Program-made: the position numbers and the translations under genes
The notes under the pieces: model-generated
What the model saw: the letters and a program-made list of their open reading frames with translations, nothing else
What the model was told of the DNA's origin: nothing
Database searches by the model: none
Shown here: one piece after another, positions 1-64,000 of the stretch
How the letters are laid out: each line of letters begins with the position of its first letter
Position numbering within the stretch: the first letter of the stretch is position 1
NCBI GenBank assembly: GCA_902464405.1
Contig: CABQJD010000001.1
Span: forward strand, 22,408-86,407
Length of the DNA stretch: 64,000 nt
DNA from: an uncultured Actinomycetaceae bacterium
GTDB lineage: Bacteria; Actinomycetota; Actinomycetes; Actinomycetales; Actinomycetaceae
Direction of reading: 5' to 3'

Positions 1-607
1 AGATCATTCCTCCGCACGTATCGAGCGCTATTTGGCACTCTGCGCAGACAGCAACATGACGGTAGCGCAGCCTTCTACGCCGGCTAACCATTTCCATTTG
101 CTTCGCCGCCAAGCATATACACGCCCACGCCGCCCACTCATTGCAATTTCACCAAAACAGCTGCTGCGCCGTAAAGGCGTGACCAGCTCTGTGGAGGAGT
201 TTACGAGTGGCGCTTTCCGCCCTGTAATTGGGGAAACGAACGGGAACGTGCACAATGTGCGGCGAGTGATTTTATGCACTGGGCGTATCTACTACGATCT
301 AGCGGAAAAGCGCGATCGGGATAACCGCTTAGATACTGCGATTGTGCGTCTCGAACAGCTCTATCCGCATCCAGTTGAAGAGCTGCGCGCTGAATTAAAT
401 AAATATCCAAGCGCAGAGATCCTGTGGGTGCAAGACGAGCCGGGAAATATGGGAGCTTGGGGGCATCTGGCTCTCGAAATGTTCCCGCCAATGGGGCTGT
501 GGGTGCGTAAAATTTCTCGCCCAAATTCTGCAGCTCCGAGCACTGGTCTTTCTGGAATGCACAAAGCACAAATCGAGGAGATTCTGAACGCAGCGTTCAA
601 CGGCTAG
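1..607 (+). CDS. kgd: 2-oxoglutarate decarboxylase/dehydrogenase E1, C-terminal part (5' truncated by window)
   Basis: Frame open from base 2: DHSSARIERYL...PSTPANHFHLLRRQA...RLEQLYP...WVQDEPGNMGAW, typical of the SucA/Kgd C-terminus. Confidence 0.93.
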   Translation, partial: DHSSARIERYLALCADSNMTVAQPSTPANHFHLLRRQAYTRPRRPLIAISPKQLLRRKGVTSSVEEFTSGAFRPVIGETNGNVHNVRRVILCTGRIYYDLAEKRDRDNRLDTAIVRLEQLYPHPVEELRAELNKYPSAEILWVQDEPGNMGAWGHLALEMFPPMGLWVRKISRPNSAAPSTGLSGMHKAQIEEILNAAFNG

Positions 608-615
608 TATTAGAT

Positions 616-1221
616 ATGATGAGCACACAAAATTTTCAGATTTTCTTTGTCGGTGACGAGTTAATCGCTGGCGCTGGCGATGCGCGCGGCATGGGATGGG
701 TCGGTCGAGTTCTCGGGCGTACGCCAATCCAGCCGTCTATTATGCCGTACGTTTTAGCGTTTGCAGGAGAAAATACAGGGCAGCTCACCGAACGATGGAA
801 AATAGACGTGACTCCTAGACTCGCGAAAAACCACACTAATCGTCTCGTCATTGGTTTAGGTTCACACGATCTCGACGCACATATTTCTTCTGCCCGCTCT
901 CGCTTACACGTGGCAAATGTGCTCGATATGGCAGAGCGTATGCAGCTCGATCCGCTTGTGGTCGGGCCACCGCCTCGCCCAGATAAAGATAGAGCTGCTG
1001 TTGCAGAGCTTTCTGCTTCTTTTGAAGACGTGTGCACTCGCCGTTCGGTGCCATATGTGGATACGTACACTCCTCTCGTTCAGCATGAGCAATGGAATAC
1101 CGATATGAGCATGGCAGGCACATACACACCTCGGCAGGCAGGATATGGGCTTATGGCATGGCTTGTCTTGCATCGAGGCTGGCATGAGTGGCTCGGAATT
1201 AAAGCACCAGCAACCGAGTAG
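616..1221 (+). CDS. GDSL/SGNH-family lipase/esterase
   Basis: FVGDELIAGAGD block I-like N-terminus, GLGSHD block III-like, C-terminal P..AGY..MA. Confidence 0.75.
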   Translation: MMSTQNFQIFFVGDELIAGAGDARGMGWVGRVLGRTPIQPSIMPYVLAFAGENTGQLTERWKIDVTPRLAKNHTNRLVIGLGSHDLDAHISSARSRLHVANVLDMAERMQLDPLVVGPPPRPDKDRAAVAELSASFEDVCTRRSVPYVDTYTPLVQHEQWNTDMSMAGTYTPRQAGYGLMAWLVLHRGWHEWLGIKAPATE

Positions 1222-1231
1222 CGCAGTAACT

Positions 1232-2179
1232 ATGATCGTCACTATCACAGCAAATCCCACTCTCGATATCACCTATCACGTGCCAGAGCTTCTGCCAGGA
1301 GACGATCATCGAGTACAAAAGATTTATACCAATCCTGGCGGTAAGGGAATCAACGTTGCACGCGTGCTTCATCAGCTTGGCGAACAGACTTTTGCGACTG
1401 GTTTCTTAGGAGGAAACACAGGGGAAACTATTGCGACCTTGCTCGATAAATCTGAGATTTCTTATTCGTTTATTCCAAGTAATCACAGCACGCGCCAAAG
1501 CGTGACGATTATTGACCCTGTGCACGCAGCTACACTTTTTAACGAACCTGGGAAACCGTATTCGGATGAGCAATGGGGAAAATTTTTCTCAATGCTTCGT
1601 GCTTTACCTACACCACACGTTTTTACTGTGAATGGATCCTTCCCTCCAGGCACATCTGAAGATATTGTGCGCCGCCTCTATCGAGAATTGCTTTCTACTG
1701 GAGCACCTGTGCTCGTCGATACCTCTGGCGAACCTCTGCGCTGGGCAATTGATGAAGGTGTGCATGCTATCAAACCTAATACAAAAGAGCTTTTGCATCT
1801 GTGCAGCGATAGTAACGCCACCCACGCTATCGGGCGTCTTTTAGAGAAAGTAGAGCTAGTGGTTGCCTCTCGCGGCTCAGATGGGATGATTGCCCAAGCA
1901 CGTGATGGCGAAGCTGTGGCTGTGCCTGTAGCGCGTTTCTTGGCGGGCAATCCGACTGGCGCTGGTGACGCTGTAGTAGCTTCGCTTGCACGCTCGATTG
2001 CACACGAGGGAATCGACGCTGCACGCCGCACTGAACGGCTGCACGCGTGGGTGGCGGATGCAATTGCGCTCTCTGCTGCTGCAGTTGCAGCTCCTGTGGC
2101 TGGCGAATACGACGAAAAACTCTATCGAGATCTATTGCAGATGCAGGCTGAGAGCGCGAACTTTAGTTCCAATAATTAA
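1232..2179 (+). CDS. PfkB/1-phosphofructokinase family hexose kinase
   Basis: MIVTITANPTLD, GGKGINVA, IKPNxxEL, GAGD signatures; start moved to ATG 1232. Confidence 0.88.
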   Translation: MIVTITANPTLDITYHVPELLPGDDHRVQKIYTNPGGKGINVARVLHQLGEQTFATGFLGGNTGETIATLLDKSEISYSFIPSNHSTRQSVTIIDPVHAATLFNEPGKPYSDEQWGKFFSMLRALPTPHVFTVNGSFPPGTSEDIVRRLYRELLSTGAPVLVDTSGEPLRWAIDEGVHAIKPNTKELLHLCSDSNATHAIGRLLEKVELVVASRGSDGMIAQARDGEAVAVPVARFLAGNPTGAGDAVVASLARSIAHEGIDAARRTERLHAWVADAIALSAAAVAAPVAGEYDEKLYRDLLQMQAESANFSSNN

Positions 2180-2803
2180 ACTGATGAGGTAAAGCGTAAA
2201 ACCTGGAATAAAAACGAGATAGAAAAATATGAGGTGCACACCGATCTGTGGATAAGCAATAGCCGCAATAATAGGAACCACCCAAAGTGCCAGCGCAAGA
2301 AGAGATATGGGCAAATATCTAAATGCTGCATAAACTGCAAGGCGGAGTATATGCATAAATCGCATATGCCCTCCCTCCTGCGCGGCGCTTTGCCCGAGCA
2401 GAGCGAAAAGCCACACAGCCACGATCCCTAATAAAATCAATGCGGCAATAATTCCGGAGCGCAAAAAAAGAGTAAAAAAACTAGAATCGATCAGACCACT
2501 CGTTTCAGCGTTGGTAAGTATCCACATTTCGTATGTGCTCAATGCCAGCAAGAAAAGCAGGCACATCCATGAAAGAAAGCTAAGGCGAAAGCTCTTTCGG
2601 AAAATACGCCAAAACGTGCGCCACGGGTGAGATCCTTCATCGTTTGCAAGCTGAATAAGCACACGATATGCTGCAGCCAAGCCAGCGCCAAAAGTTACAA
2701 TCGGAAAAGCTGTGAGCAAAAGACCCATACTCACAACTGCAACGCTTGCGAGCATATCTAATGTGCGTGCAAAAAGAGAGTCTTGGGCAAATACACTAGC
2801 CAT
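2132..2803 (-). CDS. YesL/DUF624-like membrane protein
   Basis: PIVTFGAGLAAAY, FWRIFRKSF, several TM segments; at the end of a sugar ABC operon. Confidence 0.75.
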   Translation of the reverse strand: MASVFAQDSLFARTLDMLASVAVVSMGLLLTAFPIVTFGAGLAAAYRVLIQLANDEGSHPWRTFWRIFRKSFRLSFLSWMCLLFLLALSTYEMWILTNAETSGLIDSSFFTLFLRSGIIAALILLGIVAVWLFALLGQSAAQEGGHMRFMHILRLAVYAAFRYLPISLLALALWVVPIIAAIAYPQIGVHLIFFYLVFIPGFTLYLISLIIGTKVRALSLHLQ

Positions 2804-2806
2804 TAT

Positions 2807-3895
2807 TCATCTCCGAGGCGCTGATCCTGTGCTCTCCCCGATACGGAGTACGGGTGCGATCACATCGTGCTGAACTGTACCTTTTCCTTCTAAAATACCA
2901 AAGAGAATAGTGCAGCTGCGCTCAACGAGCGTCTCCACAGATTGCACAATAGTTGTGATAGATGGCGAGGTGTAGCGGCTAAAAGCGAGTCCATCGTATC
3001 CCGTCACGCTCACATCTGCAGGCACAGATATACCATGTTCAATAAGAGCTCGCTGAGCACCGATCGCTAAAACGTCGCTCATAGTGATAAGAGCGCTAAA
3101 GTATTTGCGCTGCTGAAGTAAACGCGTCGCAATCTCATAACCATATTCAAAAGAATACGGGCTGAGAGAGACTTCTCCATTAAGAATAAGATCTGGATCC
3201 CATTCAATTCCACGCGCCTGAAATGCTCGCTCTAATCCTCCCAAACGGATAGCACCTACGGAACGGTCTGCCGCATCCGAGCCAATCACAGCAAAATTCT
3301 CGTGCCCCAAATCGATGAGATGATCGAGCAAAAGTTCCATACCAGCCACGTCATCAACAGTCACCGACGAATACATATCGCGTTGAGAATCGTCCAATGT
3401 AGAAATAGTGCATAGCACAAAAGGCACAGGAATATCTGCGAGAGGAGCTTCCTCATGCCGATAACGACCGCCCAGAAAAATAATGCCCGCTGGTTTGCTC
3501 ACTGAACACGTGCGCATAGCTAGTTCAACTTCATCTTCTCCGTGCGCGACCCGCACAAGCGTCATCGAATAGCCATGCTGGCGAATTACTGATTCTAACG
3601 GAGTGAGAAACGCTAAGAAAAAAGGATTATCAGGCCCTTTCATCAGCACAGCTATTGATGCCGATGCTACCGAACGCAGACTCTGAGCGTGAGGATTGGG
3701 CGAATAATTGAGCCTTTGAGCTGCGGATAATACCTTTTGGCGAGTCTTTTCAGAAACTCCGGGAGAATTATTCAACGCCCGGGAAGCGGTGCCAACTCCC
3801 ACACCGCATTCGCGAGCGATATCGTGGATAGTGACGGCGGTGGCAAGACCTCTAGAAGAGCTACTTTCACCCTTTCCATATGATGTACCTGCCAT
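2807..3895 (-). CDS. LacI-family transcriptional regulator
   Basis: TIHDIARECGVGVGTASRALN HTH, VPADVSVTGYD; AGGAGG RBS before ATG 3895. Confidence 0.93.
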   Translation of the reverse strand: MAGTSYGKGESSSSRGLATAVTIHDIARECGVGVGTASRALNNSPGVSEKTRQKVLSAAQRLNYSPNPHAQSLRSVASASIAVLMKGPDNPFFLAFLTPLESVIRQHGYSMTLVRVAHGEDEVELAMRTCSVSKPAGIIFLGGRYRHEEAPLADIPVPFVLCTISTLDDSQRDMYSSVTVDDVAGMELLLDHLIDLGHENFAVIGSDAADRSVGAIRLGGLERAFQARGIEWDPDLILNGEVSLSPYSFEYGYEIATRLLQQRKYFSALITMSDVLAIGAQRALIEHGISVPADVSVTGYDGLAFSRYTSPSITTIVQSVETLVERSCTILFGILEGKGTVQHDVIAPVLRIGESTGSAPRR

Positions 3896-3949
3896 CGCGC
3901 CGCACCTCCTTCTTAACAACACAGCATTACTGCTGCGATGCACGCGAGC

Positions 3950-4795
3950 TTAGCCTTTAACAGCCCCTGCTACAACGCCTTTAATGATGTATTTCTGCAT
4001 TGAAATATAGAACACGACAATCGGCACAATTGCCAAAACGAGCATTGCCATCATCGCCCCCATATCACGGTTGCCATTAGACCCCACGAGCATTTGGATA
4101 ACCACAGGAATCGTCTTATATTCCGTGGAAAGCCCAATTGTGAGATATGGCAAAAGATAGTCGTTCCACACCCACATAGCATTGAGAATTGCCACAGTGA
4201 TAGCTGTCGGCTTGAGCATCGGAAATACTACGAGGAAGTAGTTTCGTATCGGTCCGCAACCATCAATCAGTGACGCTTCTTCAATTTCGAGGGGTATCGA
4301 TTTTACGAATCCAGCAAACATAAAGACGCTCAAACCAGCACCAAACCCGAGATAGAGCACCACAATTCCCCACGGAGTATTGAGGTGTAGAATATCGGAA
4401 ATTTTCACGGTTGGAAACATCACCATCTGGAAAGGAATCACCATGGAAAAGACGAAGAGATAGTAGAGCGCGCTCGTCCACCACGTTTTCACACGAGTGA
4501 TGTAGTACGCCGTCATCGCACAGAAGAAGACGATCACAGCCACAGATAGAATCGTAATGAAAAAGCTCCAGACGATTGCCATAAAGAATCCAGAGAGAGC
4601 TAGACCTGTGGCATAGTTTTCGATTCCGACCCACATCTCACCGAGTGGGAGAGCAAAAGGATCTGATGCGATAGAGAACTTCGCCTTAAACGAGTTCATC
4701 ACGATGAAGAGAATAGGCCCTACAAAGACTATTGTGAGGAATACCAGCACAGCATAAAGCAGTACTTTACCCACTTTTGAACGAGGAGCGCTCAT
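3950..4795 (-). CDS. Carbohydrate ABC transporter permease
   Basis: EEASLIDG EAA loop, WNDYLLP, ends AGAVKG. Confidence 0.93.
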   Translation of the reverse strand: MSAPRSKVGKVLLYAVLVFLTIVFVGPILFIVMNSFKAKFSIASDPFALPLGEMWVGIENYATGLALSGFFMAIVWSFFITILSVAVIVFFCAMTAYYITRVKTWWTSALYYLFVFSMVIPFQMVMFPTVKISDILHLNTPWGIVVLYLGFGAGLSVFMFAGFVKSIPLEIEEASLIDGCGPIRNYFLVVFPMLKPTAITVAILNAMWVWNDYLLPYLTIGLSTEYKTIPVVIQMLVGSNGNRDMGAMMAMLVLAIVPIVVFYISMQKYIIKGVVAGAVKG

Positions 4796-5637
4796 GCCTC
4801 CACCTCCTTGCTTCGCGTTGATCGCAATTGCACCATTGCAATCACCACCACAACCACAACGAATATCACAGCTTTAGCCTGCCCAACGCCTTCTTCTCCG
4901 ATACGAGAGAACATCGTATTGACGATGTTGAGTGCAACCATCTCAGTTTGATCGAGTGGAGCACCATTTGTGAGAGCAAGGTTTTGATCGTAGAGCTTAA
5001 ATGAGCTGGAAAGGGTAAGGAAGAGGCAGATCGTGACTGATGGCATCACCATTGGTATCGTCACGTGCCGCAAGACCGTCCAACGCCCTGCGCCATCAAT
5101 TTCTGCCGCTTCAATGAGTTCGGGTGGCACATTTTGCAAGCCAGCTATATAAATAATCATCATATACCCAACCTGCTGCCAGTTGATGAGCATAATCATG
5201 CCGATATAACCATATTTCCAATCGGCAATAATCGTGGTCTGATAGTGAACGAGCACAGCGTTGATCATCACTTGCCAGGTGTAGCCCAAGACGATTCCGC
5301 CAATGAGATTCGGCATGAAAAATACTGTGCGGAAGAAGTTCGTGCCGCGAAGTTTCTGCGTAAGAACCCACGCAATTGCGAACGAAAAGATATTAACTGT
5401 GACGATTGAGACGATCACAATCAATGCTGTGAAACCAAAACTACCGACGAAGCCTGAACGCTCCTTAAATGCCTCTTGGTAATTAGCAAGCCCCACCCAT
5501 GTGGCATCTGTGACCGTGGTGAACTCGCAGAACGACAGTATAAAGCCCATCACGAACGGCACGAGAAACGCAATTGCGAATGCAAGCAATGTCGGTAGCA
5601 CAAAAAGCGGGAAATATTTTTTTAATGATCTTTGCAT
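4792..5637 (-). CDS. Carbohydrate ABC transporter permease
   Basis: WVGLANY, EAAEIDGA EAA loop; start at MQRSLKK. Confidence 0.92.
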   Translation of the reverse strand: MQRSLKKYFPLFVLPTLLAFAIAFLVPFVMGFILSFCEFTTVTDATWVGLANYQEAFKERSGFVGSFGFTALIVIVSIVTVNIFSFAIAWVLTQKLRGTNFFRTVFFMPNLIGGIVLGYTWQVMINAVLVHYQTTIIADWKYGYIGMIMLINWQQVGYMMIIYIAGLQNVPPELIEAAEIDGAGRWTVLRHVTIPMVMPSVTICLFLTLSSSFKLYDQNLALTNGAPLDQTEMVALNIVNTMFSRIGEEGVGQAKAVIFVVVVVVIAMVQLRSTRSKEVEA

Positions 5638-5743
5638 AGTGCGCGATCCCCTCAAAAATGCTAATGGCTGATAGATAAGCTGTTGGGTTCGCACTGATCT
5701 CACTCGAGGGCGAAGCAGCGCGAACCCAACAGGTTTCTAATGC

Positions 5744-7075
5744 CTAGGCGCCTTTTTCAGCAGCCCAATTCTTAATCCAGCTTGCTTTCACATCGTCCCA
5801 GCTCATATTGCCAGAAGCATATTGAGCTAATGATTGCCCAAGATCTTCCTTAAACTTCTGAGATGGGAAAGTAGTAAATACCCAAGTGACGGTGTACTTA
5901 TCGGTATCAGCTATATATGAAGCAATTTCCTTTGCCAACGGATCAGCAGGAATATCGGCATCGGTGTAGTTATTGAACGGAGCAATGAAGCCTAGATCAT
6001 TGACCACGTGCTTCTTTCCAGCTTCACCAAGGAAGAGCCAGTTCACGAAATCAATCGTAGCTTTCTGATCTGCCTCAGAGGCTTTTGCATTGATAGCCAT
6101 AAAGGCCTCAGTGCCAACATTCAATCCCTGCTTTTCTTCGCCTTTAACACCCGTATAGATCGGAAGGAATTTGATATTTTCTTCTTTGACGGTGTTGCCC
6201 TGCACATCTTTAACCTGACTCCATGCCCAGTTGCCGTTTTGAACCATTGCAGCCTTGCCCATCGCAAATTCAGCCATCGAATCGGTGACGGTCTTTGATG
6301 GTGCCAGCGTAGGAGCAACTGTGGAATTATTCAGATAGAGATCGAAGATATTCTTGTAGTTCTCGCTGTATTTCAACGTGATTTCTTTTTCGTCAGTCAC
6401 GTTTGCATCGCGATATTCATAGAACATCGGTACATCGGCGAGGTGCGTCTGCCAGCGCCAGTCTTCACCAGTTGCGAGAGAGGTCGAAGCAAAAACGCCA
6501 TCGATGCCAAGATCAGCTTTCTTTGCCTGCATATCCTCAGCAACTTCCTTGAGCTTAGCGAAATTGTTGATTTCACTCATCGATGAAGCCTTAGCCCCAC
6601 TCATCGCGAAGTATTTATCAAAAATTTCCTGGTTGTAGATGATGCCATATCCTTCTACCGCCATAGGAACGCCATAAACTTTCCCATCTTCACCTTTAAG
6701 CGCAAGTGACGGATCTTTTAATGCCTTCGCAAAATCAGAGTCTGAAATATCCAGAGCGTATTTATTCCAGCTTGCCAAGCCAACTGGACCGTTAATCTGG
6801 AAGAGTGTCGGAGCTTCGCTCTTAGAAATTTCACTCTTCAAGGTTTGCTCATAGGTACCCGACGCAGCCGTCACGACTTTTACCTCAACACCAGTTTCTT
6901 TGGTGTATTCTGCAGCAACTTTCTTAAAAACTTCTTCTTGTTCAGGCTTCCAGTTGAGGAAATAAACGGAACCCTTATCGTCTGCCTTACTTCCGCTCTC
7001 CCCTGAGCATGCTGCAAGACCAGCCAGAGCCATACCTGCAACCATCGTTGCAGCAATGAGCTTCTTCACCTTCAT
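5744..7075 (-). CDS. Sugar ABC transporter substrate-binding lipoprotein
   Basis: Lipobox LAAC, SBP family 1 features; GGAGG RBS before ATG 7075. Confidence 0.92.
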   Translation of the reverse strand: MKVKKLIAATMVAGMALAGLAACSGESGSKADDKGSVYFLNWKPEQEEVFKKVAAEYTKETGVEVKVVTAASGTYEQTLKSEISKSEAPTLFQINGPVGLASWNKYALDISDSDFAKALKDPSLALKGEDGKVYGVPMAVEGYGIIYNQEIFDKYFAMSGAKASSMSEINNFAKLKEVAEDMQAKKADLGIDGVFASTSLATGEDWRWQTHLADVPMFYEYRDANVTDEKEITLKYSENYKNIFDLYLNNSTVAPTLAPSKTVTDSMAEFAMGKAAMVQNGNWAWSQVKDVQGNTVKEENIKFLPIYTGVKGEEKQGLNVGTEAFMAINAKASEADQKATIDFVNWLFLGEAGKKHVVNDLGFIAPFNNYTDADIPADPLAKEIASYIADTDKYTVTWVFTTFPSQKFKEDLGQSLAQYASGNMSWDDVKASWIKNWAAEKGA

Positions 7076-7260
7076 GTGCCCTCCTTTGGACATTGTTTCA
7101 GCAACGAGCTGTTTTGCTCATACCGAATTGGAAATACGAACGTGAATCAGAGACACGCGCTACACTCACTCGCAACTGCGCATCTTTTATGATTGTTTAG
7201 TGGCATTTCCAACCATAAAAAAGAGCATAACAGCTACCTTAGGTAAATGTACGAAAAATA

Positions 7261-7274
7261 TGGAATCGTTTCCA
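7261..7274. promoter_or_regulatory. LacI-type operator upstream of the sugar ABC operon
   Basis: TGGAATCGTTTCCA, near-perfect palindrome with central CG; LacI gene in the same operon. Confidence 0.65.
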
Positions 7275-7588
7275 AAATGTTATGGAAATGTAACTTATAC
7301 GTAAGAATTGGCGCTTCTCAGCCCCTAGGAGAGATTAGTAAAAGAGCGTAGCGAATGCACCGCAAAGCATCTCTCGCTACCGATGCACATTGCAAAACAT
7401 AAGGCACAGCTTCTCGCATACGCTGCCTCTTACGCCTCATGCACACTAACGATGTGCCTGTACGGAATGCCAAACATACTCAAGCATGCTCAGGCTCGCT
7501 CAAGCACATCAAATACGATATGCACAACTGCCACCAGTAGCGCACGAACAGAAAATTTAGTACACAGCAGAAAACTTAGCGCAGAAAA

Positions 7589-8692
7589 TCAGCGATATTT
7601 CGCCACAATATCGTGCATCGTCTGCCACTTATCTTCCATATCCGCCACCAGTTTGAACTGAGTGCGCGCACGATCGAGATTATGCTGCTCACGATGAATC
7701 TTGAAATAGACGTCACCCTCAAGATAATCTGCGAGAAAACGCATACCGCATTCAAAAGTCATCACCTTTGCGCCCATCGGCAGATTATCCAACTCGATAT
7801 CAGTAAGAGATCCAGCACACCCCTCGATAAAGCCCTTTGTGTATATATCGAAAAGATCCATATCACACGAAACTTTGCTAAGATCAGGCTCATCTTCAAG
7901 AGCAGTGGAAGCGCCAAAACGAATCGAATCACCATAATCATTCACAGCCAAACCTGGCATCACGGTGTCGAGATCAATCACGCATATTGCCTCACCAGAA
8001 GCATTATCAATCAAAATATTATTAAGTTTCGTATCATTGTGAGTTACTCGCATAGGAAACGCATGAGCATCGAGCAGTTCGGCGAAATAATTGGCATCTG
8101 CTTGCCTATCCAGCACAAACTGGATTTCTTGCTGCACTCCAGCAGCTCGCCCGCAGATATCTTTCTCAACAGCACTCTTAAAATCAGCGAAACGTTTGCG
8201 CGTATCGTGAAAAGCAGGAATAGTCTCGTAGAGAGACTCCACAGGAAAATTAGCAAGTTGATTTTGAAAATGCCCAAACGCGAGCGCTGAATTGTAGAAA
8301 TCCTGAGGGTCCTTCACAATATCGAACGACGTGGCATCGTCAATAAAAAGATACGCTCGCCACCAGTGCCCCTCAGAGTCTACAAAGCTGTAGCTGCCCT
8401 CACGAGTAGGAAGTAGACGCAAAGTGCCGCGCTGCGGATCTTTACCCTCAGCAGTGAGCACATCTCGCAAATAATTCGTCACTTTCTCGATGTTTTGCAC
8501 CACTTGGTCTGGACGCATGAAAATATCCGTATTGATGCGCTGCAAAATAATTTTTTGTGGCTCTCCAGCTTGGCGAATGAGAAACGTATCATTAATATGC
8601 CCTGAACCATAGGGCATCACTTTCTCCACGTTGCCCGCATAGGCAAAAGCAGCAACAGCCTCGCGGCAGCTTTTCTCAGAAACTTCTTTCAT
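7589..8692 (-). CDS. nahK: N-acetylhexosamine 1-kinase (NahK/LnpB-like, APH fold)
   Basis: YGSGHINDTF, RVTHNDTKLNN, IDLDTVMPG, GDSIRFGASTALEDE, ECGMRFLADYLEGD match recalled bifidobacterial NahK motifs. Confidence 0.82.
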   Translation of the reverse strand: MKEVSEKSCREAVAAFAYAGNVEKVMPYGSGHINDTFLIRQAGEPQKIILQRINTDIFMRPDQVVQNIEKVTNYLRDVLTAEGKDPQRGTLRLLPTREGSYSFVDSEGHWWRAYLFIDDATSFDIVKDPQDFYNSALAFGHFQNQLANFPVESLYETIPAFHDTRKRFADFKSAVEKDICGRAAGVQQEIQFVLDRQADANYFAELLDAHAFPMRVTHNDTKLNNILIDNASGEAICVIDLDTVMPGLAVNDYGDSIRFGASTALEDEPDLSKVSCDMDLFDIYTKGFIEGCAGSLTDIELDNLPMGAKVMTFECGMRFLADYLEGDVYFKIHREQHNLDRARTQFKLVADMEDKWQTMHDIVAKYR

Positions 8693-9615
8693 CGCACACC
8701 CCACAAATTCTCTGGATACACGCCGTCTTCTTTCATCTTCTTCATCGCTTCGGCAACCACGGGCTTATCTTCTTTATACGTGACGCCAAACCACTTATCT
8801 GGAGTAGTGAGCACCTTGACTGTAGCTTTCTTTTCTTGAATAAGCTCAGAGACGACGCTCGGCAAGAAATACTCTCCCTTAAGCGGATTCGATTTAAGCG
8901 TTTTATCCAGAAAAACAGGGAAACCTGCTTTGATTTCCTGCAGCATAGAATTGCTGAAACCCCAAAGATTCATCGAAACAATCGTATCGGAAGGAAGCCG
9001 CTCCCAGGTGTTGCCGTCATCTTCAGAAAATGCGATACTGCCATCACGCTTTTCAATGCGCGTACGTTCCACTATCGACGTGAGGAAATCTTCGCCGTCT
9101 GTCGCGCACACTCCACGAGCTACGTATCCATTATCCGTCACCGTATTTTCCAAAAGGTATCCAACCATAGCGAAACGATAAGCATCGTCGTCATGCGTAG
9201 TAGAAAGGAAATTATAAATGAGAGAAAAGGCCTCGCGCCCGTAGTAATCGTCTGCATTGATCACAGCAAACGGGCCTAAGATCTGGTCTATTGCACACAA
9301 AATTGCGTGAGCTGTACCCCAAGGCTTCACTCGCCCTTCTGGCAGCGAATAGCCCTCGGGAAGAGCAGAAATATCTTGGAACGCATACGAAACGTCCATA
9401 TACTGCGAGACGCGATCGCCAATCGCTTCGCGAAATACCGCTTCGTTTTCTCTCTTAATAATAAAAATCACTTGCTCAAAACCAGCCTTGCGAGCATCGT
9501 AAAGAGAAAAATCCATAATGATGTGCCCAGCATCGTCAATAGGGTCGATCTGCTTAAGCCCACCGTAGCGCGAACCCATACCTGCAGCCATAATTACTAA
9601 AACAGGTTTACTCAC
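8689..9615 (-). CDS. Sugar-phosphate nucleotidyltransferase
   Basis: VIMAAGMGSRYGGLKQ, KPWGTAHA, FAVINADDYYG; overlaps nahK start (ATGA-type coupling). Confidence 0.87.
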   Translation of the reverse strand: MSKPVLVIMAAGMGSRYGGLKQIDPIDDAGHIIMDFSLYDARKAGFEQVIFIIKRENEAVFREAIGDRVSQYMDVSYAFQDISALPEGYSLPEGRVKPWGTAHAILCAIDQILGPFAVINADDYYGREAFSLIYNFLSTTHDDDAYRFAMVGYLLENTVTDNGYVARGVCATDGEDFLTSIVERTRIEKRDGSIAFSEDDGNTWERLPSDTIVSMNLWGFSNSMLQEIKAGFPVFLDKTLKSNPLKGEYFLPSVVSELIQEKKATVKVLTTPDKWFGVTYKEDKPVVAEAMKKMKEDGVYPENLWGVR

Positions 9616-9735
9616 TGCGTTTCTCCCGTGTTGCGAAAAAGATAAGTGCACATACCGTGCATATGCGTATGTGCCTGTGGCTATTCTAATCACTGATACG
9701 TTCTGATGTAGAACAATCGATGGAACTAACCAAAA

Positions 9736-10524
9736 CTACGCTCCGATAATTACTTTTATACCCTGCTCTTCAAAGGCAGCTCGCATATCCGAATCAATAT
9801 GTTCATCGGTGATGACTCCATAGATCGAATCTGATCCGCATATACGCGCAAAAGCTGCCACTCCGATTTTTGACGAATCAATCACCACATATACACGCTC
9901 TGAAACTGCCACCAAGGCTCGATTGACTTCAGCTTCACTCTCGTTATCGGTAAAAACACCACCTGCAGGCGTGATCCCAACAGCCCCTAAAAACACAGCA
10001 TCAACGTTGATATGCGAAAAAATCAACGCAGCAAGAGGCCCTACAAGCTCGTACGAACGAGCGCGAGCCACACCGCCCGTCAGTACAACCCTCACTTGCG
10101 GATGCACAATCAAATCATTGGCAATATTTACAGCATTAGTGACGACTGTGAGAGGGCGATGCGAAAACGAAAAATCTTTAGTGACTTTCGAAATCAATTC
10201 CGCACTGATAGCAGTGGTTGTGGTACCGCCATTTAACGCAATAACGGCTCCAGGATGCACGAGATCTGCGGCTTTTTTCGCGATCCTGATTTTTTGTTTA
10301 TTATTGCGAACTGTGCGAAACCGCATTGGCGCTTCGCTGCTTGTGGGGTTTTGCATTACTCCCCCACGAGTGCGTGTGAGCAGTTTTTGAGTGGCTAAAT
10401 AATCCACATCTCGCCGTATCGTGGCAGGAGATACTCCGAGTTCGGCAATAAGCTCATCGATTGTGAGAGAAGTGCGCTCAACTACCAAGTCTAAAAGAGC
10501 TGCAAGACGTTGCTGCCTACTCAT
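9736..10524 (-). CDS. DeoR/GlpR (AgaR-like) transcriptional regulator
   Basis: LGVSPATIRRD HTH, GGTTT, VVTNAVNIA, DSSK; start codon uncertain. Confidence 0.9.
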   Translation of the reverse strand: MSRQQRLAALLDLVVERTSLTIDELIAELGVSPATIRRDVDYLATQKLLTRTRGGVMQNPTSSEAPMRFRTVRNNKQKIRIAKKAADLVHPGAVIALNGGTTTTAISAELISKVTKDFSFSHRPLTVVTNAVNIANDLIVHPQVRVVLTGGVARARSYELVGPLAALIFSHINVDAVFLGAVGITPAGGVFTDNESEAEVNRALVAVSERVYVVIDSSKIGVAAFARICGSDSIYGVITDEHIDSDMRAAFEEQGIKVIIGA

Positions 10525-11668
10525 CCTCATCTCCATAATTCTTTTTGCGCTGTTCACAAGAATTCAACGTATAGACCTCTTCCTCATCATTAGGGATGGG
10601 AGGAAGATCTAGGGAATCTGCATAGAATTTAAATTCTTTCCACGTGGTGTGCGAAATTTCACCATCCCATGCTATCTGCCCCAGCAAGATGAGAATATCG
10701 CGAGCTTCTCGCAAAACTTCTGCTGGAGTTTGGCATTCAGCCCTGTCTGGCCATAGCGAGAAACGAACCCCTCGGCACGCCTCAAAATTCAGAAGAGATT
10801 GATCGCCGTCAAAAAGATCAAGATGCTTGCGCACCCCTTCAAAAATTTCTTGAGGTTGCGGATCGTAGATATGCTTCTCTGAACGTGAAAAATAGAGATA
10901 TTGCGGCACATTCACCAGCGAATGCCCCATCTGAGCAAACTGCTGCGGAGTATAGTAGCCGCCTTCAATCCCCTTATCCAGCCAGTATTCCACTGTAATA
11001 TCGCTATCAAGTGGCACAACTCCGCCCGAGCGCTGCCCATCGTTCCAAATACGGAGTTTTTTACCGCATCCATTCAGGAAAGCATTGGTTTCATTGATAA
11101 AAGCAGTGATCGGATCCCACGGCTTAGCTTGTGAACCATACATATCGACTGCCCAATGCGCCAGATCAGGATAGTCTGCATATGTACGATTATCGAGTTT
11201 ATTTTCAAACTCATCTGCACCCATATGCCATTCATCAGCTGTGAAAATACTGCAGTACTTCTCGATCAGGTTCCAATACCAGCTTTTAGCTTGCTCATTG
11301 GTGACGTCGAGGCGCTCGAGATCTTTTTCTCCTGTAGCATCGGTGATCGCGTATTCAGGATATTCACTCAACCACGTGCGCATGTGCCCAGGTGCATTCA
11401 CTTCAGGTATGACAGTAATTCCACGATCAGCTGCGTAGTGCACAATCGATTGCGCTTCTTGAGGAGTCACAAATGGTTGATCTGTCTGCGGCCAATCTTT
11501 AGCACCCGAAATTTTTACTTCCCATAGAAGAGTATTAAGGCGCATCATAGCCATTTGATCAAGAAGAGCGTGCATCCATTCATCTGTGTATGCCACAGTG
11601 GAAGCACTAAGAGTCACGCCACGCTCAGCATAGCGAGGTGAGGACGAAGAGAATAATGGGAGTTTCAT
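10517..11668 (-). CDS. GH20 glycoside hydrolase, lacto-N-biosidase (LnbB)-like catalytic domain, no signal peptide
   Basis: ERGVTL, VIPEVNAPGHM, WHMGADEF catalytic DE pair, LRIWNDG. Confidence 0.82.
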   Translation of the reverse strand: MKLPLFSSSSPRYAERGVTLSASTVAYTDEWMHALLDQMAMMRLNTLLWEVKISGAKDWPQTDQPFVTPQEAQSIVHYAADRGITVIPEVNAPGHMRTWLSEYPEYAITDATGEKDLERLDVTNEQAKSWYWNLIEKYCSIFTADEWHMGADEFENKLDNRTYADYPDLAHWAVDMYGSQAKPWDPITAFINETNAFLNGCGKKLRIWNDGQRSGGVVPLDSDITVEYWLDKGIEGGYYTPQQFAQMGHSLVNVPQYLYFSRSEKHIYDPQPQEIFEGVRKHLDLFDGDQSLLNFEACRGVRFSLWPDRAECQTPAEVLREARDILILLGQIAWDGEISHTTWKEFKFYADSLDLPPIPNDEEEVYTLNSCEQRKKNYGDEDE

Positions 11669-11690
11669 TAAAATATCACCTACAGGAAAG

Positions 11691-11734
11691 ATATGAGTGC
11701 CTAGCCAAACAGAAGCTCAGCTAGGCACTCATAT
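11691..11734. terminator. Stem-loop between ABC permease and GH20 gene
   Basis: 15-bp perfect arms ATATGAGTGCCTAGC / GCTAGGCACTCATAT. Confidence 0.6.
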
Positions 11735-11746
11735 AGAAGAACGAAC

Positions 11747-12691
11747 TCAGCCCTTGACCGCACCTGCTGCCAAACCAGATTGCCAGTACTTTTGCAAACC
11801 AAGGAAAAGAACAATCAACGGAATCACACCAAGAAGTGACGCCATCATAATTGGACCAAATTCTGGGCGGAAGTAGCTCAGCATACCGTACAAACCAAGA
11901 GTAATTGGTTTGAGATGATCCGAAGAAATCATCATCTGAGGCAGAATGAAGTTATTCCACGTTGCTACAAAGATAAAGAGGAAAATCGTCACCATTGCTG
12001 GAGCAAGCAGCCTGAGCACCATCGTAAAGAAAATACGAAATTCGCCAGCACCATCAATACGAGCTGCTTCAATCAATTCTGTAGGCACTGAAGACTGCGC
12101 ATAAACTCGCCCAAGGAACACGCCAAAGGGAGAGACACAGCACGGAATAATAATTGACGCCATCGTATTGTTGAGCCCCAGATGGATAAACACCACGTAC
12201 ATAGGAACAGTCAAAATAGCAACCGGCATAAGCAGACCAGCCATGATTGTGCCGATAGTAAAATTCTTTCCAGGGAAACGGAACTTTGCCATCGCATAGC
12301 CAGCCATCGTAGATACCAGAGTACCTATAGCTGCAGCCACAGTGGAATAGAGGATTGAATTACCAATCCAGCGCCATAGCATACCGCGAGTCCATCCCAT
12401 TAGCGACTCATAGTTAGCAACAACTTGCCCCCACACAGACGAACTCTGCGATTTCTCATTGTGAGGAGCAAACCACAAGCCAAACGTATTCGCCATTTCA
12501 GTGTTATTTTTCGTAGCAGAAATAATCACCCAGAAAATTGGGAAAATAAAGTAGATCAGCACAATTGCCATCACGATAATCGTGCAAATACGAGCAACGA
12601 GAGATGGGCGGATTGAACGAGACGGAAAACCTTCCAAAGATGGAGTATACTCCACGCCGCTAGGGGTCATAGCAACTTTTTTCTTAGTCAT
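11747..12691 (-). CDS. Carbohydrate ABC permease (GltC-like)
   Basis: EAARIDGAGE, WNNFILP, ends GLAAGAVKG. Confidence 0.92.
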   Translation of the reverse strand: MTKKKVAMTPSGVEYTPSLEGFPSRSIRPSLVARICTIIVMAIVLIYFIFPIFWVIISATKNNTEMANTFGLWFAPHNEKSQSSSVWGQVVANYESLMGWTRGMLWRWIGNSILYSTVAAAIGTLVSTMAGYAMAKFRFPGKNFTIGTIMAGLLMPVAILTVPMYVVFIHLGLNNTMASIIIPCCVSPFGVFLGRVYAQSSVPTELIEAARIDGAGEFRIFFTMVLRLLAPAMVTIFLFIFVATWNNFILPQMMISSDHLKPITLGLYGMLSYFRPEFGPIMMASLLGVIPLIVLFLGLQKYWQSGLAAGAVKG

Positions 12692-13679
12692 TCGAGCCAC
12701 CAACCTTCTTATCGACAAGGAAGTAGAGCACAGCGAGCACTCCTGCAATCAATGCCATCACAATAGCAATTGCAGACGCCGGACCATCGCCACCTGGAGT
12801 TATCTGCCCTTTCGCCGTTGATAATGCCATCATCATTGGCGTGTAGTTGTATTCCATCCACGCATTCGCACTCGATAATACCTGCGGTTCATTGTAGAGC
12901 TGAATAGTGCCGACAATTGAAAGCAAGATTGCCAGAAGAGCTGCCCCACGAACCATTGGGATTTTAATCTTCGTAACAATTTGGAAACCTGTTGCACCGT
13001 CAAGACGAGCAGCCTCATAAAGGTCGTGGGGAATCGCCTGCAGTGCAGCAAGGAAAATCAGCATATTATATCCAGTGAAGGTCCACGTGGTCATATTCGC
13101 CATCGAAGCAATCACCATTTTGTGCCCAAAGAAATCGATTGGGAATTCTGCACCGAATAAACCTGCGATTGAATTGAAAGGCGATACTCCAGGAGTGTAG
13201 ATATACATCCAAATAATTGCCGCAACCACACCGGGGACAGCATAGGGAAGGAAGTACCCTAAACGGAATATTGCAACTCTTTTAACTAAATATGAATCGA
13301 TCAACAGTGCGAGTGCGAGAGCAGCGAAAATCATCACTGGCACTTGAAACACCGTATACAGAATTACTCGCCCAATACCTGTCCAAAAATCTGAACTTGT
13401 GAGAACGTATATAAAGTTGTCAAAACCAACAAATACATTATGTTTCTCACCGCCGCCAAAGGCGCCTCCGCCAGTAGCTTTCAACTGGAAAAAGCTCGTC
13501 ACCAGCGAGACGAGAATCGGAATAATGAAAATAAGCAAGAAAAGCAGCGTGAAAGGCGCCATAAAAATCCAGCCAGTGCGTGCTTCGTGAATTGCTCGCC
13601 GTGACGCCTTCTTGCGCAACGTATACATCTCACCCTTGGCCGGCTCAATTGTGCGGGCCGTGTCTAAATGATTAGCCAT
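12684..13679 (-). CDS. Carbohydrate ABC permease (GltB-like)
   Basis: FVGFDNF, WTFTGYNMLIF, YEAARLDGA. Confidence 0.92.
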   Translation of the reverse strand: MANHLDTARTIEPAKGEMYTLRKKASRRAIHEARTGWIFMAPFTLLFLLIFIIPILVSLVTSFFQLKATGGGAFGGGEKHNVFVGFDNFIYVLTSSDFWTGIGRVILYTVFQVPVMIFAALALALLIDSYLVKRVAIFRLGYFLPYAVPGVVAAIIWMYIYTPGVSPFNSIAGLFGAEFPIDFFGHKMVIASMANMTTWTFTGYNMLIFLAALQAIPHDLYEAARLDGATGFQIVTKIKIPMVRGAALLAILLSIVGTIQLYNEPQVLSSANAWMEYNYTPMMMALSTAKGQITPGGDGPASAIAIVMALIAGVLAVLYFLVDKKVGGSND

Positions 13680-13758
13680 GAGGGTCTTCCTTAAACCTTG
13701 TTTTACATCTACCCCTGCATCGTTGCAAGAGAATCGCTAGAAGGGATTTCTCAGACGA

Positions 13759-13796
13759 GGACGCCCACCATTCCCGCCGAGGAGTGGTGGGCGTCC
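13759..13796 (-). terminator. GC-rich stem-loop after SBP gene
   Basis: GGACGCCCACCA...TGGTGGGCGTCC inverted repeat. Confidence 0.6.
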
Positions 13797-13851
13797 CGAC
13801 TGTCTATTGAGTTAGATATAGCGCCAGCAAAGCTGAGCTATATACGCCAGA

Positions 13852-15165
13852 TCACTTAACTGTGAGACCAGCGTCTGTGAGTGCCTTCTTAGCAGAGTCA
13901 GCTGCACCAGCAAACACATCTGCAACCTTCGAGGTGCCTGCGCCAGCATCAGCATTATCTTTACCAGAGAGGAAGCCCTGAGGCACTGACCAGCTTGGTG
14001 GGAAAGTGAAGGCATTCATGTTTGCATTTGCAGTGTTGAATTCCTTAATTACATCTTGCCCGCCGAATGCTGCAGCATACTCTGGGTTAGAAGGAGCAGC
14101 GGAAGCAGCTACAACAAGACCCTGCGTAGCAAGATCATCAACCTGAGTATTGAACCAAGCGTTAAACTTCATAGCCTGCTCTGGATGCTCACAAGTCTTG
14201 GAAACGACTACACCAGAACCACCATTAGGACCAGTCTTACCAGCGCCTGCGCCGAAGTCTGGAAGCTGAGCAATTGCCCACTTTCCATAAGAATCAGATC
14301 CGTTAAGACCGCTGGCAAGGAGAGTTGCGTCCCATGCAGCACCAAATGCACCGATAAGAGTGCCATCGGCCATTGCCTTTTCCATATCGCCTGTGTCTGT
14401 CCAACGATTCACTACAAAAGTAGATTTATCATCGAGGAGTGTCTGCCAGAAGTTAGCAACCTTGGTGGAGCCTTTTCCAGCAGTATTCACTACCCAAGAA
14501 TCGCCCTCCACTGTGAACCACTGATCACCAGAAGCTGCAACCATTGAGCTGTAGAGCTGTGCGCCTTCATCTGGGTTGAATGCAGCAATATACTTACCAG
14601 CTGCAGCAGCCTTCTTTGCAGCAGCAACGAACTCATCAGCAGTGGTTGGAACGTTGATACCTAGCTCTTCAAATGCAGCCTTGTTGTAGTAGTACAGGAG
14701 CGGACCAGTATCCTGAGGAATACCGAAATACTTGCCATCAATAGCCATTGACTCGAATGGACCAGCACCAAAGTCTGACTTGTACTGCGATGCATACTTA
14801 GAGACATCCTGAACCATATCATTCACATACAGCTCAGCAAGGTCTGCGTACCCAGCCTGATAGAGGCATGGAGCATTCTTTGCCTCAATATCGGTCTTTA
14901 CTTTCTGAATAAGCTCCTGAGCTTTGCCGTCAAACTTAGTTGCCTTCACCTGAATGTCTGGATTTTCAGCATTCCATTTCTTGACAATATCTGCCACTTT
15001 GGTAGCTGTGTCAGAATTATCCAAACGATGCAGGTATTCAATCGTAACTGGACCATCAGCCTTTGCATCTTTGCCAGGCTCCTTAGCTCCAGAGCAAGCT
15101 GCGAGGCTGAGAGCAGCAACTGAACACACAGCCGCAACCTTCACCAATTTCTTTGAAATTGCCAT
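13852..15165 (-). CDS. Sugar-binding lipoprotein resembling bifidobacterial GNB/LNB-binding protein (GL-BP/GltA)
   Basis: Lipobox LAAC; YLHRL, IQVKATKFDGKA, PQDTGPL, GKTGPNGGS, WFNTQV resemble the recalled GL-BP sequence. Confidence 0.82.
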   Translation of the reverse strand: MAISKKLVKVAAVCSVAALSLAACSGAKEPGKDAKADGPVTIEYLHRLDNSDTATKVADIVKKWNAENPDIQVKATKFDGKAQELIQKVKTDIEAKNAPCLYQAGYADLAELYVNDMVQDVSKYASQYKSDFGAGPFESMAIDGKYFGIPQDTGPLLYYYNKAAFEELGINVPTTADEFVAAAKKAAAAGKYIAAFNPDEGAQLYSSMVAASGDQWFTVEGDSWVVNTAGKGSTKVANFWQTLLDDKSTFVVNRWTDTGDMEKAMADGTLIGAFGAAWDATLLASGLNGSDSYGKWAIAQLPDFGAGAGKTGPNGGSGVVVSKTCEHPEQAMKFNAWFNTQVDDLATQGLVVAASAAPSNPEYAAAFGGQDVIKEFNTANANMNAFTFPPSWSVPQGFLSGKDNADAGAGTSKVADVFAGAADSAKKALTDAGLTVK

Positions 15166-15333
15166 TTTCTCTCCTTCGAGTGAACCAAATCGAGTATTTC
15201 GAATAAGTGCTTGTGATTTGATCCGTATTTAATTGTACGCTGTATCACGTTAAATCTCAGAATAGCTTAAATTTATGGTAAAAACATTCCGAAATAATGA
15301 TTGTTACCGCATTGAAATAATCAATTTAATGAT

Positions 15334-16680
15334 TTATTGAGCGTTAATTGCTCCGCGACCCTCAATTCGCACATCTCCGCTAAACGCAACACCTTCAGTG
15401 AAGTGCCAATCGCCTCTCACTGTAAAAGTAGTGACGTCTTTGAGCGAAGGAATGCTCGGGAAACGCTCATCAAAATCGTCAACGAACTGGAAATACTCTT
15501 TATCGAGATCGATCACAGGAGCAGCTGGAACCACAAGTTCAAGGTGTGCCTCTGGCGTCACCTCATAAGCATCGGAACGCAACGTGAGCAGATCGTTTGT
15601 CGTCTTCACAGGCAAGAAACGACTGCGCGGTACGAGCACTGGCTGCGCGCCATCAAAACTTGCCACAATGGCGCCCATAGCACATTCAAGCTGATAAACC
15701 TCGGGTGAAGTCTTATCTGTAGGATCCACGTGTTTGCGGTTACGAATCAGCGGAAGCCCGACGAGACCATTCGTCTCATGCAGCAGCTTACTCAACGCTT
15801 CCAAGTTGAACCACAAATTATTCGTATGGAAGAAAGGATGACGATGCTCATCGGTGAAATAATCCATCTGATGCTCTGGCGTCTGCGCAGTATCACGTAA
15901 AATCACACGCCCGTCAGAAATGCGGCGAGCTAGATGCCCTCCCTTACGATCTGCAGCAGTACGCACACACACTTCAGGAGCATAAGGAGCACCGCTTTGG
16001 GCAAACCATGCAGCAATTTCGGCGCTTGGAGCAGCACCCAAATTGTCGGCATTCGAAGTCATCATATACTTATAGCCCTGCTCAATAAGCGTATCCACTA
16101 AGCCCATATCCGTGAGAGTGGTGAAAATATCGCCGTGCCCGGGCGGGCACCATTCGAGGCTTGGATCACTCGGCCATTCCACAGGCTCTAGAGAATCAAC
16201 AAGCAGCTTCGGCTCTTTGCCTTGAAGAAAATCAATCGGCAGATTATCACTGGCAATATCACTCGGGAGTGCTTCTAACGTATCAGCTTGAGTGCGAAAA
16301 GAGTTCATAAAGATAAGCGGCAAACGCACATCATACTTTTCACGTGCCGCACGCACCTGATCACAAATAATATCAAGAAAGCTCTTACCCTCGCGCACAG
16401 AAATAAGACTCTTTGCACGATCAAGCCCCATACTCGTGCCCAAGCCACCGTTGAGCTTAAGCATCACTGTGCGGCTTAAAGCCTCGCGTGCAGCCTCTTG
16501 AGAAACCGTTTGCGCAAATTCCACTGCGCTATCAACCTCAGTAATAGGCTCGATGGTTTCCTCAGGAATTAAGCCAGTAGCCCCATCTGCAACCTGCTGT
16601 GCATAGCGAGCAAACACTTCAATTGCCAGCGGGCTGACGCCAGCGGCAGCCATTTTTTCACGCGAAGCTTCGAATGCCAT
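15334..16680 (-). CDS. UTP--glucose-1-phosphate uridylyltransferase (eukaryote-like UDPGP family)
   Basis: KLNGGLGTSMG, WCPPGHGD, SNADNLG, RFLPVKTTNDL. Confidence 0.92.
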   Translation of the reverse strand: MAFEASREKMAAAGVSPLAIEVFARYAQQVADGATGLIPEETIEPITEVDSAVEFAQTVSQEAAREALSRTVMLKLNGGLGTSMGLDRAKSLISVREGKSFLDIICDQVRAAREKYDVRLPLIFMNSFRTQADTLEALPSDIASDNLPIDFLQGKEPKLLVDSLEPVEWPSDPSLEWCPPGHGDIFTTLTDMGLVDTLIEQGYKYMMTSNADNLGAAPSAEIAAWFAQSGAPYAPEVCVRTAADRKGGHLARRISDGRVILRDTAQTPEHQMDYFTDEHRHPFFHTNNLWFNLEALSKLLHETNGLVGLPLIRNRKHVDPTDKTSPEVYQLECAMGAIVASFDGAQPVLVPRSRFLPVKTTNDLLTLRSDAYEVTPEAHLELVVPAAPVIDLDKEYFQFVDDFDERFPSIPSLKDVTTFTVRGDWHFTEGVAFSGDVRIEGRGAINAQ

Positions 16681-17168
16681 AAGTATTTCCCTTTTCTTAC
16701 AGACTTTTTCTTACAGACGCAAACTTCCATTCGCATCACCAAATAGATTGCAGAGCGCGTGCGAAGCGTACACAAATAATTTCATATACATGAAGCAGCG
16801 CTTATCTTGCTGCTCACGCAAGCATACTTCTTTCTATGTACACTCTCTTTGCACACTCTCTCCTATAAAAGGATATACAGAATTTCCACAGAAGTACTAG
16901 CAGTCTAAAAGCTAAATTCGAAGAATACTGCCATATAATAAGCCATATAATAAGAAGCGCACATCCACAGCAGATTTTCATTAATTCTTGCCCACGCAAA
17001 ATCACCCGAAAGCGCGCGAAAAGCCATGCAGGAAATAAAATAACTGCTCAACGAAGAAGCGGCAAAACTAAATGAGCTACCCCTTAGAAGACACAAATTT
17101 TTTGATTTGATCTTCGCTCTAAGGAAATACCTCAATCCCTCTTTACGCCTCTTTTAAGGTATATAAAA

Positions 17169-17243
17169 TCAGGCATCTGAACGTTTGTCGTGATTTGCTG
17201 CCTTACCCTTACGGGCGCGGCGTTTATTCCCACGCGTAGACAT
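17169..17243 (-). CDS. Second, diverged copy of 50S ribosomal protein bL37 (possibly non-functional)
   Basis: MSTRGNKRRARKGKAANHDKRSDA*, 7 nt differences from 19464-19538. Confidence 0.7.
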   Translation of the reverse strand: MSTRGNKRRARKGKAANHDKRSDA

Positions 17244-17323
17244 TTCTTCCCTCATTAAAAAGGTTGATCACTTAGGGATGTTCGAATGAATTTTGAGCAC
17301 TTTCCTGAATTAGAAATTCACCT

Positions 17324-17390
17324 TCAACACAGACCACGAATCCTCGTGATCTTCATACGTAATTCCTGCTGTGCCTGCTCACAGCAGCCA
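17324..17390 (-). pseudogene. 3' fragment of rsrA anti-sigma gene
   Basis: [16 protein letters not shown] versus [16 protein letters not shown] in the intact gene. Confidence 0.8.
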
Positions 17391-17695
17391 CAACTATCTT
17401 TTACGTGCTGCTTCACACAAATACCATGAGATTTTCTCGTATGTTTCCATCTTATATACACGCAAGATGAATAATTACAGCTAAAATAGGTAGGTGAAAA
17501 TGCTGGCATACCAGCCTGCTCATTGCCGCATATTGAGCTGGCAAGGCATATGTGCATCACGCGCATACTAATCCTATGCATTGAGCCAGTGTCTGCCAGC
17601 ATCTTCCAGACCAATAACTCGATCTTTCAATAGATCAAATGCACAGATTCATCAGTGCCAGAGCATCGATCTATGCTGCCTACGAAGGAGATACT

Positions 17696-19204
17696 ATGCA
17701 GCGCAACGTTATTCTTATTTACGTTGATCAGTGGAGAGGAGACGCTTTTTCGAGTGAAGGGCATCCCACTGTGCGCACTCCTTATTTAGACGAGTTTGCT
17801 GATCAGGGGGCACGGGCACGCCACGCATATTCTGCTGCACCCACCTGCGTTCCTGCACGGATGACTCTCTTTACAGGCTTATCACCTGCACATCACGGCA
17901 GAGTTGGCTATCAAGATGGCGTACCTTTCGATATTGAAACCACTCTTGCAGGAGAGTTTAAGAAAGCAGGCTATCACACTCAAGCTATTGGAAAAATGCA
18001 TGTTTACCCCGAGCGTGTAAGAGCCGGTTTTGATGACGTAATTTTACATGACGGTTATTTGCACTATTCACGCAAGCGCGAGCGCGATACGCAGTGGTAC
18101 GATGATTATCTTAGCTGGCTACGCGATCAAGATGGCGAAAATGCCGTATCCGATTATCTCGATAACGGATTGCACTGCAACTCGATGGTCGCACGCCCGT
18201 GGGAACGCAGTGAACGGCTCCACCCATCGTCTTGGGCAGTGACGAAGAGTATCGAATGGCTCTATCGTCGCGATCCTAGCGTTCCTTTCTTTTTATATCT
18301 TTCCTTTCACCGCCCCCACCCGCCATATGACCCACCGCAATGGGCATTCGATCAATACATGAACATGCCTTCCCATGAAGTACCAATTGGCGATTGGATT
18401 GAAGATTATCAGCAATGGCGTAACGATAAAAGCCCTCAAGCAAACGTCGCCCACTATCCCACATATGATATGCACCGAGCTCAAGCTGGCTATTACGGAA
18501 ATATGAGCCATATTGACGCTCAGCTTGATCGCCTATTTGAAGCGTTGGGTGAATTTGGGCTTAGCAGCAATACATATATTGCATTTTCATCAGATCACGG
18601 TGAGATGATGGGCGATCATGATATGTGGCGCAAAGGCTACCCTTATGAAGGCTCCGCACGTATCCCATTTTTCCTTAAAGGCCCAGGAATTCCTGGGCAT
18701 TCCACAATTGATTCAATTATGGAAATTCGCGATATTATGCCCACGCTGCTTGAATGCGCTGGAATAGATATTCCTGCAGGGATTGATGGCCGCTCAGTAT
18801 TGAGTGAGATTCGTGACGCTGATGGCTGCGCTGCCTCGCTGCCTTCCGATCAACCTCAAGCTGCTGGCGTCATCGACGAGCCTTGGCGAAATTATCTGCA
18901 CGGCGAGCACACAATCCGCGGCTGGAGTTTGCAGTTTATCCGTTCGAATCATTTCAAATATATATGGATTTCAGAATCGGGGCGCGAACAGCTGTTTGAT
19001 ATGGATAACGACCCAACTGAGCTGCATGATCTACATAAAGACCCTAGATATACCGCCATTCTTGAAGAGCATCGCGCACTACTTATTAAAGAGCTTGAAG
19101 AGCGCGAAGAAGGCTACGTGCAAAATGGTGCTCTTATTCCAGGGCAAAAAGCACTCGATATTCTCAGCTTCGCAGGAACTAACCCTGTGGGTATCGAGCA
19201 CTGA
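17696..19204 (+). CDS. Cys-type arylsulfatase
   Basis: NVILIYVDQWR, CVPAR (CxPxR) signature, GKMH, SDHGEM; GGAG RBS before ATG 17696. Confidence 0.92.
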   Translation: MQRNVILIYVDQWRGDAFSSEGHPTVRTPYLDEFADQGARARHAYSAAPTCVPARMTLFTGLSPAHHGRVGYQDGVPFDIETTLAGEFKKAGYHTQAIGKMHVYPERVRAGFDDVILHDGYLHYSRKRERDTQWYDDYLSWLRDQDGENAVSDYLDNGLHCNSMVARPWERSERLHPSSWAVTKSIEWLYRRDPSVPFFLYLSFHRPHPPYDPPQWAFDQYMNMPSHEVPIGDWIEDYQQWRNDKSPQANVAHYPTYDMHRAQAGYYGNMSHIDAQLDRLFEALGEFGLSSNTYIAFSSDHGEMMGDHDMWRKGYPYEGSARIPFFLKGPGIPGHSTIDSIMEIRDIMPTLLECAGIDIPAGIDGRSVLSEIRDADGCAASLPSDQPQAAGVIDEPWRNYLHGEHTIRGWSLQFIRSNHFKYIWISESGREQLFDMDNDPTELHDLHKDPRYTAILEEHRALLIKELEEREEGYVQNGALIPGQKALDILSFAGTNPVGIEH

Positions 19205-19405
19205 TTATCAAACGCTACTCATTTCAAATGCCAGCTAATTAAAATTTATAATTTCTCACTAAGACTGCAGTTTCATTCTCTGCCAGTGCACTTGCGCAAG
19301 GCAAAACTGCATTAACATACAAAGAATTGTGTATTGTGATTTACCCTACGGCTATTTTATAGCCGTGTGGCACTTGTATCTGCAGCTCAACTAGAATGCC
19401 CTTGG

Positions 19406-19460
19406 TATAAATAGGTGCGAGGCGGAGCTGACTTCCAGCTCCGCCTCGCACCTATTTATA
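19406..19460. terminator. Long perfect hairpin, probable bidirectional terminator (bL37 / sulfatase)
   Basis: 25-bp arms TATAAATAGGTGCGAGGCGGAGCTG / CAGCTCCGCCTCGCACCTATTTATA, 5-nt loop. Confidence 0.8.
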
Positions 19461-19463
19461 AAA

Positions 19464-19538
19464 TCAGGCGTTTGGACGTTTGCCGTGATTTGCTGCCTTA
19501 CCCTTACGAGCGCGGCGCTTATTCCCACGTGTAGACAT
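19464..19538 (-). CDS. 50S ribosomal protein bL37 (24 aa, absent from ORF track)
   Basis: MSTRGNKRRARKGKAANHGKRPNA*, ANHGKRPNA C-terminus, GGAGG RBS, position downstream of sigH-rsrA. Confidence 0.92.
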   Translation of the reverse strand: MSTRGNKRRARKGKAANHGKRPNA

Positions 19539-19610
19539 TTCTTCCTCCGAAAAATGTTGATCGATCAGCGCTATTCTAGCGAATGTTGCGCACTTTCCCG
19601 AATTAGAAAT

Positions 19611-19934
19611 TTACCTTTGATACGGACCGCAAATCCTCGTAATCTTCATACGCAATTCCTGCGGTGCCTGCTCACAGCAACTACGCCGCAAAACTTCACG
19701 GAACCGCACCTCTGCATGAACTGCTGCACCGCACTCTTCACACGTCTCTGTATGCGCCAATAAAAGACGTTCCAACTCCTGAGGCATTGCATGATCAAGC
19801 AGCTCACAAAGATTTTCCAAAACAGATGCACAATCACATTCTGCCAACTGAGCAATCAGTTGAAAGAAATGCTCCTGCAAATCTACACTCTCGGAGCCTG
19901 CACTTAAGCGCTCATTAAATTCACGCTCATTCAT
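19611..19934 (-). CDS. rsrA: Zinc-binding anti-sigma factor RsrA/RshA
   Basis: HTETCEEC (HxxxCxxC) motif; coupled to ECF sigma. Confidence 0.88.
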
Positions 19935-20539
19935 ACGTTCTCCTTCACCGCATATCCCAAATTTCTTGCATAATCATGCAAAGCTTCACGAAGCTGAGCA
20001 CGCCCACGATAAAGACGGCTCATAACCGTACCTATCGGTGTTTGCATAATTTCTGCAATTTCTTGATACGAAAACCCTTCCACATCCGCTAGATAGACTG
20101 CCGTTCTGCGATCTTCAGGCAACGCCTCCAATGCTTCGCGGATTTCCGAATCGGGAAGATTATCGAGCGCCTGAGTTTCAGCAGAGGGCATACCAGTAGA
20201 ATGATGAGACGCAGCTTTATATTCCTGCCAATCTTCCACATCAGGCGAATCTGCCTCTTTCGGGCGGCGCTGAGCCTTACGATAATTTGAAATAAACGCG
20301 TTGTTGAGAATCCGATACAACCATGCCTTCAAATTTGTTTCAGGCTTATATTGATGAAATGCTGCAAAAGCTTTCATATAGGTTTCTTGTATCAGATCCT
20401 CAGCATCCTGTTCATTACGAGTAAGCCTCATAGCAGCGCCATAAAGCTGATCAAGATAAGGAAGTGCATCACGCTCAAAGCGCGCTGCGCGCTGCTCATC
20501 AGTCTCGCTAGTATCTGCTCGAATCAGTTCTTCTACCAT
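19931..20539 (-). CDS. sigH: ECF sigma factor SigH/SigR
   Basis: [42 protein letters not shown]. Confidence 0.92.
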
Positions 20540-20545
20540 CAGCTC

Positions 20546-21733
20546 TTAACCTAGCACGCCCTCGCGCACAACTACCTCAGGAGTTAGATCGCTGGCAAGA
20601 ACCACGAAATTCGGCTTTTCACCAACAACGAAATCGAGCGTCACGCCTGGATTATCATTAGTGAGTCCTAAGGCATGAGCAGGAGCTGCTACAGCAGCTT
20701 TCACGCTTGCTGGCACACAGACAACGCCAGCATCATGGGTGAGCTTGATATGCTCCACAAGACGAGACGTACCGCCAGCAATCGCACCGCCTTCGGTGAG
20801 ACGAGCTACCCCATCGGCAACCGTCACGGGAGCGCCACCGAGCACGTATGCTCCATCTTCCAGACCAGCCGCAGCCATAGCATCCGTCACGTACATGACC
20901 CCAAGACCATCGCCAGAATCTTGTACATAGTTCACAACGTCACCAACGAGATCGATATTGACGTGTACAGTATCGGCAATAATCTCAACCACGGCTTCGC
21001 CGCGGCGAGCTGCCTGAATAAGCTCACGCACAGGGCCTGGCTCGCGGTGAGCAAGAGTTGGCATTGCGTTAAAGAGATGCGTTGCGGTTTGCGGCACACG
21101 AGGATAGCTAATCGACCGCGCATAATCCATAGTTGCCGCAATTCGGTTACGTGCCTCTTCTGTGGTGGCAGAAGTATGCCCCCAGCTTGGAATTGCTCCG
21201 TACTCAAGGAGGAGGGCTGCAGCTTCAGCTGCATTCTCCAGCTCTGGAGCGATCGTCATCGTCTTAATCCAGCCTTTGCCAGCCTCAAGCCACGAACGAA
21301 GTTCATCGAGATCAGGAATACGCTGAGCAGCAGGATTCTGGGCACCGAGCTTATGCGGAGAAACGTAAGGACCTTCGCAATGAATACCAAGCAAATCGCC
21401 GCGTTCGCAGAAAGGAACGAGCAGCTCAATCTGCGGCAGCGGATCAATCATCGAAACGAGCGAAGCGAGCATAGCCGTAGTACCCTTCACTCGGTGAGCA
21501 TCGATCGCAGTCTGCACATCTTCGGGAGTCCAGCTATCTGGGAAAGACGCTCCACCACCGCCGTGGCAGTGCACATCGATCACGCCAGGAATAATCCAGC
21601 CCTCTGGCTCTCCTGCCACACCGCATTCACCTGCAGGTGTGATTGCCGCGATACTACCGTCTTCGCCAAGCTCTAAACCCCAGCCTACAAGCTCGCCAAA
21701 ACCGTTAAGAACTTTTCCTTCATATACAGCCAT
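20546..21733 (-). CDS. nagA: N-acetylglucosamine-6-phosphate deacetylase
   Basis: PGVIDVHCHG, HCEGPY, THLFNAM, VTDAM; adjacent to nagB. Confidence 0.92.
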   Translation of the reverse strand: MAVYEGKVLNGFGELVGWGLELGEDGSIAAITPAGECGVAGEPEGWIIPGVIDVHCHGGGGASFPDSWTPEDVQTAIDAHRVKGTTAMLASLVSMIDPLPQIELLVPFCERGDLLGIHCEGPYVSPHKLGAQNPAAQRIPDLDELRSWLEAGKGWIKTMTIAPELENAAEAAALLLEYGAIPSWGHTSATTEEARNRIAATMDYARSISYPRVPQTATHLFNAMPTLAHREPGPVRELIQAARRGEAVVEIIADTVHVNIDLVGDVVNYVQDSGDGLGVMYVTDAMAAAGLEDGAYVLGGAPVTVADGVARLTEGGAIAGGTSRLVEHIKLTHDAGVVCVPASVKAAVAAPAHALGLTNDNPGVTLDFVVGEKPNFVVLASDLTPEVVVREGVLG

Positions 21734-21786
21734 TTTTATCACCTAAAACAAAATCAGCTACGTTTTTCTTTATTTTCAGCTGTATT

Positions 21787-22560
21787 TCAGCGATTTGCCC
21801 AGCGTTCACGGTAAAAATCTGCAAGTTCCAGTTTGCTGGCTGCGGCCTCATCAACAAGCACCATCACTTCCGGGTGCATCTGCAAAATAGTGGCTGGCCA
21901 TTTTGCGGAGATTCCGCCCTCAACAAGCTCACGCACAGCGTCTGCTTTATTTGCCCCTGTTGCAATCAGAAGAATTCGCTGTGCCTCCATAATCGTGCCC
22001 AAGCCTTGAGTAATACACTTCGAAGGAACCTTGGAAAGATCGTTATCGAAGAAGCGCGCATTATCTTCGCGGGTCTTTGCGGTGAGAGAATCAACGTGCG
22101 CACGAGAGACGAGAGAAATTCCTGGCTCGTTGAATCCGATGTGCCCGTCTGCGCCAATACCAAGAATCTGGAGGGTGACGCCGCCAGTTGCCTTAATTTC
22201 TGCATCATACTCATCTGCTGCAGCTTCAGGATCAGCCGCATTGGCGTCTGGGGTGTGGAGCTTTTCATCTGCGAGCCCCGTCTTATCAGCGCCGACAAGC
22301 TCAGCACGCAGCACGTTGCGGTAGCGCTCTGGATGATCCGGATCGATACCTACGTATTCATCGAGTGCCACAGCTTGCGCGTCTTCCAGTGTGAATGTGC
22401 CTGCAGCGTGAGCCTCGCGAAGCCGCTCATACAAGGGAAGTGGCGTCGATCCCGTCGCCACACCGAGTACCTTATGATCAGTTGCGTTCATTACAGAGAT
22501 AAGATATTCAGCCGCAACTTCGGCTACTTCACGTTCATTCGAAAAAATCCCCACATGCAT
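21787..22560 (-). CDS. nagB: Glucosamine-6-phosphate deaminase
   Basis: LGVATGSTP, LDEYVG, GHIGFNEPG. Confidence 0.95.
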   Translation of the reverse strand: MHVGIFSNEREVAEVAAEYLISVMNATDHKVLGVATGSTPLPLYERLREAHAAGTFTLEDAQAVALDEYVGIDPDHPERYRNVLRAELVGADKTGLADEKLHTPDANAADPEAAADEYDAEIKATGGVTLQILGIGADGHIGFNEPGISLVSRAHVDSLTAKTREDNARFFDNDLSKVPSKCITQGLGTIMEAQRILLIATGANKADAVRELVEGGISAKWPATILQMHPEVMVLVDEAAASKLELADFYRERWANR

Positions 22561-22743
22561 GCTATTGCCTTCCGTTTTACTTCAACATCATCCTCGATGC
22601 CTTTCATATTTCAGAATAGGGCAATAATGAGTAAAAGTGCTCGAAATACGAAAGAAACTCAAAAAATTTGAGCATTTATATAAGCCGCCAATCACAGAAC
22701 TGAGCAACGCCAATCTGCTCGGAAAGCTGCAACGTACCTGCTG

Positions 22744-23325
22744 CTATCTCGTCACATCAATGCGATGAAAATTAAGGAAACTACGGCTCGCAGTCGGCCC
22801 TCGCTGCCCCTGATAGCGCGAACCTTGAGCGCCTGCACCGTAAGGAGCGTCTGCTGACGTTGAAAGCTCAAAGAAGCAAAGCTGCCCTACTTTCATACCC
22901 GGATAGAGCTTAATCGGCATTGTTGCAGTGTTGGAAAGTTCAAGCGTCACGTGCCCTGAAAAGCCAGGATCGATAAATCCTGCTGTAGAATGCGTGAGAA
23001 GCCCGAGACGCCCAAGCGAGCTTTTCCCTTCGAGACGAGCAGCTACAGCGTCACCCAGAGTAACCTGCTCAAAGGTACTTCCAAGCACGAATTCACCAGG
23101 GTGCAAGACGAAACAGCCATCAGCTGGCACTTCTACCACAGAGGTGAGGGAATCTTGCTCAGCGGCGGGATCAATCACGTCATAACGGTGATTATTAAAC
23201 AGGCGAAAATAGCGGTCGAGATGAATATCCACAGAACTAGGCTGGATCATTTCAGGATCCCAAGGATCGAGGGCGATCTGCCCGTTGTGCACATACTCAC
23301 GAATCGAATAATCTGAAAGAAGCAT
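22744..23325 (-). CDS. dcd: dCTP deaminase
   Basis: [32 protein letters not shown]. Confidence 0.95.
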
Positions 23326-23548
23326 GCTTTTAGTATAGGCGAGCAACAAAGGCAAAAAGTAAAAACGATAAAAACGAACCACTGCAACCACACCAAGCAT
23401 ATAAGTATACGAGTGTAAAAAATGTATAATTATCGGGCATATAATTTATTTGGAGTTCTCCATATTCAGCTATATCCTAAAGAGCTTGGAAGCAATGAAA
23501 AATGCATAGCGCTGTGATGAGATATAGCTAAGGTGGTGGCACGCATAT

Positions 23549-24151
23549 ATGGAACTTTCAGATATCCAAAAGCAAGTAGTAACGTACATTCAAAATAAAA
23601 AAGATTGGGCGGCAATTGTTGAAATTGCAGATAGTCTAAGCGTGCACCCAAATTCTGTTCGCGCAGCAGTCACCTATCTTACTGATGAAGGAATCCTCGA
23701 ACGCAAGCAGCATCGCGATGGCGCACGCGGACGCCCAACGTTTGTTTTCCGAGCACGTAGCGGGCGCTTTACCATGATTCGAGACGCCCTCAAAGCAATG
23801 GAGAGCGCCAGCGAAGACGAGCAGAAAATTATAGAAGCTCTTATCACAGGGCGCTACGGCGGAGCCTTGGAAGATTCAGAGGATATTCATGCAGATGTAG
23901 TGAACTTTTTGAAATATCTCGATGTGCAATCCTACAAAGATAACGACGAAATTCATGTGACGGCATGCCCCTTCCGTGAACTTAATGGCGGTAAAGCAGG
24001 ATATACCTGCCGTATTCATCGCATGATTATCCAGCAGGCAGTTGGCTCCAGCTGGCTTGTGCAGCTGAGCCCTCTGCACGCCGATAATGAATGCAGAATT
24101 CGAATCAAACTCACGAATACAGAGCCAAAAGTTACCTCTTCACCGTGTTAG
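23549..24151 (+). CDS. Winged-helix transcriptional regulator with C-terminal CPF...CxxH motif
   Basis: LSVHPNSVR HTH, RGRP, ACPFREL...CRIH. Confidence 0.75.
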   Translation: MELSDIQKQVVTYIQNKKDWAAIVEIADSLSVHPNSVRAAVTYLTDEGILERKQHRDGARGRPTFVFRARSGRFTMIRDALKAMESASEDEQKIIEALITGRYGGALEDSEDIHADVVNFLKYLDVQSYKDNDEIHVTACPFRELNGGKAGYTCRIHRMIIQQAVGSSWLVQLSPLHADNECRIRIKLTNTEPKVTSSPC

Positions 24152-24168
24152 TTTGTTAGATTAGTGAT

Positions 24169-24780
24169 GTGAATCCTCAACAGAGCAGCCCTCGAGCTAG
24201 ATATCAGAAACGTATGCGCCAGCGTCAGACCGTTATCTTCGGTTCAATTGGTGCAGTTATGGCTGCTCTGCTGATTATCAGCACACTCTTTTGGACTAAT
24301 CTCGTGCCTTTTCCGTTTAATCGGGAGTTTTCGAGAAAAATTGACCCAACGTCATATATCCCCTGTATAGATAAAGACGCATCTCCTGCGGCGCTAGATA
24401 AAATCAATGTGCGCGTCTACAACTCCACTGAAACTCAGGGGCTTGCATCGAAAGTTGGCGAAGCTCTCACAGAAGCTGGAGTCACAGTTACTGAGACAAC
24501 CAACTGGGCAGGAGATCCTGTCTCAAATAGCGTCAAGATTTTTACGAGTGCCGAAGGAGTGCCTCTCGCTTACACCTTGCGCGGATTCTTCCCACAAGCC
24601 AATGTGCATTTCGATCCTTCACTCACTGGCACGCAAGTAGACGTGGTTCTGGGGAGTAGATGGGACGATAAAATCGATCTCGTCTCAACGCCAACCCCTG
24701 AGCAATATGCAGCTGCCATGAAACCGATTAAAGGCTGCACAGCTATCAAAGATCTTCCCAGCGATAACAAGAAGAAATAG
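24169..24780 (+). CDS. LytR C-terminal domain membrane protein
   Basis: One TM helix, VRVYNST..GLA, VDVVLG. Confidence 0.8.
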   Translation: MNPQQSSPRARYQKRMRQRQTVIFGSIGAVMAALLIISTLFWTNLVPFPFNREFSRKIDPTSYIPCIDKDASPAALDKINVRVYNSTETQGLASKVGEALTEAGVTVTETTNWAGDPVSNSVKIFTSAEGVPLAYTLRGFFPQANVHFDPSLTGTQVDVVLGSRWDDKIDLVSTPTPEQYAAAMKPIKGCTAIKDLPSDNKKK

Positions 24781-24921
24781 CGGCACCCCGCACAATAGTG
24801 CCCGCACCGAATATGGTATTCGCATAAGTATGCGCACGTGACGCCAAACCAGAGTCTTATTCGTTCAATTTCCCATGCTAGGATTATTGGGTTGATTACC
24901 TTGTATTTAGCCTTTAGCTAG

Positions 24922-26361
24922 CTAATCAACGTCGCCCACGAATCTTTGCACGGCAGAGTTCACGTACTGAGTAGTTGCGATACGCGAAATTCCATTTGCA
25001 ACAATAAAAAAGCCGAATGCCGCTTTCCATGCTGAACGTTTCTTTCCTGCGCTTGGCCGCAATGCACTGGAAAGAATTGCGCCTCCCACAGCAGTCTGGC
25101 ATGCAGATACCATTGCCATCGCCCACGGACGCTTCAAATATGCGTGGCGAAATGCGTCTGCCACATCAGAATTCACGTGACCTTCACCCGCAACTTCCCA
25201 CGCCAGCGCCTCTGTAAATGCCCCTGCAGCTCCGCGCGGTTCAAATATCTTGATTCCTGGGATCGCATCGATCGGCACATCATCTTCCAGCATACTGAGC
25301 ACCTCAGCCGGCAACCCCAAAGCAGAGACAAGAGCACTTGCCGCACACTCTCGGTCAACAAGCAAAGCATCACGCACTGCAGCAAAAGTCACATCAACGA
25401 GATCGGCAACTCCCGCACGAGCCACACCTCCTGCGCCAAGTTCACTTCGCACAAAAGCAAGAGCCTTATCATCAGAAGCTACAAGTGTGACGCCGAGTGC
25501 ATCATCAACACTAGTTTGATCATCGGCTCCCTGCGCGGCGTTCATACTCGCACTTCCACCTTCATTGCTGCGCGCTTTCACCCACTCAAATGGCGGCATT
25601 TCGCCGCTCCAACCCCACAGGATATTACGCCCCATACGAGTGACTATTAAATGCGGAGACTTATCAGAATCAGCTAAGACGAATAGCAGCGAATAATCCA
25701 GCGCTGGGAATACGCCCGATGAGAGTTTCGCAGTGCGCTCAGGCACCACAAGTTTCACATCACCCATTCTCAGCAAACCAAAATTCATATTATGAGCAGT
25801 GGCATACACAGGAATTTCAGACGTCGCAATATCAGCTAAAGCAAAAGCTCTGCCTTGAGGAATTAAATCTTCCGTCTTTTCTCCAACGATGCTCTCGCCA
25901 CCAGACGCATCATCGCCCGACTCACTTTCCTCTAACGCATCCTCACCACTACACGAGACCTCTTGAGAAACGTCTTCCGTAGAATCACTCTCTTGCAAAG
26001 AATCTCTCATATCAAATGCCAGCGAAGAATCATCAATATCCACCGCACCAATATCAAGCGGACCAAAAAGTTCTACTCCAGGCAGCGCCACTTCAACCTT
26101 ACGCAAGGATTCGTGGAGAAAGCCTGCCAGATTTTCTAAGCTACGCCCTTTGATAATTTCTCCGCTCTCATCAAGCGTAGCTGCTCGGCGACGACGCCCA
26201 GCAATCGCAATCTCAAATTCAAAAACAGCTGGATTTTCTTGTGAAAGCGCACCAATCCCTAAAATACGTTCCTCGGTAAAGAGAGCTTGAATATCAGCCT
26301 CGGAAGTAAGATCTGTATCAAGAAGAGTGATGCTTCCTCGAATAGGGCGCCATGCCGTCAT
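24922..26361 (-). CDS. Hypothetical protein with C-terminal membrane anchor
   Basis: Long ORF, acidic linker, two C-terminal hydrophobic segments; start uncertain. Confidence 0.7.
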   Translation of the reverse strand: MTAWRPIRGSITLLDTDLTSEADIQALFTEERILGIGALSQENPAVFEFEIAIAGRRRRAATLDESGEIIKGRSLENLAGFLHESLRKVEVALPGVELFGPLDIGAVDIDDSSLAFDMRDSLQESDSTEDVSQEVSCSGEDALEESESGDDASGGESIVGEKTEDLIPQGRAFALADIATSEIPVYATAHNMNFGLLRMGDVKLVVPERTAKLSSGVFPALDYSLLFVLADSDKSPHLIVTRMGRNILWGWSGEMPPFEWVKARSNEGGSASMNAAQGADDQTSVDDALGVTLVASDDKALAFVRSELGAGGVARAGVADLVDVTFAAVRDALLVDRECAASALVSALGLPAEVLSMLEDDVPIDAIPGIKIFEPRGAAGAFTEALAWEVAGEGHVNSDVADAFRHAYLKRPWAMAMVSACQTAVGGAILSSALRPSAGKKRSAWKAAFGFFIVANGISRIATTQYVNSAVQRFVGDVD

Positions 26362-26743
26362 GCCGATACCTTTCACTAAAAGAACTATCTGCTCCTAGTG
26401 TACCTACTCACAGACAAAATACCCGAGATCGCGGCGAAGAAATCAAGACTAATACTCGAGCAAAGCAATCCCGACGATGAAGCATACCTTAATCCCAGAC
26501 CATCAAAATAAATGCTCATCTATATCCGCTGTAAACAACTGCAAACTATAGAGATTACTGACCAGAGGATATAAGAATTAAGAGCACAGGCTGAGTTGCA
26601 ATCACGCCCACAATCTAATCGAAATCACGTTCACGCACCCATAATGCACCTAAAGATACACAATGCACCTGCGAAAGTACCCCCCCCCATAAAAGAAAGC
26701 GCACCCTCACAAAAGTACGTTCTACGAAAGCTCTCGCAGCACC

Positions 26744-27742
26744 TCACAAAAGTTCACTCTTGGAACACCGAAGCTGATCCACCTGATAGAGAGCAATACC
26801 AGTTGCCACAGCAGCATTTAAGCTCTCCATCTGCGAAGCAATAGGAATAGCGGCAATCATATCGCAGGTTTCTCGCACAAGCCGAGATAATCCCGACCCT
26901 TCAGAGCCCGTCACCAACACAATTGGAGCATCGGCGCAGGGAAGCTCTGCCACAGATACAGCACCTTCCTCCCCGGCAAGACCTACCACAAAATATCCTT
27001 GCTTCTTCAGCTCCTTGAGCGTGAGCACCAAATTCGTCTCTCTTGCCACAGGCACTCGTGCCATCGCGCCCGCACTCACTTTCCACACTGTTGCATTCAC
27101 AGATGCACTGCGCCGCTCGGTAATGAGTACACCATCAGCATTAAAAGCGCTCGATGAACGCACAACCGCACCCAAATTATGAGGATCGGTGACGGCATCT
27201 AGAGCTACAATCAACCCTGGTTTTCCATCTCGGCGCTTAGCAGCAGCATCTACTAAATCCATTGCCGTCACGTATTCATACGGAAGCACTTCGAGCGCAA
27301 TCCCTTGATGCACAGCTCCGCTGCTGAGGATATCCATATCTGCACGCGTCACTTCAACAATCGGCACACCAGCCGCAGCAGCATCTCGCACCACGGAAAT
27401 AACCCGTTCATCATGCGCGAGCGCACTGACCATAAACACGCGGCTATACTCAATCCCAACAGCCACGGCTTCTGCCACTGGATTACGCCCAGTCACCAAT
27501 TCATGCCCAGGGCGCAGATGTAAACTCGCTTTCAGCTTCGGAGCTTTAGCCTGAGCCTGAGCAGCTTTAGCTTGAGCAACAAGTTTACGTTTATACGCTG
27601 GATGATAGGGGCGATCCTCCGCTTTTGGGATATTTTTATGCCCTTCAAGGCGCCCGCGATTTTTACCACCGCTGCCCTTGCTCGCGCCTTTCTTCTTACG
27701 CGTGCTCTTCGATCCTGCTGGTCGCCCGAAATGATCTGCCAT
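26744..27742 (-). CDS. rlmB: 23S rRNA G2251 2'-O-methyltransferase
   Basis: TDPHNLGA, GSEG, ESLNAAVA SpoU motifs; downstream of cysS. Confidence 0.92.
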   Translation of the reverse strand: MADHFGRPAGSKSTRKKKGASKGSGGKNRGRLEGHKNIPKAEDRPYHPAYKRKLVAQAKAAQAQAKAPKLKASLHLRPGHELVTGRNPVAEAVAVGIEYSRVFMVSALAHDERVISVVRDAAAAGVPIVEVTRADMDILSSGAVHQGIALEVLPYEYVTAMDLVDAAAKRRDGKPGLIVALDAVTDPHNLGAVVRSSSAFNADGVLITERRSASVNATVWKVSAGAMARVPVARETNLVLTLKELKKQGYFVVGLAGEEGAVSVAELPCADAPIVLVTGSEGSGLSRLVRETCDMIAAIPIASQMESLNAAVATGIALYQVDQLRCSKSELL

Positions 27743-27817
27743 TTTTACGTCTTTCTTCGGTATGCGTATATCTCATCATGCGTTTCTTGTTTAACGCCTG
27801 CCGCAATGAGGAGAGAT

Positions 27818-29251
27818 TCAGTCGCTGATTTTCCAGCGTGCCCCCTCAGCACCATCTTCAACCGTGATCCCTGCCGCCGTAAGAGAATCACGCAAAGCGT
27901 CCGCTCGTGCCCAATTCTTTTCGGCGCGAGCCTCAGCTCGCTGCTCAAGAATCTCTTGCGCCAGCGTATCGAGAGCTTTGTATATTCTACTACTCTGCAC
28001 ATCAGAAGCTCCAGTATTCCAAGGCTCTGCCATAGGGTCAAGACCGAAAACATCGAGCATTGAGCGCACAAGCAGCTGCTCGCAACGAGCCTCTACATCG
28101 TCATTATGGCTCAACGCCGTGTTTCCCAGCCGCACATGCTCATGGATAACCGCGAGCGCCGCGCTTGCATTTAAATCGTCGTCCATCGCAGCTGTAAATT
28201 CTGAGGGCAAATCTTCAGCTTTAAGAGCCGTCACTTCATCTCGCCCAATCTCACCAGTTGCTTCAACTGCGCGCTGCACAAAGCCATTCAAACGATCCCA
28301 CACAGCTCCTGCTTCTTCAAGAGTTCGCTCAGAATATGCCACAGTGGAACGGTAGTGCACCGTACCCAGCGCATAGCGCACCAACACCGCTGGGTATTGG
28401 CGCAAAATATTTTCCACAGTGAGCGAATTCCCGAGGCTCTTGCTCATCTTCTCACCGTCAATCGTCACCCATGCGTTGTGCATCCAATACTGGGCAAAAG
28501 CAAAACCGGCCGCATGGCTTTGAGCCTGCTCATTTTCATGGTGAGGGAAACGCAAATCCAGCCCGCCGCCGTGAATATCAAAACTTTCGCCTAGATACTT
28601 CCAGCTCATCGTCGAACATTCAAGATGCCAGCCAGGTCTCCCACGCCCCCACGGCGTGGACCAACTCGCTGTGGCAGGCTCTTCAGGCTTTGCGGCTTTC
28701 CAGAGGGCAAAATCCCGAGGATGCCGTTTATCTGGCTCACTTCCTTCTTCATCAACAGCAAGATCTTCAAGAGCTTGGTTTGTGAGCGAACCGTAATCTT
28801 TAAGCGAAGCGACGTCGAAGTAAACATTCCCTTCAGATCCTTGGTATGCGTGCCCCGAATCAATAATCCTCTGAATGAGGGCGATCATTTCTGGAACGTG
28901 CCCTGTGGCTCGTGGTTCATAGGTCGGCGGAAGTACGCCGAGCGCACGATATGCGGCTGCAAACTCCTGCTCGAAGCGATATGCCCACGCCCACCACGGG
29001 CGCTCCGCTTGAGAAGATTTCACCAAAATTTTATCGTCAATATCTGTGACGTTGCGCACCATCGTCACGTTATATCCATGACGCATGAGCCAACGTACCA
29101 GCACATCGAAAGCGAGAGCTGAGCGCATATGCCCAATATGAGGCGAACCTTGCACAGTGGCTCCACACAAATAAATTCCCACCTCACCAGGATTAATCGG
29201 ATGGAACTCGCGAAGTGCTCGGGCAGAAGAATCATAAATATGCAAACTCAC
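27818..29251 (-). CDS. cysS: Cysteinyl-tRNA synthetase
   Basis: HIGH, KMSKS, GRPGWHLEC. Confidence 0.97.
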   Translation of the reverse strand: MSLHIYDSSARALREFHPINPGEVGIYLCGATVQGSPHIGHMRSALAFDVLVRWLMRHGYNVTMVRNVTDIDDKILVKSSQAERPWWAWAYRFEQEFAAAYRALGVLPPTYEPRATGHVPEMIALIQRIIDSGHAYQGSEGNVYFDVASLKDYGSLTNQALEDLAVDEEGSEPDKRHPRDFALWKAAKPEEPATASWSTPWGRGRPGWHLECSTMSWKYLGESFDIHGGGLDLRFPHHENEQAQSHAAGFAFAQYWMHNAWVTIDGEKMSKSLGNSLTVENILRQYPAVLVRYALGTVHYRSTVAYSERTLEEAGAVWDRLNGFVQRAVEATGEIGRDEVTALKAEDLPSEFTAAMDDDLNASAALAVIHEHVRLGNTALSHNDDVEARCEQLLVRSMLDVFGLDPMAEPWNTGASDVQSSRIYKALDTLAQEILEQRAEARAEKNWARADALRDSLTAAGITVEDGAEGARWKISD

Positions 29252-29340
29252 GATCCTGATTTTACCGTTATTACATAGAATCGCACTAAAAGGTGCGTTG
29301 TTAATTATAAAACTTTCCCATTCACGGCTAGATTTAGACT

Positions 29341-30729
29341 ATGAGTGAAAACTACGCAGCCTCAACTTTTGAGGAAAGCAGCAAAGCCAATACAGCAACA
29401 CACAAGAATCGGACGTTTACACGTACAGTGTGGGCGTGGGGTTTTTGGGACTGGGCATCGGCGGCATTCAACGCAGTCGTCACCACGTTTGTCTTTTCCG
29501 TCTATCTCACCAACGCCAACCTTTTCGGTCCGACCGCAAATGCTTCGCTCGGCTACGCGCTCACAGTCGCTGGAATTCTTATTGCTATCGTCGCTCCCGC
29601 ACTCGGGCAGAGCGTTGATCGCTCTGGAAAGTCTGCCACAGTTCTTTCAGTAACGACGATTATCACGATTATCGTCACAGCTGGATTGTTTTTCGTGACG
29701 CCAATCCAAGCTGATGGAACCTCTCGCCTGTGGCTCGGGCTTTTCCTGCTCGCTCTTGGCAATATCTCTTTTGAGACAGGATCTGTGGTCTACAACGCAA
29801 TGCTCTCCGATATTTCCACAGAAAAAAACGTGGGAAAAATTTCTGGTTTTGGCTGGGGGCTTGGGTACGTTGGCGGAATCGTATTGCTACTCATCTTATT
29901 CGTCGGCTTCATCAATCCTGAGGTCGGCTGGTTTGGGGTGACGAGCGCAAACGGCTTAAATATTCGAGTTGCTATGCTTTTTGCCGCGCTCTGGACGATT
30001 GTTTTCTCTCTTCCTCTCATGCTAAGCGCCCGTAATAAACCTCGCCGCGAAGGCACGCAATCGCTCGGAATTATTGGAGCTTATCGTCAGCTTTGGCAAT
30101 CTATTGTGCGCCTATGGAATACTGATCGCTCAGTTGTATGGTTTCTCATTTCTTCCGCTATCTACCGTGATGGTTTAGCTGGCGTTTTCACTTTCGGCGC
30201 TATACTGGCTCAAACGGCTTTTGGATTCAGTGCTGGAGACGTGATTATTTTCGGGGTTGCCACAAACGTAGTAGCAGGAATCGCCACTATTGCTTTCGGC
30301 GTTCTCGACGATAAAATCGGCGCTCGCGCCGTGATTATTACAAGCCTTACGGCGATGTGTATCTGCGGTTTTGCCGTCTATCTTTTCCACGCTGGAATCG
30401 GACCTCTTTCCGCAACGGCTGTTTACTGGATTTTCGGGCTTGGGCTGTGCGTTTTTGTGGGGCCAACCCAATCAGCTTCGCGCACATTCCTTACCCGCAT
30501 TGCTCCTCGAGGCGAAGAAGGGGAACTTTTCGGTTTATACGCTACTACTGGGCGTGCTGTTTCTTTCCTTGCTCCATTCATGTATTCAACAGCAATCGTT
30601 TTGGGCGCAGGAATTGCTGGAACTACTCTCGAAGCAGCTGCCTATTTCGGCATTTTAGGATTGATGCTCGTATTTCTTATCGGTCTGCTTGCTTTTATCC
30701 CTGTAAAAGCAGGGCAACGTGAGGCATAG
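29341..30729 (+). CDS. MFS transporter (UMF1/ATG22-like)
   Basis: WDWASAAF, YNAML, GWGLGYVGG, about 12 TM segments. Confidence 0.85.
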   Translation: MSENYAASTFEESSKANTATHKNRTFTRTVWAWGFWDWASAAFNAVVTTFVFSVYLTNANLFGPTANASLGYALTVAGILIAIVAPALGQSVDRSGKSATVLSVTTIITIIVTAGLFFVTPIQADGTSRLWLGLFLLALGNISFETGSVVYNAMLSDISTEKNVGKISGFGWGLGYVGGIVLLLILFVGFINPEVGWFGVTSANGLNIRVAMLFAALWTIVFSLPLMLSARNKPRREGTQSLGIIGAYRQLWQSIVRLWNTDRSVVWFLISSAIYRDGLAGVFTFGAILAQTAFGFSAGDVIIFGVATNVVAGIATIAFGVLDDKIGARAVIITSLTAMCICGFAVYLFHAGIGPLSATAVYWIFGLGLCVFVGPTQSASRTFLTRIAPRGEEGELFGLYATTGRAVSFLAPFMYSTAIVLGAGIAGTTLEAAAYFGILGLMLVFLIGLLAFIPVKAGQREA

Positions 30730-30799
30730 CACCTCAAACACGTATAAAACCACTCCAGAACTGGTAGTTACTCAGTAATCGATTTGTTATTATGAGCTT

Positions 30800-31567
30800 A
30801 TGAATAGCACCCACAACGCGCAGGAACCGATCTCTGCCCCCTCAATGCCATTAACTCTATGTGCATGGGGAGTGCATATTTTCACGATGACGGGCTTGGC
30901 ATGCGCCACGCTTGCCCTCCTCTCCCTCATCGAGCACCGCATCGACCTCATGTGGCTCTGGCTCGGAATCGCTCTCATCGTCGATGGCATTGATGGAACA
31001 TTTGCGCGCAAAGTTCGAGTAAAAGAAGTGCTCCCTTGGTTTGATGGCGGAATTCTCGATATTTTAATCGACTACATCACTTGGACTTTTATCCCTGCTA
31101 TTTTTATGTACACCAATCTCCCTATGGGGCCAAAACCTCTCGCTGGAATCCTCACCGTCCTTATTCTCACGAGTTCAACTCTCTGCTACGCCAACGAACA
31201 CTGGAAATCATCCGATTTCTACTTCTACGGCTTCCCAGCTGCATGGAATATCGTAGCGGTGATCCTCTACATACTAAGCGCCAACGAAGTATGGACAATC
31301 GGCGTCACTGCGCTGTGTATTATCCTGACGATCGTTCCCAGCTACTGGACTCACCCATTCCGCGTGAAACGATTCATGCCAATCAATATCACAGCGATTC
31401 TCATGTGGATCGGATCTGTGGCATGGCTTGTTGTAGCTCACCCTACCCGCCCGCTGCCAGCACTTATCATTTTCTGGGTGAGCGGTGCTTGGTTTATGCT
31501 AAGCTGCGCTATTCGCACATTCACTGGGCCTGATCGCCCTCGATCACATCGCAGCAGGCGGCGATGA
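30800..31567 (+). CDS. CDP-alcohol phosphatidyltransferase, phosphatidylcholine synthase-like
   Basis: VHIFT, DGIDGTFAR, DGGILDILIDY, FYGFPAAWN. Confidence 0.8.
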   Translation: MNSTHNAQEPISAPSMPLTLCAWGVHIFTMTGLACATLALLSLIEHRIDLMWLWLGIALIVDGIDGTFARKVRVKEVLPWFDGGILDILIDYITWTFIPAIFMYTNLPMGPKPLAGILTVLILTSSTLCYANEHWKSSDFYFYGFPAAWNIVAVILYILSANEVWTIGVTALCIILTIVPSYWTHPFRVKRFMPINITAILMWIGSVAWLVVAHPTRPLPALIIFWVSGAWFMLSCAIRTFTGPDRPRSHRSRRR

Positions 31568-32046
31568 ATACCACACCCCCGCACTCTACCGACGCACCAA
31601 GCCTTGCTCGCAAGCCTTGGTCACGAGTGTGCACCTTCAAAATCTTGGCGTATATTGCCATATTCGTATACTCGGCTTTACGAGCGCTTCCTCTCATGTT
31701 TGTTGAAGAATTTCATGGGAGTATTTTAGTTATCTGGTTGATGGATATACTTACTGCAATCCCGTACACATGGGGTCTTCTCGAATTTGCCGTGTCTGCA
31801 CGCCCAGCACGCCGTTGGCTCGGTCTAACTATCGCTATCGTCACTTTTGCCGCTCCCTACATATATTTTTGGAGCCACGGAAACGACTATCCGCTGGGAG
31901 TGACGGCAATCGTGATCGCAATGATTGTCGGAGCTATCCTCTGGGAAGCTATCAAATACGTCCGAACCCGAGAAAAACTGCACTCACAGCAGTGCATAGC
32001 CCATACTCAGCAACACGTCTCATCTGCCGTAGACACCACTTTATGA
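31564..32046 (+). CDS. Hypothetical membrane protein
   Basis: Four hydrophobic segments; coupled to upstream gene by ATGA overlap. Confidence 0.7.
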   Translation: MNTTPPHSTDAPSLARKPWSRVCTFKILAYIAIFVYSALRALPLMFVEEFHGSILVIWLMDILTAIPYTWGLLEFAVSARPARRWLGLTIAIVTFAAPYIYFWSHGNDYPLGVTAIVIAMIVGAILWEAIKYVRTREKLHSQQCIAHTQQHVSSAVDTTL

Positions 32047-32522
32047 AGTAGCGCAGAAGCAATCGCACCAATCCCTTCACCAGCCCCAATAAAACCCAAG
32101 CGATCCGTCGTTGTGGCCGAAACAGATACAGGCGCACCGACGATACTGCTCATACGCACCTCAGCTTCCTTCTTTCTCGGTGCAAAACGAGGCCTTTGAG
32201 CAATAATCTGCACGGAAATGTTGGTGACGCCGAAACCAGCCTCACGCACAAGCCTCAACGTTTCTTTCAAAAATTGCTCGCCAGAAGCGCCCGAAAATTC
32301 TGGGCGATCCACCCCAAAAATAGATCCCATCTCCCCAACACCGCTCGCAATTAGCAAAGCATCGCACACCGCATGGGCTGCCGCATCACCATCCGAATGC
32401 CCTGCTAAAGGAGTTTCACCTTGCCACTCAAGGCATGCCAGCATGAGCGGCTTACCAGCGCAGTCACGCGCAAACGCATGTACATCAACCGCTGTCGCTA
32501 TTCGAAAATCGCTTGGATTCAT
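32007..32522 (-). CDS. ispF: 2-C-methyl-D-erythritol 2,4-cyclodiphosphate synthase
   Basis: DVH, GHSDGD, ATTTDRLG. Confidence 0.93.
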   Translation of the reverse strand: MNPSDFRIATAVDVHAFARDCAGKPLMLACLEWQGETPLAGHSDGDAAAHAVCDALLIASGVGEMGSIFGVDRPEFSGASGEQFLKETLRLVREAGFGVTNISVQIIAQRPRFAPRKKEAEVRMSSIVGAPVSVSATTTDRLGFIGAGEGIGAIASALLHKVVSTADETCC

Positions 32523-32551
32523 TCGTGTTTCCTCTCGTGCAAGCATATGAT

Positions 32552-33343
32552 TTACGCCGATATAGAAGCGCTGCGCTGCGCCATTAAAAGTTCAGCCACC
32601 TGCAGATCAAATGGAGTTGTGATTTTCAGCGCTGAAGAATCCCCTGGCACAGTTCGCACTTCTTCACCAAGAAGTTCCACCAGTGCAGCATCATCGGGAG
32701 CCGCAGCTTGTGCACTGGCAGATAAGCTAGCCGCACTCGTATGCGCGCACTCCAGCAGATCAATTATAAAACCTTGCGGCGTCTGCACAGCACGCAGTGA
32801 ACTGCGTTCAAGCGTGCGCATAACTTTCTCTGTATAGCTAGGGCTTACTGTGCAATTGGTGAGAGCGGCAGCTGCACTAGCATCTGGATCTGGAGAAATT
32901 TCTTTGATGGTATCCACTACGGGAAGCACTGGAATAACGGCAGCAGCTCCTGCTTCGAGCAAACCGCACACACGGCGAATCATTGGCGCTGGAGTAAGCG
33001 CGCGAGCAGCATCATGCACAAGCACATGGGTGGCACATGGAAAAAATTTTTTCACTGCGGCTAGACCGAGAGAAACTGATTCTTGACGAGTCGCACCCCC
33101 AGACGTGAGCACAAGACTATCGTCACCTGCATTGACAGACGCAAGGGCAGCAGAAAAATCCTCCACAGCAGAAGGGCTATCTGCTGGTATCGTCACAACA
33201 ATACGATCAACACCTGCTTCTTGCATCCCTCGCACAGCATGAGCTACCAGTGCTTCGCCCGCAAGCTTTACAAGCGCTTTTGGCTTATCAGCACCTAAGC
33301 GCGTGCCTGATCCAGCACCAGCGATAATTGCCGCAATATCCAT
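32552..33343 (-). CDS. ispD: 2-C-methyl-D-erythritol 4-phosphate cytidylyltransferase
   Basis: AGSGTRLG, VHDAAR, QTPQGF, KITTPFDL. Confidence 0.93.
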   Translation of the reverse strand: MDIAAIIAGAGSGTRLGADKPKALVKLAGEALVAHAVRGMQEAGVDRIVVTIPADSPSAVEDFSAALASVNAGDDSLVLTSGGATRQESVSLGLAAVKKFFPCATHVLVHDAARALTPAPMIRRVCGLLEAGAAAVIPVLPVVDTIKEISPDPDASAAAALTNCTVSPSYTEKVMRTLERSSLRAVQTPQGFIIDLLECAHTSAASLSASAQAAAPDDAALVELLGEEVRTVPGDSSALKITTPFDLQVAELLMAQRSASISA

Positions 33344-33453
33344 ACGCATCTCCATCTACGCACATCGTTATCGATACGCCAACCCAATCAACCCAATATA
33401 CGCACCGATAAGTTCCTGCAATATCGCAGAATTTAGCTTAGGAATGAACGCAA

Positions 33454-33981
33454 TTATTCAGCCGATTGCGCACTTTCTGCTGAATCTAGAACTATATCAA
33501 ATTCGCCCAGAATATCGTTGAGCAGCTCACCCGCTTTAGACTCGTCAATGCCGCGCGCCAGCGCAACTTCAGAGCAGAGAATTGCGCGAGCTTGAGAAAG
33601 CATACGTTTCTCTCCAGCCGAAAGACCTTTCTCACCATTGCGGCGCGTCAAATCTCTCACAACCTCTGCGACTTTATTGACGTCACCGCTCGTGAGCTTT
33701 TCGCCATTTGCTTTGAAACGACGGCTCCAATTTTGCGGCTCATCAACGTCTTCTTCACGCAAAATCGAAAAGACTTTTTCTAGCTGTTCATCGTTCGATA
33801 CATCTCGTACGCCGACCTCTTCGAGAGAATCAGCTGGCACTTGAATCGTCAGATCGCCCTGCACAATACGAAGCGTGAGATACAGGCGCTTCTCGCCTCT
33901 GATCATCTTCTCGGAGATGTCTTCAATATAGGCTGCCCCATGATGGGGGTACACAACAGTCTCGCCAACTTTGAACGGCAT
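33454..33981 (-). CDS. carD: CarD transcription factor
   Basis: [30 protein letters not shown]. Confidence 0.96.
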
Positions 33982-34115
33982 AGCGCCTCTTCCTTTTTAG
34001 AACTTTGATACCATTCTACCAAAATTCATAGAAATTCGAGGCTCAAGTGTGGAATCTATCTTCCCCTCTCCATGATTTAGAAATAGTTTAGAAATAGGAA
34101 GAGGAGAAGGAAACC

Positions 34116-34823
34116 TTACGAACGCTTATGAGCAGTATTTCTGGAACGAATAATACGAAACCCTTTTTGGCTCGCAATCTTCTCGCTCGGATACCCCTGC
34201 TCATTGAGCCATACCATGAGCGAATCGGCACCCAAATTTTTCTGCACCACCCAATATGCCTCACCAGTTTCAGGCTTCAGCGCCGCAAGCCATGTGAGCA
34301 AAAGATCATGGAGTGCTTCTTTTCCAATTCTGATCGGGGGGTTACTCCAAATCAGATCAATTCCTCCATGTTTCTTAGCAATTTCCATAGCGGTTGCTGT
34401 ATCTGCTGTTTGTATATGTGAAAGCTGAAGTTCCTGCGCATTTTTTCTCGTCAGTTCCAGCGCGCGCTCATTCACATCAACAGCCACAATATCTGCCCTC
34501 GGGTACTCGTGCGCAAGAGCAAAGGCAATTACTCCCCAACCGCAACCAATATCAGCGCACAAAGGAGGGATGCTGTTCGCGGGCGAAGTATCAGTAGATT
34601 GCTCTCTATCAGCAAATGCCGTTGTATCTATAGGTGACGCTTGAGCGATAGCCGCGTTCACAGGAACCTTATCGAGCAATACGCGAGTACCTCGATCTAA
34701 TTCACGCGCAGAAAATACGCCGTCACTCGTCGTCACCACATAGTCAATACCACGTGCGCGATAAGAAACGCTATGCGCTTGCGCCTGTGAAGCAGGCTGC
34801 GCTGTGAAATAGTGGTCTGCCAT
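34116..34823 (-). CDS. RsmC-like class I SAM methyltransferase
   Basis: DHYF, DIGCGWG, SNPPIRIGK. Confidence 0.88.
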   Translation of the reverse strand: MADHYFTAQPASQAQAHSVSYRARGIDYVVTTSDGVFSARELDRGTRVLLDKVPVNAAIAQASPIDTTAFADREQSTDTSPANSIPPLCADIGCGWGVIAFALAHEYPRADIVAVDVNERALELTRKNAQELQLSHIQTADTATAMEIAKKHGGIDLIWSNPPIRIGKEALHDLLLTWLAALKPETGEAYWVVQKNLGADSLMVWLNEQGYPSEKIASQKGFRIIRSRNTAHKRS

Positions 34824-35273
34824 AGATATTTCCTCAATCACTGCAGTGCGGATAGATTGCGTTGTTTCAATAGAACTACCGTCACGAATATAACATTACG
34901 CCTAATATACAGCGCTGAAAATCCATGTATTTCCTTATCGAACTGTTTCATACCTATCCACTGCGCACCCCTTCCTATTTCAGCATTCAATAGCTGAAAA
35001 TTCCCCTCATTGCCGCATTTTCTCACTGGAATAAAACTTGCGAAAGAGAGCCAGGGAATAATTTTTATGTGAAATTTATGTGAAAAGCATGGCAGAAATG
35101 CACCTAGAGCAATATTTCCATTCTGGGCAGCAACTGCCCTTTTTTTAGCGAGCACATGAGAGTTTTAGATAGAAATGACGATTCTCCAATAATTGGCCGC
35201 TTCAAAGCATCTGCTTAATTGTGCCTTATGATAGGCAATGGTAGCCTCTTTGAGGCTGGTAGGAGAGGTATAT

Positions 35274-36788
35274 ATGAATTCACAACCCACACATGAGCTT
35301 GAAACAGAACAAAGCACCCAGCAATTAAAGCGAGGGCTGCGCGCACGCCACCTCAATATGATCGCTATTGGCGGCGCAATCGGCACAGGGCTGTTTGTGG
35401 CATCAGGCGGCACTATTTCAAATGCCGGCCCGGGCGGCGCTCTGCTTGCATATGCACTTATCGGAATTATGGTCTATTTCCTTATGCAAAGCCTCGGCGA
35501 AATGGCGACTTATATGCCCGTAGCGGGTTCATTCGGCGAGTACGGCACGCGCTTCGTCTCCCCGAGCTTCGGTTTTGCGATGGGATGGAACTACTGGTTT
35601 AACTGGACTATTACGGTCGCTGCTGAGCTTGTTGCAGCAGGGCTCGTCATGAAGTTCTGGCTTCCAGATGTGCCGATGTGGATCTGGAGTGCAATTTTCC
35701 TTGTAGTGCTGTTTGTGATCAATGCTCTATCAGCGCGCGCATACGGAGAAAGTGAATTTTGGTTTGCTCTTATTAAAGTCGTAACTGTAATCGTATTCCT
35801 CATCGTTGGTGTACTGATGATCGTGGGCATTCTTCAAGGATCTGCTCAAGGCTTTGAAAACTGGACTATTGCTGATCCTGCAACAGGAGAGAAAGCACCG
35901 TTTGTGAATGGTGTGATGGGTATCCTTTCTGTGTTTATGATTGCTGGTTTCTCTTTCCAGGGCACTGAAATGATCGGCGTAGCTGCTGGCGAAGCCGAGC
36001 ATCCAGAAAAGACGATTCCCAAGGCAATTAAATCCGTGTTTTGGCGCATTCTGCTCTTCTATATTTTCGCTATTGCCGTGATTGGCTTCTTGATTCCATT
36101 CACCGATCCCAATTTGTTGAATGCCTCCGATACAGGCGATATTACAATCGCTCCATTTACCTTAATCTTTGCAAAGAGCGGACTTATCGGCCAGGCCGTG
36201 ATTGCTTCCGTGATGAATGCAGTAATCCTCACAGCCGTGCTTTCCGCAGGTAACTCTGGCTTATACGTCTCTACCCGTATGCTCTATTCACTCGCTGAGA
36301 ATCGGCAAGCTCCGAAGATGTTCGTGAAATTAAATAAACAAGGTGTGCCAATTCCAGCGCTCATTGCCACAACGGCTATTGCGCTGCTTTGCTTCCTGAG
36401 CTATCTCTTTGGTGAAGGGCAAGCATATACGTGGATCGTGAATGCTTCTGGTCTCGCTGGTTTCATCACATGGGTTGGTATTGCATGGTGCCATCTGAAA
36501 TTCCGCCGAGCATATGTTGCACAAGGGCGAGCATTAGAAGATCTGCCATTTAAGGCGAAGCTCTTTCCATTCGGCCCTATAGTGGCTCTTGCAATGTGCG
36601 TACTCGTAATCGTTGGGCAAAACTACGAAGCGCTCTTGGGGCGTAGCGGTTTTCTTTCCCTGCTGAGTTCCTATATTGGCTTGCCGCTTTTCCTGATTCT
36701 CTGGATTGGGCATAAATTCGTGACGAAAGCGCCAAAAATTGATCCTTTAGAGGCAAATCTATCGCGCGAAGATACGCATATCGGCTAG
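35274..36788 (+). CDS. lysP: APC amino acid permease (LysP-like)
   Basis: LKRGLRARHLNMIAIGGAIGTGLF, GFSFQGTE. Confidence 0.82.
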   Translation: MNSQPTHELETEQSTQQLKRGLRARHLNMIAIGGAIGTGLFVASGGTISNAGPGGALLAYALIGIMVYFLMQSLGEMATYMPVAGSFGEYGTRFVSPSFGFAMGWNYWFNWTITVAAELVAAGLVMKFWLPDVPMWIWSAIFLVVLFVINALSARAYGESEFWFALIKVVTVIVFLIVGVLMIVGILQGSAQGFENWTIADPATGEKAPFVNGVMGILSVFMIAGFSFQGTEMIGVAAGEAEHPEKTIPKAIKSVFWRILLFYIFAIAVIGFLIPFTDPNLLNASDTGDITIAPFTLIFAKSGLIGQAVIASVMNAVILTAVLSAGNSGLYVSTRMLYSLAENRQAPKMFVKLNKQGVPIPALIATTAIALLCFLSYLFGEGQAYTWIVNASGLAGFITWVGIAWCHLKFRRAYVAQGRALEDLPFKAKLFPFGPIVALAMCVLVIVGQNYEALLGRSGFLSLLSSYIGLPLFLILWIGHKFVTKAPKIDPLEANLSREDTHIG

Positions 36789-36996
36789 CTTGCCCTTATA
36801 AACTGCAAGCTGCGCTGCAAGCTTTGCGTAAAATGAGTTCATACAAAATGAATTATTTTGCGCTGCAAACCTTAAATTTGCACCGCAAGCCCTAAGCATG
36901 GCACATCGCCAGTGGGTAAAATAAAAGAGATGCGCACGCGTGCGCCCAATTCCGTGACGGTGACTGCCGTCACGCATACTACATCAAGGATGGATT

Positions 36997-37734
36997 ATGA
37001 GCTATAAACTGATTCTCCTGCGCCATGGGCAAAGCGAATGGAATGCTCTCAACCTCTTTACAGGTTGGGTAGATGTACCGCTTTCCGATCAAGGGCGCGA
37101 AGAAGCCGCTGCTGGCGGCAAGCTGATGAAGGAGCAAGGCATTGTGCCAGATGTTCTTTTCACGTCAATGCTGCGCCGTGCAATTATGACGGCAAATCTC
37201 GCTCTCGATGCCTGCGATCGTCACTGGATTCCAGTAGAGCGCAGCTGGCGCCTCAACGAACGCCATTACGGCGCATTGCAGGGCAAAAACAAGAAGGAAA
37301 TTCGTGACGAATACGGCGAAGAACAGTTTATGCAGTGGCGCCGTTCATACGACGTTCCGCCGCCTGCAATTGAAGCTGGTTCGGAATTTTCACAAGATTC
37401 AGATCCGCGCTATGCTGGCGAGCCAATCCCTGCAACTGAGTGCTTAAAAGATGTGCTCCAGCGTGCACTGCCTTATTGGGAAGAGCGCATTGTGCCAGAG
37501 CTAAAGAGCGGCAAGACAGTGATGATTGCAGCTCATGGAAATTCCCTGCGCGCTATCGTCAAGCACCTCGATCAGATTTCAGATGAAGATATTGCTGGTC
37601 TAAATATCCCAACGGGCGTGCCGCTCTATTACGAATTAGACGAAGAAACCCTTCAGCCGCTCAAGAAAGGCGGCACTTACCTCGATCCAGACGCGGAAGC
37701 AAAAATTGCTGCTGTGGCAAATCAAGGCAAGTAG
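36997..37734 (+). CDS. gpmA: 2,3-BPG-dependent phosphoglycerate mutase
   Basis: [23 protein letters not shown]. Confidence 0.96.
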
Positions 37735-37765
37735 CTTCTGATTACGCTATATACGCAGTGATATA

Positions 37766-37817
37766 CGCAGCCCGAGATAGTTCTTAGCATTCAATGCAAG
37801 AAACCGTCTCGGGCTGT
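37766..37817. terminator. Hairpin between convergent gpmA and nanE
   Basis: CAGCCCGAGA...TCTCGGGCTG inverted repeat. Confidence 0.6.
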
Positions 37818-37832
37818 GTGCGTCATCTTAAA

Positions 37833-38528
37833 TCACTTCTGCGAATCAGGCACAAACCACTTCGTGAGGGTAGTTGGGTGAGTGATAGCTGTGCCGACGC
37901 ATGCAGCGTGAGCACCCATCTCCAGCACCTTTGCCACATCCTCTGGGTGATGCAGGCGCCCCTCCACAATCACTGGCTTCGTGACGGCAGCAAGGACTTC
38001 CTGAATAAACGCATAATCCGGACCTTCAGTCTTTTCTCGCGCATATTCATATCCAGGCGTATACCCAGCAAGAGTAGTACCGATAAAATCAGCCCCAGCA
38101 GCTTCCGCAGCTTTAGCATCTTCCACAGAGGCACAGTCTGCCATAATCAAAACTCCAGGGAACTCCTGATGAATCGCAGCTACGGCGTCGGCAAACGTCT
38201 CCCCGTTAATACGTGGGCGAAGAGTCGCGTCAATAGCAATAATTTCTGCACCAGCAAGCGCAGCTGCGCGTGCATGAGCAATCGACGGCGTAATATACAC
38301 ACCCTCGTGCCCATATTTAATCAAACCAATAATCGGCATATCAGTTGCCTGCCGCGCTGCAATAATATCTGCCACGCCTTGTACGCGCACTGCTGCAGCG
38401 CCGCCTTCCACAACTGCCTGAACCATAGCTGCAGTAATATCTGCACGGCGCAGCGGCTCCCCTGGATACGCCTGGCAGGAAACAATTAACTTTCCGCGGA
38501 TTGCTTCCACAAGATCAGCGTTCATCAT
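37833..38528 (-). CDS. nanE: N-acetylmannosamine-6-phosphate 2-epimerase
   Basis: LIVSCQAYPGEP, GTTLAGYT, VGTAITHP. Confidence 0.94.
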   Translation of the reverse strand: MMNADLVEAIRGKLIVSCQAYPGEPLRRADITAAMVQAVVEGGAAAVRVQGVADIIAARQATDMPIIGLIKYGHEGVYITPSIAHARAAALAGAEIIAIDATLRPRINGETFADAVAAIHQEFPGVLIMADCASVEDAKAAEAAGADFIGTTLAGYTPGYEYAREKTEGPDYAFIQEVLAAVTKPVIVEGRLHHPEDVAKVLEMGAHAACVGTAITHPTTLTKWFVPDSQK

Positions 38529-38544
38529 TACTTCTTTCTACTCT

Positions 38545-39519
38545 CTACTTAATTTCCACGCCAGCAAGCAGGAATGCATCACGAGCAGCGCCAAGGAATG
38601 CAGCATTGTTCTTAAGCTTTGCACGACGAAGATCCACTTTATCTTGCATATATTCGGGCAGAAGCTCCATCAGCCGCTCCTGCATAGCTTTCCACCATTC
38701 ACTATCGGGCTTTGGCACTCCTCCGCCAAGCACAATAACCTCTGGATCAAGCATCATTACATACCAACTCATCACCTCGCCGAGCCGACGCCCCAGTGCA
38801 CGAGTGACGTTGAGGGCCACCTCGTCACCCTCAGCCGCAAGCTCCATCACGAGCTGCCCACGAACAGCATCATTCGCTTCGGGCCCATCAGCTTCTTTAT
38901 AGAAATGCACCATTGCTGGGCCTGCTGCATTTTGTTCAAATTTAGCTGGTAGATCACCATCACTAACCACAGGTCCTTCAGCAAAAGGAATACGAGCAGT
39001 GCCAATTTCTCCACCGATATGGTGAGCGCCGCGTACAACCTCACCGTTGAGCACAAATGAACAGCCGATACCTGTACCCACAGCAACCATCAGCATAGAG
39101 CTTGCTCCACGCCCAGCTCCCATCCACAGCTCACCAACGGCGTGAGCATCAGCGTCATTTTGCACTTTGATCGGCACATCACGTGCCCAATCCAAACGTT
39201 TGCGAAGCCCTCCCACAATATCTGTGCCAATCCATTTAACGATTGTGCCTGAAGAGTTCACTACTACCCCTCGCTCAGCGTCAATCGAGCCGGCCGCACC
39301 GATACCAATTGCTGCCGGAATTTCTCCTAGAAGCTCATACTCATGCTGAATAAGCTCAGCCATCGTATCGAGAATAGCTTCACCACCCACCTGAGCAGGA
39401 GTTAAAGCTTTGATCTTCTCGCTCACCTGCTCACCTTGTGAATTGACGAGTGCAGCAGCAGTTTTCGTGCCGCCGAGATCAATTGCAATCGCTGTGCTGA
39501 TTTTCTTTGCCACAGTCAC
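38545..39519 (-). CDS. nanK: ROK-family kinase (ManNAc kinase)
   Basis: IDLGGTK, NDADA, GTGIG; located between nanA and nanE. Confidence 0.8.
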   Translation of the reverse strand: MTVAKKISTAIAIDLGGTKTAAALVNSQGEQVSEKIKALTPAQVGGEAILDTMAELIQHEYELLGEIPAAIGIGAAGSIDAERGVVVNSSGTIVKWIGTDIVGGLRKRLDWARDVPIKVQNDADAHAVGELWMGAGRGASSMLMVAVGTGIGCSFVLNGEVVRGAHHIGGEIGTARIPFAEGPVVSDGDLPAKFEQNAAGPAMVHFYKEADGPEANDAVRGQLVMELAAEGDEVALNVTRALGRRLGEVMSWYVMMLDPEVIVLGGGVPKPDSEWWKAMQERLMELLPEYMQDKVDLRRAKLKNNAAFLGAARDAFLLAGVEIK

Positions 39520-39712
39520 TCCTTCGCTATATGAGATTGAATAGCGCGTATCTGGCTATATCTATATTTTCATTGATATGCAATGCACCTGCGAGATTAA
39601 GGTGCACCGAATTAAGGTGCACTAAAAAGCGGCGTCCAAGCGCGTGAGTTGCCAAGAATCGGTGCTCCTATGCACGATCGATAGCAGTGGCGCACTTGAA
39701 CGCCGCATTCTT

Positions 39713-40627
39713 TTAGCTGAGCAAGCCGACTTTCTTCAGCACAGCACGCACGTGCTCCACGTTCTCACCTTCAAGTGGCTTCACTGGGCGAGGCATCTCG
39801 TTGGTCTCAAATACGCCGAGAAGCTGGCATGCTGTCTTGAATGCACCAATGCCTGCACCGAAACCTTGCACGCCTTTCACCTGCACAATAGTCATGAGAG
39901 TTGCGAGACGATCCTGCTCCTTGCGCACGCCTTCCCAATCTCCTGCTTGGTAGAGATCCCACTGCTTTACGTATCCAGCTGGATCCACATTACCCAAGCC
40001 TGGCACTGAGCCATCTGCGCCAGAAAGATATGCACCATCGACCACGACTTCATGCCCTGTGAGCAGCTGGAGCGGGTGCCCTGCTTCCTCGTTGAGCATC
40101 GTCAAGAAACGGAAGGAAACATCGTCACCAGAAGAATCTTTCACGCCGTTCAACGTGCCTTCTTTGGCAAGCTCCATAAGGAGTGCTGGCGAAAGCTTCA
40201 CGTGTACGCACACGGGGATATCGTAAGCCCAAATCGGCAAATCAGTTGCTTTGCGAAGCAAACGGAAATGCTCTTTGATTTCTGCTTCTCCTTGCAGTGC
40301 ATAGAACGGAGCAGTCGCCACAACGCCTGCCACTCCATACTTTTCAGCAACCTTAATATGCTCGATCACACGCTCTGTTTCGGTATCGATCACGCCGCAA
40401 AGAATCGGAATACGCCCGTCTACAACGCGTGTAGCTTCAGCAATAATCTGCTCACGGCGTTCATTGGTGGAAAATACCACCTCTCCGCTGGATCCGAGCA
40501 CGAATAAGCCGTGAATACCAGCATCAATCATGCGGTTGATATGACGCTCAAGAGATGGAACATCGAGTTCACCATTTTTGAGTGGAATAGATAGCGGCGG
40601 TACAACGCCACGAATTGGCTTAGCCAT
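39713..40627 (-). CDS. nanA: N-acetylneuraminate lyase (DHDPS family)
   Basis: LGSSGE, YDIPVC, KDSSGD; nan cluster context. Confidence 0.85.
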   Translation of the reverse strand: MAKPIRGVVPPLSIPLKNGELDVPSLERHINRMIDAGIHGLFVLGSSGEVVFSTNERREQIIAEATRVVDGRIPILCGVIDTETERVIEHIKVAEKYGVAGVVATAPFYALQGEAEIKEHFRLLRKATDLPIWAYDIPVCVHVKLSPALLMELAKEGTLNGVKDSSGDDVSFRFLTMLNEEAGHPLQLLTGHEVVVDGAYLSGADGSVPGLGNVDPAGYVKQWDLYQAGDWEGVRKEQDRLATLMTIVQVKGVQGFGAGIGAFKTACQLLGVFETNEMPRPVKPLEGENVEHVRAVLKKVGLLS

Positions 40628-40745
40628 TATTCATTCTCTCCTTAGAGAATAGTGTTTTGTGAGTGACGGCGGAGCGCACTAACAACTGCACAGCTGTACA
40701 GCTATAGCAGTACGCACCGTGCACACCGCCGCACGAAATTTTTCC

Positions 40746-41594
40746 TCAGCTGAGGTTTGGATGAAGGAGCGACGGCGCAGCCCCGAGGAGCTTGCGCGTA
40801 TACGGATCCTTCGGGTTATGCAGCAACTCTTGAGCTGGACCTTCTTCCACCACAACGCCTTTGTTCATCACGGCGATGCGATCGGAAATGTAGCGCACAG
40901 TCTGAATATCGTGTGAAATAAAGACCATCGCCAAGCCAAGCTCCTCGCGCAGATCGGAAAGAAGATTCAGGATCTGAGCTCGCACAGAGACGTCGAGTGC
41001 CGAAGTCGGCTCGTCAGCAATAATTGCTTTCGGGTTGAGCGAGAGTGCACGTGCAATGGCCACGCGCTGACGCTGCCCACCAGAGAGCTGCCCTGGAAGA
41101 GCGCCCAAGGCGGAGAGCGGCAATCCCACTAAACCGAGCAATTCACGCACGCGACTCGCGCGTGAGGCTTCGTCACCGATTTTGTGCACGCGAAGCGGAT
41201 CAGCGAGCTGATCTTGCACAGTCATACGAGGATTCAAAGCAGTTGCTGGATCCTGGAAGACCACCGATACAACTTGACCGATATGACGGCGATCCTCAGC
41301 TGTTCGCTTCGTCACGTCTTTGCCCATGAAGAATACTTTGCCCTTGGTTGCTACCTGCAAACCGCACATCACGTTTGCTGTGGTAGATTTGCCGCAGCCA
41401 GATTCACCCACGATGCCAAGCACTTTTCCAGGCATAATCTTCATATCTACACCACGCACAGCGTGCACGTGATTTGGCTTGAAGATGGAGCCTGTACGGG
41501 CTTTGAACGTCACTTCCACGCCCTGCAACTCGATAATCGGAGTGTTGGGATCAACAGGTGCCTCATTTGGCAAAATCAATTTTTCTTCTGCCAC
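40746..41594 (-). CDS. Opp/Dpp-type ABC ATPase (probable sialic acid uptake)
   Basis: GESGCGKST, LSGGQRQR, DEPTSALD. Confidence 0.92.
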   Translation of the reverse strand: MAEEKLILPNEAPVDPNTPIIELQGVEVTFKARTGSIFKPNHVHAVRGVDMKIMPGKVLGIVGESGCGKSTTANVMCGLQVATKGKVFFMGKDVTKRTAEDRRHIGQVVSVVFQDPATALNPRMTVQDQLADPLRVHKIGDEASRASRVRELLGLVGLPLSALGALPGQLSGGQRQRVAIARALSLNPKAIIADEPTSALDVSVRAQILNLLSDLREELGLAMVFISHDIQTVRYISDRIAVMNKGVVVEEGPAQELLHNPKDPYTRKLLGAAPSLLHPNLS

Positions 41595-41596
41595 GA

Positions 41597-43663
41597 TCAG
41601 GCCTCCTTTCCTGCTGGTACATAGCGGGGTGCTCGCTGGTAGACACCTTCCTTAGTGGGCAGAGCAGCGTAGACGTGCTCTGGCCCAACCAGCTCAAATT
41701 CGAGCGGAATATCGGTGCCATAATCCGGGTGCGAGGAACGCGGTGCGAAACGGTCGCCTACAGGGAAATCCTTCGGGCTTGGCACAGTACCAGGCACTTG
41801 GTGAAGCCTGCCAGAGCCAGCCTCAATCGACAGCACAGCGCCAAGCAAACCGCGAGTGTATTCGTGAGTTGGATGCTCAAGCAGTTCGCTTGTCGGAGCC
41901 TGCTCCACCACCTGCCCTGCATACATCACAGTAATCTTGTGCGCTACCTCAGCGACAAGTGCAAGATCGTGGCTCACAAACACCATGGCGAAGCCAAGTT
42001 TTTCACGCAATTCATTGAGGAGCGCAATCACCTGCTTTTGTACCGTGACGTCGAGAGCTGTAGTTGGCTCGTCAGCAATCACGAGCTTTGGATCACGAGT
42101 AAGAGCCATAGCGATCAGCACACGCTGCCTCTGCCCGCCCGAAAGCTCATGCGGATAAGATTCAAGCGTGCGCTTCGGGTCCAAACCGACGAGTTCGAGG
42201 AGTTCTTCTGCGCTGCGAGTGCCTCCGCGAGAAGTCAGCTGTTTCATCTGGGCTTTAATGAGCATTGCTGGATTCAGAGAGCTGAGAGCATCCTGATAGA
42301 TCATTGCCATCTCATTGCCAAGCAGAGCTTGCCGTTCCTTAGCAGGCATCTTGAGAAGATCTTTACCTTGGTAGAGAATCTCACCTTCGAACTGAGCGCG
42401 AGGATCAATCAAGCCCATAATCGTGAGGGCAGTAATTGATTTACCGCAGCCAGATTCACCCACAAGCCCCATCGTCTCGCCTGGGCGAACAGTGAAGCTC
42501 ACATGATCGACTACGTTCACGTCACCATGCCTTGGGAACTTAATGCTTAGATTCTTCACTTCGAGAAGTGGAGTCGCACCAGCAAATTGCGAATCGTCGA
42601 AACGATCATTACGTTTAGTTTCCACGGCATAGAGTGCATCGAGGCGAGCTTGCAAGGATTCAGCCTGAGCCGCATAAGCACGGCGAGGATCCAAAAGCAG
42701 CGCATCCGCTTCGCGGTCTGCTGTGTTTTGCTCCACCTTCACAGGCGCTGAAGCAGGAGCTGCCACCATCGCATCTGTGATGCCCTCAGAGAGAATGTTC
42801 AAGCAGAGTACAGTAATCATAATCAGAATGCCTGGGAAGAACGCCGTCCACCATGCACCATAGATAATTGATCCGTTTGCTGATGCGTCTGAGAGCACAT
42901 TGCCCCATGTTGGAACCATCGTGGATTGCAAACCTGAACCGATGAAGGTCAGCGACGCTTCCAGAATAATCGCGTCAGCAACGAGAACCGTAGCGAATAC
43001 GAGCACTGGAGCCGCAGTATTGCGGATCACGTGTTTGACGAGAATCCACGGTGCGCGAGCGCCAGAGACGATCACTGCACGAACGTAATCTTCACCGTAT
43101 GCTGCCATCACGTTTGCGCGCACAATACGAGCAAGCTGAGGAGTATAAACGAAGGAGATTGCCACGATAATCACAGCAACAAGCCCCACTTTATTGCCAT
43201 CGGAGAAGATACCGCTGAAGACGAGCACCATAACGGCTGCCATAGCGATACCAGGCACTGCCATAACGATATCCATAATGCGCATAATCACTTCAGAAAG
43301 GCTGCGGCGCACAACTGCAGCAATCGAACCGATAATTGCACCAAGGAGAAGGGCAATCAATGCTGAACACAAGCCGATAATGATTGAGTAGCGCCCGCCC
43401 ATGAGCAGACGAGAGAAGACGTCACGCCCAGCGTAATCAGTACCAAACGGATGCTCGGCACTTGGAGGCGCAAGTATCGCGGAAGTATCAACAAATCCAG
43501 GAGCATACGGAGCGATAAACTTCGCTACCACTGAGATAACTACGATAAAGGAAAGCACACATACTGCTGCCCGAGCACCAATACTCATGCTCTTCCAACG
43601 ATTAAAACGAACTTTCTTACCGCTTTCAACTGCGGAAACAACTTTCTTTGTTTTACTCATCAT
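41597..43663 (-). CDS. Fused ABC permease/ATPase (DppC-DppD type)
   Basis: N-terminal HPFGTD permease part, C-terminal GESGCGKS and LSGGQRQR; start uncertain. Confidence 0.92.
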   Translation of the reverse strand: MMSKTKKVVSAVESGKKVRFNRWKSMSIGARAAVCVLSFIVVISVVAKFIAPYAPGFVDTSAILAPPSAEHPFGTDYAGRDVFSRLLMGGRYSIIIGLCSALIALLLGAIIGSIAAVVRRSLSEVIMRIMDIVMAVPGIAMAAVMVLVFSGIFSDGNKVGLVAVIIVAISFVYTPQLARIVRANVMAAYGEDYVRAVIVSGARAPWILVKHVIRNTAAPVLVFATVLVADAIILEASLTFIGSGLQSTMVPTWGNVLSDASANGSIIYGAWWTAFFPGILIMITVLCLNILSEGITDAMVAAPASAPVKVEQNTADREADALLLDPRRAYAAQAESLQARLDALYAVETKRNDRFDDSQFAGATPLLEVKNLSIKFPRHGDVNVVDHVSFTVRPGETMGLVGESGCGKSITALTIMGLIDPRAQFEGEILYQGKDLLKMPAKERQALLGNEMAMIYQDALSSLNPAMLIKAQMKQLTSRGGTRSAEELLELVGLDPKRTLESYPHELSGGQRQRVLIAMALTRDPKLVIADEPTTALDVTVQKQVIALLNELREKLGFAMVFVSHDLALVAEVAHKITVMYAGQVVEQAPTSELLEHPTHEYTRGLLGAVLSIEAGSGRLHQVPGTVPSPKDFPVGDRFAPRSSHPDYGTDIPLEFELVGPEHVYAALPTKEGVYQRAPRYVPAGKEA

Positions 43664-43668
43664 GGCTA

Positions 43669-44661
43669 TCACACAGACCTAATACGCGGATTAATCAGCA
43701 GATACAGCATATCGACGATGATATTCACGACGATGAACGCCAATGCGACCACAAGAGCCGACGCCTGCACCACTTCAACCTGGCTCTGCTGTACACCTTG
43801 TACGAGCACCTTGCCCATTCCTTGAATACCGAAAATAATTTCGATAACGACCGCACCACCCATCAAATAGCCGACGCGCAAGCCCAGCACCGTCACTGGC
43901 GTAATAAGAGCATTGCGAAGTACGTTGCGAGCAATGACGACTGGGCGCGGAATACCAGCGCCTAATGCCGTACGCACATAATCACGATCTAACTCTTCCA
44001 CTACAGAGGTACGCACTACGCGGGTCATCTGCCCGATCACAGGAGTTGCGAGAGCAACAGCTGGGAGGAACATACGCGCTGCCCAACCAGCGAAATCCTC
44101 TGTAATTTTAGGCAAAGGTCCTGAAACGGGCACACCGTGAATCACGTTCAAGCCAAGCAAGACGAGTAGTGCGGCAAGCCAGAAACTTGGAGTGCCAATA
44201 AAGATTACGGAAAGAACGCGAATCAGCTGATCTGGCCAGCGGTCACGATAGAGAGCTGCAAGAACGCCGAGCGGGAAAGAAATAAGAACGGCAATAAACA
44301 GACCAAAGAAAGTCAGTTGCAACGTCACAGGAAGTGCTGGCGCAATAAGATCTACTACTTTGTGCCCTGTACCTACGCCATAGATGCCGAAGTTTCCTTG
44401 CAAAAGCCCTGCAACGTAGCTCACGTAACGAATCACGGCAGGAATTGGTTTGCCCGTTTCACTGCCATCATCTGTGACGTAACCGTGCGCAATATTAAAC
44501 GCTTTTACTTGAGCGGGATCTGCAGCATTATCGCCAAGTGCAGTCCAAGCTGGATCGATGGGCGAAAGCTCCATCAAGAAAAATACGAGGATGGTGACGC
44601 CGATTGCCATAATTGGCAATGCAATTAAGCGCCTCCCCACGAGCCTTAATAAATTATTCAC
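43669..44661 (-). CDS. Opp/Dpp-type ABC permease
   Basis: DYVRTA, GAVVIEIIF. Confidence 0.92.
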   Translation of the reverse strand: MNNLLRLVGRRLIALPIMAIGVTILVFFLMELSPIDPAWTALGDNAADPAQVKAFNIAHGYVTDDGSETGKPIPAVIRYVSYVAGLLQGNFGIYGVGTGHKVVDLIAPALPVTLQLTFFGLFIAVLISFPLGVLAALYRDRWPDQLIRVLSVIFIGTPSFWLAALLVLLGLNVIHGVPVSGPLPKITEDFAGWAARMFLPAVALATPVIGQMTRVVRTSVVEELDRDYVRTALGAGIPRPVVIARNVLRNALITPVTVLGLRVGYLMGGAVVIEIIFGIQGMGKVLVQGVQQSQVEVVQASALVVALAFIVVNIIVDMLYLLINPRIRSV

Positions 44662-44778
44662 TAATTCTCCTTTTTGCTAAGCGTGAGTCTGTGAATACAA
44701 AAGGCGGGGCGGAAGCCGGAGCTTCCACCCCGCCCAGAAGCTGGAGCTATTGCTTAGCTCAAGCAATTCTTTTCAGAA

Positions 44779-46374
44779 TTACTCAGTCACCTTAGCGCCA
44801 ATGAGCTGCAGACCAGTCACGCCAATTGGAGTAAGGTTGGAAACCTTCTCGGGATTGTAAGCGGTGTAAAGAGTGTGGAATACGAGCGGATAGAGAGCTG
44901 CCTGATCGGCGACCATATCCTGAACTTCGCCCCACTTAGCTTTTGCTTCATCACCAGTGGCCTTGTCTGCTTCGTCCATAAGAGCCACAAGAGCAGCAGC
45001 AGCTTCTGGATCAGACTCGGTAAGACGGAAACGATCCTTCATCCACAGTTGGTTGTAGAACCAGCCCTTGATGAGCACACCAGGATCAGCGCCGTATACG
45101 GAAGCATCGCCAGGAGCAACGATAACATCGAAGTCACCCTGTGCCACGTTGTTGTTCCAGAGGTCAGCAGAAGCAACATTGGAGAGGTTTACTTTCAAGC
45201 CGAGAGCTTCGAGATTCTGCTGAATCTGCGGACCCATTGCAGCAATCCACGTATCAGTGGTGGTCATTACACGAATTTCAGTTCCTTCTGCAACGCCAGC
45301 ATCAGCGAGGAGCTTCTTAGCTTTATCTGTGTCGAAGGAGAACTGAGTTGCAGCCTTCTTATACTGATCGCTGTACTCAGGAAGGAAAGAAGTTGGCTCC
45401 TTACCAGCGCCATTAAGAGCAGTCTTAATCATTGTCTGGGTATCGATAGCAGTCAAGAGAGCTTGGCGTACGCGCTTATCGTTGAAAGGTGCCTTATTGG
45501 TGTTGAACGACATCATTGCAATGCCATAAGCAGTAGCTTCATCAACTTTCCAGCCAGCTGCTTTAACTTTCTCAATACCTGCAGGATCGAGAGCTTCAAC
45601 AACATCGGTAGTTCCACCGAGAGCGGCAGTCAAACGAGCAGTAGCATCACGTGAGTTATCGTAGTGAATTGTTGCCACAGTTGCTGGGTTGGAGCCGTTG
45701 TAGTGCTCGTTCACGGAAAGTTCCTGAGTGGTATCCGTGATTGAATCATACTTGTATGGACCAGAACCAACTGGCATCTTCGTCAATTCATCAAATGTTG
45801 CCTTGGTTGGCACAACCTTGATGAGAGCCAAACGCTCTTTGAGATTATCGATTGCGTGGGTGAGTTTTACAGTCACTGTAGACTCATCTTTTGCTTCGAT
45901 AGAAGCAATCGATGTAATGAACGCAGCATAGGAGCTTGGCTGCACTTTACCAGAAGAGTCTTTATCACCCTCAACGATACGCTTATAAGAACTCACCACA
46001 TCCTCTGCAGTTACTGCATCACCAGTGGAGAACTTTGCGCCGTCACGAAGCTTTACTTCGTACGTCGTATCATCAACCTTCATTGGTTCATCTTCAGCTG
46101 CGAGAGCTTTGTGAGCTTTGAAAGTCGAGAAATCGAACTCATACAAGCCTTCAATTACCTGAAGGTTTGCACCCACAGCAAGAGCTGACGATGTGTTCGA
46201 TGGATTCCAGTTGGTGGTGTCGTACGCAGCGAAAACATTCAGTTTTCCAGTTGCCGCACCTGCAGCTGCTCCATCATCCTTTTTATCGGATGTGCCGCCG
46301 CCGCAAGCAGAGAGAGCCATTGCCGCAGCAGCGAGTACTGCCGAAGCTTTTGCCCAACGCTTCATGGAACGCAT
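44779..46374 (-). CDS. Family 5 ABC substrate-binding lipoprotein (probable sialic acid)
   Basis: Lipobox LSAC, LRDGAKFS, PVGSGPY, PFNDKRVRQA. Confidence 0.9.
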   Translation of the reverse strand: MRSMKRWAKASAVLAAAAMALSACGGGTSDKKDDGAAAGAATGKLNVFAAYDTTNWNPSNTSSALAVGANLQVIEGLYEFDFSTFKAHKALAAEDEPMKVDDTTYEVKLRDGAKFSTGDAVTAEDVVSSYKRIVEGDKDSSGKVQPSSYAAFITSIASIEAKDESTVTVKLTHAIDNLKERLALIKVVPTKATFDELTKMPVGSGPYKYDSITDTTQELSVNEHYNGSNPATVATIHYDNSRDATARLTAALGGTTDVVEALDPAGIEKVKAAGWKVDEATAYGIAMMSFNTNKAPFNDKRVRQALLTAIDTQTMIKTALNGAGKEPTSFLPEYSDQYKKAATQFSFDTDKAKKLLADAGVAEGTEIRVMTTTDTWIAAMGPQIQQNLEALGLKVNLSNVASADLWNNNVAQGDFDVIVAPGDASVYGADPGVLIKGWFYNQLWMKDRFRLTESDPEAAAALVALMDEADKATGDEAKAKWGEVQDMVADQAALYPLVFHTLYTAYNPEKVSNLTPIGVTGLQLIGAKVTE

Positions 46375-46452
46375 ATTGATTCCTCTCCTTTGAGTGAATA
46401 TGTTAAACCGGTCACTGCCGGATATAATCAGCTTATGTTGTCAGACAAGTTT

Positions 46453-47208
46453 ATGCAAGCAGCTTTCAGTAACAATTTAGTTACACCTTTATCCGACCCT
46501 GCACCGCAGCGCCAGATAAGCAGATCTAATAGCACAATGAACGCCATTAAAAGCTATATGCTCTCTCACCAGCTCAAACCTGGTGACCCCCTCCCTTCCG
46601 AGGCTGCGCTCTGCTCACAGCTGGGAGTTTCCCGCTCCTCAGTACGCGAAGCTCTACGCCAGCTAGAAGCTCTCGACGTGATCGATGTGCATCGAGGGAA
46701 AGGCTCTTTCGTTGGAGCAATGTCTATGCAGCCTCTTATCGATACTCTGCTCCTCAAGAATGCTCTCGAGAGAGCCGAGGGAAATAAAACGATCGGCAAC
46801 ATCGCACAAATCCGTATCGCAATCGACCTTGGCGTAGCGCCACAGCTCGTAACAGCAATGAAAGGAAGCTCCAATCCACAGCTGCGCAGCATCGTCAGCG
46901 TGATGCTTGAAAAAACTGAGCACGGCGAGCTTTTCCCTGACGAAGATATCGCTTTCCACACAGGCATGATGCACTACCTCAACAACACTCTCATTACAGA
47001 ACTTATGAGCGCTATGTGGTTCGTCTACCAGAGCCTCCTGCCAAATCTCGATCATGAAGCAGCAGTAACGAAAGAAAACTTAGCGATAACAGCTCGTTCA
47101 CACGGAGAAATGCTTGACGCCGCCGAAGCGGGAGACCTTTTCGCCTATACCGAAGCAGTTCATCGTCACTACGCCCCACTTCAGCAGCTCATCGCCAGCG
47201 CTGGCTGA
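46453..47208 (+). CDS. GntR/FadR-family regulator (NanR-like)
   Basis: LPSEAALCSQLGVSRSSVREAL, DIAFH; divergent from nan operon; start uncertain. Confidence 0.85.
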   Translation: MQAAFSNNLVTPLSDPAPQRQISRSNSTMNAIKSYMLSHQLKPGDPLPSEAALCSQLGVSRSSVREALRQLEALDVIDVHRGKGSFVGAMSMQPLIDTLLLKNALERAEGNKTIGNIAQIRIAIDLGVAPQLVTAMKGSSNPQLRSIVSVMLEKTEHGELFPDEDIAFHTGMMHYLNNTLITELMSAMWFVYQSLLPNLDHEAAVTKENLAITARSHGEMLDAAEAGDLFAYTEAVHRHYAPLQQLIASAG

Positions 47209-47297
47209 GAAAGTGCATAAAGTCTCATATCAACATAGGTTTACGCGTCTACAATAAAAGCGTTCGTGCACTCTACTCACAACGAAGAGAGATTCCT

Positions 47298-48221
47298 ATG
47301 ACTAATGCGGCACATGACCTCCCATTCCTCATCGGCGCTTATGCTTCCACATCAGGCGATCTTGAATGGCAGGCGGAATACTACAATCTCCTCGCCCAAG
47401 AAGAGTGGGTCGGGGGCTTAGAAATCCCGTTCTTCGGCGAAAGTTTACGCGAAGATATTCGTTGGTTTGCCGCTCAGATGAAGCCCGCTTTCAGCACAAA
47501 CGTACTCACTCCAATCCCTGGAGTGATGAAACATATTACAGATAAAACATGGGGAATTGCATCTGCCGATGACGATGGTCGAGAAGCCGCACTTCATTTT
47601 CTTGAACGTGCAGCAGACACCATGCGCGAAATGAACGATTTGACTGGCAAGAAATTTTTTTCATTCCTATCTCTGCACACAGCTCCACAGGAAAAATGCA
47701 GTGCCGAAGCCTTGCAACGCTCACTGGAAACGCTCGTCACTTGGGATCTCGATGGCGCTGAGCTGACGATTGAACATTGCGATGCCTGGACAGATGAACA
47801 CCCTGTAGAAAAAGGTTTTCTAAGTTTAGATGACGAACTTGCCGCAATTGACGCCGTGGGCGCACCTCATCTTTACGCCTCGATCAATTGGGGGCGTGAC
47901 GCAATCGAAGGTCGTAATGCTCAGTTGCCGCTCGAGCATATCAAGCAGGTTGCAGCTAGCGGGCACCTTGCAGGCATGATTCTCTCTGGAGCCCAAGATC
48001 AACACGATGGGCAATGGGGACCGTGGGTTGATGCACATATTGGCTTGCACGAACACCAACCAGAATCTGTGCTTACGCGCGAAAGTGCACACGCAGCATT
48101 TGAAGCAGCATTGGCAGCTGCACCGAAATATATTGGCACCAAAATTTCTATCAACACTGGCTCTAATTCCGAACGTATTGCTCTCTTGCGTGAAATAGCC
48201 GAGATTGCACGAGCCGCATAA
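47298..48221 (+). CDS. DUF4862-like protein
   Basis: IGAYA, GLEIPF, IEHCDA, EKGFLSL, INWGR; nan-cluster context. Confidence 0.65.
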   Translation: MTNAAHDLPFLIGAYASTSGDLEWQAEYYNLLAQEEWVGGLEIPFFGESLREDIRWFAAQMKPAFSTNVLTPIPGVMKHITDKTWGIASADDDGREAALHFLERAADTMREMNDLTGKKFFSFLSLHTAPQEKCSAEALQRSLETLVTWDLDGAELTIEHCDAWTDEHPVEKGFLSLDDELAAIDAVGAPHLYASINWGRDAIEGRNAQLPLEHIKQVAASGHLAGMILSGAQDQHDGQWGPWVDAHIGLHEHQPESVLTRESAHAAFEAALAAAPKYIGTKISINTGSNSERIALLREIAEIARAA

Positions 48222-48241
48222 AACCAATGCGCGGGCTTATA

Positions 48242-49255
48242 TTACACCGCGCATATCCTCTCAATTAGCGCAAGGATATCCTTCCACACAATATTTCCTT
48301 TGACGCTGAGAGCGCCATGGAACGTGCCTGCATACATATGCAGCTCTGATTGAACTCCAGAATCGGCAAGATGCGTAGCAAGTGCTATCCCCTCATCGCG
48401 CAAGGGATCAGAAGGATTTACGATAGTGAGAGTTGATGGAAAATCTTTCACCCTCTGAGAATTTTCAAGCATATCGATAATGCTTTTACGAATAGGCTCG
48501 CTCGGTGCCGTATGCTGCCACGCAGTGACGGCAGCGCGTTTCGTCCAAACAGGCCCTTCAGCGTAGGCAGTAAAACTTGCGGTATCCGTGCGCGGATCCA
48601 AACACGGCTCAAGCAGCACTAAAGAAGAAACTGGGTATGCATCGCACCCTTTTTCCAGTTGCCTTTGTAAAAACTCAGGATAAATATGCGCGCTACCTGC
48701 ATATCCGTTAGATACTTGCCTGCCATGTATCTGCTCTGTGTAGATAAGAGTAGAAAAATATGCCAAGCCGCCCCCTGCTGAATCTCCGAAAACGATGAGA
48801 GGCACGCCAAGTTCGTGTGCTTTTTTCTGAGCATGAATAATCGCCAGCACACAATCGTGAACGCCAGCTGGGAAAGGATATTCTGGCGCTAAACGATAAT
48901 CGGGGGAAACAACTGTAGCCATCAGCCGCTGAGCCATTTCAGCATTCTTCTCATCGTCAAACTTTGCGCGCCCACAGACGTATCCACCTCCGTGAATCGA
49001 AACAATCACTGCGCGCACGGGATCAACGGGCGTGAACCAACGCAACTCTAGTTCGCCGTCACCGCATTCGCGTGGCACAGATAGTATCTCTTGCTGGGCA
49101 ACACCCAGATCAGGCTCAACACCACCGAATAACGCGTCTCCTCTGGCACGCAATGAGGGAAGATCCCACGTAGTTTGCTCAGGAGTTGCCGAAATTACTG
49201 GCATAAGATCGCCACGAATATACATCCTGCCTCTTTCTCTTGGCGCCACACTCAT
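48242..49255 (-). CDS. Alpha/beta hydrolase (HSL-family esterase)
   Basis: HGGG, DYRLAPE, GDSAG, DPLRDEG; start uncertain. Confidence 0.87.
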   Translation of the reverse strand: MSVAPRERGRMYIRGDLMPVISATPEQTTWDLPSLRARGDALFGGVEPDLGVAQQEILSVPRECGDGELELRWFTPVDPVRAVIVSIHGGGYVCGRAKFDDEKNAEMAQRLMATVVSPDYRLAPEYPFPAGVHDCVLAIIHAQKKAHELGVPLIVFGDSAGGGLAYFSTLIYTEQIHGRQVSNGYAGSAHIYPEFLQRQLEKGCDAYPVSSLVLLEPCLDPRTDTASFTAYAEGPVWTKRAAVTAWQHTAPSEPIRKSIIDMLENSQRVKDFPSTLTIVNPSDPLRDEGIALATHLADSGVQSELHMYAGTFHGALSVKGNIVWKDILALIERICAV

Positions 49256-49373
49256 ACCTTAAGCTAACGTATGTAAGCTAACGGCTAGCACCAAGGATCG
49301 GGTGTAGGCTACACTGCGGCATATTGCCAACTACGCTCCATATAGCGCTCAATATAGCCCACTACATAGCTAA

Positions 49374-51053
49374 TTACGCTCCGAGCGCGGCTGCCACCAC
49401 TTTCTTTGCTTCTTCCTGCACACGTGCGAGGTGTTCAGCTCCTTTGAATGATTCAGCATAAATTTTGTAGACGTCTTCCGTGCCGCTCGGGCGCGCTGCA
49501 AACCAGGCATTTTCTGTGGTCACTTTTAAGCCGCCGATCGCCGCGTTATTTCCAGGAGCGCGCGTGAGCTTTGCCGTAATCGTTTCCCCTGCCAGTTCAG
49601 TTGCCGTGACGTCTTCGGGCGAGAGATTGGCGAGCTTCGCCTTTTCTTCTTTCGATGCAGCCGCATCGATACGCGCATATTCTGAAGCGCCATATTGCTC
49701 AGTAAGCTCCCGATGCAGTGCGCTCGGAGTCTTTCCTGTGACGGCAAGAATCTCACAAGCGAGCAAATCCATAATCAAGCCGTCTTTATCGGTTGTCCAC
49801 ACTGTGCCATCTTTACGCAAAAAGCTCGCTCCAGCAGATTCTTCACCGCCAAATCCAGCCGTACCTGCAATCAAACCAGGCACAAACCATTTGAACCCTA
49901 CAGGAACTTCCACAAGCTGTTTACCCATTCCCGCTACCACACGGTCAATCAAACTTGAGGATACGAGCGTCTTACCCACAGCATTCGTATTCCAGTGTGG
50001 ACGATGAGAATAAAGATACTGAATCGCTGCCGCGAGATAGTGGTTTGGATTCATTAGCCCAGCATCTGGCGTCACGATTCCGTGACGATCAGAATCAGCA
50101 TCGTTACCAGTGGCGATATCGTAGGGAGTGGTTCCATCTTCGCGCGGCTGCATACGCTCAAGCAAACTTGCCATCGCATAGGGAGAGCTGCAGTCCATAC
50201 GGATTTTTCCGTCCCAATCGAGAGTCATAAACGGCCATGCTGGATCAACGTGAGGATTGACGACCGTAAGATCTAAGCCGTAGCGCTCACCAATCGCTCC
50301 CCAGTATTCTGCAGACGCGCCCCCCATCGGATCAGCACCGATGCGCACACCTGCAGCTCGGATTGCATCGAAATCGATGATCGAGGCGAGGTCTTCTACA
50401 TAAGCCGAGAGGTAATCGTGACGTCGTGTAGTTTCTGCCTTAACGGCCTGCCCATAGGGCACACGCTTCACAGATCTCCAACCTTCGCGCAGAATCTCAT
50501 TCGCTCGCGCAGCAATCACTTTTGTAGCATCTGTATCGGCTGGACCACCATGCGGCGGATTATATTTAAAACCACCGTCACGCGGAGGATTATGGCTGGG
50601 AGTAATAATAATTCCGTCTGCCAACCCTGGACCGCTTGTGCGAACTCCTGCTTCAGTGCCAGCGCCGTTTGCAGTCAAGATAGCAAGAGAAACTGCTGGG
50701 GTGGGCGTCCACGAATCGCGAGCATCGATGCGCACCTCGATCTCGTTGGCTGCCAACACCTCAAGTGCCGTGCGTTGAGCTGGACCAGAAAGCCCGTGCG
50801 TATCTCGGCCAATATAGAGAGGACCATCAAAACCTTGAGTCTGCCGATATTCAACAATTGCTTGGGTTGTGGCCACAATATGAGCTTCGTTGAATGCACA
50901 ATCGAATGCGCTTCCTCGATGCCCGCTCGTACCGAAAACGACCTGTTGATCAGGATTTTCAGGATCGGGTTCTTGAGTGTAATAAGCGTCAATAAGCGCA
51001 TTAACGTCGATCAAATCGTTTTCTTGGGCAGGTGTGCCAGCTCGTTCATTCAT
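49374..51053 (-). CDS. pgm: Phosphoglucomutase
   Basis: FGTSGHRG, TPSHNPP, GNDADSDRHG, GEESAG. Confidence 0.96.
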   Translation of the reverse strand: MNERAGTPAQENDLIDVNALIDAYYTQEPDPENPDQQVVFGTSGHRGSAFDCAFNEAHIVATTQAIVEYRQTQGFDGPLYIGRDTHGLSGPAQRTALEVLAANEIEVRIDARDSWTPTPAVSLAILTANGAGTEAGVRTSGPGLADGIIITPSHNPPRDGGFKYNPPHGGPADTDATKVIAARANEILREGWRSVKRVPYGQAVKAETTRRHDYLSAYVEDLASIIDFDAIRAAGVRIGADPMGGASAEYWGAIGERYGLDLTVVNPHVDPAWPFMTLDWDGKIRMDCSSPYAMASLLERMQPREDGTTPYDIATGNDADSDRHGIVTPDAGLMNPNHYLAAAIQYLYSHRPHWNTNAVGKTLVSSSLIDRVVAGMGKQLVEVPVGFKWFVPGLIAGTAGFGGEESAGASFLRKDGTVWTTDKDGLIMDLLACEILAVTGKTPSALHRELTEQYGASEYARIDAAASKEEKAKLANLSPEDVTATELAGETITAKLTRAPGNNAAIGGLKVTTENAWFAARPSGTEDVYKIYAESFKGAEHLARVQEEAKKVVAAALGA

Positions 51054-51206
51054 GCTTCTATCATCTCACCTTTACTCACTCAATGACACCTGATTTATAC
51101 AACTGCATTTGATAAATATACCTGATTTATTTTTGTGCCCGTGCTCATTATTTTTGTACCCATGCTCATTTATGGGCGGCAACCCTTTTATGAAGTTGCA
51201 TTGCTA

Positions 51207-51325
51207 GATTCAATCAGATTCAGCTAAACTCAACCAAATTCAACCAGCATCAAGCAGATCCGATCAATCTCAACCAAATTTAATCGATTCAACCAGATTC
51301 AATTATTCTCAACCAAGCTCAGCTC
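51207..51325. repeat. Degenerate ~10-bp tandem repeat (consensus near TCAACCAGAT)
   Basis: Recurrent TCAATCAGAT, TCAACCAAAT, TCAACCAGCA, TCAAGCAGAT, TCAACCAGAT, TCAACCAAGC. Confidence 0.55.
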
Positions 51326-51731
51326 TATAGCTCCTCCAAGAACTATCAACCAACCAAGCCAGCAACTAAACCAAAAGCATATGAGACTCACGAAAAATAC
51401 TTGGAAAAGCTCTATTTTTGCAGGTAGAGACGCTATTCAAGAGCACTGAGAATTGTTTGAAATAGTTGAAAACTGTTGCGGTTTTAGAATTTTCGCAACT
51501 TATGCGAGATCGCAAGCTGAATATCGTTGGGGTACTTGCTATGATTTCAGCTTCCTTTTTGGCATAGAAGCTTTCCACTCCCTTATAAATGAATATCAAT
51601 AAAAGGCATTATCAGCTTTGAGGAGTGCGTTAAGGAGTAGACGCGTTGCATATGGCAGTGAAAATTGATGAAAACTTCTGGCAGTACCAAGAACGGCAGG
51701 CAAAGCGCTGCTAATTTTGCCAATGGAAGTG

Positions 51732-54050
51732 CTAAATTTTGCGCAGACGCAACGAGTTTGCCACCACGATCACAGAGCTGCTTGCCATTGCCGCAGCAGC
51801 AAGCCCTGGCACGATCACACCGCCAAGCGCGAGAGGAATGGCAATGAGGTTGTAGGCAAATGCCCACACCAAATTTTCTTTAATAATTCGCAGCGTGCGT
51901 CTTGAAATATAGATGGCACGAGCCACAAGGCGAGGATCAGAGGTGATAATCGTGATATCAGCAGCAGCTTTCGCCACATCAGTGCCAGCACCCATCGCAA
52001 CAGAAAGATCAGCAGCAGCCAGAGCAGCAGCGTCATTCACGCCGTCACCAACCATCACAACTATTTCCCCACGAGCTTGAAAATCTCGAACAACTTTCAT
52101 TTTTCCCTCAGGTAAAACTCCTCCCAAAGCCGAAATTCCGAGGCGAGAAGCCACATTATCTGCAGCAGCTTGGGAATCTCCAGAGAGCATAAGAGGCGTG
52201 ACTCTACATTGCTTGAGCTGTTCGATTGCTTCGATAGATTCTGGTCGCATACTATCAGCCACAACGATAACTCCTATATCTTCCTTCTCATTCGCGACGA
52301 CGACGGCAGTTTTCCCTTCAGCTTGAATTGCGCGCACAGCCTCACTCGTCGCACCAGAAAGGGTGATGCCGTTTTCTCGCATCCACGCTAATGAACCAAC
52401 AAAAAGCGGCACACTGCACTGTGAACTAAGCTCAATAACACCCCGAACGCCTGCACCAGGCTTCGAGTAAAAATCACTGACAGCAAAACTTTCGGGAGAT
52501 CGCAGGTTTCGCATACTAGGTCCACGTGCAATTGCTTGCGCGATCGGATGCTCAGAACGAGATTCAAGCGCACCCGCAAGTTCTAATATCTGATCTGTGG
52601 GAATCGCGCCGCTTGACTTCACACTTGCAACACTCATCTCACCGCGAGTGAGGGTGCCTGTTTTATCTAAAAGTGCAATACTCACACGATGAGCACGCTC
52701 TAGAACTTCAGCACTGCGTATAAGAATCCCCTGACGACTTGCCGCGCTTGAGCCAACAAGTAAGGCCGTAGGAGTGGCTAACCCCAATGCGCATGGACAC
52801 GCAACAACAAGTACTGTGATTGCGCTGGTTAAAGCAGTTTCATAACTATTTCCTACAGCGAGACGGCACAGAAGATCCCCCATAGCCAAAAGAAGCACAG
52901 CTGGCACAAAAACAGATGAAACCTTGTCTGCCAAACGCTGCATATGCGCTTTCTCTGCCTGCGCTTCAGCAAGAAGCCGACCCATATGGGAGAGAGTGGT
53001 CTGCGCTCCAACTCTCGTAGCACGCACTTCAAGCACACCATAGGTATTGATCGTCGCCCCTATAACTTCGCTCCCCTGGTGTACTTCAACTGGAATCGAT
53101 TCACCCGTCACAAACGATGCATCAACAGCTGATGCACCCGAAAGAACTACCCCATCGGTTGCTATTTTCTCCCCAGGCTTGACGAGAAATACGTCGCCCA
53201 CGCGAAGATCGTGTGCCGCAATTTCAACTATCGATTCACCTTCTGACGATCGACGCACAACCCGTGCTGTTGCTGCTCCGAGGTTTAACAGTGCGCGCAG
53301 TTCATTTCCAGCGCTTCGACGCGAACGCCCCTCCAAGCAACGCCCAAGCAAAAGGAAGGTGACGATCATAGCCGCTGATTCAAAATAAACATGAGGAGCT
53401 ACGCCATGCTCAGCTATTGAATGCACACCGCCCATATACATGATGTATCCGATAGTGCCTGCACCCCCAAAGAGGAGCGCCCAAAAGCTCCAGAGCATCG
53501 AGGCAATGACGCCGAGCGAAACAAGCGTATCCATTGTGGAGCTTGCGTGCCGAGCAGCACGAAATGCCGCTCGATGAAATGGCCACGCACAATAGAATGC
53601 AACTACCGACGCGAGGAGCGCAGCAACCCACTGCCAACCCAAAAACTGCCAACTGGGAATCATTGAGATCAGCACAATCGGCACACTCAACACAAACGAA
53701 ATTTTAAATCTGCGCCACAGATCGGAAATACGAATCGCAGCTTCGTCTGTATCGGGCATATCGTCGGCAGAATGAGACTCAGCCGACTTCTCTGCACTCT
53801 GCAACGGGACTGCTCCGTAGCCAGCTTTTTCAACAATATCAATAAGTTCACTATCAGTGATCTGCTCTGCTTCTTGTGAAATCTGGATATGAGCTTGCTC
53901 CGTGGCAAGATTCACTACAGCGTGCACTCCTGGCACTTTGTTGAGCTTCTTTTCAATACGAGCTGCGCATGCAGCGCAGGTCATGCCAGAAATAGAAAAA
54001 ACGCGCTCTGCAGCTATTGAGGAAGGTAGTCCTTCCGTCAAATTATTCAC
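51732..54050 (-). CDS. copA: Copper-type P1B ATPase
   Basis: GMTCAAC, CPCALGLATP, DKTGT, EHP, GDGVND, YN and MAASS motifs. Confidence 0.92.
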   Translation of the reverse strand: MNNLTEGLPSSIAAERVFSISGMTCAACAARIEKKLNKVPGVHAVVNLATEQAHIQISQEAEQITDSELIDIVEKAGYGAVPLQSAEKSAESHSADDMPDTDEAAIRISDLWRRFKISFVLSVPIVLISMIPSWQFLGWQWVAALLASVVAFYCAWPFHRAAFRAARHASSTMDTLVSLGVIASMLWSFWALLFGGAGTIGYIMYMGGVHSIAEHGVAPHVYFESAAMIVTFLLLGRCLEGRSRRSAGNELRALLNLGAATARVVRRSSEGESIVEIAAHDLRVGDVFLVKPGEKIATDGVVLSGASAVDASFVTGESIPVEVHQGSEVIGATINTYGVLEVRATRVGAQTTLSHMGRLLAEAQAEKAHMQRLADKVSSVFVPAVLLLAMGDLLCRLAVGNSYETALTSAITVLVVACPCALGLATPTALLVGSSAASRQGILIRSAEVLERAHRVSIALLDKTGTLTRGEMSVASVKSSGAIPTDQILELAGALESRSEHPIAQAIARGPSMRNLRSPESFAVSDFYSKPGAGVRGVIELSSQCSVPLFVGSLAWMRENGITLSGATSEAVRAIQAEGKTAVVVANEKEDIGVIVVADSMRPESIEAIEQLKQCRVTPLMLSGDSQAAADNVASRLGISALGGVLPEGKMKVVRDFQARGEIVVMVGDGVNDAAALAAADLSVAMGAGTDVAKAAADITIITSDPRLVARAIYISRRTLRIIKENLVWAFAYNLIAIPLALGGVIVPGLAAAAMASSSVIVVANSLRLRKI

Positions 54051-54277
54051 CGCGCAATCTCCACCACAGAATATGCGCCAGCTTCATCTACTGCTTCACG
54101 AAGTACCTCATCACTCAAGGGGTTCTCAGCAGAAATACATGCTGTGCTTACTCCGTTTGGCTCAAGATGAACATCGACTCTCGTCACCGCCTCAAGCGCA
54201 CCCAGTTCTTCCGTGACGTGCTGCACACAATGATCGCAAGTGAGGCCGCTAAGCTTCATGACTATATTCTCTACCAT
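54047..54277 (-). CDS. copZ: Heavy-metal chaperone (HMA)
   Basis: GLTCDHC; coupled to copA. Confidence 0.88.
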   Translation of the reverse strand: MVENIVMKLSGLTCDHCVQHVTEELGALEAVTRVDVHLEPNGVSTACISAENPLSDEVLREAVDEAGAYSVVEIAR

Positions 54278-54550
54278 TCTTTTTCCTTTCGCTCGCTGAA
54301 TGAATATCTACCAAACAACACATAGGTAAACGGAATTTTATGCCTATTCATTCCATCACCCATCGCAAGATTATTTTCTTTTTCTCACCTTATAAGGCGC
54401 CTTGGGTAAAATTTCGGAAATTTACCACAAACTTTTAATTGATAATAAATCTAGATAAAGCAGAAATATCTGAGATAAAATTACCTTACTGTATTAGCAC
54501 ATACCCATTAGTACGCAAATAGCCACAATAGCAAAATAGTAGGAGCATCC

Positions 54551-55005
54551 ATGAGCAGCAACATTCCCGAGTTTCCACATACTCCTCAAGAACCAGCATT
54601 ATCTCCGCAAGGATTTCACCTTCAAGAGGAATCCACTCAGCAGCCCTACGCTCAACAACCCTACGCCCAACAAGCGCCTAATCCTCCACAATTCACACAA
54701 CCTCAGTACACACAGCCCCAGTACACACAACAGCCGTATACGCAGCCACAGTTTGCAGCTCAACCGCAATACGCAGCTCCTACACCTACTGATAGCGGAT
54801 CGTTCGGCTGGGCTGTGCTGGGCTTCTTTTTCCCGCTTGTGGGTTTAATCCTCCTCCTTGTGTGGAAAGATTCAATGCCCTTGAGTGCGAAAAAGCAGGT
54901 ATTGGCGCGCTCGTGGGTGTAATTAGTGAGGCAGTACTGGCGATTGCGGGCATTGCTTTATTTATGATGATGCTCGAAATCGCTGTGCATTCTATCACTA
55001 TCTGA
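54551..55005 (+). pseudogene. Gln/Pro-rich membrane protein with apparent frameshift at A5 run 54890-54894
   Basis: QQPY repeats, DSGSFGWAVLGFFFPLVGLIL; one extra A gives KKAGIGALVGV... hydrophobic helix ending at TGA 55003-55005. Confidence 0.65.
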
Positions 55006-55065
55006 TACGCCAAAACTTTCTCTCTTATGTTCGAGATACATATACGTTCACTACACTCTTAAGCG

Positions 55066-55103
55066 ATCTCTTGAGGATATTATCAAAACTATCCTCAAGA
55101 GAT
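55066..55103. terminator. Inverted repeat (terminator or operator)
   Basis: 14-bp arms ATCTCTTGAGGATA / TATCCTCAAGAGAT. Confidence 0.5.
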
Positions 55104-55133
55104 TTTGCTGAGTCGTACGGATAGGATATAGCT

Positions 55134-56060
55134 ATGCCAGAGCAAAAAGATCACCCGTACGTTCATAAAAAGCCACCACACAGCCCTGAAGAGCCTCGGC
55201 AGTACACCTTGAAAAGCTCTGATCAAGGGGATCGCCGCCGCCGACTTCCTCTCTCAAAAATTGCGCTGTTACCAAAGCAGCTTCTGCACTTTGCATGGAT
55301 CCAACTCCAATGCTGCCTCTTCCCTGCGCTGATTTTTGTTGGGTTAGCTGCGGCGAGCTTGATCTGGAAATACACCGATCCACCGATCGCCCGATATGAC
55401 GCTCTCCTTATTTACGTATTGCTGATACAAATTGCGTTCGTCATCTTCAAACTAGAATCGTGGCGCGAACTCCTCGTCATCTGCGCTTTTCACCTCATCG
55501 GTTTAGCACTTGAGATTTTCAAAACCCATGTAGGTTCGTGGACTTATCCGGATCCAGGAGTTGTAAAGCTCCTCGGCGTGCCAATTTTCTCTGGATTTAT
55601 GTATGCTTCTGTCGGTTCCTATATCTGCCAGGCATTCCGCCGCTTCGAGCTGAGAATCAATCGTCTCAGCTGGCTGCCCGTCTCCATTCTTGCCATTGCC
55701 GCATACTCAAATTTCTACACTCACCACTGGATTCCAGATCTTCGCTGGGTGATCGCTCTAGGTTTTATCGTCGCTCTCTGGAAATCAAAGATCTTCTTCA
55801 GCGTTGGACGAGAACGATATTGGATGCCTACTGCCATGAGTTTCGTGCTTATCGGCATGTTTTTATGGATTGCCGAAAACGCTGCCACATTCCTCGGCGC
55901 GTGGGCATACCCAAATCAAATGCACGGCTGGGAAATGGTGCACGTGGGAAAACTTGGCTCGTGGAGCTTGCTCATATCACTGAGCTTTGTGCTGGTTGCC
56001 GCCGTCAAACGCTGGGAAGGCACCTTTTACGGAAGCGGCCCAGCCGCCGTCACCCCTTGA
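55134..56060 (+). CDS. DUF817-like membrane protein
   Basis: RYDAL, FHLIGLALEIFK, GFMYASVGSY, WIAEN, WAYPNQ. Confidence 0.8.
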   Translation: MPEQKDHPYVHKKPPHSPEEPRQYTLKSSDQGDRRRRLPLSKIALLPKQLLHFAWIQLQCCLFPALIFVGLAAASLIWKYTDPPIARYDALLIYVLLIQIAFVIFKLESWRELLVICAFHLIGLALEIFKTHVGSWTYPDPGVVKLLGVPIFSGFMYASVGSYICQAFRRFELRINRLSWLPVSILAIAAYSNFYTHHWIPDLRWVIALGFIVALWKSKIFFSVGRERYWMPTAMSFVLIGMFLWIAENAATFLGAWAYPNQMHGWEMVHVGKLGSWSLLISLSFVLVAAVKRWEGTFYGSGPAAVTP

Positions 56061-56217
56061 TACTCGATACGAGACGCATCTCGGCATATCTCTTTCGCGC
56101 AAGATCGGAAATTTACGACGTGCTTAAACTTGTGCACAAACTCGCGCTCTCAGCCCAAATTACAGACTCAATTACAAGAGCCAGCAACGCCTAGTAAATC
56201 TAGCAACACTACCCAAA

Positions 56218-56568
56218 CTAATCACGTGGACGCGGCATCATATACAGCACCATTTTTGAAGGCGTAACTGCTTTAACGGCATGGGGAAGCCGCGTCGTAA
56301 AATGAACAAGCCCTCCTGGCAGAAGAGTAACGGTTTTCCCTTCTGCCGTAATCTCAACTTCGCCCTCAAGAATCTGCACGAGCACAGGCATTGCCGCAGT
56401 ATGCTCAGAGAGTTCTTCACCTGCATCAAAAGAAAAGAGCACCACATTCACGCCCTCAGCGCGCATGATTGTTTTAGAAACAGTTGATCCCTCAGCGTAT
56501 TCAATACGATCGGCGAGATTTTCAATAAAACCAAACATTGCAGTTGGCAAAAATTTACGATCGCTCAT
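56218..56568 (-). CDS. Cupin domain protein
   Basis: FSFDAGEELSEH, PHAVKA. Confidence 0.85.
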   Translation of the reverse strand: MSDRKFLPTAMFGFIENLADRIEYAEGSTVSKTIMRAEGVNVVLFSFDAGEELSEHTAAMPVLVQILEGEVEITAEGKTVTLLPGGLVHFTTRLPHAVKAVTPSKMVLYMMPRPRD

Positions 56569-56619
56569 TTTCTCCACTTTCTTTCGCGCGGAAGTTCATT
56601 CAGCAGTGACGATATCCCA

Positions 56620-57453
<834 letters not shown>

Positions 57454-57471
57454 AACCTACAGCATATCAAA

Positions 57472-57490
57472 TAAGGTAAGGCTTGCCTTA
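57472..57490. promoter_or_regulatory. DtxR/IdeR iron box
   Basis: TAAGGTAAGGCTTGCCTTA, 18/19 match to TWAGGTWAGSCTWACCTWA. Confidence 0.8.
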
Positions 57491-57566
57491 TTGAATTAGT
57501 AAAAGCGGGAGATATTTCTACGCATATCTCTCACATTATTTACGCTCTTACTTAGCTGCGGAAGAA

Positions 57567-58295
57567 TCAATCACACTTAGTCACAGCAGAATCGCATCTA
57601 GCCGTAGCAGATTTTTTATTTCGATACACACGCTTCACAATCCACACAGCAACAACAGCAACGCACAGCAACAGAAAAATCTTTGAGAAAAGCGATCCGT
57701 ACTCTTCGACGATATGCCAGTTTTCGCCTAAAAGATAGCCAGCCGTCACGAGAATAATATTCCAGATTGCCGAGCCAGCAGCTGTAAACAATATGAACTG
57801 CCATACAGGCATTTTCACCACGCCAGCTGGAAGCGAGATTAAGCATCGGAAAACAGGAAGCATGCGCCCGAAAAATACTGTTGGGCGATGATGCGTATTG
57901 AAAAATGCTTCTGTGCGATCCACATCATCAATATCGAGCAGCGGAATTTTACTCATCCACTGCCGCGTGCGTTCACGCCCAAAACGTCGAGCCAGCTCGT
58001 AGAGCACAAGCGAACCGCATACAGCGCCGATAGTTGAAGTAACAATTGCCGCAACCACACCAAAACTTGTGCCTCGGCTTGCTGTAAATCCAGCCAAAGG
58101 AAGCACGATCTCAGAGGGTACAAAAGGCAAGATATTTTCGAGGGTGGTGAGCACAAATACGGCTCCCAAACCGAGAGTATCCATAAATTCAACAACCCAG
58201 TTGGTGAATGCAATCAGAATACCGCCAGAATCGTCCGCACTCGCAGCATACACAAATTCAGTGGGCGTGGCACCACTCACTAAAAAGTTTGTCAT
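57567..58295 (-). CDS. DedA family membrane protein
   Basis: LENILPFVPSE, FFGRMLPVFR, ISLPAG. Confidence 0.9.
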   Translation of the reverse strand: MTNFLVSGATPTEFVYAASADDSGGILIAFTNWVVEFMDTLGLGAVFVLTTLENILPFVPSEIVLPLAGFTASRGTSFGVVAAIVTSTIGAVCGSLVLYELARRFGRERTRQWMSKIPLLDIDDVDRTEAFFNTHHRPTVFFGRMLPVFRCLISLPAGVVKMPVWQFILFTAAGSAIWNIILVTAGYLLGENWHIVEEYGSLFSKIFLLLCVAVVAVWIVKRVYRNKKSATARCDSAVTKCD

Positions 58296-58539
58296 AACTC
58301 CAATCTACCCAAAACAGCTATGTATTTACCTCAGCCCAACGAAGATAGCGGGCGACATTCGTCACGTTTAATCATTGAAATTCAACACACATCGATAAGG
58401 CTGCGTATCTTTCGAGCTTGCAGATTACAGATCATGATTTTTCCTATACTATTCAACTATTACAGCAACACGTCTACCCGCGAAATTGCCGTATTTGCAA
58501 AACTCTTTTCTTCAGATCGCCGCTCGCAACCTCTGCTAG

Positions 58540-59982
58540 CTAGGCTAAAAACTCAACGAGCTGAGCAGCAAGCCCTGTATAGTTTGCTGGAGTGAGAGCC
58601 AATAAACGTTTCTCCACTTCTTCTGGGATACCCAGCGAAAGAATGAATTCACGCATATCTTCTGCCGTGACGGCGTGCCCGCGAGTAAGCTCTTTGAGCC
58701 GCTCATAGGGATTGCCCATACCCTTTGCTCCCGCAATTGATGCTGCACGCATGGCCTGTTGAATTGGCTCACCGAGCACTTCCCAGGAAGCGTCGAGATC
58801 TTGTGCCATACGAGCTGCGCCTACATCAAGCCCGGCAACACCTCGACGCAGATTATCGAGCGCCAGCAGTGAATGCCCAAACGCTACGCCGATATTTCGC
58901 TGCGTGGTGGAATCCGTGAGGTCACGCTGCATACGGCTCGTCACGAGCGTAGAAGAAAGCGTATCGAACAAAGCACACGAAATTTCCAGATTAGCCTCGG
59001 CGTTTTCAAAACGAATCGGATTCACTTTGTGCGGCATTGTGGAAGATCCTGTGCTTCCTTGAGCCGCAAGATTTTGATGGAAATAGCCAAGTGAAATATA
59101 TGCCCAAAAATCAGTGGCTAGATTATGGCAAATACGATTGAAATGCGCGATAGAGCCAAAAAGCTCTGCATCCCAATCATGGCTCTCAATCTGCGTAGTC
59201 AGCGGGTTCCACACCAAACCTAAGCTCTCTACGAAATCGTGAGAAAGTGCAATCCAATCAGCGCCAGGGATAGCTGCCAAATGCGCACCAAACGTTCCCG
59301 TTGCCCCATTGATCTTGCCCATATATTCTTGAGCAGCCACATGCTTCAGCTGCCTCCCAAGGCGCCATGCAAATACGGCAATCTCTTTGCCGAGCGTAGT
59401 TGGGGTGGCTGTCTGCCCATGTGTGCGTGCGAGCATCGGCTGCTCGGCCGTTTCCTGAGCAAGGCTCGTCAGCTGCTGCACAAACGCTTCTGCAGCTGGA
59501 TACCATACGTTCACTACAGCGTCACGCACAACCACAGCATACGAAAGATTATTGATATCTTCGCTCGTGCAGAAAATATGCACAATCTCGTGAATCTGCG
59601 TAAGCGCTGTATCAGCACCTAACGGCTCGCCATCGACCACGGCCTCAGGCGCAGTATCTAAACGGCTCTTAATGAAATACTCCACCGCTTTGACGTCGTG
59701 CTTCGTCTCAGCTTCGATCTCGGCAAGTTCGGCGATTTCTGCAGCACCAAAGCTATCTACAAGCCCTCGCAAATATGTTTTCTCTGCTTCGCTCAGTTCA
59801 GGAGCGCCTTCCAATACTCCACGTTCAAGCAGAAAGATCAGCCATTCCACTTCCACATAGATACGCGCTCGATTCAAAGCAGCTTCTGAAAGGTAGTTGA
59901 CGAGAGGAGCCGCTACAGAACGGTAACGCCCATCAAGCGGGCCTAAAGCGATAGCTGGCGAAATTTCTGCAAGATTACCCAT
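58540..59982 (-). CDS. purB: Adenylosuccinate lyase
   Basis: LDGRY, TSEDINN, GSSTMPHKVNP. Confidence 0.96.
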   Translation of the reverse strand: MGNLAEISPAIALGPLDGRYRSVAAPLVNYLSEAALNRARIYVEVEWLIFLLERGVLEGAPELSEAEKTYLRGLVDSFGAAEIAELAEIEAETKHDVKAVEYFIKSRLDTAPEAVVDGEPLGADTALTQIHEIVHIFCTSEDINNLSYAVVVRDAVVNVWYPAAEAFVQQLTSLAQETAEQPMLARTHGQTATPTTLGKEIAVFAWRLGRQLKHVAAQEYMGKINGATGTFGAHLAAIPGADWIALSHDFVESLGLVWNPLTTQIESHDWDAELFGSIAHFNRICHNLATDFWAYISLGYFHQNLAAQGSTGSSTMPHKVNPIRFENAEANLEISCALFDTLSSTLVTSRMQRDLTDSTTQRNIGVAFGHSLLALDNLRRGVAGLDVGAARMAQDLDASWEVLGEPIQQAMRAASIAGAKGMGNPYERLKELTRGHAVTAEDMREFILSLGIPEEVEKRLLALTPANYTGLAAQLVEFLA

Positions 59983-60103
59983 AGCTCCATTCTTCCACGT
60001 CATAGCATCGCGTATTTTTACGCCCTTAATATGAGACTTACTTTCTCAATAAATGACCAATTCTAAGTGTGCATATTTCCCACTTCACCGTATTGTTGTA
60101 TCC

Positions 60104-61411
60104 ATGACGCCAAATCCACAGCCTGCAATCAAGCGCCTTGCGATTGACTGCCCCTACTTTCGCCGCAATATCTGCCACTCCTGCGCGTGGCTCGATAAAC
60201 CTTACGAAGAGCAGTTGGCAGCAAAACAGCAGCGAGCCAGCGAACTTTTAGAACCGTTCGCGAGCGCGAATGGCATCACATGGACAGCACCTTATGCGTC
60301 ATTTCCTGAAAATTTTCGCAATAAAGTGAAGCTCGCCGTCACTGGCTCAATTGCTCGCCCGAAACTCGGTATTCTCACCGATCCACGCACAGGAGCTGGC
60401 GCTGACCTACAAGAATGCCCACTCCCCACCCTTGGAATCCGCCAGGCTCTGCCTGAAATCACACACTTTATCACGCACGCCAAACTGCAGCCATACAATA
60501 TGCACACCAACGAAGGGGTGCTCAAGTATGTGATCGTGATGGAATCGCCACGAGGGGAGCTTATGATCCGATTCGTGGTGCGCAGACGCGGCGCTCAAGG
60601 AGCGATTTTCAAGCACTATTCGCTGCTCAAAGAAGCACTCCCCGCCTTACGGGTCTGCTCAATCAATGTGCAGCCACAGCATACGGCAATTATTGAAGGG
60701 GAAGAGGAAATTATCGTCAGCCCAGGTGCCAACGCAAAAATCAGCCCTTGGCTTCCGATGGAGTTGAGGCTCGATGATTTTTCGCCTGCACACACTCTCC
60801 AGCTTGCCGTGACGCCGAAATCGTTTTTTCAAACAAACACTAGTGCTGCTGAAGTATTGTATCGTCGCGCACAAGATTGGCTTGCGGGAGTCAGCAGCGC
60901 GTGGGATCTCTACTGTGGCGTTGGCGGCTTCGGTCTAGCATTAGCAAGCAATCCACTCTCCACATCTAGGGCTGGGCGAAACTTTGAATCGGAATCGTCA
61001 CGCCCTGAAGCCGCTGGCGTGAAAGTGCCAGGCACGCAGGTAACGGGAGTGGAGGTGAGTATCGCCGCTATTGGCGCAGCGCGAGAAGCTGCACAAGTAA
61101 ATGGAGTGGCAAAGCACACTCGTTTTGTGGCAGCTGATGCTTACGACTGGGTATGCCAGCAGAAATCGAAAGAGCCACTGCCTGAAGCTATCATCGTTAA
61201 TCCTCCTCGACGAGGTATTGGGAAAGATTTGGCGGCGTGGCTCAACGAAAGTGGTGTGCCAAACGTACTTTATTCCTCATGTAACGCACAGACCTTGGCA
61301 CGCGATCTTGCCGATATGCCAGCCTACGCAATCACACACGCACAGGTAATTGATATGTTTGCACACACCAGCCACTTCGAGAGTGTCGTGTTAATGTCGA
61401 GGACTGATTAG
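60104..61411 (+). CDS. rlmC: 23S rRNA uracil-C5 methyltransferase (RlmC/RlmD family)
   Basis: CPYF...CHSC cluster, SFFQTN, DLYCGVG, NPPR, YSSCN, DMF.HT.H.E. Confidence 0.85.
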   Translation: MTPNPQPAIKRLAIDCPYFRRNICHSCAWLDKPYEEQLAAKQQRASELLEPFASANGITWTAPYASFPENFRNKVKLAVTGSIARPKLGILTDPRTGAGADLQECPLPTLGIRQALPEITHFITHAKLQPYNMHTNEGVLKYVIVMESPRGELMIRFVVRRRGAQGAIFKHYSLLKEALPALRVCSINVQPQHTAIIEGEEEIIVSPGANAKISPWLPMELRLDDFSPAHTLQLAVTPKSFFQTNTSAAEVLYRRAQDWLAGVSSAWDLYCGVGGFGLALASNPLSTSRAGRNFESESSRPEAAGVKVPGTQVTGVEVSIAAIGAAREAAQVNGVAKHTRFVAADAYDWVCQQKSKEPLPEAIIVNPPRRGIGKDLAAWLNESGVPNVLYSSCNAQTLARDLADMPAYAITHAQVIDMFAHTSHFESVVLMSRTD

Positions 61412-61663
61412 GTGGGCGCATTTTAGGCTTTGTGTAGTAAGGCTTAGTGAGGGTAATCGTTAAAATGTTTAATGAGTGGCGGCTGTAAGCTGGGTTTTCG
61501 CGATTTTTGAACGTATTTTGGCTGTTTGAGAGAAGATATCAACGTTCTAGGGTCGAGTGCGCAGGATGTTAACGTTAAAAAGTGCACACACTTTGCACCC
61601 AACATATACGCTCATGAAAGCATCAACGCAATCACAGTAGACTCTCAAAATACCAGACGCCTA

Positions 61664-61702
61664 TTGAAATCAATCTCATAGTATAATACTATGTATACAT
61701 AG
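61664..61702 (+). promoter_or_regulatory. Sigma70-type promoter with overlapping 14-bp palindrome
   Basis: TTGAAA (61664-69), 17 nt, TACTAT (61687-92); CTATGTATACATAG at 61689-61702. Confidence 0.6.
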
Positions 61703-61723
61703 AAGTATGAAATGAGGTTGTTT

Positions 61724-61912
61724 ATGTCGATAGCTCATAGCAAGACCAAGACTAAAAATAAGAAACTACTGCAAATTTATATAGAGCCAAATCTGCATAA
61801 AGCGTTGGGACAATACTGCTTGGATAAAGATACAAAAAACGCACCTGTAGTAAGGGAGATATTAGCTCGATTTCTTGAAAGTGAAGGATATTATAAACGA
61901 GGTGACAAATAA
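61724..61912 (+). CDS. Small ribbon-helix-helix-like protein
   Basis: LQIYIEPNLHKAL...VVREILARFL pattern; GAGG RBS; TAATG overlap with MTase start. Confidence 0.6.
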   Translation: MSIAHSKTKTKNKKLLQIYIEPNLHKALGQYCLDKDTKNAPVVREILARFLESEGYYKRGDK

Positions 61913-63477
61913 TGGCTGATAATTCCAGTTTAGGTGCTGCTAGAAACGCTAAAAATGACGAATTTTATACACAATATAGCGATATAGAAGCCGAGATGAA
62001 TGCCTATATTGAATATAACCCTGAAGTATTCAAAGATAAAACTATTCTTCTACCCTGTGATGATCCAGAATGGTCAAACTTTACTAAATATTTTGCCTCA
62101 AATTTCACAAGACTTGGTATAAAAAAGCTTATTTCAACCTCCTATGCTCAAGGAGCAGCAAATAAACAGCCCACACTATTTGAACTGATGTCGCCTTTGT
62201 ATAATCCACAGCAACATGACACACACGGGAAACTTTTCACGTTAACTCGTGATACAGATGGCAATGGCACAGTTGATACTGACGACATTGAATTTACAGG
62301 ATATCTTGAAGGCGATGGCGATTTCAGAAGTAGCGAAGTAAAGAAACTCCGTGACGAGGCGGATATTGTTATTACAAATCCACCTTTTTCACTCTTTAGA
62401 GAATTTCTAGCGTGGATCTTAGAAGCCGATAAACAGTTTGTGATTTTAGGCAACATGAACGCTATAACGTATAAAGAAGTTTTTCCTTATTTACAAGATA
62501 ATGCTATATGGCTGGGATATAAGTCATTAAATCAAGATATGTATTTTAACGTGACGGATGAGTATAAGAATTGGCTTACTCAAAATAAAAAAGAAGGATC
62601 TGCTTACAAGATAGTAAATGGAATTGTTATGGGAAGATTAGCATCGGCGTGTTGGTTTACTAACGTTGACCACGGAAAGCGTCACGAGAATCTGATACTT
62701 GACACAATGGAGCATAATCTTAAATTCAACAAAAAATTGAAGAAAAAGCTTGAAAAAGAATACGGCAAGCTCGAGTATCCTCACTACGACAACTATGATG
62801 CTATTGAAGTTCCGTTTACAGAATGCATTCCATCAGATTATGAAGCAGCTATGGGAGTCCCTATCACATTTCTTGATAAATGGAATCCAAAACAGTTTGA
62901 AGTGATAGGCGCTGATTTTGAGCTTGCGAAACCAGAACCATTACCCGATGGAAAAACAGGCACGGGACGATTCTACGTGAGAGAGAAAGAGAGTACGGCG
63001 TTTGTACTCGCGCTTGGTCATACGGAGGAAGAAATGACACAAGCATTGCTCTCTATGGGTGTTCCAATTAGTCAAATGCAATGGATATCTGGCGTTATGG
63101 GTGTGCCTATTACATTTATGGATAAATATAATCCCGATCAGTTCGATATCGTAGCGTTTAGAAAAGGCGAAGATGGCAAAGACCTAGTCTTCACGAGAGA
63201 GAGAGAGAGAGAGTACAACCGTACTTTCGTATCCTTGTACAACGTCGATTCCGGGGATGATAAAGAACGCCGAAGGAAAGATAAATGGGCATCCTACTTA
63301 CGCGAGAATAACAATCACCCGCAAATAGAGCCTGTAGATTTATTTCATCCGCTCTGCATTACTAGCAGAGCGAAAGGTACGTTAAATGGAACTATTAAGG
63401 GCAAAGAAACATATCGCAGAGTTTTAATTAAGTTGAAAACAGAGGCAGCTAGTTATGAAAACAACGCTTATAACTGA
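61912..63477 (+). CDS. Adenine-specific DNA methyltransferase, EcoRI family, with repeat-switchable C-terminus
   Basis: [35 protein letters not shown], two GVPITFxDKxNP modules. Confidence 0.9.
62979..62993 (+). repeat. Interrupted GA tract (GA)4AA(GA)2G
   Basis: Direct reading. Confidence 0.85.
63195..63213 (+). repeat. (GA)9G simple sequence repeat inside the MTase gene
   Basis: Direct reading; translated as RERERE. Confidence 0.95.
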
Positions 63478-64000
63478 TTGGACAGTTGAGGATATTTGCA
63501 AAGGCTTTATCTACGATAAAAACGAAGGTAAGGGTCTATTTGGCTTAGACGGTAAGCTTATTATTCAACCCGAATATCAAAGAAACTATATTTATGGAGA
63601 TGGCAAAAAGGACGTTGCTGTTGTAGATTCTTTGCTTAAAGGATACCCACTTGGCTTAATTTACTTTGTAAAGAATAATGACGGCACGTATGAAGTGTTA
63701 GATGGACAACAGCGTATTACGTCATTTGCACGTTTTGTCAGACAATCGTGTCCTTTTGCTGTTGAACGTGATGGCAAACCAAAATATTTCGACAGTCTTG
63801 CTCAAGATGAGCAAGATTTCATTAGCAATACAAAACTTACCATTTATGTGTGTGAAGGAACACCTTCAGAAATTGAAGCATGGTTTGAAACGATCAACAT
63901 TGCCGGTGTTCCACTGGTAAAACAGGAACTACGAAATGCCGCTTATCATGGAAGCTTTGTAACGCTTGCCAAGGAAGAATTTTCAAACACTTCCAATTCT
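63455..64000 (+). CDS. DUF262 (GmrS/ParB-like) protein, probable nuclease partner; 3' truncated, absent from ORF track
   Basis: [18 protein letters not shown]...[10 protein letters not shown]...[12 protein letters not shown]...FETINIAG..L...ELRNA. Confidence 0.88.

Follow-up and report, generated by a model that had tools for sequence, protein, structure and literature searches.

A late GA repeat in an EcoRI-family DNA methyltransferase gene and its possible role as a selector among three complete C-terminal tails

Simple repeats in the methyltransferase genes of phasevarions (Type III mod and Type I hsd) are known to produce heritable and reversible heterogeneity by slipped-strand events, and the locus described here likewise carries such a repeat in a methyltransferase gene. 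However, in the phasevarions the repeat lies early in the gene and switches it ON or OFF (PMC5909438, PMC7383803), while here no frame would be OFF. A closer likeness is found in the C-terminal phase variation of Helicobacter canadensis (Snyder et al. 2010), where repeats near the 3' end alter the C-terminus while expression continues, and where three-frame tails were tabulated (PMC2823697). There the repeats are homopolymers and the tails are mostly a few to ~20 residues, with neither conservation nor a structural role shown, whereas here each frame holds a conserved cassette with a terminal strand, selection appears on a hidden frame, and the design is conserved across phyla. In the H. pylori Type IIG system JHP1272 / HP1353-1354 (Krebes et al. 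2014) a late second repeat decides on an extra C-terminal recognition domain, and the switch changes the methylated motif (GGWTAA versus GGWCNA; PMC3936762). That system has two states (short and long), a homopolymer and a fused nuclease-methyltransferase of another family, while the present one has three complete alternatives in overlapping frames, a dinucleotide tract and a separate nuclease. Finally, Type I hsdS shufflons also hold several recognition modules per locus, choose among them stochastically and keep the nuclease and catalytic parts constant, but they rely on a recombinase, inverted repeats and side-by-side modules (PMC7394358), where overlapping frames and replication slippage would suffice here. 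The preliminary description of our locus had said that no description of such an arrangement was known. In the literature searched, neither a three-frame tail selector nor an example from the EcoRI family turned up, but the claim of novelty needs to be softened because of the precedents in PMC2823697 and PMC3936762.

The window is the whole stretch of DNA that was analysed, 64,000 nucleotides from an uncultured Actinomycetaceae bacterium. The repeat and the parts of the gene around it are laid out as follows.

61912 to 63477, plus strand: gene of an EcoRI-family N6-adenine DNA methyltransferase (predicted), 521 aa with isoform A in frame now; NPPF at residues 156-159
63097 to 63194, plus strand: C-terminal module 2, predicted first strand of the terminal hairpin; in repeat-free relatives (L033, P0158, P0196, P0232) FRKGxDGKDLxxxGKxPYFRIIIRRK
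63195 to 63213, plus strand: (GA)9G, putative slipped-strand tract, (RE)n in every frame, predicted turn preceding the last beta strand
63213 to 63260, plus strand: tail B, 15 codons from 63213 and a stop (63258-60), reached by one GA fewer
63212 to 63328, plus strand: tail C, 38 codons from 63212 and a stop (63326-28), reached by one GA more
63214 to 63477, plus strand: tail A, 87 codons and a stop (63475-77), the current frame in the window

The product of the open reading frame belongs to the family described by Pfam PF13651 (EcoRI_methylase; E 1.3e-129, 432.9 bits against a cut-off of 26.4). It is also called by PADLOC as MTase_II (E 1.3e-98), and N156, P157, P158 and F159 are invariant in alignments A1-A3. 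The sequence GAGAGAGAGAGAGAGAGAG at 63195-63213, which is (GA)9G, is the only GA run of at least 5 units in the 64-kb window, four other runs having 4 units. It begins at codon 428 of 521, and the products of the alternative frames would be 449 and 472 aa, so that this is a late repeat that would alter the C-terminus without ending expression, as in C-terminal phase variation in the sense of PMC2823697. Tail A consists of a charged linker (63214-63327) that overlaps tails B and C, followed by a unique part whose final 23 bases overlap the nuclease gene downstream. All three frames behind the tract are closed by a terminal strand motif, Y/F-x-R-[ILVM]-x-[ILVM]; the tract, the stops and the three motif strings are exactly as the preliminary description gave them.

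This coincidence was compared with what the same DNA yields elsewhere. Among 428 upstream codon positions of the same reading frame, both alternative frames end in [YF]xR[ILVM]x[ILVM] only at the 3 positions directly before the tract and at 0 of the 425 others, and the median alternative-frame runs in this control are 11 and 5 codons. Across the 127,996 six-frame residues of the window the motif is found 45 times. After 20,000 shuffles of 63214-63480, all frames were open for at least 14 codons in 576, and none of these 576 had the motif in all three. Chance is excluded as the origin of the three motif-ending frames.

The preliminary description had given the motif as the usual terminus of EcoRI-family methyltransferases, and this proved correct: 99 of 115 family representatives have it within their final 25 residues, and the alignment of tails A and C reaches the end of PF13651. 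Natural isoforms with tail C (P0052) and tail A (P0005) cover positions 2-345 of the 345 of this profile, and a B isoform (P0034) covers positions 2-306. Tail B is the native end of the repeat-free relatives listed above. The isolated tail pieces (32, 46 and 87 aa), which are too short for this purpose, matched no Pfam family, the only hit being a chance one to DUF4074 at E 0.13. The invariant motif arginine in alignment A2 was also considered as independent evidence and was rejected, given that those sequences had been chosen for the motif.

Structural models add a second view of the tails. The AlphaFold2 model of the C isoform P0052 (pLDDT 87.4, pTM 0.86) has its terminal strands at residues 370-376, 379-382 and 385-389; the block 381-390, the last hairpin, has a pLDDT of 91, and residues 348-363 are below 50. 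Compared with methyltransferase cores the model reaches a Z of ~10, as expected of a Rossmann-type methyltransferase fold. The catalytic domain of M.TaqI (chain residues 21-241) aligns with model residues 18-334 (Z 9.5, rmsd 3.1, 154 aligned), and therefore the tails would start where that class has its recognition domain. A Foldseek search of the PDB gave no match at E <= 0.001, and a PDB sequence search gave 0 matches at E <= 1. The window's own 521-aa protein, modeled with 55 close homologues, reached a pLDDT of only 56.6, falling below 50 past residue 290, and that model is unusable.

The preliminary description had proposed that tract length selects among the three C-termini, and had suggested looking at whether homologous loci stay open in all frames, whether the GA length differs across strains and whether the tails align to family ends. 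The alignments above and the related loci support the proposal on each of these points. The tract is present in 27 of 28 loci that have the module 2 anchor motif; L001 was left out of the 27-locus tallies owing to an assembly frameshift in this motif, and its three tails are intact. In 24 of the 27 tract loci (26 distinct DNAs) all three tails end in the motif, and in the other three (L104, L109, L112) one or more tails are lost. Of the 27 loci, 14 are currently in frame C, 7 in frame A and 6 in frame B. Perfect GA runs of 5-15 units occur in 23 related loci and the run is interrupted in two (L108 and L115). The frame tracks the tract length modulo 3 exactly in both sequence contexts, and in that of the window a remainder of 0 gives A, 1 gives C and 2 gives B, which places the window in state A. 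As in phasevarions, then, there is a hypermutable simple repeat inside coding sequence, (GA)9 here and 5-15 units in relatives, with near-identical alleles that differ.

All three frames are also found as natural proteins. Among the best 120 homologous proteins tail A closes 58, tail B 18 and tail C 19, the remaining 25 ending otherwise, and RE runs of several lengths occur within each tail class. Database proteins that have the RE run and end in tail B number 17. Different tails can follow the same upstream sequence: five groups of proteins that are identical over 346 pre-tract residues include both A and B tails, and A/C pairs show 1-3 differences over 339-346 pre-tract residues. At the DNA level, L094 and L096 have 600-nt flanks that are 100% and 98.5% identical, and their 8 and 10 units lead to B and C, respectively. 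Four sequencing runs compared with the locus yielded contigs of distant relatives, none of which crosses 63187-63220. The same design, with cassettes swapped, is found in Bifidobacteriaceae, Mobiluncus and Saccharibacteria and on many metagenome contigs from gut, rumen and vagina.

Evidence that a frame matters when it is not in use comes from the 114-nt overlap of tails C and A, for which 12 distinct sequences gave 66 pairs. Identity is 0.81 when the overlap is read in frame C and 0.65 in frame A, with C above A in 63 of the 66 pairs, and the variable sites number 13, 9 and 25 of 38 at the three frame-C codon positions. This pattern of substitution shows purifying selection on the hidden frame C, and lends further support to the proposed selection by tract length. 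Some 115 bases would then be translated productively in two frames, under measurable selection, with the third frame also in use over the first 45 of them. Triple overlapping coding of this kind is rare in bacteria.

Our preferred reading, which we consider probable, is that the length of (GA)n determines, in a heritable and reversible way, which of three complete methyltransferase isoforms is made, and does not act as an ON/OFF switch. The last element of the enzyme would be a beta hairpin whose final strand, Y/F-x-R-I/L/V-x-I/V with basic residues, is near-universal in the family, and the turn of this hairpin, (RE)n, would be encoded by the tract. As a dinucleotide repeat of this kind gives RE/ER whatever the frame, a slip by one unit would leave the upstream protein unchanged and move only the frame downstream. 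Units would be gained or lost by slipped-strand mispairing in replication, and the ribosome would then enter a different downstream frame, where it would meet one of three stacked cassettes, one per frame and each with its own final strand. Cassette B would provide the short native end, cassette C ~25 residues more with a new hairpin, and cassette A a charged linker, which overlies B and C, together with a third cassette. The choice of isoform would thus need no recombinase. We infer that all three isoforms fold and methylate and that they differ functionally.

A second tract, interrupted in this gene, lies upstream.

62851 to 62979, plus strand: C-terminal module 1, ending ...GTGRFYV at the first tract; relatives P0088-P0091 terminate just after it with ...RRLYSRL[VI]I..K and a stop
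62979 to 62993, plus strand: first GA tract, interrupted, GAGAGAGAAAGAGAG, which departs from a perfect run by one G to A change
62993 to 63037, plus strand: fourth tail, hidden in the +1 frame behind tract 1, stop at 63035-37, with YSRLVI at 63005

The hidden fourth tail corresponds to the end of the real proteins P0088-P0091, and at the site of the first tract relatives P0023, P0042, P0045 and P0090 have RFYV(RE)n of varying length. In relatives the upstream tract would work in the same way, and translation would either stop at a short end or continue into module 2. In the window the tract is locked in the read-through frame by the G to A change.

The gene downstream has to be considered as well, as does the one upstream.

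63455 to 64000, plus strand: partner nuclease gene, starting within the window, 388 aa in the full genome, GmrSD_N (DUF262) and HNH

The nuclease has matches to GmrSD_N (3.3e-21) and HNH (5.7e-8) and to REase_II in PADLOC (2.9e-84), and a GAGG stands 9 bases ahead of its ATG. Another 94 loci, all related, have a homologous nuclease downstream, and the adjacency of MTase_II and REase_II is that of Type II neighbours. Together the gene of the EcoRI-family m6A methyltransferase and that of the DUF262-HNH nuclease behind it would form a restriction-modification-like module of two genes. A 66-aa open reading frame upstream (61712-61912) has no match in Pfam, PADLOC or NCBIfam and no tblastn match in any related locus, and by these comparisons it is outside the conserved system.

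The nuclease is very conserved and does not co-vary with the methyltransferase tails. Between the window and L003 the nucleases are 93% identical and the A tails differ, and the C and A tails of L095, L110 and L111 differ as well, at a nuclease identity of 95-98%. This is hard to reconcile with a change of specificity, unless the nuclease takes its target from the methyltransferase. The conservation of the nuclease and its lack of co-variation count in favour of an explanation in which the three tails are equivalent back-ups and the repeat is a tolerated by-product of an expandable RE loop, so that nothing is switched at all; a working end would be kept in every frame because loss of the methyltransferase beside a nuclease would be lethal. 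Two more observations suit this explanation, namely that the same structural strand closes every frame and that the length of the in-frame RE run varies freely. Despite this we regard it as unlikely. A single point change is enough to freeze a tract, as seen for tract 1 of the window and for L108 and L115, and still perfect tracts of 5-15 units persist across lineages with just 50-80% protein identity. The tails are also not minimal, since C and A have 25-85 extra residues with conserved elements of their own, these elements are exchanged between lineages as cassettes, and in the related loci compared no gene has the same cassette twice.

Ordinary ON/OFF phase variation, with only frame B active and the other two dead, seems very improbable to us, even though B is the ancestral end and ON/OFF switching is the usual action of repeats in methyltransferase genes (PMC5909438). 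A frameshift here would bring no premature stop with loss of the enzyme, as every frame has a complete family terminus, and the terminal motif is kept in 50 of the 54 out-of-frame tails of the 27 tract loci. Frames held to be dead would neither be expected to show the purifying selection seen on frame C nor to yield A and C isoforms that align to the full Pfam profile. Additionally, a methyltransferase that is OFF next to an intact nuclease should be counter-selected, yet 21 of the 27 loci are in A or C. Least credible of all is a stack of relic frames left by successive 3' cassette replacements, with neutral or misassembled tract lengths, for while cassette exchange is clear in the family and repeats can be miscounted in metagenome assemblies, relics would gather stops and in 25 of 27 loci tail A runs for 74-101 codons without one, substitutions have a periodicity that matches the hidden frame C, and tract lengths differ in isolate genomes too, each length fitting an intact frame.

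If, as in our preferred reading, the tract selects among isoforms, the most likely functional difference is that the swapped segment tunes DNA target recognition, to which we would give somewhat less than an even chance. It is suggested because the segment sits at the position of the recognition domain in the gamma class and is exchanged as a cassette across the family. In repeat-free pairs the nuclease is 85-92% and the methyltransferase core 70-91% identical, and the C-terminal segments are only 16-24% identical. Matches to the methyltransferase from plasmids and phages mostly end near residue 333. The family is common on plasmids. The variable segment is nearly absent in family members P0207 and P0165, and therefore the main DNA-reading part is probably elsewhere and the tails would at most tune it. 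Otherwise the isoforms may differ in their coupling to the nuclease. A predicted complex of the methyltransferase-nuclease pair of L002 scored 0.55 against 0.00 for the best of 3 controls, with runs agreeing in at least 48% of contacts and a partner pLDDT of at least 81. Of 157 solved complexes 116 reach the mark used for such scores, as do 2 of 215 mismatched pairs; only 18 of the 157 reach it with a score of 0.60 or less, and both of the mismatches do. The L002 prediction gives weak support to a complex of the two proteins.

More speculative, and in our view rather doubtful, is an extension by analogy to a two-component system, in which the C-terminal cassette of the methyltransferase would set or tune the target for methylation and cutting alike and the GA tracts would make up a recombinase-free specificity shufflon. 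A single gene would then store three overlapping recognition cassettes, each in its own frame, and at least four if the first tract is live too, and replication slippage would deal one cassette to each cell lineage. Type I, Type III and Type IIG systems can be named as analogues for a target shared in this way. The truncated HsdS of NgoAV (PMC9577141) can be set beside the hsdS shufflons as a further system for comparison.

These findings would mean that a simple repeat can serve as a selector with three positions instead of an on/off switch. There is a practical side for annotation, as such genes are now called as proteins of three lengths and resemble frameshift errors. If the isoforms differ in their target, the methylome and the restriction barrier would vary three ways without a recombinase, which would be relevant to phage defence, to gene flow within the microbiota of vagina and gut, and to the difficulty of transforming such bacteria.

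The preliminary description held that the length of a GA repeat chooses one of three methyltransferase C-termini without a recombinase. This repeat is the only GA run of more than four units in the 64-kb window, and its setting is as follows.

61712-61912, directly upstream of the methyltransferase: 66-aa ORF, its stop overlapping the methyltransferase ATG
61912-63477, + strand: EcoRI-family N6-adenine DNA methyltransferase ORF (Pfam PF13651, E 1.3e-129; PADLOC MTase_II)
62851-62979, + strand: module 1, ending ...GTGRFYV
62979-62993, + strand: first GA tract, imperfect through a single G to A substitution (GAGAGAGAAAGAGAG)
Stop 63035-37, + strand: hidden fourth tail, intact, in the +1 frame behind the first tract
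63195-63213, + strand: (GA)9G tract, from codon 428 of the 521-codon ORF
Stop 63258-60, + strand: tail B, 15 codons, downstream codon boundary 63213 after loss of one GA
Stop 63326-28, + strand: tail C, 38 codons, downstream codon boundary 63212 after gain of one GA
Stop 63475-77, + strand: tail A, the frame in use, 87 codons including YRRVLIKLK
Start 63455, + strand: partner nuclease gene, 388 aa, with GAGG nine bases 5' of its ATG

The three frame readings first reported behind the tract match the sequence exactly, and the motif they share, [YF]xR[ILVM]x[ILVM], is indeed the usual family terminus: of 115 representatives (those with the NPPF/Y and GVP motifs), 99 have it in their last 25 residues and the remaining 16 mostly slightly further inside. 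Among the 428 upstream codon positions of the ORF, just 3, all immediately before the tract, have both alternative frames ending in the motif, and in 20,000 shuffles of the tail region the three frames were never all open and motif-bearing at once.

Locus DNA was taken from species-representative genomes (best 80 of 182 relatives) and metagenome contigs (best 80 of 215). The module with the 13-residue signature was found in 28 loci including the window, 27 of which (26 distinct DNAs) carry the tract; the repeat-free one, L033, has the plain end ...DLCIKGKCPYFRIIIRKKA. The motif is present on the in-frame tail of 26 of the 27 tract loci, on 50 of the 54 out-of-frame tails, and on all three tails in 24 of the 27, so homologous loci do largely keep all frames. 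The exceptions are L104, which has a stop in tail A, L109, with one motif-less frame, and L112, where every tail is degenerate. All frames are in use, C being the commonest (14 loci), followed by A (7) and B (6). The length of the tract varies across relatives, from 5 to 15 units in the 23 loci with a perfect run (five, seven and nine units in 4 loci each, six, eight and ten in 3 each, 11 and 15 in 1 each); the run is interrupted in L108 and L115. The frame in use tracks length modulo 3 whether the upstream context is ACG-AGA... or ACT-AGA.... At the protein level the best 120 of 7,999 relatives, some of them from Gardnerella, Fannyhessea and Bifidobacteriaceae, comprise 58 A-type, 18 B, 19 C and 25 other tails, and the peptide encoded by the tract reads RERE, RERERE or RERERERE with A and C and RERER or RERERER with B.

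Comparison of near-identical alleles suggests that the tract alters faster than the remaining gene. Within each of five database protein groups that are identical at 346/346 pre-tract residues, tails A and B both occur and the RE run has two to four lengths, and A/C-tailed protein pairs show 1-3 differences in 339-346 pre-tract residues. Loci L094 and L096 share 100% and 98.5% identity in their two 600-nt flanks, and their tracts have 8 and 10 units, giving frames B and C. Seen through these alleles, the tract looks like a hypermutable contingency repeat.

For the commonest cassette type, selection was compared over the 114 nt common to tails C and A, using 12 distinct sequences (66 pairs). 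The two frames have amino-acid identities of 0.81 (C) and 0.65 (A), with C higher in 63 of the 66 pairs. Variable sites number 13, 9 and 25 of 38 at frame-C codon positions 1, 2 and 3, so it is frame C that the third-position periodicity fits, even though no more than about half of the loci use this frame. Frame A is a charged, low-complexity linker within the overlap, its conserved cassette lying further downstream where A stands alone, and the QPYFRILV of tail B is near-invariant in all loci. These patterns indicate that the hidden frames are under selection. Other lineages carry different C/A cassettes, for example ...GLFNNPKDTMVNGKSKYARITI, ...WPPQMFVDGQKKFFRILI and ...CQKTYHRLFI. One cassette type occupies frame C in L105 and L114 and frame A in L106 and L110, which argues that cassettes are shuffled while a proper end is kept in every frame. 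The claim that tract length selects among three C-termini is thus upheld by the conserved tails, the use of all frames, the variable tract and the signs of selection; together these are strong comparative evidence for a conserved, selected, repeat-driven selector of three complete methyltransferase ends.

The tails also align with family C-termini. Natural C (P0052) and A (P0005) isoforms cover positions 2-345 of the 345 in the PF13651 profile, and the short B isoform P0034 covers positions 2-306. Repeat-free relatives (P0158, P0196, P0232 and L033) end FRKGxDGKDLxxxGKxPYFRIIIRRK, which indicates that tail B is the native end of the module and that the repeat lies within the turn joining strands DLVFT and PYFRILV. 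The last 22 residues of tail C resemble other natural family ends, such as HGLIKDKDGTINGKPTYVRIVI (L045) and P0223. An AlphaFold2 model of P0052, built with 85 diverse sequences (pLDDT 87.4, pTM 0.86), has terminal strands at 370-376, 379-382 and 385-389, with pLDDT 91 for block 381-390 and below 50 for residues 348-363. Its residues 18-334 superpose on the M.TaqI catalytic domain (chain residues 21-241) with Z 9.5 and rmsd 3.1 Å over 154 residues, followed by MmeI, DrdV, M.BseCI and BpuSI at Z 8.1-8.8, all of these scores being moderately above the quoted background of the comparison tool and no more. The available text of 10.1101/2023.12.13.571470 places the EcoRI_methylase group nearest the M.TaqI-like topology, with a C-terminal recognition domain or a separate specificity subunit. 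By the M.TaqI alignment, the swapped segment would start where such a topology has its recognition domain or binds that subunit.

The window gene has two C-terminal modules, and the tract behind module 1 amounts to a further, nested selector. Proteins P0088-P0091 end like the hidden fourth tail, and relatives have RFYV(RE)n runs that are still live and differ in length, which suggests that their first tract picks either a short enzyme or read-through to the second selector. In the window the in-frame reading continues into module 2 and the third frame yields a 25-residue reading that lacks the motif; the broken tract is frozen in read-through, with the fourth end hidden behind it.

The partner nuclease has GmrSD_N (DUF262) and HNH domains and gives a full-length match to PADLOC REase_II (E 2.9e-84); a homologous gene lies 3' of the methyltransferase in 94 related loci. 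The best 120 of 8,000 scored homologues (nuclease at L002 5301-6464) are all 386-388 aa with at least 77% identity. This unusually uniform nuclease spans records of Clostridia, Bacteroidales and Actinomycetota, and the adjoining methyltransferase end is hypervariable. The nucleases of the window and L003 are 93% identical, yet their A cassettes differ. In repeat-free pairs identity is 85-92% for the nuclease, 70-91% for the methyltransferase core and 16-24% for the C-terminal segment. By these alignments the nuclease does not co-vary with the tails. In the metagenome loci L095, L110 and L111 the gene downstream of the three-frame methyltransferase encodes a 406-aa protein with only about 35% identity to the usual nuclease, so the selector seems to travel with more than one partner type; these downstream proteins are 95-98% identical, yet the C and A cassettes differ. 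Structure prediction gives weak support to a methyltransferase-nuclease complex in L002: the pair scored 0.55 (best of 3 controls 0.00), within a range up to 0.60 that holds 18 of 157 solved complexes and both mismatched pairs that passed, the mark being reached by 116 of the 157 and by 2 of 215 mismatches. Its runs had at least 48% contact agreement and a partner pLDDT of at least 81.

The pattern seen here, in which a cassette-like segment varies beside a constant nuclease and core, is the hallmark of the specificity modules of Type I, III and IIG systems; for a classical Type II pair it would be dangerous. One of two things follows: the segment plays no part in setting specificity, or the nuclease's target depends on the methyltransferase. 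The segment is almost absent in some family members (P0207, P0165), so it could at most tune recognition. Tuning of this kind is exemplified by H. pylori JHP1272, whose extra C-terminal recognition domain turns GGWTAA into GGWCNA according to the available text of PMC3936762. That the isoforms differ in DNA target is a serious possibility, but one we lean slightly against.

The module moves horizontally, judging by its hosts (Alloscardovia, Mobiluncus porci and two Saccharibacteria among those named), its absence from all 15 further species of the window's genus that were searched, and a G+C of 0.35-0.43 in the locus compared with about 0.48-0.53 upstream. EcoRI-family members occur in 98 plasmid and 12 phage records. 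In L092, the window's own genome, positions 3122-6090 lie 3' of the nuclease, beyond the end of the window, and carry a Fic/Doc fragment with a Phd-like antitoxin, a MerR/TipAS regulator and a RelB/ParE pair; at G+C 0.35-0.43 versus about 0.5 upstream, this stretch looks like a small acquired island. The 66-aa ORF has no Pfam, PADLOC or NCBIfam match and no tblastn match in any related locus and thus does not belong to the conserved system; local regulation is a possible role for it.

The literature searched, which lacked most subscription journals and REBASE, described no stack of cassettes in three frames, and to that extent the novelty first proposed stands; it does not extend to the principle, which has precedents. 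Repeat-driven change of a C-terminus was proposed for H. canadensis as 'C-terminal phase variation' (PMC2823697), and H. pylori Type IIG enzymes were shown to change specificity through a repeat acting on a C-terminal domain (PMC3936762). The same search found no phase variation in the EcoRI_methylase family, EcoRI_methylase/PF13651 being met in chlorovirus work only, and nothing on a three-frame arrangement in work on phase-variable methyltransferases of Gardnerella, for which the only repeat named in review PMC11868660 is that of the NanH3 sialidase. The wider context consists of ON/OFF phasevarions (PMC5909438, PMC7383803) and recombinase-driven hsdS shufflons (PMC7394358), as far as the available text of these sources goes. 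The window gene differs from classical phasevarions in that its layout does not fit an ON/OFF switch, and the selector is best filed with C-terminal phase variation and repeat-driven specificity switching, as a new form.

Other repeats also chain modules in the family, namely TDRQ (P0206), SDQIR (P0107) and TQHNT (P0266); these three proteins, P0127 and P0151 have two or three C-terminal modules joined by differing peptide repeats. Repeat-linked stacking of modules may be general in EcoRI-family methyltransferases and not tied to GA. Separately, L007, L027 and L030 (two genome-collection MAG contigs and one Faecousia MAG) have two EcoRI-family C-termini about 1.1 kb apart, which are tandem paralogues with different variable ends.

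Follow-up and report, generated by a model that had tools for sequence, protein, structure and literature searches.

How many proteins can one short methyltransferase gene encode, and what in the gene decides among them? The question is raised by an EcoRI-family adenine methyltransferase gene in the DNA of an uncultured Actinomycetaceae bacterium, carried on a 64,000-nucleotide stretch that was analysed as a whole (hereafter, the window). The C-terminal module of the enzyme is present twice in this gene, and each copy runs into a GA repeat. A first-pass annotation had read the arrangement as two nested switches, giving at least four motif-bearing ends plus an OFF state; it had also suggested that the second module could be made as a separate small protein, that recombination could add combinations, and that an interruption may stabilise the first repeat in this strain. 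Here we compare the locus with its relatives in order to decide among these readings.

Results

The features of the locus, all on the + strand and in window coordinates, are as follows.

61712..61912, +: 66-aa open reading frame (ORF), its stop overlapping the start of the methyltransferase gene
61912..63477, +: EcoRI-family adenine methyltransferase gene, 521 aa in its current setting, C-terminal module present twice
62851..62978, +: module 1, GVPITF motif and variable loop, ending at tract 1; same allele in 14 related loci and in most of 49 protein clusters
62979..62993, +: tract 1, interrupted (GA)4AA(GA)2G, longest pure run 8 nt
62990..63037, +: tail 1, an overlapping frame that codes for the Y-x-R strand and ends in TGA; a gain of 2 nt at tract 1 leads into it
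62991..63071, +: third frame after tract 1, without Y-x-R motif, presumed OFF; not conserved
62994..63096, +: read-through linker (strand, helix and module-2 entry motif), its first 40 nt overlapping tail 1
63024..63037, +: GGAGG and ATGA overlap, candidate re-initiation site for a 147-aa module-2 protein
63097..63194, +: module 2, second GVPITF and the start of its loop; PF13651 E 2.9e-12 by itself
63195..63213, +: tract 2, pure (GA)9G; length variable in relatives
63213..63477, +: tails encoded beyond tract 2 in three overlapping frames, all with Y-x-R and ending at stops 63258-60, 63326-28 and 63475-77
63455..64000, +: gene for a 388-aa protein with DUF262 (GmrSD_N) and HNH nuclease, continuing past the window to 64621

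By profile search the methyltransferase is a member of PF13651 (E 1.3e-129 over 2 stretches, 432.9 bits against a curated cut-off of 26.4), and it also matches PADLOC MTase_II (E 1.3e-98); the catalytic TNPPF motif is invariant in the aligned rows of the family (96/96). The downstream protein matches PF03235 (E 1.3e-22) and PADLOC REase_II (E 4.9e-42). The two genes overlap and encode separate chains, with no nuclease-methylase fusion, and a relative of the nuclease is present in 141 of the 176 loci examined, the adjacent pair being kept together. Judged by its PADLOC MTase_II and REase_II assignments, the locus is classed as a two-gene Type II-like restriction-modification pair. PF13651 and PF03235 were the only families detected in the two genes, and no HsdS/HsdM/HsdR operon was seen by eye among the neighbours. 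NCBIfam returned no match for the four proteins searched; the 66-aa ORF, which had no match in Pfam, PADLOC or NCBIfam, is a possible candidate for a regulator of the operon. A promoter scan gave no candidate above shuffled sequences, and no convincing terminator was found between the modules. The operon sits in a stretch of low GC content (0.36-0.42 as against about 0.48) that continues beyond the window, where two small gene pairs (window coordinates 64950-67700), Doc/Phd-like and RelB/RelE-like by eye, may be toxin-antitoxin pairs. Elsewhere in the same genome, ten poly-C or poly-G runs of 10-12 nt on contigs C2, C4, C5, C6, C7, C10 and C12 are candidate phase-variation sites, and at about 56600-56660 of the window a short tandem repeat lies between two genes, with a repeated 7-residue unit in a + strand ORF.

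The modules begin with ATG codons at 62851 and 63097, where the first-pass annotation had placed them, and tract 1 is, as it had stated, one substitution away from (GA)7G. Its predicted endings were reproduced in silico: with one GA added, tract 1 leads to a 375-aa protein with a Y-x-R tail and a TGA stop at 63035-37, with one GA removed it leads to a 385-aa protein with a motif-less end (TAG at 63069-71), and the present frame runs through into module 2 to yield 521 aa. A one-unit change at tract 2 gives 472 or 448 aa, the 521-, 472- and 448-aa forms all carrying Y-x-R. The single-module proteins of L044 and L064 end in a tail like the shortest of the tract-2 tails, as, we assume, does M.EcoRI itself. 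When 96 family members are aligned, two variable regions stand out: the first lies in the middle of the protein, and the second separates the GVPITF module from the last strand. All 96 sequences have the Arg of Y-x-R; two positions ahead of this Arg, 81 have Tyr and 10 have Phe. Because this Arg is invariant, the motif-less end is probably inactive, that is, an OFF state. The mid-protein variable loop (62520-62655 in the window, and its counterparts in relatives) has a handful of distinct alleles, which are combined in different ways with the tail alleles while cores and nucleases stay nearly identical, in which this locus resembles the recognition domains of Type I systems (on the 150-aa scale in HsdS).

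By chance, 0.2 such repeats were to be expected: this is the expected number of 15-mers within one mismatch of (GA)7G in a 1.64-Mb genome, or about 1e-4 per gene of this length, and tracts 1 and 2 are the sole sites of this kind in the 1.64 Mb. Tract 2 is also the only run of at least 6 units in the genome among the GA, TC, CA, TG and TA types scanned. Both tracts do terminate in GAGAGTAC, as had been noticed; as a shared recombination signal this sequence was rejected, being kept in only 2 of 8 pure-tract relatives. A third, degenerate module-start copy (MGVP) lies within the linker at window 63054-63070, of which relatives keep only MGV.

Had homologues lacked a GA tract at this position, the first-pass reading would, by its own account, have been refuted. 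This is contradicted by the comparison of tract purity that the first-pass annotation had proposed, which we ran on all 14 related loci sharing the window's module-1 allele: in 8 of the 14 the tract is pure, and its length varies from 17 to 31 nt. The eight pure tracts stand in three frames (3 read-through, 2 short and 3 motif-less), counts that are not independent because the relatives are kin; the short form, with tail 1 in frame, is that of L102 and L104. Among these relatives, mostly short-read assemblies in which repeat length can be miscalled, L100 and L102 show no difference (100% identity) across 309 nt upstream or within the linker and have tracts of 23 and 19 nt in different frames, and L092, L093 and L101, which are 99% identical, have tracts of 21, 17 and 20 nt. 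Near-identical alleles differ in repeat length and, with it, in frame, a variation seen between assemblies rather than within a clone. Of 24 candidate sequencing runs four were mapped, and none of these covered positions 62848-63064. In all 15 loci, the window included, 98 nt separate the tail-1 anchor from module 2.

A wider set, the 49 protein clusters retrieved with a module-1 query, comprises 27 read-through, 11 short and 7 motif-less forms and 4 that are unclassifiable, with three of the short and five of the motif-less forms assigned by eye and the sets enriched by the queries used. Natural two-module proteins that read through module 1 include some with each of the three tract-2 tails in frame, and the four motif-bearing ends and the motif-less end that had been postulated are all found in natural sequences. 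In a query-enriched set of 189 distinct cores, 17 are two-module and 172 single-module, by a rule that missed the arrays of L136, L137 and L176 and merged L095-97 with L094. When genome samples were searched with a module query, matches were obtained in 11/338 for the window's family, 4/401 for its class and 16/236 for another family; two-module loci among the sampled genomes are those of the window, of L012's genome and of L191-194. Viral contigs contained no exact match to a tract-1 pattern and phage records no match, and the 8 plasmid matches are to module 2 only.

Several loci carry related designs. L191-L194, from four genomes of the window's family, share the two-module design but differ in their module-1 allele and in the helical linker; their GA tracts measure 9-25 nt, and two of the four are in the read-through frame and two are motif-less. 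Three-module arrays are found in L176 (1560-2400, on a viral contig), L136 (1680-2480), L137 and P0027. L176 has T9 and (ACAG)4 tracts ahead of its tail 1, and in L176 and L136 the read-through frame is offset by +1 (in the window, by -1), with a stop that overlaps the entry of the next module and no linker. Tandem full methyltransferase genes occur in L018, L038 and L041, and L153 (1500-2200) has a second gene whose core is mostly deleted and whose tail module is intact, a possible route to a two-module array.

Coding repeats of phase-variable methyltransferases are counted from a threshold of at least 5 dinucleotide units in the available text of Atack et al. (PMC7383803). Tract 2 of this strain, with 9 units, passes, as does tract 1 in the 8 pure-tract relatives, and tract 1 of this strain, with 4 pure units, falls below the five-unit threshold. 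The suggestion that the interruption stabilises tract 1 agrees with this: with only (GA)4 pure, tract 1 is probably near-locked by the G>A change, the layer being dormant but intact in this strain, and only the three tract-2 ends should therefore be frequent here. Tail 1 itself is intact. The G>A change is of a recurrent kind, since comparable interruptions are found in tract 1 of P0023 and P0135 and in tract 2 of 6 of 113 proteins; P0014 has a tract of equal length without the interrupting Lys.

Selection on the linker was estimated from six haplotypes, to which eight had been collapsed, L012 being left out because it has a stop and a second frameshift. In the 59 nt that follow the stop of tail 1 (mean identity 62%), pN/pS is 0.33 for the read-through frame, which is free of stops, as against 1.21 and 2.15, with six stops each, for the other two frames. 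Over the 33 nt in which tail 1 and the linker overlap (89% identity), pN/pS is 0.32 in the tail-1 frame, 0.52 in the read-through frame and 2.71 in the third. By this measure both useful frames are under selection, on small counts. Purifying selection on the read-through linker shows that module 2 is not decaying, and the alternative that the first-pass annotation had set against its own reading, a decaying duplication free of coding constraint, is contradicted for linker and module 2 alike.

Lineages without tract 1 serve as natural controls. In L012 and L094-98 (6 of the 14 loci, one lineage) tract 1 has been lost, and a stop truncates tail 1, whose Tyr has been replaced by Ser through a substitution that leaves the read-through protein unaltered. 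In the tract-less P0026 and P0029/30/33, which belong to separate clades, module 1 has decayed while the linker and module 2 are intact, and P0126, P0127 and P0140 are short forms without the repeat. No protein with the linker followed by a decayed module 2 was present among those found with the module-1 query. Because loss of the tract brings decay either of the short tail or of module 1, module 2 would appear to replace module 1 on read-through. Of 33 two-module proteins (under a rule that required an intact module 2), 30 have a second module closer to the family profile than their first, and a Gly at the module entry, three residues before GVP, is present in 35/35 second modules, 5/35 first modules and 75/76 single modules, a pattern that L191-194 repeat with another module-1 allele. 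Module 1 is still good, scoring above the single-module minimum, in 8 of 12 read-through proteins without a visible repeat, and in the tract-bearing P0014 and P0024 it scores slightly under that minimum. These comparisons suggest that on read-through module 1 and the linker become an insert and module 2 fills the fold. In P0035, P0036, P0134, P0141 and L176 a Cys-rich insert of about 31 residues, possibly metal-binding, lies between the IPxDY motif and the first GVP module and marks the same insertion-tolerant site.

The model of the natural short form from L104 has a pLDDT of 88.3 and a pTM of 0.87, with the last strand at about 95. In the model of the 521-aa form, module 1 is in the core (pLDDT 92-94), the last strand scores 89, the linker helix (residues 372-381) 70-74 and module 2 51-56; this model leans to module 1 in the core because single-module rows were put on module 1 in the alignment behind it. 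Class I methyltransferases are matched by both models at modest Z values (8-11), and the best matches are RNA methyltransferases: METTL5 (Z 10.8, rmsd 3.5, 163 aligned) is followed by M.TaqI (Z 9.6, rmsd 3.0, 154 aligned, model 18-331) and HsdM. A sequence search of the PDB gave no match at E<=1, and Foldseek none at E<=0.001. In both the short and the 521-aa model the last strand aligns to the same place in HsdM (2ar0 residues 462/463, corresponding to model residue 372 or 505, and 7vs4 residue 455), and because this place is at the edge of the catalytic domain, the strand may be structural. The variable loop starts where the catalytic domain of M.TaqI ends, and a preprint (10.1101/2023.12.13.571470), in its available text, puts recognition C-terminal of the catalytic domain in this methyltransferase class, M.EcoRI included; given both, involvement of the tail loop in DNA recognition is plausible by analogy. 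The topology predicted here, class A or gamma-like, is the one proposed in the available text of that preprint for M.SsoI (= M.EcoRI).

Nucleases from the window, L103 and L014 share 93% identity despite a different mid-protein loop, L014 being also without module 1, and motif-less states are found beside full-length nuclease genes (L092, L101 and L103). The predicted complex of methyltransferase and nuclease from L104 scored 0.59 against 0.00 for the best control, a weak pass: of 157 solved pairs 116 reach the mark, and of 215 mismatched ones 2, with 18 of the solved pairs and both mismatches lying at <=0.60; the runs agreed in at least 88% of contacts, with a partner pLDDT of at least 82. 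The identity of the nucleases and the complex prediction hint that the nuclease takes its target from the methyltransferase, the reading we prefer, at about even odds.

Discussion

The reading that we favour, and think probable, is that the locus acts as a tail selector, serial and decoded by slippage, for the methyltransferase of an operon with two restriction-modification genes. It builds on the anatomy, on the variation of tract length and frame among near-identical loci, on selection on both useful frames and on the decay of the unused part after tract loss. The C-terminal module would close the fold, with the GVPITF strand-helix-strand followed by a variable loop and a last strand bearing the invariant Arg of Y-x-R. 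Tract 1 would lie in the loop of module 1, where slippage within a clone would set the frame: in one frame, tail 1 would complete module 1 to give a short enzyme; in another, a motif-less end would leave the enzyme OFF; in the remaining frame, translation would read through the selected linker into module 2. Module 2 would then substitute for module 1, which would be looped out at an insert-tolerant site, and tract 2 would select one of three tails for module 2. Different tails would specify different DNA targets, and the nuclease might take its target from the methyltransferase.

The part of this proposal most open to another interpretation is the replacement of one module by the other. Module 1 could stay in the core and receive only the Y-x-R strand from tail 2, or the two modules could act side by side, as in three-domain HsdS. 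The 521-aa model, confident for module 1 and the final strand and weak for module 2, would fit such a strand swap, as would the intact module 1 of the tract-less L094 lineage, P0027, P0034 and P0037. However, that model is biased by its alignment, P0026 and P0029/30/33 combine a decayed module 1 with an intact module 2, and both the profile fit (30/33) and the entry Gly (35/35 vs 5/35) single out module 2, so we regard a strand swap or tandem domain as unlikely. The first-pass annotation had raised the possibility that module 2 is also made as a separate small protein from ATG 63034; in a stronger version this would be its main form, coupled to the tail-1 stop and acting in trans, with read-through incidental. 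The elements that the annotation named are in place (ATGA occupies 63034-37, and GGAGG, at 63024-28, ends 5 nt ahead of the ATG), and the ATGA overlap occurs in 6/6 haplotypes, is retained after a one-codon shift in L099, and recurs with other alleles in L191-193 (as TTGA in L194). The overlap is, though, partly a consequence of the codons of two frames, and GGAGG, found in only 4/6 haplotypes and accounted for by overlapping codons, was rejected as evidence of a conserved ribosome-binding site. The read-through frame is constrained upstream of the ATG (pN/pS 0.52), 27/49 clusters are fused read-through forms and tract-less lineages fix the fusion; the junctions of L136, L137 and L176 lack a start codon, and the window's present frame never stops at the TGA. 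A separate protein as the main product seems to us very improbable.

A further alternative concerns the origin of the array, in which module 2 would be a displaced relic, an old 3' end pushed downstream by cassette insertion and now a recombination donor or decaying, with tract 1 simply purine-rich coding sequence and its variation assembly noise. Two-module genes are indeed scattered on the core tree, with 10 changes of which at least 6 are forced (44 of 52 rows built, P0027 on a long branch), and this scatter points to cassette exchange over longer times. The variable regions reassort, so cassette exchange does occur; L153 resembles a deleted second gene, and tract 1 is only (GA)4 pure here. 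Against a relic, the 98-nt spacing is fixed in 15/15, the linker is under purifying selection without stops, pure tracts reach 31 nt, and tail 1 decays after the tract is lost. Moreover, recombination between tracts or modules, which had been suggested as a possible source of further combinations, left no trace in the sequences searched: hybrids joining a module-1 entry to a module-2 body, or tract 1 to tail 2, were absent from 144 proteins and 226 loci (query-biased sets). We therefore consider a relic improbable; it may account for the origin of the array, not for its decoding.

Returning to the tail selector, we tentatively extend it to the family, although we are inclined to doubt so broad a claim: the PF13651 tail loop would be a target-specifying cassette, the nuclease would follow the methylase, and serial module arrays would form a widespread, recombinase-free, multi-state switch. 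If this were true, modules gated by GA, ACAG or T tracts would retune a whole restriction-modification system, four specificities plus an OFF state would be obtained from about 630 bp, and interruptions or tract loss would tune or lock single layers. A further step, in which re-initiation at the ATGA overlap yields free module 2 that competes in trans, is less likely still, and we hold it quite unlikely. To our knowledge, known methyltransferase repeat switches have two states, or three with ON/OFF; the design proposed here would place two multi-way switches one behind the other in a single short gene and use overlapping frames that are under selection. Natural isogenic variants could serve to map the elements with which the M.EcoRI family, a family without a match in our sequence search of the PDB, recognises DNA, and the same variants would test how DUF262-HNH nucleases gain specificity. 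There is also a warning for annotation: one genome would display one of five products, and DNA after a stop that passes for "pseudogene" or "spacer" would be selected coding sequence.

No description of repeat-switched tails in PF13651 was found in the open-access literature searched, and the available portions of PMC4619093, PMC12707154, PMC12519793 and 10.64898/2026.04.01.715767 do not cover PF13651 tail switching. Within the M.EcoRI family, most members examined are single-module and without a tract, and the partner here is not R.EcoRI. The locus resembles the Type III mod phasevarions, as described in the available text of PMC7383803 and PMC12707154, in that slipped-strand mispairing would change the length of a coding repeat in a DNA methyltransferase; there, in contrast, the repeat is near the 5' end and switches the gene ON and OFF, whereas here repeats near the 3' end would choose among endings. 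It is also like NgoAV and the extended three-domain HsdS of Mannheimia and Fusobacterium, in which, according to the available text of Atack et al. (PMC7383803), a repeat between recognition modules selects a shorter or longer protein and changes specificity rather than switching ON/OFF. As presented there, however, those systems have a separate specificity subunit, one tract and no overlapping dual-coded tails, and the locus described here is not a member of them.

The closest precedent is the switch of the Helicobacter pylori Type IIG enzymes Hpy99XIV (JHP1272) and HpyAXVI (HP1353-HP1354), in which a duplicate is added by frameshift and the change in specificity was measured (Krebes et al., PMC3936762, available text). 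In both cases there are two tracts in one gene, and read-through adds a C-terminal piece that resembles part of the shorter protein; the authors propose that the added piece displaces the regular part of the recognition domain. The H. pylori enzymes alone, as far as that text describes them, are fused nuclease-methylases with homopolymer tracts, a first tract that acts ON/OFF, two active forms and a short form made by a premature stop. In contrast, the locus described here has a methylase-only PF13651 protein, a separate DUF262-HNH nuclease and GA tracts; its short form would be completed by its own selected overlapping-frame tail and its tract 2 would act three ways, for four complete ends as predicted from sequence. 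The two would work alike, and because the genes here are separate, the locus is not a member of the Type IIG group. What would be new relative to these precedents is the enzyme family, a short form closed by a selected overlapping tail, the nesting of that choice with one made three ways, and the arrays, which use other repeat units and have up to three modules.
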